From Lingula anatina (Eukaryota; Animalia; Brachiopoda), in the NCBI GenBank assembly GCA_051362555.1, contig CM120643.1, positions 16,620,848 through 16,684,847 on the forward strand: a stretch of 64,000 nt of DNA, written 5' to 3'. This document shows positions 1 to 64,000 of this stretch, piece by piece. Numbering within the stretch: the stretch's first letter is position 1; each line of letters begins with the position of its first letter. A program made the position numbers and the translations under genes. Under the pieces are notes generated by a model. It was not told the origin of the DNA and searched no databases. It saw only the letters and a list, made by a program, of their open reading frames with translations.

Positions 1-987
1 GCCCTTGTTAACTAATCAGTGGTAGTACATTTTAATTTGCTTTATGTGAGTGCTTAATAGACCTCTTGTCAAAGTTTGATTCACTGACACACTTAGTATT
101 TAGGGAAACAACAGAGAGAGGGTGAGAGAGAGGGAAATAAAGCTTGTGGGTATGCGCACATGGGCAGGGGGGGGGAAGAGGGAGGAGATGTGATCTAAAG
201 CTGTTACAGAAATGTTAAGGTGTATTATTGATGTGATTGGTTAAGTTTGGGATTTTAGGTTTTTAGAGACTAACAGTTCCATCATTTTTTTCCAAAGAAA
301 AAGGGGTAGAACAGCAAGGTAAGATCATAAGGTTTTTAATGTGTTACTTTAGTTAAGGAGTGAACTGTTTTTGTGTAATTAATTTTCATCTGGTGTATAT
401 TTCTTCCAGTGTGATTGAACTACTCTTAGTGATCTGGTAGATGGACACAATTGACTTCTGCTGATTTGCTGTCCAGACTTTTTAGCTCTTTATTGTCATG
501 ATAATCTATTATTCAAACTGTAAAAAGGCTTCAGATTTTTCAACAGCAGTTTTAAAATTCCCAGTGTGGCAAAATTTTATCCATTTATCTCATCGTAAAC
601 AATTAGTTTTTAACTTCATAAAGCTTTGTTTATCAGTGCTGTGTTTCTTTGTAAGTTCAAACTGTCAAAAGTATAGCTATTTTGTAATTGAAAGCCAAGG
701 CCTGTGGCATGATGAATTTGTAATAATTGTCTTGTGACATGAATTTTCAGGGCTATAAGACTGTTAAAAGTTGACTTCCTCCTTTGTCCATATTTTCACC
801 AACTGTTGCAATATATTTGATATTTATCTCAATTGATATATTTGTTAACATTCCACTATTTTCTAAAGAAGCTGCTTTTGCCCCTGAACTTTGTAGGTAT
901 TCCTTTTTAAACCTGTTGATGGTTCTACCCAGATTGTATTTTTCCTACTGGTTTTGATAATATTATTATTTATTATTATTATTCCAG

Positions 988-2933
988 TTCCCCAGGTTTT
1001 CTGCAGACCTCGGGCAACAGCTCATCCACCAGTGGCAGTTCAGCACAGCTCACACCCAGGAAACCCAAGTCTAAGAGTACCTCCTCCCGCGGCAGCACCA
1101 CCTCTACCCTGACACCGTCACCATCTCCCACACCAGGGAAGGTAAGCTGTCAGTCCTCCGCAGGGGTCATGTGTGGTTGATGGTAACTGTTAGTAATGAG
1201 AGATTGTGTATTTTTTTCTCATTGTTGAAGGCATTTGGCTAGATTTCATTGTGAGATCACTTGGCACAATTTATCAGTTTGTATATGATTGTAAGATAAC
1301 ACAATTTTTTTACATGAATCATACTGAGTCTTTGGGAGTTTTTATAGTTCTCATTGTTCATTTCTCTGTTTTCATTGTAAGTGAAGGTAAAACAACAGAG
1401 CCCTATTAGATGTGTTATTTTCTCACTGATCAAGCCACTGCCTAGTTTTAACATACCAGTTAGGTAAAAGTAACGGTTTACAATTTAAGCAATGTCTAAA
1501 TAACTAATTATTTATCTTCACAGCAAGCCAAGGGGCCATCAGCTCCTAGCTCAGGCAGCCGTTCCAGCTCCTCTAACACCAAGACCAACCCTGCCGACCC
1601 TGAGGACCAGGGGGACCTGGGGGGTATTCTGAAGAAGCTGTCCTTGGAGAGGTATCAACCTATATTTGAGGAACAGGAGGTTAGTGAGCTTGACAGGCTG
1701 AGTCAGAATGCTGATGAAAAATATTGATGAAATTACCATGAATTGGCTACTTGTTGCTTTTAGGATTTTGTATGTGATTCCCTATAATCTGTATGATGTT
1801 ATCTTGACTAACTGGTAAAAATTTTTAGAATTCTTTGATATTTTTTATGTGGACAAATCCAATAAAGAAACGTTAGCTAAGTAACAGATCAAATTATAGC
1901 ACGTCAAGATTTCATGTATATCAAGTCTTTTCGAAATAATTGGATAGAAAATTTGTGTAGGCTAAGGTTTCATGATGTTGCCTTGAAGAAGTCCTCATTT
2001 TCACTGACAGGTGGACATGGAGGCCTTCCTCACCCTATCCGATGCTGACCTACAGGAACTGGGCATAGACAGCAATGAACCTAGGAAACAGATCCTCTCT
2101 GCCATTTCTGAGCTCAACTCAGGGAAGGTATGGGCCAAAGCTTTTGGACATTTAACATAGCTAAATGATTTTTTCTTTCAAAAATGTGTCAGGCATTGCA
2201 GCAATCGGATTAATGCTTGTAGGATTGGCATGATTTCATTTGCTTTTCATATAGGGCGTAAGCACGTTGTTTCAACAAATAAGGGTTTATCCTTTGTCAC
2301 ATAAAAAACAATTATTGTTATAAGTATAGTGTTGCCATGTCATGAAACCAACTTAAGATGAGCATCACCAAGTATTATCTTCTATGCAAGTTGTTCTTTG
2401 CAAGCTCATGTAGGTAAACTTTGTTAATTTTAGGGGCGAGAGAGGCGAAGATTGCATGAAACCATGACCAACTTTCAGAACACATTTACTGACAGTGGTA
2501 AGTGGAATGAAAGCTTCCCAATTTTAGACAAAAATTGTTGATATCAAACAGATGTTATTTTTACATTATTGTCACTTTTAAAAGAGGAGTCACTTTTCAG
2601 ATGCTTAGTATGCATAGCTTTTAAAAAGAAGCGGGGTTTTATTTTGAAGAAAAAAAATTTTGGTAACCTTGTAACTGATTACAGAGAAAGTAGCTGAAGT
2701 GTACCATATGTGCAGTATATCAGCCATAAGAGTGAAAGCTTGTAATCAGTTGAAAGTCCATTTCCATGATTTCATTGCTCTAGTCCCATTAACTGTTCCT
2801 TTAAGAGAACCACAGGCTAAATGTTATCTATTTCACAGGTCCTGGGAGCAGTGGAGGCACAGTGGGAAGATGGAGTCTACAAGAAGAACCAGGGATACGC
2901 GGAGAGACAAGTGCCAAGTCCAGAGCATCCTGA
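988..2933 (+). CDS. ANKS6: ANKS6 (ankyrin repeat and SAM domain protein 6), last five coding exons: 988-1141, 1524-1679, 2011-2127, 2434-2497, 2839-2933 (stop TGA). The 5' part lies upstream of the window.
   Basis: GT-AG exons join in phase to give ...[13 protein letters not shown]...[75 protein letters not shown]. This closely resembles the vertebrate ANKS6 SAM domain and its C-terminal tail as I recall them. AATAAA signals at ~5132 and ~5182. Confidence 0.92.
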
Positions 2934-3365
2934 CACACAGTGTCTCAGTGACAGTTTAGGTGATCAGGACACAGTGACAGTTCAGAGCATCTTAGCACAA
3001 TGTTACAGTGACAGTTCAGTAATTATGTCACAGTGACAGTTCAGGCAATTATGACATAGTGTCACTGTGATAGCACAGGGCATCATTACAGTGTCACAGT
3101 GAAAGCACAGGACACCATGACTCAGTGTCACAGTGACAGCACAGGACATCATAACAGTGTCACAGTGACAGCACGGGACACCACGGCTCAGCATCACAGT
3201 GACAGTTCAGGCAATCATGACACGATGTGAAAACGGCAGCTGTTAATCTGCCATGTCTTGGATTATTCTGCCATGTGGCTACAACACAACCACATAGTGT
3301 CACAGTGACAGTGCAGGGCATCTGACATTATGTCACCATGACAGTCCATGATATCCTGACATAAG
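2918..3365 (+). repeat. Degenerate ~35-bp minisatellite overlapping the ANKS6 stop codon and proximal 3' UTR
   Basis: About 10 copies of a unit resembling ACAGTGTCACAGTGACAGTTCAGGCAATCATGAC. The core TGTCAC-A-GTGACA is an inverted repeat. Confidence 0.85.
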
Positions 3366-5419
3366 GCCACATGTTGTTTGTGATCACCTTGCTCACCCCT
3401 GCTTCTGCACCCCTGAGTCAGAGAAGAAATATCTTCAATGACACATTAAAACAGTTGAGATAACACCTTACTGTAATAGAACATGCCACTGTGATACTTG
3501 GCTCAGGAATAAAATGCCCAGTGACACATGGCCATCTGATGTCTCCAGATGGTGAGGGACCATGTCAATGTTAACTGGTCTATATATAATATGCAGAGGC
3601 TGACCAATGTCTTTTCATTGGACACCACACAGTTCTGCAACAGCAGAGGTCTTACAATGTGCAAATACATAGATTACCATGTCATTGACTAGAATAACAC
3701 CTGAAAAAAAGGGACCCACTTATTTAAAAAAAATGTGACGAATTGTGCACAGAGTTGGAGACTCTAAGGACAGCGACATGTCTTACATATCTTATCTAAC
3801 TGTGGCAGTGCTTGGCCAGTTGGCAAGTTCTGTCTTATCCCACCATGGAGGGCATATTCTCCACGTAGTCTCATTCAGTAGTCACAGCCAGTATTAATAT
3901 TAAAAAGAAAACGATGTGGTACCATGACAGGGCAAAGTGGAAAGAAAGAATGTGCTCTTTCGTTGATGGGTATTTTGCAACGTTTTGTATTTTTGCTCTT
4001 TTTTTTTACTTTTTAAAGTTTGCATTTTTTTTGCAGATAAGTTCCCATATATTGGTATTGTGCACAGTTTCAAAGTAATTTTTCTTACTTATTTCAGAAT
4101 AGTTCCCATGTTGATTCACTACACTATCAGAGTCACAACTATACATTAAAAATATGATCTTATATTAAGAAGAGGATTTTGGTTTTTATATATATATATT
4201 CACTTATTTCTAACACAGCACTTCTTATAGAGAAGAGGCACTGCCAGGCAGGTCTGTAAATTGCAGATCTTTTTCTGCTGACCTCTTGCCTTTTTGGCTA
4301 AATCTCTGTCCTGTCCACATAACTAATACAAAAATATTAAAATTTTTATTTGTATAACAAGCATCAATAACTGTTTAATCTTGACATTTATATTGTCTGT
4401 GTTAATTCAGTGTTAAATTTCGCATTTGTAAAAGCAATTTTGAACATATGTATTTTTCTGACGGTTCACAAACTAATTACTAGAGAAATGGAGAGTATAT
4501 TAGGTCCTTTTATCTTTTGGTAAGAGGCTAAGGTCTCCACTGGTTCAAAGAGTGCACTAAACATAAGTGGATGTAATGAAAAATTGTAACCAAATGATTA
4601 CCCTCTTTTGTACCAAAGACTGCACAATCAACTAATCATGCACCCTGATATGAATTCAAATTTTCTGTTTAGTTATGTTTATGGGTTGCAAATATTTACG
4701 TGCATCTGTAAGCCTGTGAAAGAGCACTTGGAAGTTTTAATAACAGTTAAAAAGCACTTCAAAGTTTTAACAATGGCAATTGAAAGGGAATATTTAATTA
4801 GAGTGCAATCCTTATAGCCGAATGATCTCATTTTTTAATGTAATTGCATATGTTTATTATTTGAATAATATTTCATTGTGGCACCGTATGTATGTGAGAT
4901 TTGTTTCTCCTGTAAGGGTGTCCAGATGTTAGAGATAATCCTATTTTTTCATCAGGCTTACCAGTGATAATTGCAATGTAAAAAAACTGCTGATAAGTTT
5001 AGCAATACGTAGTGCCAGTGATTATATAAATGTATATATTTCTAGAATATAGATATATTGGAACATGTATATCATATAGGTAAGTGTTTATGGAAATATT
5101 TTCCCAGAAAACGTACTTGTATTTGTCCCCTAATAAAGGGTATCTTTGGTGCACTCCAGAGATGAATCCTTAAAAGATGTGAATAAATTACATTATAATT
5201 CATTTATGATGTTTCTTTATTTATTTTTTCATTGTATTTATTTCATTATTTCTTCATTTGTTTAAAAAATGACAAGACAGCAACAGTCAAAGATATATAC
5301 CGTATCACATTGTGACGACACAGTCGATATGACGTCACCATGTTTATAGATACGCCTCCGCCCATTTCTGCCTAGCAGCAAAATGGATACGGACGTGCAT
5401 AAGCACCGTTACGTGCAAT

Positions 5420-6524
5420 ATGGATTCGCAGAGTAAAATATTGATAATTTGTATAATACTTAGTTTTGTATGTGGATGCTGGATCGGTACACTGTACTAC
5501 CAGTTCAATAGGTAAGTGGTTAAACCGAAATATCATAGGGATTTCGCTCAGTTGAGAAGCCTTATATTACTATCGCTTTGCTGCCTCCTGGGAATGTAAC
5601 AAAGGGAAGTAATCAGCTCTGACTTGGATAAAGATGAAATTTAGCAACGTGTTCATTTAGTTTTGCATATTTGTATGTAAACCCACCCTCCCTCAACAAT
5701 AACAGGGTTAGTCACGCAAAAGACCATAAATTATTCTCAAATCAGCACATCGGAGAATCCGATCGTTAACATTTATTTTCTACTAAACGTTATAGAACAT
5801 TGAAAACATCATTACGATTTCAGTGCCAATGACATCGCACAAGTGAACATCAGCATTCACATAACAAAGGACAACAGAGTTGTCCGCGTCACTTCAGAAA
5901 GAGGTAAGAGCAACTTCTGGTGTTTTATTGAGAGTTAATAGGTTTTAATTCCTCACTGTAGTCTGAAGGCAGAGGGGAGAGAAGTTCGGTATTGCTTTGC
6001 AACTCTTCAAAGTTTACGTTTTCATACATATTTTTTTGTTCCAAGCAAGATACGTATATCGGATATGAATTAGATATACAATCAAGTTGAGATTATAATA
6101 AGATCATGGCACAACCAGCAAGAGAGGAAGAATCAAATCATCTGGATGCTTTTAATTTAAAAAAAAATTAGTTTCACTTGAGCATTGTGCGGCTGGCTTT
6201 CTAGGGTACTAATTTACGTCTGTGTGATGATTTATACTTTACGTATAGGTCATTTTCATTCTCTCTCTCTGCAAATAGGATAATGATCTTGTATATTTAT
6301 TCAGAATTCTCTGAAAATTTCAAGCAATTTGTGCCTCTTCATGGTTATTTTCTGTTTGTTCAGTTGACCAGCCTCCTCCCATCCAGGCAGTCAACATTAC
6401 ATCTTGGATACCTAGGACTGAAGTACTGGACAGGGACACGGTAGAGAGCGGAATCAAAGATCAACCTGAACAACTTAGTGGTAAAGTATTTATTGATATT
6501 CACAATATCTTCTTCTATTCTACT

Positions 6525-6564
<40 letters not shown>

Positions 6565-7871
6565 ATAGTTCAGATATGATCTAGTATATATATATATATT
6601 CAGAATACTCTGAAAACCCTAGTCAATTTATTTATTCATTTTCTGATATATTTCAGTTCCAGTCCTAGTTGCCGCAGCTAGTCAGGAGTCTCAACCACCG
6701 ATGAACCTGACTATTCAGAGTCACCCCATCGTGAGAGACCAGGCTGAAGACTCTGTAACTGGCAGGACCGTTACTTCTCCTTACTTTACGTATTTGGAGA
6801 TTAGAACCCGCCAGTGTCCTTCACTTCTGCCAACTGGACCTGCCGCTGGGATGGACAGTGATATCCCTGGTAAAGTGACATATTCCAAGTTTCCAAGATA
6901 TATTCTATATAAAGTATACATATATTATAAACTTAGAGTATTACAGACATACACTGTATGGCACTGTTTCCCTCTTTGGATATGTGCCCCACAGCACTCC
7001 CACAAAAAATCAACATCTATTTATCAAAATTTTGGGGAGGGTGGGAGGGGTAGGCTATTGTAATAATTATGCAGATGAATGGCTTTAAAATATAGTTTTT
7101 TCATTCCATTTTAAACTTCAGCCGACGAGTCTTGCCCAGAGTTCACAGCACCAGAGCATAGGAACCTGACTCCGCCGCATGACTCCATCTTGGTAGGAGA
7201 CACTGAAGAAGTTGTTAGAGCAATGCCCCTAAGGTTCACAAATTTATTCCTGGAAATAAGGACCCCTCAGGCCTTCTGCACAGCGCCAACCAGGCATGTC
7301 TCTGGAAAGAATGTGGATGTCTCTGGTGGGTTACTTCTAAATCTTTCATTTTTGAATAAGGCTTTTAGGTATCGAGCTTATTGTGTCAGTAATACGTACA
7401 AAATTTATATCCACAATGGAAATTGAGATCGACAACTGCACGGTACTCTACACCCTAGTATTGAATAATAATGAATATTTTCAATTAAAGGAGTAAAACT
7501 GATTCTCACGCCTGAATACTCTGAAAGCATTTTCTGAAAACTTACCCATATACTTGGTCACTGTGATTCATATTTGTTTTACTACATTTTGTTTCAGTCG
7601 CTGAATCTTGTTCAAAGATCACACAGTCGGAACCCGGGAACCTCACTCTCCCGGCGTACTTCCCAAGAGCGGAGAACGGGGGATATGGTGTCACAGGAAG
7701 AACCGTTACATCTCATACAGAAACATTCCACGAGTTTCAAACCCAGCTTCACCCAACTCCGACACAAACTGGTTAGTATACTTCTTCTGCTACTACGACT
7801 ACTACCGCCACTGCCATTACTACTACCACGACTACTATTGTTGCTGTTGCTGCTTCTGCTACTTCTACTGT

Positions 7872-7903
<32 letters not shown>

Positions 7904-10900
7904 TTGCTGATAATAATAATACGTACCGCAACACAAATAAGTTGGGATGTACACGGTAAAGATTTAGTTTAAAGAGAATATACCAAACATGTATGATATC
8001 TGGTAAGCTGCTGATAGTCTGCTATAATATGTTACGTTCAGGTCTCAAGTTGTATTTTAAAATGCCGAGAAAACTGTCTTTAGTTGAATCCTTTCTACTA
8101 TCACTCCCAGTTCACGGCATATTTCTTTTGCAACCGATGACAGCTAGTACGTTCGTTGTAAAATTGTTTGATTTGTATTTTCTTTTATAATTTTCCTCTC
8201 AGATGCACCATTCGGGATTTACAGCTTGGCGGACTCCTTCATGTCCAGCCTTAGCGCCGCTGTGGAATTCTTGAAGGAAGCTCTTATTGGCACTTGTGGT
8301 AAGTAATCCTTTGTACTAGTATTTCAATGAGTTATACAAGAAATTATTCTGATATTTGTAAACAGATCGCTTTGATGGTTTTCCTGTAACTTTGTGTATT
8401 ATAATACTATTTGTCGAACAAGTGCATAATATTTTACCACAATGAAGCTATTGCCATCAATCAACAGCTGCTGGCTGCAAATTGTTATACATGTTAATAT
8501 ACCATCTAAAATATTGTTTTGAAACGTTTACATCAAAACTCGATTGAATTTGATATATGATTAATTTGTATTAGACCAGACCCTACTCTTTGTATTATTT
8601 TGCTACTTCTCTTCAAGCATTTCTACTTAATAAAATTAATCTGCTAATCCATTCCCTTGTTATTTTTAGGAAATAATCAATTTGGACGCTCTGAAGACCT
8701 AAGTGTTAGGTCCACCAGACAACGTATACGTGGCAAATACGTCATCAGGTGCGAGAAAAGACTCGAGCCACGCGCAGCGTATACTGGGGACCTCTTGCAT
8801 ACTGCCGCCAAATGTTGGAACAACTCACGTGATGCAATAGACAATGACTTAACCAGAACGTGTGCAAACAGCGGTAGGCGCTTTAATCTGTTCTCTTGTC
8901 AGTCTTTGCGGGATTTACTTTGCAAAAACAAAACAAAAAAAAAAAAATGCCAATTTAGTGTGATCTACATTTGCCACGCATTCGATCAGTTGTTATATGG
9001 AGTCTGTTTACTGACAAAGAAATATTATAATCATTTTATTATATAATATATGATATAATCATATTGTATGTAAACGATTACATTTTTTGACTTTTTAACA
9101 TTATTATTATTATTATTATTATTATCATTATTATTATTAATTCTTCATTCCAGCCTTTCAGCGGCGCCCGGCCCTCGACCTAGCCGGGTTATATGCACAT
9201 TCTAGGCCCCCACTTAGCATTACGGAAAGATTCACGTATCAGGACAGCTCAGGACAACCGGACAAATCATGGAATGAAGTCGGCTCTCAAATGGGTAAGT
9301 AATCTTGATATCCAATTTTATTTTTTTAAGTTCTTACACAGGCGCTTTTGTATTTCGGGTTATAGACTGTTTGTTTGCCAGTTGTCTGTATTTCTTGTTA
9401 CGTTTAGATTGTTAAATTTAATTTCATCCTTAAATTTGGAATAAAATGATTTTCAGTCGAGACCGTAGTTGAAGTGGTGCTGAAAACGTTGAATGTGACG
9501 TCAGACAAAATGGTAATATGGACGGAGAAGATCACCGAAATGGTTGCAGATCGATCCCGAAAATGGGCGGGTATGTTTGCAATAAACCTCGATGCTTGGG
9601 TGACAAAAGTCCGTGGTGACCTTTTTGGAAACGAGTCGCCAAAATCCACTGCATGCGGACATCACAAAAGCACCGTGGTAAGAGGTGGCTGTGAACGCGT
9701 CTACGACGCGTCAGAATGGGTGTCCCAAACCCTGACAGATTTTCCAGAGTTCCAAGGATTTGAGTCTTTATACAGTTATTTCCAAGCTCCAGACCCACGA
9801 GAGAAAGCGTGCGGGGGCTATTCCAACACCTACGCCCAAGCGGTTTGCAGAATGTCATTCGATGCAGGTGTCTGGATCGATGTCTTCATGGAGGAGACAG
9901 GGAAATTTCTGGACACATACGTCATAGACCCCACCATGACGGCTTTAACGGACTTCCAGTACCTCTGGGAAAAGATGGGTGCCATTTCCGACACCATTGC
10001 AGAAGCCACTCGTCATGGGCTTGACTTTGGGAATAAGATCTCGGTCAAATTTCGCCAGATTATGGAGTCACAAGTGATAACCGGTAAGCCCACTTTAAAT
10101 GCGTATGAAATGAAAGATAAATTAAACTTGATGATTTCGTGGTATCAAAAACCCTCGTACAATAATGGCTAAGTCGTCACAAAATTGTAATCATTTGCAT
10201 TTTCATTTCTTTTTTTTTTTTTTTTTTTTTTTTTTGATTTTTTAAAATAAAATTTTACCTTTAAGCTTGGTTTCTTTTTTTAATTAGTTTTGTCTTCAAA
10301 TTTACATTAAAATGCATTCCAAAAATAAATAAGTGAAGTTGATTATTTCCATTCCTTCAGCCTACCTTCACGAGATCAGCCAGTCTGTAGCCCAATCTCT
10401 GGCCTTTCATGCAAAAATCGTGTGGACCACGTGCCGCAAAGTACTTGGAAAATGGTTTTATAACTTGGTGTATCGATACATGTATGTTTTTGTTGCCGTG
10501 TTTATCGTATTAGGTTGGTTGGCAACGGCGCTGTCTAAATGGAAAGGTAAATGTTCAAGATACATGTATATCATATGCACACGGTGTAAAAGTTTGTGAA
10601 TTCTGTTGTTAAAACGTTTCACTTTTAATTTGACAGCAATGACACCCTTCAAAACGAACCAATTTTTGTTTTGTGACGCAGTAGAAAATTTCATTTTCTT
10701 GTCATCATTACATGGCAATGAACTGAACGTGTATTGCTTCTGACTTGAAGCGCTTTCAATTTCTTCTCAAACTCTTTCGTTTCTCTTGCAGGTAGAAGAG
10801 TACGGGAAAAGTCCAGACAGCCTAGGAAGCTATCACAGAGCACGAAGACAGCACTGGGTCAAATTGTGACACGAATGAAGGAAGAAGAGCGATCAGCCGA

Positions 10901-12682
10901 ACGCACTCTGTCAAGGAAGTTAGAGAGGGAGATGCAGTGCACCAGTGCTCTTCATAGAGATCTGCTGGACGTCAAGGCCATGCACAACGAGGAACTGGAG
11001 AAGGAGGGCCTTCAGGATCGTTCTATCGCTATGATGCACGAAAATGCATACTTTTTGAACCAACTGCTGAGTAAGAAGAGAGGCAAAATCATCCACGACG
11101 ACTGGATCACGGGCCGGATGGTGAAATCCTTCCACAACAGCCACAGGTATTACGAGAACGAAGGGAGGAGGATGGACGCCGAGCGGGCCAGATGGAAAAG
11201 GTTTCTGCTGGAACAGCAGGAGATCGCGGAGAGAGAAGTCAAGGAATTGGAGGAAGCATTGCGAAGGCTTCCTCGCCGCGCTCCTTTGCCCACAGATGTC
11301 TCCGACGCAGGGGCTGACGAGGACACAACTGCGTCAGGCCAGGCAGACTCTCAGAATCCAGCGGAAACAACCTCTGAGACAGAGAAAAACAGGGGATTCT
11401 GGAAGCCGCCTGCAATCGATCGTTCTTCTTCAGCACACGGTAATAATTTATTTTCGCTTTGAAAAGGGTTTAACCTATATACCAATTAATATTCGAGTAT
11501 ATACTGTAAAATTGTATTTATAGCCCATCTGTCACCAGTCCCTTTAAAAATTGCGGAATAAGGGTAATTTCGTAGACAGAAAATGATGATAAGATTAAAG
11601 ATGATTAGGCACCATGACATCACGGTTGAATAAAACGATATCAAAAAAGTCTGATTTTCTTAAAGGTATTGATAAAATCGTGCCAGAGACCCCGATCAGA
11701 GCCTCCACTTCCTACCACATCGATACGCGTAACTCCATTATCAACAATGCCTCCAGGAACACAGACGAGCTTGTGGACCAGGATAACACCGATCAGGATG
11801 ACCGAACCAACGCAGAGGGCGCAGTGAGTGATGTTTATCGCGTGTTTTAAAACTTGAACGCTGAACGGTTATACTTTTTTCGGCGTCATTTTCTTATCTC
11901 ACTGTAAGTTTGATTACGTAATAAATAGGGTGTGCCATTACAATGTGACGACATCGATTGATTATAATTATCCAAATAATAATTGCCACCGCCTTTATTC
12001 ATTATAGGCGCCAAGGGTGAATTTGTCACGTGAGGATCGACTCAGCATCGTTTCGAAGCTCTTGTTTCCTTTGGGCCCCTACAAGCGGCTTACCAAACTG
12101 GAATACATGCGGATGAAGATTTGCCAGATTGGTTTGGAGCCAACAAGAGGGTCAATTGCCGACCGCGAAGACCCGGGGAAATTATGTGATGATGTTGTCA
12201 CTTTGATGGAGAACTCGGCTCCAACAGTCCCCTACCATGTACCATTACCCCAAGAAACACAAGAGAGGGCAGCGTGGTTGACCATTTCCCCTCCAACAAC
12301 ATATCCCGATAACAAGCCGAAATCTGCCAAACAACAGCAAGCGGAGGAAGACGAGGCATGGCTCTATCTGGAGGCTATGGACATGATGGACGTCCTGTCG
12401 GCCATTCACCCCAAGATGCCGCTGGAAGATCTGCGTCGACTTGCACACCTAAAGGTCTGGAGTGACAGAACAAACCAGCCTCGTTTGGTTATGAAAGTGG
12501 GGAGACGTGTGAATCGCTCCCGAGAAAGCCATGTGCAGACCAGCTTTTTCTTCCCGCTGCGGTGGATTAGTGGGAGACGCTACAGGGGTGACGCCATTGA
12601 CTACGGCCGATACCTCAACGCTATCAGGAGAGCGGCCAGATATGTTGTTGAGAACATCAACTGGTTAGACCTGCTTTCTTGA
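5420..12682 (+). CDS. Uncharacterised ~1204-aa membrane protein, 14 exons: 5420-5511, 5824-5903, 6364-6480, 6657-6869, 7122-7325, 7598-7771, 8203-8298, 8670-8873, 9154-9294, 9457-10083, 10361-10546, 10792-11439, 11666-11823, 12008-12682
   Basis: All 13 introns are GT-AG and phase-compatible with one open frame of 3615 nt. Features: N-terminal hydrophobic segment MDSQSKILIICIILSFVCGCWIGTLYY, several N-x-S/T sequons, a second TM (YMYVFVAVFIVLGWLATAL), an E/R-rich coiled coil, and an AATAAA near 12936. The model joins many separate ORFs in the track. Confidence 0.75.
6527..6560. repeat. (CT)n microsatellite
   Basis: Direct reading. Confidence 0.95.
7785..7920. repeat. (CTA)n/(CTG)n/(ATA)n trinucleotide microsatellite in an intron
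   Basis: Direct reading; it explains the poly-Leu and poly-Tyr ORFs at 7574-7972 and 7608-7910. Confidence 0.95.
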
Positions 12683-13281
12683 TTCTATCTTTAGATTCAC
12701 TAATATGACTTTATTCAGCTCTGTTTTGGACAGTAATTTTTGATTGTATCTTATTTTTCAACACAATGACTCTAACTGTACATATCATCTTTACTCAGCT
12801 TTGTCAATGACAGAAATTCTTGATTCTTTCTTATTTTTCACCACAAAGATTATCGCTTTAAATGTCATATTTTTCAACTTTGCTTTCTACAGAAATCTTT
12901 TGAATATTTTTATGTTATTTCGTCTTTCATTGGAATAATAAATGGATGTATTAAAATTTTTGGAGAGATAATTGCACAAAGAAGTGGTGAACGTTTATAT
13001 ACACTTTAAAAGGTCGAATAAAAGGTCAAATATGTTGTAAAAAAAGTAGCACAATTCAACTTATCATTAAAACGAATAAAACGTAACATTTGTCATCTTT
13101 TTATTTTTTTTTAAGTCAGATTTTTTTAAGGTTCATTTGAGAATATGTGACAGCTCAGTTCCAAACATGATCTGTAGCTTTCCTGACAACAATAAAAACG
13201 CACTGACCACAATATTCTAAAACGCGACTTCAAGCAAATACGAGGCGGAACTGCTATTGACGAAAATGCAGACTCCTCTAA

Positions 13282-16200
13282 TAGTCGAGTCGCCACTCCC
13301 ATAGGCCCAATAGTCGAACCCTGCAATGTTCTTTCCTGTAAACTTTTTTTGCTGAAATGCATTCTTCAGGCCGAGAGAAGCAAAATTAGCTTGGTTGCTA
13401 TTTCCGAGACCTTGAGCATTTTTCAATATGGCCGTCAATTTATGAGGCAAAATAGAAAAACGACCAGAAGTCGCCGGGTAAACTTTATTGACAGTTTTTT
13501 TGAACGTGTATCCTATCAGGAGAGCACAACAGTACTAGTGAATACGCTTAAGCGCGTACCACTTAGCAAAAAACCAAAATGGCCGTCAAAACATAAGGCA
13601 GAAAATGATAAAAGCTGCAGAATCAGTTTGTTTTTTGCATATTTATTTTTATTAAAATCATATCCCCTTTTTATATTTATGTTAATTATAATATTTTGTT
13701 AGACATGACCCGAAACTCTTGGAATAAGCTTATCTGACAGTTCAATAACCCCCCAAGAGTCTGTTTGCTACTTCTCCGGGTCCCATAGTCAAATACTTAA
13801 AATGTTATTCCCTGAATTTTTTAAAATAACTTAACACTTTGGGAGTATAAAAGCCAATTTAATTTGGGCTTTCTTGGCAGTGGCTAGATATGGAACATTG
13901 ATCACTTTTCAAAATTCAAGATGGCCGTCAATAATATAAAAATATATTATAATATCATTATATTATAAATAAATAATTATGTAACATAGCAAAGAGTCGG
14001 GTTTAAAGTGCATGGTATTCCGCATTTCAAATGACCTCTAAAACATGCCCAAAAAAGGTAAAAAAGCAGTTAAATTACGTTTTAAACTGATAATTCGGCG
14101 TGTAATAAAATATATCCAACCCTGTTATTTATTGACAAAGTGTACTTGTAAGGTGCAGTTATACTAAGACTCTATAAAAGAGGATCATTGATAGGACTGA
14201 CCACTTCGTAAGTTCTCTTTTTAATACAGAAAGTTTATCAAGGGCCAACAGGGGGTTCTGCAGGAATTTGGGCACAGGGAGTCCAAAATGTTAATCTGCA
14301 ATCGGGACTCTTATATTTACATGGAGTCCCACCAAGTCCGTTGGTGGGGACGAGGGTGGGAGGGGGGCGAGTGTAATTTAATTTAACTTTTGCTAAAATA
14401 TTAACCTTATTATTTTTTTTCGTTTTTGTTTTTATATTGATCATACCTTAATATTTTAATTTTATATCTTTATCATAACTTTTTTCAGTATGTACATAAA
14501 ATTTAGCTTTAAAACTTCCCATTCTTTTTATTGAGATGGCTCGTGTAAGAATATTTCATCAGTATATAACAGCATTTCTAGTTTTTCTTATTACTGCACT
14601 TTTTCACTTTACATTTTAAAGAGTCAATAAGCAAAACATCTTACAAATCATTTGGTTATACATGTATACTGACAGCCATTAACATCTTTGAGGCCATATT
14701 TTTCAAAATAATTGTTATTTTGAAGCTCTAAACTGGATTATTTTCATACGAATCATTTGTTTAGGACATTGGTATACAGAACCAAAAATCTTAAGTTTCA
14801 TGAATAGTTTCAAAACAAAAATGGCACCAGCCCAACACAAAGTCACAACGGTCAATAGCCGGTACGATCTCCGCTTGCTTCGATGCAGGCGGCGATCTGT
14901 TGGCGCATGCTCGGGCAATAAATGTGGATGGGATGGTGTCGTGTGGAATCCTATTCCAGCCTTGTCGTAGTGCCAAGATATATGTAGTACCAGATGTGTT
15001 CAATCGGATTCATATCCGGAAAATAGACAGGCCGGGGTAGGACATCCACCTTTGGATACACTTGGATCATTTGTGCCGAATGTGAATGGGTCATGTCCTG
15101 TTGGGAAAAGGTGATATCAGTTTTCTGCTGCATGAACGAGGTTATGTGAGGTTGCAGGATCTGATCTATGTAGTGACGAGCAGTTACTGGTATGTTGCCA
15201 TCAGCGACCACCATCGGCTGACCGCCAGCAAGTGTCGACGCACAGTGGGGCTGCCGGGTGCCTCTTGTGCTGTAAGACTGGCATGGCGAAACTGGTCCCG
15301 TAGCTGATGCAACCTGGTGTAGCGATCCTGGTCTGGAGTTGACACTCTCTCGCCTTGGCTGCGGTATATAGCCAACAGAGCCAGGCACGTTGTGGCATTT
15401 AACCAGGTTCCTGATTGTGGGTTGGGAACAGCCCATACATTAAAGCTCAAATCAGACTCCCCTCACACCCAGTGGCCAGAGATGTACGTTGTTCACATGA
15501 TAGACATGGCATGATTTCGTTCACTGAACTAACAACATGGGTGGCCGGGTGGCCTTTTTGGGGCCTTTATAGGCCTCCAAAACCAATCCTCAAAATGTGC
15601 AGATGCCCACTGAGTATTTTTCAGTGTGTATTTGGTCCATTTTTGCAAAAAAAAAAAGCTTACCCATGTGCAATGAACTATGGCAACATGACAACTCATC
15701 ATTATCTTAACTACCCGAGCACTTAGTCATCAATAAATGCACAATGAATAATTACATCTACCCTACAAGTAGAAAAATGCATACATTACTATCTCAAAGC
15801 TTCCATTATCTGTAAGTGTATATTGGCAAAAACAACATTTCGAATACATGATGTCGATGGATAGCCCTCGCATATCCCCGTACTATGTCACGTTGTCCAG
15901 AATAGCATATCGTTATAGGTATATCGTTTTTCACTTTATATATGTATTTATATTTGTTCCAGTTAAAGTCTATTTCAGTTAAAAGCTTTGTAGTTTTACA
16001 GTTGTTTCTTTGCCCTTCTATTATGTTTTGGATGCCATTTTTATTAAAATAACTTGCAAAATGAAATAAATGATCGCGCTTTGCATGGATATAAATATAA
16101 ATATGCAATGATGAACAATGGAGTGAAGCATCGATTTTTTATTTGAATGTATGGCTCTCGCTTTTCACATAACAAATTGACGGCCATCTTGAATTTTGAA

Positions 16201-16813
16201 AAATTGTAAATATCTCGTTATATAAGCTTCTCTAAGTTTTGTAACCCAGATGAAACAATTTCTTTTAAAAAAGCTTGCAAGATATAACATAGCAAGCTTT
16301 GACTATGGGGCTCGTCGGAGTGGCAAATGGACTCTCAGGAGATGGCACCGTCTGCCACCATCTGATTAATGTCAAATAAGCAGTTTCTGAGAGTTTAGGA
16401 TCATGACTAACAAATTATCATAATGGACATAAATAGAAAAAGCGGAAATGTTTAAATAAGACTTAATTTGCAAAAAACGAACTTATTTTGCAGCTGTTTT
16501 TACTTTCTGCCATATGTTTTGACGGCCATTTTGGCTTTTTTGCCATATGTAACGGGCTTAAGTGTATTCACTAGTACTGTTGTGCTCTCCTGATAGGATA
16601 CACGTTCAAAAAAGCTGTCAATAAAGTTTACCCGGCGACTTCTGCTCGTTTTTCTATTTTTTCTCATAAATTGACGGCCATATTGAAAAATGCTCAAGGT
16701 CTCGGAAATAGCAACCAAGCTAATTTTGCTTCTTTCGACCTAAAGAATGCATTTCAGCGAAAAAAGTTTACAGGAAAAAACATTGCAGGGTTAGCGTTCT
16801 GGCTACTCGACTA
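13282..16813. mobile_element. DNA transposon relic with ~650-bp terminal inverted repeats (13282-13932 and 16176-16813)
   Basis: The two arms are reverse complements of each other, which is why ORFs 13349 and 16500 mirror each other. Termini are TAGTCGAGT(C/A)GCCA. TAA flanks both sides (13279-81, 16814-16); alternatively the duplication is TA if the terminus is GTCGAG. Confidence 0.85.
14791..15450 (-). pseudogene. Frameshifted, internally deleted Tc1/mariner (Tc1-type) transposase
   Basis: Fragments in several frames: HTH-like GCSQPTIRNLV..., STPDQDRY.RL, GN..TARHYIDQILQPH, FSQQD (FQQDNA-like), FPDMNPIEHIW (SPDLNPIEHxW) and ALRQGWNRIPHDTI. Confidence 0.88.
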
Positions 16814-18450
16814 TAAAGCATCACGCAGCAAGCGTGGAAAAAAGCACAGATTAATTACCCCTGGTTATTTGACTCCATCTCTTAATTTCTCACCATTTGT
16901 CAAATGAATAAAAAAATAAAAGGTTAAAAACTGTTTATTATGATCCTTTTAATATCTGTACATCTACCATGGAAAATTATTTTTTAATATTATTGAATGT
17001 GTGTGCGAGAGATTATCAAAGAGAGAGAGAGAGAGAGAACTTAGCCTTAATCATTAAAAAAGCGTTGTCCATCCATCGACCACTGCAATAACTTTTACCA
17101 AAATGTCAACCGAACTGGGTTTTTTTTTCGTCAGACACATTACACCAGTGTACATGCACACAGATTCGAGTAGCGGGCCAATGGTCCAAGTATAGCACAG
17201 GCCTTGAGTAACATTATCAGTTGTGCGTAAAAGAAACGTCTCTGTGTCCACTCGTCAATAAACCTGCATTTGACCGGTCTTTGAACCGAGTATTTAAAAG
17301 GACACATTGTAGTGCTACACGTCGGAAGTTCAGATTCCATTTATCTCCCTCTCTCGCACTCTGATCTCCACAAATTGAAATGAAACAATAAATGGGTTTT
17401 TAAAAAATCAGACAAAAATATTGCTATATTTCTGAGTAGACGAAAAAGAAAACTGTAAATTTCTTTCGAGAAAAATAAACACCGTAATATACACAAGCAA
17501 GCTGATCATTAACAAAGGTTTTTCATACATGGTAGAGGGAACAAATTATAGGCACAAAATAGGCTATGAAACGAATTGCATTTTCTGCTTTTCTTTTTAA
17601 AATTGACGAAGCTTTATTTTTTTCTAATATCAAATTACTAAGCAATTGCGAATATCGCGTTCTTGCGATGCAAATTTTTAATTCCAGGCCATATATGACT
17701 TAATAAAGAGTATCGTTATTGTCGGATATACAAGTAGAAGACGACGACATATGATATGAAGTACATCTTTTATTTTAACTTTTTCTACGCGGTGCATCTT
17801 GACCTGACCCAATTCTAATTACATAAAGAAATATCTTATGTGGGTTTGGGGTTTCTTTTTTACATAAAATAAAACATGCTATATTCTATAGGAAAACTGC
17901 ACATGTTATAATCTTGATCAGAGCACTGTTTATCAAGTTTCCTTATCATAAGAGACGCAATTTTTTAATTCTAGGTGAATGTTGAAATTCGAATATGTGG
18001 TTCGGCATAATATAATAAATAGAGCCACGGTTCCATTATTAATACAGTTTTACATTGTCGATAAAAAATTATAAGATGAGTAGATTTCAGACCAAGTTTG
18101 TTTTTTTTTTTTTGGGGGGGGGGGGGTGAATGAACAAAATGTTTAACCACTGATTTAACTGGGTATTGCTCCCATCCAAAGAATGATCATATACATTTAT
18201 ATTTTTTTATGTACATATTATAGTAGTCAATTAGCCAAGAATAATCAAATAATTATTTCCAATAATGTGTTTGCATATACAGTATTTGTCGTATAAAATG
18301 GCGGATGTACATGAATATATACATGTATCCAGACAAGGGGATATATCTTTTTTTCTTACTGTTTTATCCCATTCTTTTTCTTTCTATCTTTCTTTCTATC
18401 CTCCTTTTTTCTTTCTTTCTTTCTTTCCCGTAAACCAATCGTTCTCCAAT

Positions 18451-20022
18451 TTATAATGCACGTGGTTTAACATACACCTCGAAATCTTTAGGCTTTAGAG
18501 TCAGGCCGTATTTGCTCTCCGTGCTCATGTTTAGCACCACCGGCTCAAAGCGGCATTTCTGCAGAAGCGTAACGAAGAAGATGAACATTTCTATTTTGGC
18601 CAACGGTTCGCCCGGGCACCTTCTTCGCCCGGCTCCGTAAGGGAGGAATAGCTCTGCCTTTGCCTTGTCTAATGCCAGGCCGTCATCGGTCAAAAATCGT
18701 CGCGGGTCGAACACCTCCGGATCAGGGAATTTGCTTTCGTCGCGCGTAATACTCCATTGGTTCACGAAAACCAGGGTGTTGGCCGGAATGAAGAAGCCAT
18801 TCAAAACGGTGTCACGTGTGGTAGAATGAGGGAGCGCAAAGGGAAAGATGCACGAAAAACGCATCGTTTCCAAGATGCAAGCCTCGGTGAAGGGAAGGGT
18901 GCCGATGTCACTACGCTCCGGTGCGCGCTCTTGGCCGATAATGGCGTCGATCTCTTTATGGACCTTAGCTTGGTGTTCCGGGTAGCGTGTCATAAGCAAT
19001 ACACCCCACTGGAGAGTGGTAGCGATGGTGTCAAAGCCGGCGCCGATGATTTCCTGCACTGTCGTCATTATATGCTCGTCGGTAATTTCGGCGGCGGCCT
19101 TCTCTTCCTGTGGTGTGTCACGAACGGTCTTGATAAGAAAATCGGTAATGTCCCGGGTCAGAGAATCATCGTACGTATCTAAATGTTCTTTGGTCTTACG
19201 CAAGCAAAAATTGTCCATGGTTTTCAAAATGGCAATGAATTTGTCGAAGGACCGTTTCGTGAGCCATCGCGTCCAGGGCATTATGTCCACTGGATTTCCC
19301 GCCCCAGCAAAAGCCATGAATTCTTCGTTCATTTTAACAAGCTGCTGGAAGTCTGGCTCGTCGCGTCTGTATCTTTTACCGAAGCACAGTGCGCAAATTA
19401 TGTTGCCGACGGAATAGTAGATTTCATTATGCGGGTTAAATTTCTCTCCGTTGGATTCATTGAGTTTCTGTACCAGAAAAGCTGCCTCTGCTTTGATAAA
19501 CTCTTCTATCGGATTATGCCGGTCATTGACGAACATTGCTACGCCATTCTGTGCTATGCGACGATGGTACTTCCAGCGGGTGCCAAAATCGCAGAACCCC
19601 ATGCTTTTCCCGTTGCCAATGAAGTTAAAGGAATAAAAGGCAGGCCTACCAGCAAAATCTTCAGCTTGTTTTACCAGTGCTTGTCGGCAGGTCTCCAGGC
19701 CATTCAGGACAACAGTGGGGCGACTGCCCATCTGCATCTGGTAGACGTCTCCATACATGGACCTCCAGTTGGTAAGCGTCACGTGCGGCTTGGTGCCCAG
19801 CTGAAGCAAGTTCCCCAGGACCGGCCAAGCTATAGGCCCGGGCGGAGTGGGACAGGCACGACCAGCGGTTTTCGGATCGACAGTCTCCTTCACGTGCTTA
19901 TCATTGAGAATTTTGCTCACCAATCCAATCAATAATACCAGGAACATTAAAAGCAAAGTGCTCAGATGGTCTTTCGTCGCCTCAGAAAGGGTCGAGGAAG
20001 CAGCCGCAAAAATTGCAAACAT
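18451..20022 (-). CDS. Cytochrome P450, CYP1-like (clan 2), 523 aa, single uninterrupted ORF
   Basis: N-terminal TM anchor, PPGP hinge, WKYHRR C-helix, I-helix AGFDT (CYP1 signature), ETMR (ExxR), FDPRRF (PERF) and heme motif PYGAGRRRCPG. Confidence 0.95.
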   Translation of the reverse strand: MFAIFAAASSTLSEATKDHLSTLLLMFLVLLIGLVSKILNDKHVKETVDPKTAGRACPTPPGPIAWPVLGNLLQLGTKPHVTLTNWRSMYGDVYQMQMGSRPTVVLNGLETCRQALVKQAEDFAGRPAFYSFNFIGNGKSMGFCDFGTRWKYHRRIAQNGVAMFVNDRHNPIEEFIKAEAAFLVQKLNESNGEKFNPHNEIYYSVGNIICALCFGKRYRRDEPDFQQLVKMNEEFMAFAGAGNPVDIMPWTRWLTKRSFDKFIAILKTMDNFCLRKTKEHLDTYDDSLTRDITDFLIKTVRDTPQEEKAAAEITDEHIMTTVQEIIGAGFDTIATTLQWGVLLMTRYPEHQAKVHKEIDAIIGQERAPERSDIGTLPFTEACILETMRFSCIFPFALPHSTTRDTVLNGFFIPANTLVFVNQWSITRDESKFPDPEVFDPRRFLTDDGLALDKAKAELFLPYGAGRRRCPGEPLAKIEMFIFFVTLLQKCRFEPVVLNMSTESKYGLTLKPKDFEVYVKPRAL

Positions 20023-20361
20023 CTTCTTGTCTCTCTCTCTTTCTAACTTTTCTCACGACGCAAAAAGACTGCTATGTTGGTTGCACTTTGCAACAAGTAA
20101 TGTCCCACGATGTCTTACGCATGCAACTACTTAACACGTTAATTGCACGGGTGTCGTGCACAAGATGATATCACGGACCCCTGTCATCTTTTAAATAGTG
20201 GACATCAGTCAAGCAGGTATGTAACATGATTCATGACCTGTGTCATGGGAAATTTCATACCTGAATTAATCTAAACGTCAATTGGAATAGCAAAGGCCCT
20301 TCATCCGCTTTGAAGGATGCATTTTGTGAAAGATGTAATAAAAAACCGAGGCGGTGTATGA

Positions 20362-20804
20362 GGGCTTGAACAGAAACGTAAAAAACGGGCAGTTATGTAA
20401 CTTTTTGTGAATTTCATCTTTTGTTAACATTTAACAACACAGCCCACATAAAGGATCTAAAGTTACATGTAACATTTTACCACACAGCATGAAGACAAAA
20501 ACCCTAGGATGAGGCTGCTTTAATTTCTTTTGTACCTTTTCTTATTAAAACATTTGAAATGCTGAAAGATCAAGACAATCTTTCGACAAATACGTCAAAG
20601 TTTGTAAAATTAAAGCACCAAACAATCTGATCATGAATAATAAGGGATAATCATAACCACTAGACCCGCCATGCGGGCTTGAACAGACACGTAAAATGCG
20701 CGGTTATGTAATTTTCGTCAATTTCATCTTTTGTTATCATTTAACAACGCAGCCCACTTAAAGGATCTTAAGTTACATGTAACATTTTTACCGCACAGCA
20801 TGAA
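20362..20804. promoter_or_regulatory. Duplicated ~130-bp block upstream of the CYP (20362-20493 and 20675-20804); each copy has a D-box-like GTTATGTAAY and the palindrome GTTACATGTAAC
   Basis: The direct repeat is visible. GTTATGTAAC at 20392-20401, GTTATGTAAT at 20703-20712, palindromes at 20462-20473 and 20772-20783. A TATA-like TATTTAAA lies on the - strand near 20190. A regulatory role is inferred. Confidence 0.55.
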
Positions 20805-21562
20805 AAAAAATGCGACAAGGGGAAAAATATCAAAAAAATTAACGGGATTTATTAATTTAACGGAACAGATTCACACAAAATAATAATGATAATAATAAAA
20901 ATAATAATCAAAATCACAACTATATTATAATCATATAACAATAAAATAATTGAATAGTAATGATAAAATTAAAAGAATATGAAATAGATAAATGAGATAA
21001 AATGAAGCAAATGATTATGAACGGATTATAATATAAAACCAACCAAGTATATTTCGAGTGAAAAATAGATGAACAGAAAACAATTGATAATTCGGTTTAA
21101 AAAGTGACTAAAACGACCCTCGTCTTATTTTGTAACAGTCTGACGGCTATGGGGAATTTAGTAACAGTACTTACACAATCCGTCCAGGGGTCCCATGTCG
21201 TCTGGGACCTTACAGGACGATTGCACTTTTGACCTTGGTTACAGAGGAGAAGTAGGATAAAAACTGTGACACGTATAGAAGTAGCCGAGGGCATCAAGGC
21301 ACTGGACATCCCTTTTATTACAATATCAGGATTCACAAAGGTAACTTTCCAAAAAAAAACCCATCTCCCGAATAATAAATAAATAAATAATACCCGTTTT
21401 TCTTTCGGCCCCGAAGATGTCTCATTGAAACTGAGACTCAGTCTGTCGTTCCCTGATATGGTTTCTTCTCTACATGACGAGGCCCGTTTAATAAGGCTTA
21501 CAAAAATTATCCATGTTACGTACATGTGAATACGAAAGCTGCGTTTACGGGTGCATTAAAAT

Positions 21563-21621
21563 AAGTTGATTTGTGGACTAACAGATCCGCATATTAAATA
21601 GGGCGCCACCCACTTGAAAGC
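21563..21621. mobile_element. Solo arm of the palindromic MITE at 27733-27905
   Basis: AAGTTGAT...GGACTAACAGATCCGC...CCACTTGAAAG is shared with the 27.7-kb element. Confidence 0.7.
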
Positions 21622-22437
21622 GTGCTGAGATTTAATAAGTTGCTCTTCCCCCGCTGGGGGGGGGGGGGGGGGGGGGGCATGGGAGGCGAGAATTAGCTTC
21701 TGTTTCGTCATTGCTGTTATTGTGGATTTTATCCGTCGACGTTTTTTAAATTTGCCAGCCATTATAAACTTGCTAATATCATTTGCATTGTAACGTGAAA
21801 AGCCTTAATCAATGTTTGGAAAGATAAGCAGGACGTGCATAACTGTTTATTGTGCGGTGCTTTCAGCGATCTTTCTGTTCAGGTAATTGAACGTAAGTTG
21901 CTTGTTATCAATACATAGGACGCATTTTCAGCCAAACTATAGCGACATACATGGAACTAAGCGGGTCGGCGTAACTAAACTTAACGTAGGGTTTCTGATC
22001 ACGGGGTCTTCACTCTAATCCCTCTGTCCTCCCTCCCATCACTACCGTAACTGTCATCAGATGCGTCTTCTAATATTGGCTTTCTATGGTTTTAACTATT
22101 TAAAAATATCATTAGTTATAACACAGATCCTACCCAGTTAAACTGTCGTACATTGTAACTTGACTGGAAATACATTCATAGATTACTGACTTAGTAACAT
22201 CGAATTAAGTAGTATTTTCCCAAACACCTGATAAGGGTTCAGCCAATTAGCTCCATGTCACTAGTATACTACTACTATATAAAGTATATTTTAGCATACT
22301 GAAACACATAAACTGGCTGTTGGCTTGCTTTTTTGAGACTGCATAGGGTTTGCACAGTTCACGTTTCAGCATTTTTTCTGTAATATTTTATTTAATTACG
22401 ATTCTGAAACTGGTGGTAAGTCTGTTCACTGATCGAA

Positions 22438-23920
22438 ATGCCAACCGAATTTTACAAGTCTGAGATAAATGGTGAGCTGGCTTCAATAGAACAACCAGGA
22501 ACTTTCGATTCTTTCAATGAACAGAGGTCATTTTTACAATCGCAACAGGCGACATCTCAGTTATGTTCAAAATTGATCAAAGCAGTCGAAGGAGATGATT
22601 TGGACGAGGCAAAAAGGTTGTTGGAAGAAGCACGCGACACTACCGGTAGCATGTGCACAGAGAAAGGGAAACATTGGTACAGCGCTCTGCACACCGCAGC
22701 TATTATAGGTAATGCATAATAGATGAAAAAGTTAGAGTAAAGGTATAGTAAGAAAAAGCATAACTTAAGAATTAAACGCCCACTTTTACCTATTTTTCAT
22801 ACTCATTCAAATTTGATTAAAATTGGGAATTATGATAGGCTGGTATTCTTAATGCACCTCCGCCAAGAAGGGTATGTTTTTACTTCTGGTTGTGTGCTTG
22901 TTTGTTTGTTTGTCTGTTCGTCACCGGCCGAGCTCAGAAATAGGCTAACTGATTGGATTTTCATGAGCACCATTATCAATGGATGTGTTCTCAACTAACA
23001 CAATTTATCAGTGTTTGGTCGGTATATCATGCATAGCTACAAAGTTTTGTAGACTATGAGGTCACTCTGAGTGCTCTTCTAGTTTAAAATGAAAAGAAGT
23101 TCCAACGTTTCGCATTTTCTTTTCTAAGGTAAGGTTGCACTTTCTTTTTAAGGTAATGTTGAGGCAGTCAATCTTCTTCTAAAATACAATGCAGACGTAA
23201 ATTCCCAGAATTCGTGGAGAAAGGAATCCCCGCTACACTTTGCTGCAATAAAAGGTACGTATATTGTCAGGGTTCAATATTAAGTATGAACGAAAATACA
23301 CTCGTGGGGAAAATTTCAGTATTTACTGATTGGTTTCAACGTCAACCCTCTTTCATTTTTTTCCTTTAGGGCAAACGAAAGTTTTGGAAACCCTGCTATC
23401 ACGAGGCGCTTCGGTTAACTCCGTCAATGCTTCGGGTTCCACACCTCTACATCACGCAGCCAGAGAGGGACACGTGACTGCCACTTGCTCGCTGATCGTT
23501 TCCGGGGCAAAGGTCAATGCAAAAAACGCAGTACAAGACACACCGCTGCACGAAGCCGTGATGAACTGCAAGCTGGACACGACTAACATCCTTATCAAAC
23601 ATGGTTGTCGTGTAAACTCTCAAAACTCCTACGGAGAAACCAGTCTCCATCTTGCATTGCAAAATAAACACCTTGCCTTGGTGAAATTGTTATTACTAAG
23701 CAGCGCCGACCCGTCCATTCGAAATAAAGAGATGAAATCAGCCTTTGAGCTTGCAGATGATTATGAATTTTTTAAAGAATTAAAGGCCTCGAATGCTACT
23801 GTTGTGACGAAGTTGCCGCCCCCGTCACCCACCCCAACACTGCAGCTTCGGCCTAAAACATCAAAGACGTCGTTATCATCAACCCCAAGACCAACTGTGC
23901 CCAAGGAAACAACCGTATGA
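22438..23920 (+). CDS. Ankyrin-repeat protein, 307 aa, 3 exons (22438-22708, 23153-23254, 23370-23920), with a Pro/Ser/Thr-rich tail
   Basis: In-phase GT-AG exons. Ankyrin motifs SALHTAAIIG, SPLHFAAIKG, TPLHHAAREG, TPLHEAVMN and TSLHLALQN. Confidence 0.9.
22853..23085 (+). mobile_element. Short non-autonomous Helentron/HINE-like element in ankyrin intron 1
   Basis: ACCTCCGCCAAG...TATGTTTT head, (GTTT/GTCT)n tract and ...CACTCTGAGTGCTCTTCTAGTT tail; related to 34296-34578 and 49678-50250. Confidence 0.6.
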
Positions 23921-24025
23921 TCTGCAACGGTACATGCGACGTAAAAATTTTACTACTGGGCGAGTGCTGAAGGACAGCAATTGGAAAAGATCATATTTGC
24001 CCTACTTCACCAAGTATCTTTGGGT

Positions 24026-24029
<4 letters not shown>

Positions 24030-24097
<68 letters not shown>
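24030..24097. repeat. (TA)n microsatellite
   Basis: Direct reading. Confidence 0.97.
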
Positions 24098-24100
<3 letters not shown>

Positions 24101-26537
24101 AGCAGTGAAAGGATGTTTATCTAGTTGTACCTCTGAAATGAATGCAAGTAATAGGGGCGTTGCCAATCCCAACTGGTCCTTGGACTGCCACATTAAGATA
24201 TATATTTGTGGTATTGGATCAGAAATAAACTATTCAAAGACTTTTTTGTTTGATCACGTCGGTAAAACGTCGGTTTGTTAGGCAGATAGTCATACGTTTG
24301 ACATTGAAATCTGGACGTGATAGGTGTTTTGCTTTTTTCTCTGAGGCCGTGATTTACTTTAGGCTTAAAAACATCTGCTCTCTTTGCGTCAATACTAAAT
24401 TATAAAAACACAATTATTTTGTTTTATCTTTGCACAATGACGTCCGCTGCACAGCTTGATAAGAATCCAAACACTGTTATTTATATTAGTGCTTTTTATA
24501 TTAAAGAAGGCGAAAAAGGAAGTCACAAGTAAATAAAATATGTTAATGTTAAAGCGGGGTTTGAAGTCCATCTACCTGTGTCAATCTATGAAATAATTCT
24601 CTGTGTTTTCGTTTCTTGTTTTATACGGGCTCCATTGTTTTTGTTTTAAACTGTCGTCGTTATTGCCATTACCATTTCGGTTTAATCTGTATCAATATTC
24701 AGAATGAATTTATCTTCACAAGACATGGGAGACGTCCATCAAATATAAGTCACTTCAAAACTTATAAATAATTAATTATGACAAAATACAAACGTCTGAG
24801 ATTTTCAGCCACCCTTCAAAATTTGAATCTTGTGAAAATCATATTTTTTGTATGGAGTGAAAACATGACGTTTCTTTTGGTTCAGAATTTCTAACTGTCT
24901 GAAGCACGAATGCATGACTATGTTCATTTTTTACACTGCCTCTGATAAACTGAGAAATCTTATTCAAGACACCGTCATACGGATAATCTGAACAGTTCAT
25001 TATCGACCTGTTTGTTTGTATCTCCATGTTTCGTTAATTAAGCTGACCTTCGATTATTATTTGCAAAGGGATCGTTCAGATGAATAATCGCACACGATTG
25101 TTTACCATTCGAATTATTTAAAAGATGCTGCTGCAACATATATTTGTTAAACGGAATCCACATTGTCAAACAATGCCAAATTATTCAGCAAAAAAAAAAA
25201 AATGATCGGAAAATGCCCAGTTTGAATCAAAATTTGATTTCGGTTCTATATGGCATTTTACAAATTGGGTCAACTTCAAGAATACAAAGGTCTACCTTTT
25301 TAGAAAAATAACCCTTTTTCTTGTTAACTCACTACAGGCCTGTTCTGAGAAAATGTTCAATTTAATGTTATTTACCTATTTGGTTCTCATATTTAGCGTA
25401 TACAGTGTTTTATATTTTATATGCACGTTACAAAAAGACTCAAAGGGGACAATGGTGTACCTTTATTTAGAAGTGCAAATTCTTGAGAACGTGTATTTAA
25501 AAAGTTTTTTAACAATTGCCATCATCAAGTAAGAAAGCATATAGTTTCTATGCTTTGTTAATTAGAAAATACCAGGATGTACTAATGCGCATCGACCCAT
25601 ACGCCCATGCAAATGTAACAGGTGTTCAACACGGCGAATAAAAAGTGTGTGGCATTATTAATTCGCTTGATTTCAACGTCTTCGAACAGCTATACCGAAT
25701 ACAAACCATATTGTCTAAGGTACTCAAATAACAGGTAAGAAACGTATATTACGTATTCTATATAAGAACACAGTAAAGTGCGATTCCACGATTTCAGCTT
25801 TTAGCGTCTGTTGCATTACTTATCTTCTTTATATTTATGTTATATACTTTATTTTATATTTATACGTTGATAGTTTATTTATTTTTCTAAGAGATATCTG
25901 ATGACGTGGCATTTAATCCACATATATTTTACATAGAACCTAAAGAGAATTTACAAAAAATATGATGTCATTTTGTCAAATTTTCTACCGTATTTGAATG
26001 ACAGGTTTTTTGATAAAGGCGTCGGGGGCAATGAAAGAAAGTACCACTGTGCGAAATTTAATATTGATAATGATGATGATTAATAAATTAATTAAAGGAA
26101 AACCTCCAATGAGTAATGAACAAAGGGTAACTAAAAATATTATTAAGATGAAGAAAATAGAAATTCGCTGCAGTTTCGACCTAATTAAACATGTCCTACC
26201 GAATGGTTACGAAAACAACACGTATTCAGTATGGCAGGCCATAGGACACTGGGCAACTTACAAGTTGACGGTGAGCTCATTTTGTTCTTCATGTTCGGGA
26301 TTGATTTTGCAGTTGTCTGTAAACATAGTGTTATTAGAAAAAAAACAACCACAAACAGCGTCAAAAAGTATATAACGTTACCCAGACCTATGTGGAGGGG
26401 TGATGTGTGTGGGGGTGTGGGTGGAAATGGAGTTCAAAAGACTGAACTTTATTAGCCTAATATCTTGAAAATCCCAAACTAAATTCACGATTTATTTTGA
26501 CCTATATAATTTTCTTCGTTACAGAGAGGAAGGAAGA

Positions 26538-29500
26538 ATGAATACTTTTACTCTCGTCGTCGGGATGTGTGCATTGGTGCTGGTAGCTGGACACCATAGT
26601 AAGTTGTTTTTCCTTTTGACGAAATTAATCCACTGAGTTTGCTCGGCTTGAACTGGTTTCGTCTTATAATGTGAAGAATATTTGCATGTGTATGATATTT
26701 AGGACTATGACGCACTAATACCGTACTTGACAGTTCTTTCTTACACACTGACCATAGCAAGCGGACGATAGCAAACTACAGTAGATAAAATGCACACTGA
26801 TCTTAAGATTTTTATTTTATTAACTTAAGTTTACGAGAGAAGCGGTGGTTATCAACCGGATATCGACGTTATATTATAAAAATATTTTTATTTTGAACTC
26901 CAAAAGAGTTCAAATGAACTTCAGTGCATAAATGCGTCAAGAAACGCATCCACGCACCCAATAATAAACACCATAACATATCTTTTCAAAGCAAACCTCT
27001 GAACAAAAAAAAATCAAAATGCTCCTAGGAATACTCACCATGTTTAATTATATATTTCAGATAAACCACACGAATGTTTCATCCGCGGAGATCCTCATTA
27101 CCTGCAGTTTGACGGATACGACGCCTTGGATTTTCAAGGTATCTGTCAGTTTTCTCCTACTAATATAAAGAATAACTTCCTAAGGGTAGGCCTACAGTAT
27201 ACTGCGACAAATAACGGCACTCTTATACCTATACTTTTAATGTGACTATTTACATGTAAATTTGGAATCCATTTTTTTTCTCAATGCTACTTTTCTCATT
27301 GGGCGGTATACTTTATTAATCAAGTCTGTACCGGCTCATTTTGAGCGACTGACAATTTGATCGATCTCAGTCTTGAAAACATCACATTTTTTAAACGTCT
27401 TCTTATTTTAAAATCTTTTTTGTTTCATAAGTTTCAAAGTTACCAGCACTGGCATATATTTCCTGTGTTTATTTATCTTAAATTTCACGTGCCTTGTTTG
27501 TTGACTCCAGTCATTGACCCAGTACATTGATCGTGAATTAAGGTGCTGGTACCCTCTACCAGGGCCACGCATTGACTTTTCACAGGGTATTCACAGATAT
27601 GTCTTGAGATAAATAGACGGTCATTTTACTACGTCTGGCTTTTTCTATTTCCCTATAATATCTGCCACTCTGGTAGAGGGTATAGGGTGCTGGTAGGCCT
27701 ATATGTGTAACACATGGGGTGCATTCACAGCCAAAGTTGATCCTCGGACTAACAGATCTACGAATCAAATATGGCCGCCACTTGAAAGCTTATCGGGTTA
27801 TCGTCGCAGGGAATCTATTCAGTGTCTATCAGTGGATTGTGAAACAAGCTTTCAAGTGGGTCGGCCATATTTGATCCGCGGATCTGTTAGTCCCCAGATC
27901 AATTTGTTCGGAATGCTCCCTTAGCCTCCTATCCTAGAGCCTCAACTTGTTTAAAAGAATGCTTTAAATTTTCCACTAAACAGGCAGGTGTACCTACATC
28001 GTGTCGGAAACATCCAATTTTAATATGAATAACCCTCCAACTGACAGCTTCAGAGTGTTGGTCTCCAACAGTCTGTTGCCAAACCATGACGATTTGACCT
28101 TCAGCACGGCGGTGTGGGTAATAGTGCATGGACACACTGTCCGCCTGGACATGGAAAGGGATGTCATTTTGGTAGGTGCAAAAGCAAATATATTTTACAG
28201 AAATTGATAGAATTATATTCAAGGATTCAGCGAGGATTGATGACATCGAGAGACGTTGTGGTCATATTTATACTTTTGTAACAGACCGATAGCTCGGGTA
28301 GATGTTTCTTTATTGTTGTTGTACAAATATCTACAAATATCTCCAAATATCTCCAAATATCTGCAAATATCTGCAAGAGCAATATAAACAAATTAATTTT
28401 AAACAATTACATATACAAAATTTACACTGACGAAAGACAAAGACAGAACAAAGAAATAAAAATATAGCAATGCCAAAAACACCATAAAAAATAAATAGGC
28501 CTATATCAATTTAGAAATGTATGAATTTAAACTATGGATTGGTCCTTTATTAAATATAGTTGAACTTACCTGCAAGCTCACTGGAATACCTATTTCAGTT
28601 ATTCAACCTGCATCTCCGTCCGACTCTCAGGTGGAAATCAAATTTTATGGGGCGCGATCTTTCAACCCTTGACCTCCACGTACACATACGAACATACACG
28701 ATACACACTGAACACAATCATAGCTAACACAACAAACACAGCAAACCTTACATTCTCCCCTCCCCCCGAAATGGGTTCCACACCATTTAAAACAACAACA
28801 ACAACATCAATCTTTGATTTATATTTATTATGCCATATATTTTTATTTACAATATCCAATCTTTGTTAGTCGTCCATTTCGGCCTGTTCCTACTTCTTGT
28901 GGGTCGTACTTCTGAAAGTTCTTCATTCTGTTTTTCTTCATATTCCTGTTTCATTTCATAGATGGGAAGTAACATGTTTCGATGTAGTGTCTTTGATTTT
29001 CCTGCACCATCTTCTCTTTTCACTACATACACTGGGATACCATCATTCGGCTGATCTACTACCACAAACACTTCACTCTGCCATCTATCAGCAATCTTGT
29101 GTTTACCATCGAATGCGACATTCCGAACCAAACCAAGGTGATATAAAACATCAGACGCAGGACCTTTGAGTGACCTTCTGATCGCATGTAATAAAACGGC
29201 ATCGGAATAAATACCGTCACGTCGAAGACCTTTGACTTCAAACAACCACTGCTTAAATGGAATAACAGATAGAATTTAAAAAAGTCTTTCAATTCAGAGT
29301 CTGTAATTTGTTCAGGCAGTCCAGTAATGACAATGTTTCTTGACCTTAATAAAGACGATGGGTAGGCCATTCTCAAAAACGTTTATGCCAGATGCTAGCT
29401 AATATATATACATCACATTCATTCATGAATAATAACAACACAATAGTAAAAAAATGTTTATTTATTCATTGTCAAGTACATATCAATAGCATCAATGCAC

Positions 29501-32500
29501 AGTCATGATTTTACACCATCATATCAATATCATCACAACATATTCATAATCAGTTGAAGACACATTCAAAACTCACACATCGGGAGAAATGTAGGCCCCC
29601 TTTCCCCCAGGCAAGAAAAAAATCCCTAAATAAATATCACTTACCTGAGAGAATCTGCTGGATATATAGGACCATAAGACTCCGTGTCTTTATATAGTCC
29701 TAGTTCACTAATTAGAACCAATCCAATAGTCTGAGATATCGCCAACTATGATCTAAAATTGGTGTTTTTAGAACTGTCTGAAAAAAAAAAAGAAAATTAG
29801 TCGAACTACTGTAAAGAATCAAATTGATAAGAAAAAATAAATAAATTATTTGGTATTCATTACTTTAAAGAACTCCTACTAAGCCTGGTAATCAACAAAC
29901 CAACGTGTTAGATGAAAATAAAAATTCTACCAACGTTCTGTTTGTATTATACCTAGCCTCAAATATACAAATTACTGATGAAAAAAATATGTACAGGTAT
30001 TAAATTAGTTAATCAAAAGTCTTTATATGAACAAATCCAATAGTCAATGTGAATAGTAGTCCAATTTTATGCAACAGTGCAATCAGAAAAGTTCAATATC
30101 AATGTCTGAATATCGGCAAAAAAAATATTAAAGTCCACAGTCAAATGAAATATATACAGCCTAGGCAAAATATGTACACTGCAGTCAATGTAAAGTTCGA
30201 CAATTACGCCAAACCAAGCAACCAAATCCTCGACTGTCAACTCGTAGCTGTCCACGTAGACCTATGCGAATCGGGCACAGTCACAAACGCACAGCATTAG
30301 ATCGACGACAACTCGTCCATGGCCATCACCACATCATCTGAATATACTGATCGGTGTTTTACCGGACAGCAAGAAAAACAATCCCTCTTCACTGGACCGT
30401 GTTCTACGGGGCAGCGGGGATCCTTGGCGGAGAGAAAGAAAGTATCCCTCTTCTCTGGACCGTGTTCTACGGGGCAGCGGGAATCCTTAGCGGAGAGAAA
30501 GAAAGTATCCCTCTTCTCTGGACCGTATTATACAGGGCAGTGGGGACCCTTGGAGGACGGACGAAAATATCTCTCTTAACAGGCCGTGACTCTTGCAGAT
30601 ATCGATTTGTAGTCAAGTCCCTGCTCGGGCGCCAAATGTAACAGACCGATAGCTCGGGTTGATGTTTCTTTATTGTTATTGTACAAATATCTGCAAATAT
30701 CTCCAAATATCTGCAAGATCACTGGAATACCTATTTCAGTTATTCAACCTGCATCTCCTTCCGACTCTCAGGTGGAAATCAAATTTTATGGGGCGCGATC
30801 TTTCAACCCTTGATCTCCACGTACACATACGAACATACACGATACACACTGAACACAATCATAGCTAATACAACAAACACAGCAAACCTTACACTTTTAA
30901 AATAGACAAATAGTAAAGCAATGATATAGGTTGCTTTGAGCCATTGTAGATATCCATACATTTATATTGTACATTTTATCGTTTGGTAAGCGCAGTTTAG
31001 CTTTGTATATATAAAAAAACGAATATAATATAATCATCATTGGTTGTTGATATTTTTCAATGGACAGCCCTTCAAGGGTAGCCTAAGTATAAAATCATTT
31101 TACTTTATTCAGCTCGACGACGAAATCGCAAACATCCCCCATACAGAGAGCAACTTCAATGTGACCCATCATCACCCAGGCTATGTGCGATTGCTGACAA
31201 GTTTTGGGCTGGAGGTCGAACTTCAGAAATTGACCAACGCCAACAGGAAACACAAGGTAAATTGGCTTTTGCTTATAGATGCAGAGTCGGCCCAAGTTTA
31301 TTTTTAAAGTATTAATTCATAAATTCTCATAACGTACGCTCTTTTCTTTTTTATCATTGGTTTGAATGTGTTTTGAATCTGGTTGAAATAACTGCCTGTT
31401 CTTGAAACTCTGCAGGTACAATCAACGAAAATGAGAATACAGCGTGTGGCTTTATGTATTAAGTGAAATATTTCTGTAAAATTCGAAGTGATACACAAGC
31501 CGTCACAGTTGACAGCAAGGCTGAATAAGGGTTCGTCGGTCCATGGGCGAAGTCTGAGACTCTTAAATTTTAGTTTTTAAGCAAAGTTGTTTCTTAAATC
31601 GCAATTACCTCAACCATTCTTTCAATCTAGGTACAAAGTGCATCAAAGATTCATGCTTCCTCTGGCACATGTCACGAGCAAGTATTTTATTGATAAGATA
31701 TTCGTTGGTTCCCTTTTTTTTCAACAGACTAAGGTCAGTGGTCGTAACATCAGAGGTTTGTAACTAACATCTTGCAACCAATGCACCAACTTACGTGACT
31801 AATCAGACTTGCGTGAAAAGTTTAAAAAATGCGAGTTAAAAACCATTGATCCAATGTGGCTTCAGCACAATACATGGTCATCAAGAACTGTTTGCTGTTT
31901 ACTGTTTACTGTTTGCTTTCTTTATATCAATCTGGGCCCGTATCTCGAAAGCATCGCGCATTGCGACCTAGCGCAAGCGTCTCGATTCCATAACTCGCCC
32001 ATACTCGCCCCATATAATACATTGTAGCCTCTGTGTGATATCTCTATTCGCAATACGCGATGCTTTCGAGTAACGGGGCCCTGTTCTGCGTCTCTTCCAG
32101 GTGTGGGTGCGAGTACCCGCTTCATACAATGGCCAACTCCGCGGCATATGCGGGAATATGGACGGAAATGACGACGACGACGATTTCTTAACACCGGAAG
32201 GCACCGTGGAAAACGATGTCACCGTTTTCGGAAACAGTTGGAAACAGAGCTTGGGGCTCGTCGAACCCATTGAGTGAGTTAATTTAATCCTTAATGAAAT
32301 CCTTGGTGAACGAAAAAAAAAATTGTACCGCGCACTGTGGATTGAACGTCAAGCTCTTTCACAGTCATGGCCGTGTGAAAGAAATGGCAGTCCTAGTATA
32401 GGAATGGAAGTCCGGGGTACCACATATGATCAAGACATGTAAGGGTCGTTGGGGTTAGTACATGGGATGAATTTCACCTTTACAAAGTAATGGGGAACGG

Positions 32501-32769
32501 ACTACGGTTCCTAGCTGACTACCATTCCTGTCACACCGGGTTTGATGTGGAGGGAGGGAGTTGTTTACAATTTTTGGATTACAAAGGCAGCCTAATGTTT
32601 TCTTAAAGTGAACGAAACATGTACGAGACTATTTTAAGGGGAAAGGAGGGGTTGACTAATTAAATAAACAGTCGGGAAAGGGTTAGGATTTTGCATTCAT
32701 TAGGTCTATGATCGATATATGGCTCTAACTGATTTTAGCAAACAACACACTTTTTTCAGGTGCAGATAA
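26538..32769 (+). CDS. Secreted stand-alone von Willebrand factor type D (VWD) domain protein, 217 aa; coding exons 26538-26598, 27061-27138, 27984-28171, 31113-31256, 32101-32273, 32760-32769; probable non-coding exon ending at 25734
   Basis: Signal peptide MNTFTLVVGMCALVLVAG. VWD motifs ECFIRGDPHYLQFDG...FQGRCTYIV, LLTSFGLEV, VRVPASYNGQLRGICGNMDGNDDDDDF...FGNSWK. All introns are GT-AG and in phase. AATAAA near 32816 and 33006. Confidence 0.88.
27550..27682. mobile_element. MITE with TACCCTCTACCAG terminal inverted repeats; second copy at ~38640-38755
   Basis: TACCCTCTACCAG ... CTGGTAGAGGGTA. The HEATR3-intron copy begins TACCCTCTACCAGGGCAGCAGATATTATAG. Confidence 0.7.
27733..27905. mobile_element. 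Palindromic MITE with ~58-bp arms
   Basis: GGACTAACAGATC...ATGGCCG..CCACTTGAAAGCTT and AAGCTTTCAAGTGG..CGGCCAT...GATCTGTTAGTCC are reverse complements. Confidence 0.8.
28847..29370 (-). pseudogene. Gag (PNMA-like) and integrase C-terminal remnants of the LTR element
   Basis: MAYPSSLLRSRNIVITGLPEQITDSELKDFF resembles a Gag N-terminus. In another frame, IPFKQWLFEVKGL...AIRRSLKGPASDVLYHLG (PNMA-like capsid) runs directly into LVRNVAFDGKHKIADRW...QPNDGIPVYVV...KTLHRNMLLP (Gypsy integrase C-terminus). Confidence 0.82.
30381..30560. repeat. 63-bp tandem repeat (about 3 copies) in the LTR element leader
   Basis: ATCCCTCTTC.CTGGACCGT... units start at 30381, 30444 and 30507. Confidence 0.9.
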
Positions 32770-34218
32770 ATTTAAAACGCGTCACTTTCGAAATGAGAGG
32801 CGGTTGTGCTGAAAAAATAAATAGAGCCTTGCTTCAAGATCTTCTCCAATCCGTATATCCTTGGATCTAATCCGTCACGAAATACACGGACCCTTTGCAG
32901 CACGGACATGCAAGGAACCACTCATACCAGGCATACACGGACCTACAGTGATCCTTATAACATTGAGCTAGCCTAATTGTCTTTTGGGGAGATTTTTTTT
33001 GCATAATAAAAAGTGTTGTGGATACATGTATTTTTTTAAAAATGACTTTTCAAAACCAAAAGCTTCATATTATTTTTCTGTATTTACTTGGCAGATTTAA
33101 GTGATATTTATTAAATCATCAGCATTAACCGCCAGTATTTCGATATTGGCTGTGGATTGGGGAAAAAATCACTTTACTCTTATAACATTACGCAGCTGAT
33201 GAAATTCTTGTCTAAGTTATTTGTTGGATATTGTTACGTGTACATGGACATGTACTTGTGCATCGCCTAGAGTTCGTATTCTACCTTAATTTTGGATGGA
33301 CTAATGTTGTTGTAGAGAAAATGACACTTTTTAAATACAGTTTCTTCGTGAAACACTTTCTTGTTTTCATTGCTGAGAATTCTCTTATTCTTGTTTTCAT
33401 TACTGAGAATTCTCTTATTCTGCGTACCAATAAAATCTTTGATGCAAGCTCTCATCTGATTTAAGCGTCACTTTTATGTTTTGAGGCGCTCTCGATCGAT
33501 CGTTACTTGTATATTCGTACAGGCAAACCGATTAATAAAGAATTTATTGGAATTAGAGGGTACATTGTCTGCAATATTGTACAACTACGATTAAGAGACA
33601 GGTTATCTAATAAACAGGGCACCGCTGTGAGGTCGCGTGGTGGGGAGGGTGACTGAAATAGACCCTATAGACCGTCGTGTTACCATCTGGCTGCCAGAGA
33701 GCTCGAGATATCTGAACGGAGGTTCTCCTGTAGACCAGAGGCATAAAATTGGGAAGGCAGAGACAGAAAATTGAGAATAAGTAAACCCCTACGTGTCCAT
33801 AAATTCTGACAACGCTTAACCTGCTTTAATCTGAGGCCGGTATAAATGCCGAGTGATTGGTTGATGCCCATGCCAGAGTTCCGGTATAACATCTGACTCG
33901 ACGTGTGAAAATCTGCCAGATTATATAACTCTTTGTGCTTCAACCAGAATATATAACGGCGATTGTCAAAAAATCTTCCGACGGTAAACTCGGAAACATA
34001 GTTTGCCCTGTTCTTGCTAAATGTTGCAGTCAAATTCCTAATTGCCGTGAAACTTTTTCTACGAGTTTGATATCCATCGATACATACCTTACCTATGTTT
34101 TTAATTAGTGTTAACTGCCTCAAACTTCTGGTGAGCCAACACCTATAAAAACGGCAAACAACATAGACAACGCATTCACAGACAACAAACAACGTAAACA
34201 ACAACAATAACAACAATC

Positions 34219-35144
34219 TAGGGGAGGCAGGGGCTAGTTGGACCCCGGAGTAAGTTGGCCCCCCGTCAATTTATAAAAAAGTAACTACGAGGTAAAACTA
34301 GAAAAGCACCCCGAGAGCGCAGACCTCCGCCAATGCAGCAAAGTCTTCATCCAATGCCGTTTCACCCCTAAATTTTCGATATTTTTGATTATTGATTATT
34401 GATTGATAATTGATCCGGATCACCACCAAAAACTAATCAACTGTTCCTTGGACCACTTCTTAGAGTTCCTGGAAATTTCATCAAAATCGGTCCATAATTT
34501 TTTGTGTTATGTTGATGACAGACGGACAAACAGACAAACAAACAGGGGTGAAAACATAACCTCCTTGGCGGAGGCAATTACCAGTTTAAAACTGAATTTG
34601 TTAGTTTCTTTTAAAACGAAAATTTATTATTCGTTTTCATTCATTAAAAACCTGCTTTATACCATTATAAATTTATTCTTATTTAAAACAAAACAAATTT
34701 TATTGGTAGATATTTTGGTTTTTGCAAAACATACAACGTGACGTACGGAAGCCTCAATAAATCTGCCTCATTTGAACTATTTATTCATCAAAGACTCTCA
34801 AAAATCAATTTAATAAATTAAAAATGTATAAAAATGTATTTCAGGGCGTTTACATGGGATACTTACTTCATTTTCGTATAGGTACGAAACTGAAACTTGC
34901 CCCGACCCTGGGGCCAACTTGCCCCGTGGCGGGGCACATTGCCCCTCCTCCCCCCCCCCTCTCCCCCCCGACGTCAACTGCGTTGTGAGCCATCTGGAAT
35001 TATGTTTGAAAAATAATGACGTTGCATACGTAGCTTAGTTCATGGGGCTTACTTTGAAACCGGTTTTGTTACTCTAACTCATTCCTAGTTGGCTCTACAA
35101 GGCCAAAAGTGTCTAACTGGGCCAACTAGCCCCGGTCTCCCCTA
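34219..35144. mobile_element. Non-autonomous TIR DNA transposon with TA ends, carrying a nested Helentron-like insertion
   Basis: TAGGGGAGGCAGGGGCTAGTTGG versus CCAACTAGCCCCGGTCTCCCCTA, plus subterminal AAGTTGGCCCC/GGGCCAACTT repeats. Confidence 0.8.
34296..34578 (-). mobile_element. Helentron/HINE-like element
   Basis: AACTAGAAAAGCAC...AGACCTCCGCCAA at one end, an (ACAG/ACAA)n tract, and the hairpin ACCTCCTTGGCGGAGG at the other end. Confidence 0.65.
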
Positions 35145-35267
35145 CACGCAATATGGTAACGTATGTATCGGTAACGTAGGCGGATTTTGATGAAACTTTC
35201 GAAAACTACTTGGAGGCAACCAAGTAAAAAATGAACAGATTGCGTGGTGATCTATAAATTCATATAT

Positions 35268-35549
35268 TACCGCCGCGAAAATTTGTCTCATTTAACGTTC
35301 ACTTACGGTTCTCAATCTATTCTAGAACATTTGTATTTTTCTTTTTAATTTTTAATTTTTTTTTTTTTGTTCTAATGTTGTTCTGTAATGAATGTAACAG
35401 TTAGAGAACTGTTTTTGGAAAGTCCTTTAGAATGTCCTAGAACAGATTAAGAACATTTTTCATTAAAAGAGAAAAACATTACGTTCTAGGACAGACTGAG
35501 AACCATAGGCCTAAGTGAGCGTTAAATGAGACAAATTTTCGGAGGGGTA
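35268..35549. mobile_element. MITE with ~60-bp TIRs and TA ends
   Basis: TACC...GAAAATTTGTCTCATTTAACG.TCACTTA versus TAAGTGAGCGTTAAATGAGACAAATTTTC...GGTA. Confidence 0.8.
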
Positions 35550-36589
35550 GTTCACGAATGACTTAAGTCTCCTCCTTTGTTACCAACATTATGAATTTAA
35601 AAAGTGGGGGGATTTTGATAAAATTTTCAGGATAGGTCAAAATGGGCTAGATTTTGGTTGTGATTAATTAAACAATTAATTTTAATTAGAATTAAGTCAA
35701 TTAATCGGTTAATAAAAATGATAAAAATTGATCGAGCTGCCTAGGAGGAGCGGGAGAAGGGCAGCGCTCTTTTCTATTATTTGGAATAAAATTTGTTTTA
35801 GATACTAAACCGATTTTGTATCATTTTATGTTATGGTGGACTAGTGTTGTATGGATAGATCTACATGTAGACCTTCCGGCCTTCCTTGTTTAGTAAGTTT
35901 GAAGCAAGAAGATCTGCATATAAAAGAAATAGGAGTTTATTTTTCAATTTTGGATCATTTGAAAATTTTAAAATAAAATTTAGAAATAAATTTGTTCATT
36001 TACCTTTAATTTGATGTGTTATTTTTCATATCAGGGTGAAATTTTACTGCCTGGGGCCAATTTTACATGCCCTCCCCCCTGCTGCATTTTAGTGCTTATT
36101 TTGGACGACTGGCGGCAGCACCTTACGGGTCATGTCATGTCACTGGAAGGCTATGCCATTAATGTACCCTGATTTTTTTTATATTGTTTAGGCTTTGAGT
36201 AGAAGTATTTAAATCTGAAGTGTTGTGTTTGTTGAAGCATGGAAAGTATTTTTAAGAGAATTAAACGTTATAATGGAAGTGAATGGGATTTGTATTAATA
36301 GCATTGCTAAATGGGAAACTGTGTTTGGACAGTTAATGGACATCGTAACCAACAATATACGAGTTGCAATGGATGTTTAAATAAATAATTATCTGAAGTA
36401 AATAGTAGCCACAATAATCTTTGCTGAAAAGTAGGATGGAAATTCCATCGATCAATTAATGCGAAACTTTATATACAATACCATATACAGCTCTGTATTC
36501 GTGGTCACTTCCGGTGGCCACATGCTTTCGGGGTTGAGCTTTGTAAATAATAATTGAAAGTCGCGCTTGTTTATGTTAGGTTATGAGTT

Positions 36590-39500
36590 ATGGGAAAGTC
36601 TAAGAACAAGAAAGGGAAGGGGACTAGGAACAACCCCACAGGTCTTCCAAGCGTCAAAGATTTTAATTTAGAACAAGATGAGTTTGGAGATGGTGACACA
36701 TACAACAACTCCGTGGCCAATATTGTTGAAAAGGTACCCGTACAAGAATAAGAGTTCCGACTTAGATTAGTTAACTTGTTGCTAATGTTTTTCGCTAATC
36801 TTATGTTTTATGCTTGTCTGAATGTGCAAGTTGTTTCTACGTGTCTGTCTGACACTGACAGACAAATGCACGTGTTTGCATCTGGTAGAACTAGAAAATT
36901 GGGTAGAAATAGGGACTGCTTGGTTTCAGACTTACTCTACAATTAATGTAAGAAAGACGGAATCTGGGGACAGATTTTGTGACAGCTTACAGATATTTTA
37001 GGTCTCTGTTCCATTATTTAAAAAGGATTTTGATTTCAATGACCCCTTCCTACAACATCCACATCCAATCCACCTACAGTGTATTACTGGAGGACTTGCC
37101 CCTATAAATGAATGTGACTGTTTAATCATGAATACAACTATCTGGCATTCTAATTTTTTGTGCATTTATCATGGCATTTGCTTTTTATCAGTCTGCTTTT
37201 ATTCCTAAGTAGCAATCATCTTTTTCAGTATCAGTTCAGCCAATAAAAGGAAGTGCAAAATGTACACTACCAATGTACTGTAGAAATAACCATAAATGTC
37301 CACTCTGTTTTCTTTTCTTAACTTCATGTCACACACTGAAAAGTCAAGGATTTTTCTTCCATTCGAGACTCTGGTTTACAAAAGTTCTTTTTGCCTCAGC
37401 CAAATTATTTTATTTATTTATTTATTTTTTGTTGACTGTTTAGCATTGTTCATTGTTTCTCATACTTCTTTGGTTATTTAACATGAACTGCAATTTTTTA
37501 ATATTATGGAATAATTTTTTTTCAGCACCAAGGCACATATCAAGAAAAGATTATATGTGATTGCATCCCTATTTTTACAGTTCTTTAAAGGTGGTTTGTT
37601 GTCTCGTCATTTCTTAAATTTATACTAACATTGAATACTTTCTCTTAGCTCCAGAGCCTAAATGTAGAAGAGAAGATATGTGCTTGCAGCACTATTTCTA
37701 CCCTGGTCCGACAACCGAAGGCCATAAGGATGCTACTTCAGAATAATGTTGTTAAAGTGATGGGGCCACTCATAGTGGACAGTAGTCAACAAGTCAGGAA
37801 GACAGCACTAGGTGCACTCAGGTACAGTAACTGTAATCATTAGTGATGTCAAGGATCACTGTGACAGTGTCACTGGGTTATGTTTGCATTAATACTAGGT
37901 TTTGTATCAGCAGTAAGTTTATGTACAATATCTGATTACAATATCGCTCTGTGTACCACCATGGGGTTTCTATCAACAGATTTCTGTCAAAAAGTAAGTC
38001 TTGAGTTCTGTACGGATACATGTAGATCTTATAAAAGTTTGTGGGGAAAGTTGGGTAATTTTTTTTTTTTTTATGAACCACTTTTTGTTTGGTTTTGAAA
38101 ATCTGCAGTCACATTTCAATATTAGGTTTAAAGGGCCTAATTTGTAAAGGCAGAATTGAACATTTTGGAATGCAGTCTTTTATTTTGGTGAAGAAAATGA
38201 AAAATAGGTCTTGTGGATAGCAAATTTGTCATGATTAAATTTTGATTGGCTGAAGTATCTATTGATTTAAGGACATTTTTCTTAGAATAACTAACTACAC
38301 GAAGTACATTGCTGTGTATGTAATTTCTTTCTATGAGGGACTTAAATTTTTCCTTGTTTATTTTATGATTATCTATTTAAAAAATAAAATATTGTTTATT
38401 TGATGTTAAGAATTATTATATACCTATTGGGATAAATTTTCAAAAATTCACCTGCTTAATTTTCAGGAACATGACTGTAGATGGCAGCTTTGATGTTTGT
38501 GACAAAATGATAGAAGCAGATGTGTTGACTCCACTGTTTTCTCTCCTCGCCGAGGTAATTGCATGCCCATATGATACATATTTGTACCTTTGTTTGATTT
38601 CCATTTAACCTAAAGATTTGGAAAGTATCTATAGATTTCTACCCTCTACCAGGGCAGCAGATATTATAGCCACTTAGAAGATTGACCATATTAAGCCAGA
38701 GACATTATCTGTGAATATCTAGTGAAAAATCAATCAGCAGTCTAGGTAGAGGTGATAGATTTTCATGTCTGAAAAACTTGTAGATCCAGAATTTTACCTT
38801 GTGCTCAGAAGAAGTGGGGTGCAGTGAAGTTAACTTTTATGTTACAATGTAGTTTGTTCAATGACATTTGTTGGCACTTTACCACAATGTATCTGTTGCA
38901 GTATGGAGAGGAGTGGAGTCCCAGTGACAAGGACGAGAGACTAGATATTATTGTTCAAGCCACTCATTTACTGTGGAACTTATGGTAAGTCTTTTGTGGT
39001 AAAGAAAATAGCTTAAGTGTGATTATGGACATTTTCTTTCATTTTTTATTGGAGCTATCTTTTATATAAAAAGTAACTTTTTTACATATGGTATCATAGT
39101 AATTTATTTTAATGATTTCCTCTTTAGAAAAAAAATAGTAGTTACTGAATTTAGGATTTTTAAAGAATATATTTTATAAGTTTTGATCATTCACAATAAT
39201 CACAAGAAATTGGTATTTGTAATAATTTCAGTGAGAGCAATGAAATAACCGTGAAGAGATTTAACCAGGAAAATGTTTTGCCAATATTACTACAGTGTAT
39301 GCAGCCTCAGGTGCATGGCTATAATCTGGCACTGGTTGTAGGTAAGACAACAGATAGAAACAGACTGTTCATTGTTGAAAATATAGATCAGGGGCGGATT
39401 CAGAGTTTTTTCCTGACAGTCTTCCAAATTATCTTTGTTGATCCGTTCTTCATTTTTGACCGTCTTCCGACAGAAAAAATTAGATACCCACCAATGTAAA

Positions 39501-42500
39501 CTTGAAAATCTGACCGTCTTCCGGAAGACCCAGTAGACAGAAGCATGCCCAGGCATTTTCAGTGTTTTTTAATTTGGTTTATATCACCAAGAGCCCCTTT
39601 TATATATTTTGTTTTCCCAATTCAGCACAGTGTCTACAAACAGTCAGCGAGGACAATCCAGAGATCATGTCAGCACTCAGCAAGGAGGCCACCATGACCT
39701 TACTGATGGATCTTATACAGAGGAAGCATGCGGATATGCAACAGATGCTGCTCAGAGTGGTAGCGGCGGGTAGGTGGAGTTAGAGAGAGATGGGGGAACT
39801 GTAATGAGAGCTTGAGGGGGGGGGGGGGAGGGGATGGAATATGTTGTGAAAGTGAAAGTGGAATGGACGTCCGTTAGAAACCCTAGTCTGCTCCCAATTA
39901 CTTTGTACAGGTGACAGGAGTCCCATATACGTACTAACCCCAATACTCCCACTTACCTGTACGAGTCACATGGTACCCCCGACTTTCATTCCTAGGACTT
40001 CTATTCCTGTCACAAAATGAGAGAGAGCTGTGAAAGTGTATAAGTCTTAGACTAGCTAAATAGATATATGAGTAAGGTTATTATAAAAAAGTTTATTAGA
40101 TGCAGAGGTATGTTTTTTTATTAATTTGCCCATTCTCAGTCTATGGCTTATTTTCTTATAATGTGACAACTTTCAAGTTTCTGTGGAATTATTTAGGGTG
40201 TCTGGAAAAAAATAACAGACACGATGTCACTAAAGCGTGATTAATTTTTTCATCTAAGTGAGATAGCGAAAATTTTCAGAATTTTATTCATATGCAGATA
40301 TGTGTCTTTATATTTAATTTCAAAATTAATTAGAAAAAAATCATGTGCTCATTATTTCCAGGCATCCTGTATAATGCAAGTGGTGGTCAGTTAAACAGAG
40401 TGTCCGGCTCCTTGGTCACTGCAGTGGTTGGGACACTGGCGGAGGCTCTGGAAGTGGACGCATACAGACACATTGAGGAGATGGCATTTCGACTCAAACA
40501 GAATGATGCTGTAAGTACGGTAATGATTTTTTCAATGGGGAAAGGTTATCAGTTTTTTAGATACATAATTTTAGAATCAGTAATAATATATTTCTTCAGA
40601 GCATTTGTGGTGCTTTTTCTATACAGAATAGAACTATAAAGTATCCTGCTTTTCAATTAAGTTGCTACCATTCAAGAGGAATGTTCTTATTTTAAGAGTT
40701 AATGACTAAAAATAGAGTATCTGTGAAATGCACAATTTTCCCTATTGAAAAGATCGATTGAAATGATTACTGTAATGCCGGCAGTTTTCCAGAATTTGAA
40801 ATCACGGGTCTTGAAATTTCAGGTTTGCATCATCTAGACTAGATGTAGTCTGAGTGATAACGATTGGCAACAAATTTTAAGAAGCTGTCATTATTTATTG
40901 AGCAAAATCGGTAGATATCAAACAAATATTGGAAGAAAGCCTTGTAATGAGATGCTGGTAGCTGACAAAGGTTTTGTTAAGACAGGGACCTACATGTGTT
41001 CAGTATGATTAGGTTGTTATTCAACTCTATATTGCAGAGATGTATTGCAGAGATGTATTGGGTTTCTTTTTTATTTGAATAGGTAATCTTTACCACTAAC
41101 TGTTTGCATTTCTGCGAGGAGGATATGTTTTTTTCTGTTGAAATTATCTTTGCTTCCACTTCCATTGTATTTTGTATTGTATTGTATAATATCTTTGTAA
41201 AAGATGATACTTAAGGTTATATGTGTGCTATTTTTCAAGTCTATGAATGGCACAGCAGAAGGTGGGGCCATGGAAAATGGAGCAGGGGATGGAGGAAAAG
41301 ATGAAAAGAAGCACACAAAGGTATTCCTTAACTGATGATTTTATTGCAAACATTTTTACTGCACTGAAATGGGTATTTTATCACCCAACATGTGTTGAAG
41401 TATCTTTACCAGTTAGTATTAAACTTTTTCACTGAAAAGCAGTTTTTGAAGTCGTAATTATCTGTGCACTGGAGGGGGTGCATACGACAACATAACATGT
41501 ATTGAAATACCTTAAAATAATTAAAAGAAATCATTTTAAAGCATACAATGATGAATGTAAATTGTCTCCGTGTTAACATTTTTCAGAATGGATTGGAGAA
41601 AGAATTAAATGAATTAGAATGCCTTTTGACTGCCCAGAGGACAGCTTTGGAGATTATCACTAATCTCTGTTGTACAGATGGTGAGTAACTCTGTCTTCTG
41701 TGTAACCAGACTGTCTTGAGCTGTGTGGTTTTTTAATATTTTGGATTTTATGCATATCCTGGGCTTAATTTGGATTATCAAAAGTTATCTTCTTGTCCTA
41801 TAAATCATAAGCATTTCCATAAAGGTCAGATGAGATCACTGAGACTTCTGGGTTTTCAACTCCTGACCAGACATAGTCTTTTTGAGGAACTTTTAGATAT
41901 AAATATCTTTGCCTCTCAATGCTTTAAGATTGTGCAATTGTCGTTAATCCTGCCAATGCATTTATTTGGGATTGGTCTACCAAAACTTCTATGTAGTATT
42001 TTTTTTTCATGAATTTCTATGAAATTTCTGTATGTGCACACAGTTTGTCTTGTGATGTCACAAATTTTTCATTTTTTTCTTCTGAAACACATTAAAACTG
42101 GTTAAATTTTTTGATCTGACCACATTAAATTGTTGCTTCCTCACAATATCCTTGTACAGATAAGGTCCACAATAATGTTGTGATGATTTTAGCAATGATC
42201 GAGGCAGGAGGAGGCATGAGAGAGAACAACACAACTGTGTGTGCCTAGCTTCAACAGTCACAGTTGAACAAATCTTTATGTCACTCGACATACATTGTAT
42301 TTCTACGCATTTAGTTGTCCATTATAGCAATACTATAGTTCCTCTCATGGACCAGCAACTAAATGTATAGGAAGGCTATAAATTTTATGAATTCCTTATA
42401 GCTGAATCTTTCAATTTCGTTTTAGATTGGGTGTGGGAAGGTGAAGGTTGTTTTATGAGGGGTCTGGCATAAGTTTTCACTATTACCATTGTTTTCCACA

Positions 42501-45500
42501 TTTTTTCAGATGAGGAAGAAGTGTGGGAGGACCTGGACAGCAGTGATGCCAGCTCTGATGAAATGTTAACAGCAGATGTTGATATGGAGGGATCTGATGA
42601 AACAGTATTAGTAAGTGCACACTTTTCTAACAGTTTTAACAAGCAGTGATTTTTCATCAAGCTAATTGTACACATTTACCAGCACAAATTGTCTAGCTGG
42701 TCATCTAGCTAATGTTAGGTGAATAGCCTCTGTCTAGGGGGTGTGCTCACCTCCCCCCCCCCTCCACCACACACACACACGTGTGCACGCACCTAATGCC
42801 TTAGAAAAGTCAGGTACAAATCAGGGAGGGTTGTCCCATCTATTTAGGCTGCTTCATTCTTAGTACATAACACATCTGATAAAAATTGCTTGCTGACAGT
42901 TTTTTATTTTATGACATAAGCAGGTGATACTTTTCTAAACAAATTTTGAAGAGATTTAGATACCAATATATGAAACACAAAATATGCTAGTCTCAGATTA
43001 TTTTTATTTTTAATCAAATTTTTAAAAAATTGTATTGATGTTAACAACATTCCTGGTTGTTAAAATAACTTTTAATTGAAAACATCTGAAAAGTTTAAGT
43101 GTAGACAGTAGAGATGTTTATTTGGTAGTGATAAGTATAATGAAATTTGGCAAAATGTTTAGAACTAAAATTCAATTTGACATTGAAATAGCACTATTCA
43201 AATTTTGGATATTTATTTATATTTATCATGTTCCTTTTTAAAAGTGTATTTGTTACTTGACAACTTCTGTAAATTCCAGAGTCATCTCTGTGTCCAGTCT
43301 GAAGTTCACGGTGCTTTTGTTACTAATAATCTTGTTCCTAGAGTAAGTGTGAAAATCTTGATTATTTTATGTAATGTGGGATGCCTTTTTTGCTCCAAAA
43401 GGGGTCATACTACCATTTTATTTACTAATGATAGAGCATAGAAACGTTAATAATTTTAAATTTTAGAATATTGTTAAACTTAGTTCCTTGACAAGGAATA
43501 TAATTATAGTGTCTCTGGATTTGCTTCAATACATACATATTTCAGGATATCAAATTCATAGGAGGTAGAAGTTGTTGATTTTAAGTATGTTTTTTTAGGT
43601 GATGTGCAAAACTAATTTCCCCAGTGCTGAGGTTCACACAATATTAAGCGGATATGGGAGGGGAAAGAAATTGTTGAAAAGGTTAGAAGTTCTGTATATC
43701 AAGTTGTACAAATTCAAAGGATGGATTGGGCTTTATTCTTGAGGAATATTAGAAAACATACAAGTAAAAATTGGAAAAATAAAGATTTGAAGTACTGATT
43801 TACATGTATGTTGTACTTTTTTTTTTTTCTAACAAAATCACAGATTTGGCTCTATAGATGGGAAAGGAAAACAAAATACAAAAAAAATTGATTTTATACT
43901 TAAACCAAAAACAGTAATTTGAAATTCCTGGTTTTTACTTGAAAACTATGAATATAAATATATAAAAAGAATTGTTTTGATTCATTACAGAATTTTATGT
44001 AGTAACTGGAGTTATTAAATTGTGAAAAGTGAGTTATAAAAAAAGATATATTTGAGATTTTAAAAATAATAATCTGATTCATTGTTTCTTCCAGTATTGA
44101 AGTCCTGCAGTCCCGCTCCCTGTTGTGTGTCAGTAACATGGTCAGTGGTATGGACATTGAGGCACTTGGAGGGATGGACAAGCTGCACTTAATTTGGGAG
44201 AACCTTTCCCAACTTGCTCTTAATAAACAAGGTGATTGTGACAGTACATATCAACAGTGTTTGTGTCCTTTACGGATCAGATAGATGGACGTTATGAGAA
44301 TTAGATTTAGGTATTGGTCAGAATTTACTTTTTTACCGTATGAAGTCTTTCTATTATAAACATAATTGTTTAATTCTTAAATATACATAGTCTGCTTAAG
44401 GTTTGTATTTGTTAAGAAACATGGATGAAACAGATTTAGGTGTTATGAAGAGTTAACTACTTATTTGCAGTTTCATATATAAACATATTGCTTATTAATG
44501 ACATGAATATTGGACAGAGATGTTGTGAAGGTGACAACTTTTAATTAAAAAAAGAGAGAGACAAAAAGATTTAGGGGCATGAAATCTCAGTATGTTATAT
44601 CAGTGGCAATTTTAAAGACCAGCAACCAATTAGACAGTTTAGATCCATATAATATATTCAGTTATGTATTCCCAGCTGTAGAGAGTGCAGATCTGTTGGA
44701 AGCTGTCACCAGTGCCATGAGAGCAACTATACAGAAACTGGCTGAACACAAGTCTCCTAAGGTATAGCATAATTTATTGATGTTTAATGATCTTTCAAGG
44801 TCATGAAAGGTATTTTAGTTACATAGAATTCACCATTAAGCATGTTGTGCACCAGTTTGTGTCATGTAACCACTTCATTCTCTACTTTCCTCACAGTTTC
44901 TATTTCTTAAATGGTTTACGGTTCCTAAAATATCACCATTACCAACAGTTCTCCAGTCCTACCCCTTGTAATTCAGTTTGTATTTAAGATATCACAGAAC
45001 AAATTTGTCTTGACTACCTTACACATTTTCATTGTGTCACAATCCTGAAATATTCTTTCAGTTCTCCAGTGTTGTCCCCAGTGACCTCCAGTTTGTGTTT
45101 GAGCTGGGACAGCAGAGCAGTCATCCCCCAGTCAAAGCCAATGCTGTGAGGATATTGTCCACTATTGGTTGTCTGCTTGCCAAACAGATGGAGCCACATA
45201 GCCTGCTTAAGGTTTGTCCTTGTTTAAATTTTATTAGATGAAAGCTTTAGTGTCCTCTTATAGAATAGCTGCTTATAAACCAATGGAGATGTGTGAGATT
45301 TGTTTGAATGCTTTTCGTAAGATCTTATTATCAGAGTCACTGCACTGTGGTCAACCTGGTCTGACTTTAGACTTTTTTTAGTTGCCAATACCAATATAAT
45401 TTGGTCAAGCCAATAAGTATATTCATTTGATGTGGATGTGTCTTGGAATAGTTAGTCAAAAAAGATGACTTGTATGCTAACTTACGATACTCATTTAGAG

Positions 45501-46298
45501 ATGGCATTGTGTTGAAGTCTGTCAGGTTCAATCGATGTCTGTTGACAGTCATATTCAGTGTTTCACACCAAAACCTCAGTGAGCCATTCAAAACATTGTG
45601 GCATATGCCTAGTTACTTTAGTATAACTCTGTTTTGAGTCATTCTTTTATTCATTTGCTATTGCAAGAGGTTCCACCAAATCATTTAAATTAAGGCTAAA
45701 GTTTATTTTATTTCATATATACTAATTATTCATTAAAAGGCAGTTAGCATTTTTATTGATTTTCACTTCAGAATATTGGCACATTTCTCGTGGAAATAGT
45801 GAGCAAGGACCAGGAGTTGTGGGTGGTTGCCGAGGCGCTGGACGCCATCTTCGATGTGTTTGCGGAGGATCATCTGGACCCAGTTGTCAGGGAGATAGGG
45901 TTAACAGACAAACTCAAGGCTGTGGCACCACAGCTGAAGGCTAAGGTAAGACTGCTCCCTATGTTTTGGAAAATTTTACGTATTCATTTATTATAACACC
46001 TCCCCCCCCTACCCTACATATTCCGAAAAAAAAAAAGCCCCCTTTTTTTCTACAGCCCTGTGCATATTTTGCACAATAAAATTATTCTTCAGGTTTGTAT
46101 TTAATATCCTTGTAAGTTTCAATGGTTTGTTTCTTTTAACATGTATATAGATCAGTTAAAGAGGTGGATACCCTCTGGAGGTATATTTTGATATCTTTTC
46201 TCCAGATTCATCAACAGAAGAGAAGCCTAGGAGACCATCTTCCTATCATCATGACAGCAAGGACAAATCTGATGCGGTTCATCAAGTACAAATCTTGA
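36590..46298 (+). CDS. HEATR3: HEAT repeat-containing protein 3 (Syo1 homologue), ~650 aa, 17 exons: 36590-36733, 37649-37821, 38467-38554, 38902-38984, 39232-39341, 39626-39769, 40362-40510, 41240-41320, 41587-41680, 42510-42610, 43280-43342, 43599-43681, 44095-44231, 44676-44761, 45062-45211, 45772-45945, 46206-46298
   Basis: Exons are in phase. Motifs: MGKSKNK...NPTG N-terminus, LQSLNVEEKICAC, ALGALRN, LLWNLCES, AQCLQTVSEDN, AQRTALEIITNLCC followed by an acidic loop, VVAEALDAIFDVFAE, and C-terminal NLMRFIKYK. Confidence 0.93.
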
Positions 46299-47920
46299 CC
46301 AGGAGATTGACTTAAAGATGTTTTTTTTCCTTCTAATAGTGACTTAAAACTCAGCAGTCATTTGGATCAGAGAAATAATTGAAGTATTGTACTTCAAGTT
46401 CCATTATTTTCTGTAACATGCAATTTTTTCATTCTTTTTATATAGTCCCAGTGGATGATTTATGTGTTGTCAGAAAAGACTGGCGTTGAATGTGTGGGTA
46501 TTATTAGCATTTTGCAGAGATCTCAATGGATGATTACTGTATGCAAAATCAGTATTGATAAGAAGTGTTGCCTCAACTTTTGTCTTCATCTTTTCCTACG
46601 TTTCTCTTGATTTCAAGAGCAAGATATTATTTTCGTTATGAGATCTGAAAAGCTTATGGTTTCATTTCATCCAATATTTTACAAGCAATTCATGTATTTA
46701 TTGTCTTTTTTCTTTTGTTTTGGTGAAACATGAATTTGGCTCAAATTTGTGATAAATATAATCCTAGTTTTGTTGTTTAGGATCCATGTGGATATAACAC
46801 GTGCGAAATGTGTGAGGATCCATACTGATAATAACTGGATTTGCACACAATGATTATTTTACAGAATTGTTTTTAAATGATAAGCCATGCAACTTGATGT
46901 GTTAATGTTAAGGTCATTTTATTGTTAACTTATTGTTATTATATCCATCAAGCAATTGAACCTTTTGATTGGCTGTTACCCTTTCCAGTATATGTGAACA
47001 GGTAAATAATGAATAATGTAATAAAGTAATGGTAAATGCTTAAGAAGAAAAGGCATGGACTTTGTTACAGGTGAAAATCGCATACATTGAGAGAGTTTAA
47101 TAGTTGTCAGAAGTAAATGTTGGTGATTGTATGGACTGATGTTAATGTTGCGTTGGGATGGGGTAGGGTGTGTGTGGGGGGGGAGGGGATTCCTGCCTGT
47201 GCATTTTTTTCACAATTTTCTAGTACTAACTTACCATAACATTTTTGAGGTTCATTTCAGTGTAAAATGTTTTGTTGGGTAAACGCACGTAGACATCCAC
47301 ACAGCTGTTATCTTGTCATGTTTTATTCTGCTGGCTAGGCTGACCAGAGAGGGATGAGTCAACTCGTCATTTTTCAGCCACTTGTTACTGAGTTGTGATG
47401 TTAACTGTGGAACTTAATTCTTCCGAGTTCATTTTTGTCTACATCTCAACTGGTTATTACAGCTCTTAATTTTTTTTTTTTCGAAAACAAATCCAAAAGG
47501 ATTGCACAAGATTTGTTACGTATCCAATGATGATAACTATTCCCATGATTCAAGTAAACTGTATTGCTTGTTTAAAGATTGATCCGCTCACTGAGTCAAC
47601 CACTTAATAAGAATAATGGTACAATGTGCTCACGAGCAAGATTGAGTTTTTATTAGTGAGAACAACGAAATTGAGTCATTGCTATTTTATTGGTTGGAAT
47701 TTACTAATGAACGAAACAAGTTTGTTCCAAAATTCCGTAGTGCCCATTGAAATAAAACATTTGCCATTCTAAATCAACTTTTTCACATCAGCATTGCATA
47801 CAAATACCCATCATAGTTTTCTCATGTTTCATATAATGTGTATACAAATAGGTGTGGCGCAATCACCACATCTGGATGCTCTGCACAATCGCACCTAACA
47901 CATTTGATTCGTTGTCTGGA

Positions 47921-50625
47921 TTAATTACAGCGCACTTTATCACAACACTGGCCTGGGATCTTCTCCACGTGACAGTCCGGGGGCACGGGCCACGGTGGAC
48001 ATCTGGTGAAAAGAAAAGCATAGTGATTAGAGTAAAAAATAGTGTCATGTTTTTATATATGGTACACGGTCACACTGGACTTGCTACGACTTGCTGCACA
48101 CCATTCTGACCATTGTCCACTTTCTGGGCATTTGGGGTTTTGTAGACATTATAGGCCTAGTTCCTAATATACAAAGACTCTTCATGCACCAAAACAGAAC
48201 GGTTGATAACGTTAATTTTAGTTTATTTTCATATTCTGTTTTATAAGGAAGTTGACCCGCCTCAAGGGTAAACGAAATAATGAATATAAAGTAACTGATT
48301 GAAAACAGACGAAACAAATTAACGTGAACAGAGTTCAATGGACCAATCCTTGCAAGATAACTACTATGAATACATGCAGAGAAACTTGATACTGGTAAAT
48401 ACACGAAAGCCTCTTTTAAACCGCTTGTTTTCTGTTGTGGTTGCATAACTAACTTGTCAAGAAATCTTAATCTATGTGCAGACCACGTAATACGGCAAAA
48501 GATCAATATCTTATCTTAACTCATCTACCCTTTTGCGAAAAAGGGTATTCGTTATAGATTTACTGTCATATGGGGCAACAGAGGCATTTTAAAACGTTTA
48601 ATATATGAACCCACCCAAGTTATGTATCTGGACGAAATCGAACTGTGCCGTAAAACATTTTCAACACTACAACATTTGAAGAATCTAAGCATGTTACGTA
48701 GACGTGATGTTTTTGCACTTTTGTTTTAAGCGTTTTATTTTCGATCTATCTAGATGAGGGTTGTTGAAAGATGAAAATAAAAAAAAATGTTTAATTAGTA
48801 AATTTTAAATGATAAAAAACATAGTTAATGTTAAGGGTCGGTGTGGGATATATTGCAAATATTCATTTTACGTTTGTTTGAGATAGATTTTGTAAAAATA
48901 TAAGTACGTTATAAACCTACGAATCAGCTGTACACAATTTTACATGTAGTCCTGAAGGTAAGGGCTTCCATTAAGGAAAGATAATATCGTTAATAAATAA
49001 ACAATTTTTCACACAAAAAATGTGTTGGATAAAAAGCGCCAGTCTTTCTGTCCAATTCTTTACAATGGTTGTACAAGATATGATGAACGAACAGTCTACG
49101 TACCCTTCTCGGCACACGAAGATGTCATCCTCGAGGCATTTGCAGTTCAGTTCGCATTCTACGTCCCAAGTCTCCCCAACCCTGTACTCCGTGCCCTTGT
49201 ACGTACAAACGCCTGGAGAGAAAATACACTTTGTATTAGAGCGCATTCAAGTATGCACATTGTTACTTCCTACACCATCATAGTTAGGAAATTGATAGTA
49301 CTACTAGTCTACTACTTCTAGTTCCACAAGCAAATTTTTTCCCATGTTGTTGCTCAGCCAAATCTAAATTTATATCTCCTTTAATCAGCGACAAATGGAA
49401 AGACATTCATCCGAATTCCCTTCTATACACCCTGCGTTTCGATGGATAATTGTCCACCCCATTTTCGCGTACCTAGTCGAGGCAACCCCGTCCCCATTTC
49501 AATTCTACCTCTATGGTGCACCACACCATTTCAGTGACATAGAAAAAATCCTGGTTGCAAATTTTCATGATTTTCTTTATTTGCCAAATGGATTGCAGTT
49601 GCAAAATGTGTTCGGTTTCAAAATGCAGCTCTACTAGTCTATTCATTTACTCGGCTTTGAGTAGCGGGGAAAAAGTACTAACCTTCGCCAAGGAGATATG
49701 TTTTTGGATCCGTAAATCTGTTTGCAACATTATGGAAAAAGTCTTTTTTTTTATGAAATGAAATCAGAAACTGTAAGGAGTGGACCAAGAAATAATATAA
49801 ACGATTAGAATACTGTGGTGATTCATCAATTCATTAATATTTGAATATTAGTTAATTATTTCTGTCTGTTCGTTAGCAACATTATGCAAATATTTGCAGA
49901 CAAACTTTGATGAATTTCTTTGGAAACTGACCGTAAGGGATGAAGTAACAAACAATTAGATTTGGGAAATGATCCGTTAATTGATAATTACCTTAATTAA
50001 TAAAGTCTGTTTTTCTGTTATGGAGGGATTTGGATGAAATTTAAAGGATAGGTCAAAAATGGTATAGATTTGGGTGATGATCAATTAATTAATTATCATT
50101 GGTAATGGGAAGCTTATTAACTTACTGGTCAGCTAATAAATGATAAATAATAATTATAATTGAGTTAATAAGAGATCGATTTATAAACTAACTAATAAAA
50201 AAATGATAATTATGATAATTGAGCGGCGGAGGTCTGCTGTATTTGGCCTTTTTTTTCTCATTTCACTAAATATATACATACTTATTAAGAAATATATAGA
50301 GACTGCAACCCTGAAGATCAACAAAGTTTTAATTTCTTTGCGTTTAGGGCGAATCAGGTCTTCTGAACATTTCTTTTTATTCAATTTAACAAGCAAATTT
50401 AACATCTTTCGTTTACTATAGCTATACAAACAGTCAAATATTCATGCACGTGTAAATAATAAATATCGTATGAGTATATGAATATATAGATAGAATTATA
50501 CTGAAAATTATGATGGAAAATGTATCACCTGAAACCTTGTTTTTCTTGATACTTGCGCCTGCAATGAGAACGCTCAGTCCAGCTAAAGTCACAAGTAACA
50601 ACCGCATCATCGTCGCGTGAGACAT
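47921..50625 (-). CDS. Small secreted single-VWC-domain protein, 95 aa; coding exons 50625-50529, 49212-49104, 48002-47921; probable non-coding first exon with donor at ~51184
   Basis: Signal peptide MMRLLLVTLAGLSVLIAGA, then a 10-Cys VWC pattern: CTYKGTEYRVGETWDVECELNCKC...VCREGCPPWPVPPDCHVEKIPGQCCDKVRCN. Introns are GT-AG and in phase. Confidence 0.88.
49678..50250 (+). mobile_element. Helentron/HINE-like element in a VWC-gene intron
   Basis: AACCTTCGCCAAGGAGATATGTTTTT head, degenerate internal repeats, and a GGCGGAGGTCTGC tail. Confidence 0.6.
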
Positions 50626-52387
50626 CCTGGAAAATGAAAACAGCTAATGTCCTTTATGTAAAACCTTTAACAGCAGTATAATTGTGATCTTTACCGTGAC
50701 CCCTACCGTGAAGTTTTGTTAAGTGAGACGTTTTTAATAACATGTTCGTATTAATCGGTGAACAAATCTTGGTTGAGTTTAAGACGCCCTTCAACGAACG
50801 TCAGCCACTAAAATTTCATTGTCATGTAAAGACCGTGCCTAGGGCTATCACCAGAAAATGGCAACTTTTCATGTGGACTTTTGAACTATCTTAAAGGTAT
50901 CTTTAAAGGTATTAAATTACCGCTGTTGGAGAGGGTTAAGTAGAACTTGTGATCGATTGGCCCTGAAAGGCAATTTTAAAAAGACACTGTGTAAACCGAA
51001 CCTTTTGCAAGGCGGTCGTTCAATCCCCCTTAAAGACACGCGTGTAAGAGGAACCTGTTACTCTGACTCTAATAATAAACCAAGTACCTGTCTAAGCGAA
51101 AGAGAAACGACGAAAGCGTGCGCGGAGATTTAAACTGAGCAATAACAAGAAGATTACAGATGGGCAGAGCCACACGCACCTTACCTCCTACCACTCCATA
51201 CTGGTATGTATGACAGTGAATATCTTTTAAACCATCTACAAGCGGAAAGTCTTTTTCACAGACGGAGAGGAGTTTCCCCCTTGGCAGTAGCCACTTAAAT
51301 ATTTGTTGTCAACAGACATTGTTATGAAAATGACAGGAAATCGTGAGGCTCCCGCGACATTTTAAGAGTGCATTTGGATGTACGCTAATACCATCACTTC
51401 TCGCCACGATAAAACCTGGTTCTCAATTTCATGTCTTTCGATTTTCTTTAAAACTACCATACCAGTGAATAAAAAAAACGGCCCGTTTCAAGTAAATAAG
51501 GTTGAAAAGAACTAATTAAAAACAAGCCTCTGAAATGACCCACAATCTTTCCCCCTGTGTCAAAGGTGAAAATAATGATTTTACTAAAAATGTCAGTACC
51601 GTCTGCAGAGGCACAGTAGGCCTATTTAAATTAGGCCTATGAACCTACATGTATACCCAAATATGATTTTCCCTACATTTAGGTTTTGTTTCTAATTCTA
51701 CGAGATACACTGAGGAATTAAGACCTGTAATCAGCAAGTGTTGCGTCACTGGCCACGTCAAAGGACAAATCTCTGTCAAGCCGCTTAGCCCTAAAATAAA
51801 TCTCAAGGAGTTGGTTGATCTGCATGTTTTTTTTTTCTTTTTAATCTGAATTCGCTATCAAAATCGCCTCTTTTTGCGACATTAACTATGTTTAAATCGT
51901 TTCCTATGACTTCAAACCCGACAGTCAACGTCAACATTCTAAGAGCGACGATCTGTAATTAAATATTTGATGACCAAGGGCTTATTTTCAATGAAACTAT
52001 CGGTCTACGTAGATCGATCCGACTCCGCGGGATTCTCACTGAATGCAATCAGATAAACAGACTAACGTACACGCCCTCGCTTGTTTGCAACGTACTCGTA
52101 TAATTGCCAGCTTTTCTGTATTATACGCAACGCCTTTTGAACGCATGCATTGTTATTGTACGGCGGCGAACGAGATAATTCATCTGTCACCTTACAGCAA
52201 AAAATATCTCCACGTGATACGTTTATCCGGATGTAGTTTTGTGCTTTCAACAATTTTCTCGTTTACGCAACATAAACGTTAACATTAAGAATAAATTATT
52301 CCTCTTTAAAATTAGCAAAGAGTTGTCACAATAATCACAATGATATAAACCTGGATAATCCTACCTTTTTAATCCGTTAATACGTAC

Positions 52388-53049
52388 CTATCTCGTATCG
52401 ATACACGATGTTGTCTCTCAATACCGAATATTCGTCACCCCCTCCTAAGATGAATGAATTAGTGATTACTTCGTATATTTTGGTCTTTATGAGGGGCTGG
52501 AACTTGGGGACAATGCAGTCTGCACATCTGACGTCAACGCTGACCATGCGGCTTCCGACCGGCTTGGAGATATCGTACACAACTCTTAGACCTAGATGTG
52601 AACACGAATTATGTGGATTTTCAATGTATTGTCAAAATATCTTTTGTGAAGAGTAAAGGTTTTGATTTATAATCTCTTGCTCTTTCAAAGAAACAAAACA
52701 AAATTGTTCTTACGGCAAATGCCAGATTAACGCTAAGTTTCGGGAAAATTTATGGTTTTGGTGACAAGGAGAGATTCTACAATTACTTGATATATTTCCA
52801 ATTGTCACGCACCTGCATGTGTGTCCTCGAGGTATTCTGTTAAAACTATCACAAACTAAAATACAATATCAAAACTAAGGTCTCGGTCTGCTTTACCTGA
52901 GACTTGTAAGAAGCGGCCGACCTTTTCCTCGTATTTAGACACTGAATGCTCCAAGACTGCCCAGTGTGCTACCAGATATCTGGGCAAAATCAGCTCCATT
53001 TGAATTCCAAATGGAACAGCACCTCGGACGTCCGACACAAGTATTTCAC
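52388..53049 (-). pseudogene. Two isolated exons of a 5'-nucleotidase (CD73/apyrase-like) C-terminal domain: 53049-52897 and 52591-52388
   Basis: GEILVSDVRGAVPFG...LEHSV...GRFLQVSG/LRVVYDISKPVGSRMVSVDVRCADC.VP.F.PL...YEVITNSFILGGGDEY. The acceptor of the first exon reads CGG instead of CAG, there is an apparent double frameshift, and no metallophosphatase exons are nearby. Confidence 0.82.
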
Positions 53050-53712
53050 CCGGAGTTAAAAACAATTAGAATTAGTATTTAACCTCTTTTATTTTTGTGG
53101 AAATCAAGATTATATATAAAATGAAGAAGAAATGTTTCCAATTCTGCAATGCACTCGGCGAAATAACAACGTTTACGAACTCTTTGGACGAGTGTAGAAA
53201 TAAAATTGTGTAAATTGTGCATTGCGGGTTACAGCTAACACAATCCATCATCTCTGCAGCGAGTTTTTAAAATAATCATTCACGTGTATTATTTATGATT
53301 TTTAAAGTGAAATTATGGACTTATGTTTCTTTGCTCAATACATCTATATGAATTTTTCTCGGCAATATCATGTTACTTTTAAATTATGCGTGTTCTCCCT
53401 TAAGGAAGCGGGATTTAATTCCTGACGAATACTTTTCCATTGAATAATTGTTTTCTGCATCTTTCTCTCGGTTTCCTAAGTGAACTATCCATTTCCGATT
53501 CATTTTTAATGTGGTTTTAAATGCTTTGGTTGGGTTGATTTTTAAATCACATTCTGTCCCTTGGGATTTTATTGCCAGTTCTTCCCTCTGGAATGACCAT
53601 TTTATATATAAAAAGATATACTTATAAATGCATATCTTTATAATGAACCACAATGAAACAATTTAAAGTAAAATACATCTTATAAATTAATTTTTTTATC
53701 CAAAAAGATTAA

Positions 53713-53925
53713 GACCCCATTCCCACAGATTTTAGATAGATCTATCCCTGTGGGAAGTCTCACTACATTACTGTCAGCTTAGCCAGCTTAAATATGTCCC
53801 GCCTACTAAAAGCTGTAAGGGGGTAATTAACTACCGTGCACGATCGGCTGACAGCAATTTACTGTGAACCCCTAGAGAGTTAGGTCAATCTAGATGGATC
53901 AACCTAAATCTATGGGAATGCAGTC
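53713..53925. mobile_element. MITE with a TAA target duplication (PIF/Harbinger-like); a second copy starts at ~63919 and runs off the window
   Basis: GACCCCATTCCCACAGATTTTA / TAAATCTATGGGAATGCAGTC TIRs flanked by TAA; 63919-64000 matches its 5' part. Confidence 0.75.
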
Positions 53926-54467
53926 TAAATAATGTGTACTAGTAGTTTGTGTGGAATGGCTTCCAAGCCAAATTTCTGTACAAATGTACTCCAATTTGCC
54001 TTGTAACAATAGTGGAGATAGGTGTCCTCATCCTTCATTTTTAATACAACCCCCTCCCCCTCCCAGAAAACTTTGGAAATAGGGGGTTACATCTTAATAG
54101 GCCTTAGCCAACATTAATAATAATTGTAAAATTGTAACAAATGGTTTATTTATTATGTTTTATGTATCTAATATCTCAAAATAAAATCTGTCTCACTTAC
54201 TTTCCCTTTCTTTTCAAAACCTTCAGGTACTAAAAAGAATTTCTTTTGTCTCTGCATGGGCAAACTTTGCTGAATCATTGCTAATGTTTTTTTTCTTTTA
54301 GCTCTTTATATTATTTAAGTAAGACAGAGTTTGCATTTCACAATTAATACCTACATCTTCCGTAAAACAATTTTTAAACAAATTTCAATTTGAAGTCCAT
54401 GTTTCATTTGAAACCAATTTCTTTTCTTAACAAGTCCAAACAGAGAAATTATACATAGACAAAACAT

Positions 54468-55250
54468 TCAGGAAATTGTTCTGAAAAGAATTTTCATCAT
54501 GTGTTCATCAGCTTTCTTTTGTCGGGTCAAAAAATAAGACTGTCCTTTAACAAGCACAGTTAGAGACGTAAATGTTTCCTTGGCAATGAAATCTTCAGGT
54601 TTGCAAATTATTTTACGAGTTTGCTTCATTGTAGCTCCCTTTGGTACAATCAGAATAAATATCTGAGCCTTTTTATCATAATAAATCCTCATGACATTTT
54701 TAGTATATCTAGGATATATGAAAATAAGTGCAACAGCAAAGAATACACATGCCCAAAAAGAGAAAGTGTTTTTCTCCTTGAATCTGTCTTCCAGTTCTTC
54801 CATTGAATTAATCCCATGGACAAATTCCCTTATGCCCATCACACATAACAAACTCATAAAGAAAATGAGGTAAAATGAGTTGTGAGTGACTTTGGATTGA
54901 TACATCAGATAATGGTGTACAAAATCCATGCCATCTCGCTGAATGATACTCAAATCGTCTTTATGATTGTTCAGAGACCTGTGATCCAAACTGTTGAACA
55001 TATTAATAGTTTGTATCCACACTCTCCTTGGTTTCATGGACTTTTTAAATATCTGCGGAGAGCTGAAGTCGGCGTGATAGGATGACGGCGTTGCAGCAAC
55101 TCTTAAAAACCCTCTAAATGGGACATGGTGGCGTTCCAAGTGTGCCGTCCAGAGTCCTTTAGAACTTTTGGTAATGGTCACGATGGAGCGACCAGTTGCT
55201 ACACCTCCACAACCTCCATATAGTAAATATGACCTCAACAATATATTCAT
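54468..55250 (-). CDS. Probable mitochondrial two-TM protein, TMEM70/TMEM186/TMEM223-like, 260 aa, single coding exon; 5' UTR exon donor probably at 57142-57147
   Basis: The likely ATG directly follows the acceptor TTTATATTTCAG|G. Basic N-terminus, two hydrophobic helices (FYLIFFMSLLCVMGI; FSFWACVFFAVALIFIY), then VMRIYYD...KPEDF...F...LVKGQSYFL, resembling the family's C-terminus. Family assignment is from recall only. Confidence 0.6.
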   Translation of the reverse strand: MNILLRSYLLYGGCGGVATGRSIVTITKSSKGLWTAHLERHHVPFRGFLRVAATPSSYHADFSSPQIFKKSMKPRRVWIQTINMFNSLDHRSLNNHKDDLSIIQRDGMDFVHHYLMYQSKVTHNSFYLIFFMSLLCVMGIREFVHGINSMEELEDRFKEKNTFSFWACVFFAVALIFIYPRYTKNVMRIYYDKKAQIFILIVPKGATMKQTRKIICKPEDFIAKETFTSLTVLVKGQSYFLTRQKKADEHMMKILFRTIS

Positions 55251-55260
55251 CCTGAAATAT

Positions 55261-56961
55261 AAACAAGGCAGCAAAGCTGTCAAATGTACAGACAAAAAAA
55301 AAACAGAAAATAAAGATGCAAATAAGTGAAAAATTACATTTTCACAAAAAACTGTTAAATTGCCAGAAAAATTTACCAAACAGACTGCGTTGCCTATTGA
55401 AGCTGTATGTTAGACCTATGTTTCTTTCTTGTAAGTTTGAGAACAGTAAGTGACATGATTTCCCTTAAATGGTCATCATAGGAGCAGTGCACAAAATAGG
55501 GGTTTCTTCAAATTTTGATGCAACATTACATAATGTTTAACAGCATAATGACAATCAAATGTTATTAATAAAATATTAGTAACATGGACATTCAGAAAAT
55601 ATGACAAGCAAAAGTCTTCAGGATCATGGAACTTTAAAGTCACACCTTGAAAATGCCAATATGTGAAAAATTAAATTTTCACAAAAAACTGTTTAACTGC
55701 CAAAAAATAAATAAATAAATAAATAAAAATACCAAACAGACTGCATTGCCTACTGAAGCTGTATTTTAGTCCCATGTTTCTCTCCTGTAAGTTTGAGAAC
55801 AGTAAGTGACTTGATTTTCCTTAAATGGTCATCATGGAAGCAGTGTCCAAAATAGGGGTTTCTTCAAATTTTGATGCAATATTACATAATGTTTAACAGC
55901 TTAATGACCATCAATTTGTAATTATAAAATATTTGTTTCACAGATATTCAGAAAATGCGATGAGCAAAGGTCTTCAGGCCCATGGAACTTCAAAGTCACA
56001 CCTTGAAAATGCCAAAATGTAAACAAGACAGCACTGTTCTGAAATGGGTTTATTTCCATTTTTAACACTTTTTTAACATAAAACAAAATAAACATTTTAC
56101 TGCCATTTTTATATGACCAACTAAGAAAATTGATGAGATGGGAAAAGTATCAATAGAACAGTGTTAAATGTCCAATTTCCTCCATTCTGAGATTCTGAAC
56201 ATAGTGGATGATTGAATCTGACAAACTGCAATGATATGAGTTTATTTCCATTTTTGACACTTTATTACACAATACATGATAACAAGTTTACCATGTTTTT
56301 TACATAATCAACTAACAATGCTGTAAAGATGCAGGAAATATCAAACAAACACTTTTAGGCATCTTATTAGTTAAATAATGAGACTGTTAACATGCCTAAT
56401 AATTGAATCTGAGGAAATGTGAAAAAAACAGTATAACTTCTAAAATAATGGCCCGATTATGCTGATTTTCGAACTCTACCTGCGTTTTAGTAAGATTGAC
56501 CACTCCTGTGAGTATAATTACAATTGGCCAATCCGTTTTTCTTATATTGTGTTATCAGTGTTGCATTTATATTGAAAATAGTGAAAAAACAGCATAAATT
56601 CCCTAAAAATGGCCCAATCATGCTGATTTTCGAACTTGACCTGCGTATTATGAATATTCATCAGTTCTGTAAGTTTCAAGTCAAAAGGTAAAATGGTTTT
56701 CCACTTATAGTATTATCGGTGCTGCATATATGCTGAAAAAAGTGAAAAAACAGCATAAATTCCCTAAAAGTGACCCGATCATGCTGATTTTCGAACTTGA
56801 CCTGCGTATTATGAATATTCATCAGTTCTGCAAGTTTCAAGTCAAAAGGTAAAATGGTTTTCCACTTATCGTGTTATCAGTAAAAGTGCACGGCGACGAC
56901 GGCGACGACAGACGCAGATGATGGCTATATGTACAGACACATCTGTGTCTGTACATAAAAA
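55261..56961 (-). mobile_element. Helentron/HINE-like element with internal tandem arrays (two ~340-360-bp units at 55326-56020; three ~161-bp units starting 56419, 56581, 56742)
   Basis: Subterminal ATGTACAGAC at both ends, a (GAC)n tract, the terminal hairpin TATGTACAGACACA-TC-TGTGTCTGTACATA, and visible tandem units containing TTTTCGAACTTGACCTG. Confidence 0.75.
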
Positions 56962-59900
56962 TATCCAATTATGAGCAAATAAAACACAAAGTTTCTGTGT
57001 GCATTTTGCAACTTTTTTTTTACGTGCTGCTCGAGAGCTGTTCAGTTTCTGCCAAATTCTGTTTCACAGTATTGTCAAAGTTTGAAGTTATAATGGCTAC
57101 TTTACGTACAAGCAGAATCATAGTAAGCCAAACCCATGGTCACTTACATCTAACCTGCTATTATGATCCCTAGACTAATGTTTCGGTTAACATAAATGTG
57201 CGTCTTCAGGTACCGAGTTGGTCACAAAATTTTCGGTCCTTTTCTTCATGAAGAGCTCATCTGAGAGGAAGCGAGAGAAAGTCTGAGGTTATTTGACAAG
57301 ACAATATGATATATATCATTTTAAGCATACCACAGAGGTATAAGCCAGTGCTAAAAAACATAAAATTGTTCAATTAGTGCTTCACATATTTATTTTCAAT
57401 TATCTGAGACTTAACTGGGCCTTTAGACCGGGCGATATTGAGAGGTTGTACGTCACAGTTCTTCATGTGTTTAGCGTTACATGTGAACATGAACGGTGCA
57501 TCGATCACAAGGGAGACCAACACGTAGCACAAAAATTTATCATCGTAGCTAATATCCCTTTTTGCCAAAAAGCAGTACATATGCATGAATTTCATTGCTT
57601 TCTATCACACACGTCCTTTTAATGGCAGTAGATCTATCCCCCCCCCCCCCAAAGAAAAAATCAATAAAAAAATAAAACGAAATAAATAAATAAATAAAAA
57701 AATAAGAATAAATAAATAAAAGAACACTGGGGGGGGGGGGGGCAGGTGCGAAAATTATCCTTATGTTGTGGTGATGCAGCATAAAGTTTAAATACAGGAA
57801 GGGAATGCTGCTACATAGTTGGTTCAATCCAAATCTGTTGCTAGCTATATATGCTAGCTGGTAGACATGAAACTGCAGAAATGCATGTATTGTACTTCAG
57901 TCTGACCAGCTCATAGATGTGTTTGGCATGATACAACCTGACAGAAGCCAAATATTTTTAGACATATGCTAAGTAATGTATGTAGAGTATAATTAACTTT
58001 TTAGTTTGAGGTTAGGTTGGATGTGTTTATATTTTATATATGTTCTATGTAGACTGTTTGATATCGGGATATGTACTGAGTAGCCCATATGTAGCCCATG
58101 GTGTATTTAGGGCAGTCATTTCCCCCACTCCACACATGCATGCACAGGTACACACACCCTGATTTCCTCCCTAAAATAGGAGATAACTGCATTTGATGTG
58201 TGTACCAGTACATTTACTTATACATGGTATCACATTGATATAAAATTGGAGAAAAAAGCTGCATTATTATCCATCATTATATCTTTCAGCACAACCCAAG
58301 AAGGATGTAAAATGGCTATGAGAACAAGATATGGGAACATGATGATGTACTGGTATTTACTAGTATATATGGTGTTATGCCAATACATTTTGCCAGCATC
58401 CAGCAAAATCAAAATCATTTGGATTGTTATGATATCCATCACAAGGGCCCTAGCATGAAGGCTGGGCCCAGGAAATGGACATATACATACTGGATATTCA
58501 AAAACAATGGGTAAGAGGCATTACTTTTTTCATTTTTGTTTGTGATAGATTTTTACTGGTAGGTTTCAGATTGTCCAAACTGCCTGTGTATAACAATAAA
58601 TGAGTAGACAGATCTCTATAGATACGTATATATAATTATAATGATGATAGTGATAAAGACTGACAGGTGAAGTAAAATGTAAACCTTTTATTTATTTTTA
58701 CATTTTTTTAAACTGAAAAAGTTATTTTCTTTAAAAATTGATTATTTAAAGAAGGCAATACAGGTGCTCTGTGCTATGCACATGCTTTGTGTATGAATAA
58801 ATAGATGGCAGTAACCTTTAGACAAACACTTGTTTTTAACCTGTTTTTATAACTCCTCTGTAATGAGAAAGAAAAAAAATCAAAATGTTAAAATTTTTTT
58901 AATTAAATTATTTGCAAATTAATCTCATTTAGCCTCTCAAGTCAATGATAAGCAAAACTTAATTACAACAACCGTCTGTGTCATTATAGCCACTGGTCTT
59001 ACGTCCTGGGCCAGTAAAATTTTGTTTGAACCAGTAGATTTTCCAGAATGTGTGAATTAGCTGTGTCACCAACATCCACCAGTGTCACCAGTCAGTCATT
59101 ACATAACCTCAAGGATGCATGCTGGAGGGCATTATGCATGAAACAAAGCTTCCTTGTTTAATAATATGACTCAGTTCACAACTTCTAGTATGTACGTATC
59201 ATGTGCAGTTTTAGACTATGGAATACTTACCATGGCTGTGTTCTCATCAGACATTTTTGTTCAGTTTTGAGCCAGTTGACAACTGTTTCAGTTTGTTCCC
59301 ATTTGCTGAATGAATTAAATTAGCATTCCAAGCAGGCTGGGACAGTGTGCTTAATTCTAAGTGAATCAGATTAAAATGGAATATTTGATCCAGGTTTTCT
59401 GCATACTTTACTCAAGACGTTTCACAGGGGCATTGACCTTTTTCCAATTTGTCAATTCACAGCAAAGGATGAGTGCGAATAAGGGGGTAAAAGTGCCCAC
59501 TTTTGTACATGAAAAATAAATTGTGAATGAATGGAAAAAAAATGATGCCAAATTAAAGTTGGGGTCTTACACTTTTATGATCCACTTTAAAAAAAATTTT
59601 TATTGAATTTGAAATATAAAAAATTAATGTCAAAATGACCTTGTCAAATATTCATGAAAATGTGTGTTTTAGGGGGGGTCTGAATTGCAATGCTACATAT
59701 CTTTAGTTAAAGTAAGGTGACAACTGTGAGATTTTGTAATTGGGTACAGAAGGTGCCCATGTAAAAAAGTAAGGCAATATGTGGCCAATCATTGTTTGTG
59801 ATCAATATTTTGATTACTTTATTTGTACATGTAGTGCTGATTGAAAGAAGAATCTTACAGTGACTTGAGGGTAAAAGATGTTCATTTTTTATATGAGCCC

Positions 59901-62462
59901 CTGCCTCAGACAAGCTAATTATTCACGGTTGAAAAGACATGAATATAAGGTGAGATATATGTGAAAATCAGCTTGTCTGAGGGTTGGGCTCGATATGTAC
60001 TCAAACTAAATAGGGACATTTTCAGTCCATATGCTAGCAGGCGGCCATGTTTATTCCTGCCATGAGGTAGCTGCTACATGCTTACATAGGAAGGGTAGGC
60101 AGATACAGTGAAACTTTTGTACAAAAAGAACAATCCAAAATAAAATGTAGGTCTTTGAAAGGAAAATAGGGATTAGAGTCGGTAAAATATTTTCATTTAC
60201 AATAAAAAAAAGTCATTTTCATGTAATGCATGCTATCAAAAAAAAAAAAAGGGGGTGGGGGAATATGGATAGGAAATAAAGAGTCCAAATACAGTAAGTA
60301 TATCTTACTTTCATTCTTATTTCTTAGGATTAAGAAAGATTTAATGTAAAATGTGCTTCAGATATTCAAAGTTATATTAATTATCATAATAGCAGATGTA
60401 CATTGTGGTGGCTCCTACTTTATATAGAGATCCATGCTGAAATAGACCTCTACACATAAGGCTGGCTTGACCCAACCCCCTCTAATGGGCATGGAAGTAC
60501 ATTTTGTACAACCAAAATTGTTGTGTAAATGTCCCCTTTTATGTCTATTTTGCATAAAAAGTAAAATAAAAGGCCCCATCACACACCCTAGTTTTGTTAC
60601 TTATGACCTAATCTTTCACACCAGCACTATTCATAGTAGCTTTGCAGAGTTTTTTTTTCTTCTTTTTTTTCACCAAAATGCTATGAATGACTTTATTTGT
60701 CAAGGAAATCAGTGAAAACCTATTGACTTGGTAAATAGTCCATACAAGAGACCACCAGCCTATAACAAATACCAGAAGTTTACCAGATAAAGCAAGCTAG
60801 CCAATATAGTGATGAGCATCTGCTACCTGTAGATGGCCAGTTTGAAATCAGTGTATGCAAGGATGCACCCGGTTTAATCAGAGCCAAAATAGTTAATTAA
60901 GACACACATCTAGCCACCAGTACACATTATGGATTCAGACCTCCCATAGCAAAAGTAAACCCATCAGTAGCTGGTACTGACAGTGTAAAGCTGGTTCCAA
61001 GACAGTTGGAAGTTGTGCACATATCACTTCAGTCCTGTGGTATATGGGGTTTGCCATGAGGCAGGGATACAATTGAAAATAATGTTGTGGAGAAGGCTGT
61101 TTGGATGCCTCACATTTACCAACATCAAGTGGTGACAGTATTAGCGAGACAAAAAGTGTTTCGAACAGCACATCTGATGGATTATTTATTGTTTCATTAT
61201 ACATTTTTTATACTCATATTTGTATATTTTATATAAAATAACTCTTGCATTGCATTCTATACAAGCTCTCTATCACATACATAATCATATATGAAGTACT
61301 TTTTAGGTGATTTAATTTCATTGTCATACAGATTATTGGCCATAACTGTTATTATGTGTACTATATTTTCATTTAGTTTTTAGTTATACCTTACATTATT
61401 TTGGTACAGTTTTGGTCTGTGAGAAAAAATATATAAAATTAATAAATACGCTGAAACAAGTTTTTTTAGTAACAAGTCTTTTATACAGCTAGGTGAAATA
61501 AGAGATGGCTTCTGTGAGAAAATACCGTAATATACCACCCCTCCCTCTCTTCTCTAGGATAAAAAAAAACAATAATTACTTTCCCATTTACTTGTGCCAC
61601 ACCACAATTATTTAACATATAACTCTTTTTCACATCACAAGGCAAGTTTCATTAGAAAAAATCGTTTATGTAATATAATTGCTGAAACAAGTTGCTCTGA
61701 TTCATTAGATTGCATACAACAGGTAAATCCGGCTCCCCCCCCCCCCCCCCCCCCACATATAATTCATTAAAAATACTAAGTTATAATGCCTCAAACCAAA
61801 TAATATTTTTCCATGCAACAAATATATGCCTAAACTTTATAATAGCAAATTATTAAAAAAATTTGAGGATGGGCACTTTGCCAATGGTTATTCGCACTCA
61901 TCCTTTCCAATTTTAACATGCAAAATTCCCTTCCAATTCTGCTAAAAATAAACACAGACATTGTCTAAATCTGAGTCAGTCATAATAGTGCATTATGTTA
62001 TATGAACAAACTGAACAGGTACTTGTGTATTACATGTAAATCAACAACTGGTATATGAACAGAACCTTAAACAATCTGTCCTGTTCCGGTTGTATCATAA
62101 TTCTATGTCATTTCAGGATGTGTGTACATTATGTCATCAGCCACAGAAGAGCTGAGGACTGTTGTATTATCAGTCCAGCCTGTCACACCATGCCAGCAGT
62201 TTGAATTTAAAACAAGTGGACTGGTCTCAGGAGCTGTTTGTGAGCACTGCGTCACTGGAACATGGATATCTCCACAGGTGTCGGCACAAGAAAACTTGTG
62301 AACTCACTGGATGTAAGATTCTGGTAAGAGATTTGTCATGAACCACAGTTACATGTTCACTCACTGAAGCTGTGTAATTATGAAAATTTAGGAAAAGTTA
62401 CCAACTATTAAAAATTGAAATTAAAGGATGAGACAAGTCTGAAATATTTTCAAATATCTTAG

Positions 62463-63388
62463 CATGGGCGTAACTAGGCATACGCATGGATGCATTGTGC
62501 GTACAATTTTTTGGCCAACCATGGTATTATTTCATATAAATTTAGTGTATTTTTCACGGAATATAAAGAAATCCTCTGCTTATTAAAGTCACCTGTAAAA
62601 ACAAATCCTCTGTATCAATTGTATAGGCACAATTGTTCTGACCCCTCCTCCCCCCGTCTTGCAAACTGAGGTAAACAATGCCTGTAACCTTAACAAGTCC
62701 TATCTTAAACGTACATCTAACTAAAACTTCCTTTACCTCTTAATTGGAGGGTTCAGTGGCCCTCAACTCTTCTGTACCTTCTTTCTTGAGAATATCTGGC
62801 GATATTTATCTCAGGTAAAAATCTGCCTGAGTGTTATTTTCAAAGAGCAGCTCCCGCACTAGATAAAATCTGGACACCAGGTTTAAGAAGGAGCTAGAGA
62901 AACAAAGGAAGAATTTTTCCTGCAAAGCTTCAAAGAATTTTGACACGGACTTGACCCAGCTTACCCCTCCAAACTAACAGGGTGACAGGGGCAATTTTTA
63001 CAAACAAATAATTAAACTTAGATATATCAAAGCTCTGTCGTGTCGTAAAATTGGTTGTTTTTGGGAACCATGCATCCACATGTAAGGTGAATGAAACCGT
63101 ATGTTAGTTCAACTCAGAGGATCCAGGATTATTCAAAGGGAGTTCCACATATGCGAAGCTAGCCTCCTTTTAAATAAATATACCGTTCTGGGTAATAAGA
63201 ATATTGAAACTTTTTTAATTTAAATATTTCTGACTAAATGATCATTTTATTATTAATGAAAATTAAGCTGCGATGTGTGGTACATATGCTGTAATTACGC
63301 TGTCCTTCATCTCTTGCGTTAGTCTACATTTTGCTGGGAATTTTAAAAATCTGTGCGTACAATTTTTAAAGGTCTGGTTACGCCCCTG
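62463..63388. mobile_element. Non-autonomous TIR element
   Basis: CATGGGCGTAACTA ... TGGTTACGCCCCTG termini, flanked by a CTTAG direct repeat. Confidence 0.65.
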
Positions 63389-64000
63389 CTTAGTAAATGT
63401 TTTATTTTATCATAACACTTTTAATTAACATAATATAATTCTCATTTGTAGTGAATTTAGCAATCTTTATTATTGTACAATCCAACTATTTCAGTTTCAA
63501 ATAAACATTATTATTATTATTGTTAATCTGTATGACATACACTATATGCTATAGCTAAAGAGATGCTGAAGAGGGGGGGGTGGAATGGGGAAGGGGGTTG
63601 CTAGTTATGATTTATTGCCATATCAGATGTCACTTAGGAGCTATGAATTGTCCCTTTTTAAAGAAAAAAATGATCTGTTTTGATTTATAGACTTGTATTT
63701 TTCAGAATTGTGGTGTTTAAAATCAAAACATATGGCAGTGTGTTAATGTTTAAAAAAATTATTAGTACTGGCATTTTATTTGCCTATTAAACTTTATTAA
63801 AAAGTGCTAAGAAAACCTTGTCTGTTAATATCACAAGCTGTTAATTAGCTGACTGATATACCAGTACTAGTATCCTTATTATGCTGACGATTTTGCATGA
63901 CCTGGTGCAATGGTATTACACCCCATTTCCATAGATTTTTAGATCGATCTATCCCTGTAGGGAGTCTCACTAGATTATTGTCAGCTTGGCCGGCTTAAGC

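Follow-up and report, generated by a model that had tools for sequence, protein, structure and literature searches.

Background

Loss of sense-strand introns is a classic mark of retrotransposition, and since such loss is expected, elements that retain an intron in their LTRs need a reason for doing so. In 2003, Arkhipova reportedly found that Penelope-like elements retain an intron, with an intron of the terminal repeat surviving retrotransposition; these are not LTR elements, and they lack tRNA priming and the strand transfers of LTR elements. The closest described system is that of maize LTR retrotransposons, where canonical introns averaging 1.3 kb lie within LTRs and are retained in genomic copies, according to long-read evidence that its authors claim as the first for LTR introns (bioRxiv 10.64898/2026.05.08.723830). 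The element analysed here shares with these a canonical intron-like piece within the LTR, whereas the maize elements are plant elements with far longer introns, shown by long reads. The text of the preprint that was searched contained neither loss of an intron from one LTR nor an exon-end repeat, and the literature covered, with subscription papers mostly outside it, held nothing beyond that preprint on a repeat-flanked LTR intron or on its loss from a single LTR. Precise loss of short introns whose ends share sequence was described by van Schendel and Tijsterman in 2013 (PMC3698931); those introns lay in host genes and DNA repair was inferred, whereas here the intron-like piece sits in a retroelement that makes its own cDNA, and the undamaged sister LTR provides an internal control. 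An LTR pair is born together, and a pair with the piece in one member is an internally controlled case of cDNA-mediated versus repair-mediated loss, for which one locus is insufficient to settle the matter.

Anatomy of the element

The window, which is the whole 64,000-nt stretch of Lingula anatina DNA that was analysed, contains a 2.6-kb non-autonomous Gypsy LTR retrotransposon at 28277..30893 on the - strand. As originally predicted, its LTRs are 476 nt (3' LTR, 28277-28752, with the piece) and 257 nt (5' LTR, 30637-30893, without it), with TG..CA ends on the - strand, and CTTT target-site duplications adjoin both flanks (28273..28276 and 30894..30897). A contig of DNA run X1 spans the border between left flank and LTR, and an X1 contig connects the right flank with the LTR, with a loose end at 28752. 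A primer-binding site (30617..30634, - strand), presumably of tRNA-Lys type, follows the 5' LTR, and a polypurine tract (28753..28767, - strand) precedes the 3' LTR, as in Ty3/Gypsy elements.

The coding part is reduced to an integrase C-terminal remnant (28847..29131, - strand, 75% over 57 aa to P0016), fused in frame with the gag capsid remnant, and two PNMA-like gag remnants (29132..29370, - strand) with a broken frame and about 160 codons absent between them, 86-87% alike to residues 1-36 and 197-243 of P0048 (PF14893). Matches were obtained for 168 of 294 candidate proteins, many of them Pol proteins with PF00078, PF17917 and PF00665; the 120 related proteins align only to the gag and integrase-tail remnants, without reverse transcriptase, RNase H or integrase core, which argues against autonomy. 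A Pfam search named neither the gag nor the integrase remnant. The leader contains three 63-nt tandem units (30376..30564) and a second, candidate donor-like CAG/GTAAGT (29644..29647, - strand), 133 nt after an acceptor-like site at 29778 that looks strong. A high-copy repeat lies outside the element at 27550-27910.

Splice-site features of the 199-nt piece

The 219-nt length difference between the LTRs is composed, in agreement with the original prediction, of a 199-nt piece (28371-28569, - strand) and two 10-nt units. The piece has the layout of a U2-type intron (GT donor, YAG acceptor, pyrimidine tract): it begins at a consensus donor, CAG/GTAAGT, and ends with a T-rich tract and GCAG, the pyrimidine-rich acceptor that had been claimed. 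A candidate branch point, TTAAT, was picked by eye in AT-rich sequence some 26 nt ahead of the acceptor. GC content was 0.25 in the piece versus 0.44 and 0.32 in the adjoining LTR parts. CAG/GTAAGT occurs three times in 128 kb (both window strands), two of the three on the sense strand of the element, and GTRAG..YAG at 199-nt spacing was found at 7 of 127,500 positions. The predicted CATAAAA (28643..28649, - strand), a possible TATA-like box, and AATAAA (28309..28314, - strand), a likely poly(A) signal, are both present. The piece is likely a true intron.

Five 10-nt tandem units extend across the acceptor junction (28324..28376, - strand), with three in the 5' LTR. They resemble the amphioxus 'mirage' minisatellites (PMC3087553) in being tandem copies of an intron/exon border with units from 10 nt and unstable number; the amphioxus arrays are in host genes, whereas this one is in an LTR.

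The last 7 nt of the piece are identical to the 7 nt before the donor, so that both ends of the piece share a perfect microhomology, and 10 of 13 positions are alike over the exon end that precedes the donor (28570..28582, - strand), which includes the discordant base 28577. A second AATAAA lies within the piece at 28551, 18 nt downstream of the donor.

In HIV and foamy virus, U1 suppresses polyadenylation at the LTR. The donor could have a similar main role, binding U1 and thereby masking the AATAAA directly past it; splicing of the piece would then be rare or absent, and its loss accidental. Almost all family depth retains the piece, and RNA depth stops near the donor, both of which fit. Since a good acceptor ends the piece here and in six relatives, this reading is considered improbable.

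The piece in the family and in RNA

The piece was recovered as part of the family's LTR in contigs from three studies (it is multi-copy in DNA runs X1, X3 and X6), which supports a loss from the 5' LTR over a gain by the 3' LTR. An X3 contig (28508-28688) spans the donor at a depth of 602 versus 39 in the flank; X1 contigs span the donor (depth 1068) and the acceptor (874) versus 127 in the flank, with only 23-27 nt on the short side; and X6 and X3 contigs diverged by about 10% also span the donor. No joint skipping 199 or 219 nt was found in four of four runs. Given this excess over the flank and the lack of any joint that skips it, the piece is taken as the family norm, lost from this 5' LTR. 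Indels within the family concentrate in the piece (10 of the 12 rows listed, of 19 in all, at 28438-28506).

An independent dispersed insertion with a target duplication had been named as one of the cases that would overturn the intron reading; for this 3' LTR the duplication would measure 7-8 nt. The end repeat does resemble a target duplication, and family variants extend it to 11 nt. However, three studies show the piece in its LTR context at a depth that exceeds the flank many times over, including the diverged contigs, and the window contains no second copy, which leaves at most one gain in the ancestor of the family. The family contigs refute an independent insertion at this locus, and we give it vanishingly little credence.

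The piece-less junction was absent from every run examined and thus rests on the assembly. This would also be expected if the 5' LTR were an assembly or haplotype artefact, but X1 has both flank junctions, one of them with a single difference, as the 5' LTR should show; rare forms drop out of the X1 contigs, from which the window alleles 28657A and 28562G are missing as well; and splice sites are not places at which an assembler would be expected to cut. An artefact is accordingly judged very improbable.

The original prediction of a spliceosomal intron in an intron-containing family held for the family-wide piece and its splice consensus; for splicing itself there are 10 RNA reads and no joint listed among them. 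The RNA check covered four of nine RNA runs, with 10 LTR reads in X12 and next to none in X11, X14 and X17, too few to judge splicing, and no spliced read over 28570/28370 was listed in these. Depth in X12 was 2-4 at 28580-28780, 0.6 in the donor bin and 0 over 28320-28559, including 28320-28370, which is exon under any reading. This profile fits one read that ends at the donor and continues elsewhere, but since several mate pairings also fit, that read was not counted as spliced.

LTR discordance and its origin

The LTRs differ at 7 non-repeat sites in about 250 aligned nt (an eighth listed difference reflects repeat register and was left out). Three changes (28618, 28673, 28728) are private to the 5' LTR and lie upstream of the remaining cluster, so that ageing by itself yields roughly half of the differences. 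With 28657A and 28709T, the two LTRs agree with each other and depart from the family majority. From 28577 to the LTR end, six features differ: the 28577 base, the piece, the two units, 28333, 28318 and 28300. The 5' LTR follows the family majority at 28318 and 28333, where the 3' LTR shows a minority state; with a depth of 378 of 1571 in X1, this state is not private to this locus.

Removal of the piece had been said to restore the 5' LTR junction but for one nearby substitution. The single mismatch was reproduced, but the substitution (28577) is not incidental: it matches the acceptor-side base, so a deletion between the 7-nt end repeats fits without any mutation. When 30 placements of a 199-nt deletion were tested, the GT..AG placement, i.e. 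the exact splice-site cut expected of reverse-transcriptase-mediated loss, left one mismatch, and a placement 8 nt upstream (28577-28379) left none. The claim of a fossil of such loss is not supported in that form, since the junction fails to separate it from an end-repeat deletion.

Such a deletion would require no spliced template. It could have occurred by a reverse-transcriptase jump or by microhomology-mediated repair after insertion, and a jump during completion of the 5' LTR minus strand would bring in the acceptor-side base, while the two 10-nt units could be lost by slippage in the same pass. It is favoured by the mismatch-free placement and by the end repeat (7 nt perfect, 10 of 13 alike), by the lineage of the element already having two large internal deletions, by the absence of the piece-less junction from the runs, and by a report (PMC3698931) that in worms and flies junction microhomology is a predictor of intron loss. 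On the other hand, the required breakpoint misses the perfect repeat by one base and has a mismatch on either side, unless the odd base represents a mutation or a sister allele; the 3' LTR contains seven perfect direct repeats (7+ nt, spaced 50-400 nt apart), of which that of the piece alone permits a GTRAG..AG placement; and deletion by itself leaves unexplained the two family haplotypes at the three downstream sites. We regard deletion as rather unlikely.

Preference is given, with a confidence slightly better than even, to a second, spliced template: in a multi-copy family whose LTR carries a likely intron, the 5' LTR end of this copy was probably rewritten from a spliced template of the same family. 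The piece as family norm, the cluster of differences from 28577, the 28577 base not being private, and the repeats in relatives were counted for this explanation. The 28577 base was found in other family contigs (X3, 28 of 630; X6, 419 of 1881) and in one RNA read, and family variants exist at 28577, 28578 and 28379. Several points weigh against a spliced template: the template itself was not found and no spliced read was listed; the shifted deletion needs no mutation; most X6 contigs with the 28577 base (306 of 419) are also changed at 28578, a change the 5' LTR lacks; the three private upstream changes point to ageing; and the minority haplotype of the 3' LTR could belong to the copy's own descendants.

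As to the route, the published accounts report that two co-packaged RNAs give mosaic LTRs with the break at the U3/R border, that the standard path ends in identical LTRs (PMC6894440, PMC12789967), and that retroviral second-strand transfer is intramolecular (PMC12789967). The original proposal of intermolecular transfer is therefore not supported as worded, because after a first-strand transfer between RNAs both LTRs are mosaic in the same way (PMC6894440). In contrast to those systems, the discordant LTRs here need a later conversion or an unusual, rarer second transfer. The family would normally copy the piece from the unspliced 3' end of its RNA, and a spliced sister cDNA may either have converted the 5' LTR after insertion or have provided that LTR through an intermolecular second transfer, a rare event. 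LTR-pair dating exaggerates age in cases where one member of the pair was rewritten.

Repeat-flanked, intron-like LTR pieces in related elements

Among 80 related Gypsy loci, seven (six distinct elements, 65-70% alike in pol) carry a sense-strand AG/GT..AG piece of 153-479 nt within the LTR, whose end repeats 23-99 nt of the upstream exon end. No repeat-ended LTR piece was found on the antisense strand of the 80 loci. Six of 23 non-coding repeat pairs end at such a piece (P 8e-4), or 5 of 22 when L012 and L013 are counted once (P 4e-3); L042, a permuted contig missed by the pair filter, was counted among the loci and lies outside the 23 pairs. L013 carries one repeat copy more than L012. The relatives are metagenome consensus contigs, in which near-identical repeats may have been smoothed. 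The exon-end repeat at the end of an intron-like LTR piece in these relatives is new here, LTR introns as such having been published for maize; the window element's own end repeat is short (7 perfect, 10 of 13). At the DNA level the window LTR matched none of the 80 loci, its exact LTR pattern gave 0 matches in metagenome contigs, and the viral contigs searched held no relative of the element.

These repeats suggest how an LTR intron may be kept. In this clade of marine-invertebrate Gypsy elements, the intron end would duplicate the preceding exon; splicing of a short first exon would take place in the capped leader at the 5' end, with the copy at the 3' end remaining unspliced; strong-stop DNA of the spliced leader could still pair with the unspliced 3' end via the duplicate and pass the intron on; and each round of reverse transcription would regenerate the intron and re-copy the first-exon duplicate. 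The present locus would then be a failure of this cycle, with one LTR overwritten by the spliced form. We propose this model tentatively, at somewhat less than even confidence. It supplies a concrete, testable reason for intron retention, predicting that the repeat start is the transcription start and that splicing occurs in the 5' copy only, and if true it would offer a route for reverse transcription to build a new acceptor and duplicate an exon.

In none of the eight LTRs did a TATA-like box lie 70 nt or less from the repeat start. The few RNA reads over the LTR/PBS border end 23-43 nt within the LTR, short of the 107 nt expected if transcription began at the exon repeat; these ends lean towards a transcription start near the LTR end and are too few for mapping. 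The original suggestion that the piece lies within R finds no support in that form. As a separate observation, a G before the acceptor-side repeat is present only in L002, L028 and L042, in L028 simply as part of an AG, so that a cap-derived origin is a hint.

A complementary stretch downstream of the primer-binding site

A stretch just downstream of the primer-binding site (30587..30603, - strand) is complementary to the piece-less junction at 16 of 17 positions and to the acceptor side at 13 of 13, scores reached by 1 of 2000 and 0 of 2000 shuffles. Among 14 relatives with a primer-binding site, only three had such a complement, so it is not general. Self-priming at the splice junction was considered and rejected, since the complement is located after the primer-binding site, which is an ordinary tRNA-type site. 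Its position just downstream of that site is as in the CYC5/CYC3 pair of Ty1, which likewise involves a short stretch complementary to a region near the RNA 3' end (PMC4974528); here, in contrast, the partner is the LTR splice junction, and the pairing is predicted from the letters.

Anatomy and identity of the element

The element (28277-30893, - strand) has a 257-nt 5' LTR and a 476-nt 3' LTR, the latter being longer by a 199-nt piece at 28371-28569 and by two tandem units of 10 nt each, with CTTT at both outer borders; the LTR sizes, the piece, the two extra 10-bp units and the CTTT flanks of the original prediction were thus reproduced in the sequence. Downstream of the 5' LTR lies a PBS, and upstream of the 3' LTR a polypurine tract. 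Comparison with 120 related proteins gave two PNMA-like gag remnants (matching the Lingula anatina record P0048 at 86-87% over residues 1-36 and 197-243), an integrase tail remnant (75% over 57 aa to the related protein P0016), and no further coding remnants in the element, which is a non-autonomous Gypsy derivative. The host gene encodes a VWD domain (Pfam VWD E 0.13 at 27048 and 1.6e-7 at 32074), and its exons, with splice-like borders, lie on either side (27048-32274, + strand) of the intron in which the element sits antisense.

In the public DNA run X1, a contig covered the gag/integrase deletion junction (29098-29281) at a depth of 516, versus about 130-150 in the flank, so the deleted form itself has multiplied. 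In the leader (29394-29778, - strand), upstream of gag, an exon-like stretch of 133 nt runs from a strong acceptor-like site to a perfect donor; an X1 contig crossed this donor at a depth of 643, so the leader's intron-like stretch is likewise retained in multiple copies.

Splice-like features and family status of the piece

The piece starts with CAG/GTAAGT and ends with a T-rich tract and GCAG; its GC content is 25%, and that of the adjoining LTR parts 44% and 32%. The CAG/GTAAGT donor occurs three times on the two strands of the window, twice in the element's sense strand, and GTRAG..YAG at the piece's length occurs at 7 of 127,500 positions. The 7 nt preceding the donor are also the final 7 nt of the piece, the only one of seven such repeats in the LTR to frame a GTRAG..AG piece.

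DNA runs from three of nine holders (X1, X3 and X6, from three studies) were compared using contig depth, a rough guide that gives no copy number. The donor was spanned at a depth of 602 in X3 (flank 39), and also by diverged contigs in X3 and X6; X1 contigs reached 1068 at the donor and 874 at the acceptor (flank 127), these and an X3 contig over the acceptor (depth 462) having a short side of only 23-27 nt, under the 31-nt rule. None of the runs examined contained a joint that skips 199 or 219 nt, and the sole joint listed skips 152 nt, at a depth of 26. The spanning depth and the lack of a skipping joint point to the piece as the family norm, lost from the 5' LTR. The predicted intron-containing LTR family held in that the piece is family-wide, with contigs far above flank depth; among the few RNA reads on the LTR, none was listed as spliced. 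Because contigs omit rare forms (X1, which contains both flank junctions of this insertion, is without window alleles 28657A and 28562G), they neither confirm nor exclude the piece-less junction. Indels inside the piece make up 10 of the 12 indel rows listed out of 19, as expected for loosely constrained sequence.

RNA evidence

Of nine RNA runs, four were compared, and X14 and X17 had almost no reads on the element. X11 gave reads at 30025-30636, from the element's sense RNA only and at a depth of 1-5, and ~80 nt in total at the LTR end. X12 gave 10 LTR reads, with a depth of 2-4 over 28580-28780, 0.6 in the donor bin and zero over 28320-28559; four reads run across the PBS border and end at 28300-28319, and one PBS base unlike the window indicates that another copy was expressed. 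The X12 reads lean towards transcription starting close to the end of the LTR, which goes against the predicted placement of the piece in R and against our own regeneration model (below) for the window family. The RNA reads examined neither show splicing nor map the start.

Loss of the piece from the 5' LTR

Thirty placements of a 199-nt deletion were tested. The splice placement left one mismatch to the 5' LTR, at 28577; moved 8 nt upstream, the deletion left none, since the base at 28577 is the acceptor-side base; the nearby substitution reported earlier is present, but this identity had been overlooked. The junction by itself is therefore no proof of a spliced template, and deletion at the end repeat, with no such template, is a real if less probable rival, for which PMC3698931 is cited.

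The upstream parts of the two LTRs have one origin, since both carry 28657A and 28709T where most of the family does not; between 28577 and the LTR end the two differ in six features. The 5' LTR shows the majority state at 28318 and 28333; the state of the 3' LTR was found in an X1 contig (depth 378 of 1571) and, as the X1 flank contig ends at 28303, is common to other insertions. The 28577 base recurs in the family (28/630 in X3; 419/1881 in X6, 306 of these also changed at 28578) and in one X12 RNA read. Differences so arranged are those expected if a second template had covered the end of the LTR. Against it count three private changes of the 5' LTR upstream of 28577, which show plain ageing at work, and the 3' LTR minority haplotype, which might be offspring of this copy. 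Loss through a spliced template is, on balance, slightly favored. As to the two predicted routes, PMC6894440 describes mosaic but identical LTRs after intermolecular first-strand transfer, and PMC12789967 an intramolecular second transfer in retroviruses, which makes later conversion by spliced cDNA the easier route.

Repeat-flanked LTR pieces in related Gypsy elements

Of 408 related loci on metagenome contigs, the best 80 were surveyed, and 45 of these 80 extend 600+ nt beyond integrase. Perfect repeats of 23-95 nt, the first copy leading into a GT donor and the second ending in AG, were found on the sense strand of five of the 80 loci (L002, L028, L031, L033 and L042), in consensus contigs whose repeat identity may be smoothed; all remaining sense and all antisense matches were 10 nt or shorter. 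A BLAST version added L012/L013, one element, with 6 of 23 non-coding repeat pairs ending in donor/acceptor fashion and 0 antisense (P 8e-4; counted as 5 of 22, P 4e-3). These pieces are 153-479 nt long, starting 168-356 nt past the polypurine tract where one was found (none in L033; window 183) and stopping some 46-134 nt short of the end of the LTR (window 94), positions partly read by eye. Similarity in pol among the six elements is 65-70%, and the window LTR matched none of them. Strong acceptor-like sites also lie 89-143 nt before the LTR end in L015, L021, L072 and L049, where no repeat was detected, and LTR introns may be more widespread in the clade than counted here.

Introns within LTRs are reported in maize (bioRxiv 10.64898/2026.05.08.723830); a literature search, with subscription papers mostly outside its coverage, returned neither a repeat-flanked LTR intron nor a case of intron loss from one LTR of a pair.

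Proposed intron regeneration

For the relatives, we infer from sequence a mechanism that would regenerate the intron. The repeat would be the first exon, and the intron, lying close to the cap, would be spliced out at the RNA 5' end. Under exon definition, a donor closing a multi-kilobase exon often escapes splicing; the 3' RNA copy, its donor so placed, would often stay unspliced. Strong-stop DNA of the spliced leader would end in first-exon sequence, which the unspliced 3' end would also present at the intron's end; landing there would hand on the intron and renew the repeat, landing on the donor-side copy would lose the intron, and the first such landing would have created the repeat. A T-rich AG immediately before the acceptor-side repeat, as if an older acceptor persisted (L028:6700-6803), and one more tandem repeat copy than in L012 (L013:7074-7128) fit such creation. 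A TATA-like box before the repeat was absent in 8 of 8 LTRs.

The window-family repeat is 7 nt perfect and 10/13 alike, reaching 11 when family variants are included, and tandem copies of the junction follow it, resembling amphioxus mirages as described in PMC3087553.

Complement after the PBS and other window features

Just past the PBS lies a 17-nt complement of the piece-less junction (16/17; 1/2000 shuffles), and the stretch is also complementary to the acceptor side (13/13; 0/2000 shuffles), a placement similar to that of Ty1 CYC5 (PMC4974528); only 3 of 14 relatives had a comparable match.

A high-copy palindromic repeat (27550-27910) reached contig depths up to about 97,000, versus 150 in the flank, and also occurs in RNA, in either direction. 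Two inverted arms, each of about 340 nt (13317-13657 and 16451-16792; 84-93% complementary), lie 2.8 kb apart, and between them are broken frames (14951-15462) that by motif resemble a Tc1/mariner transposase.
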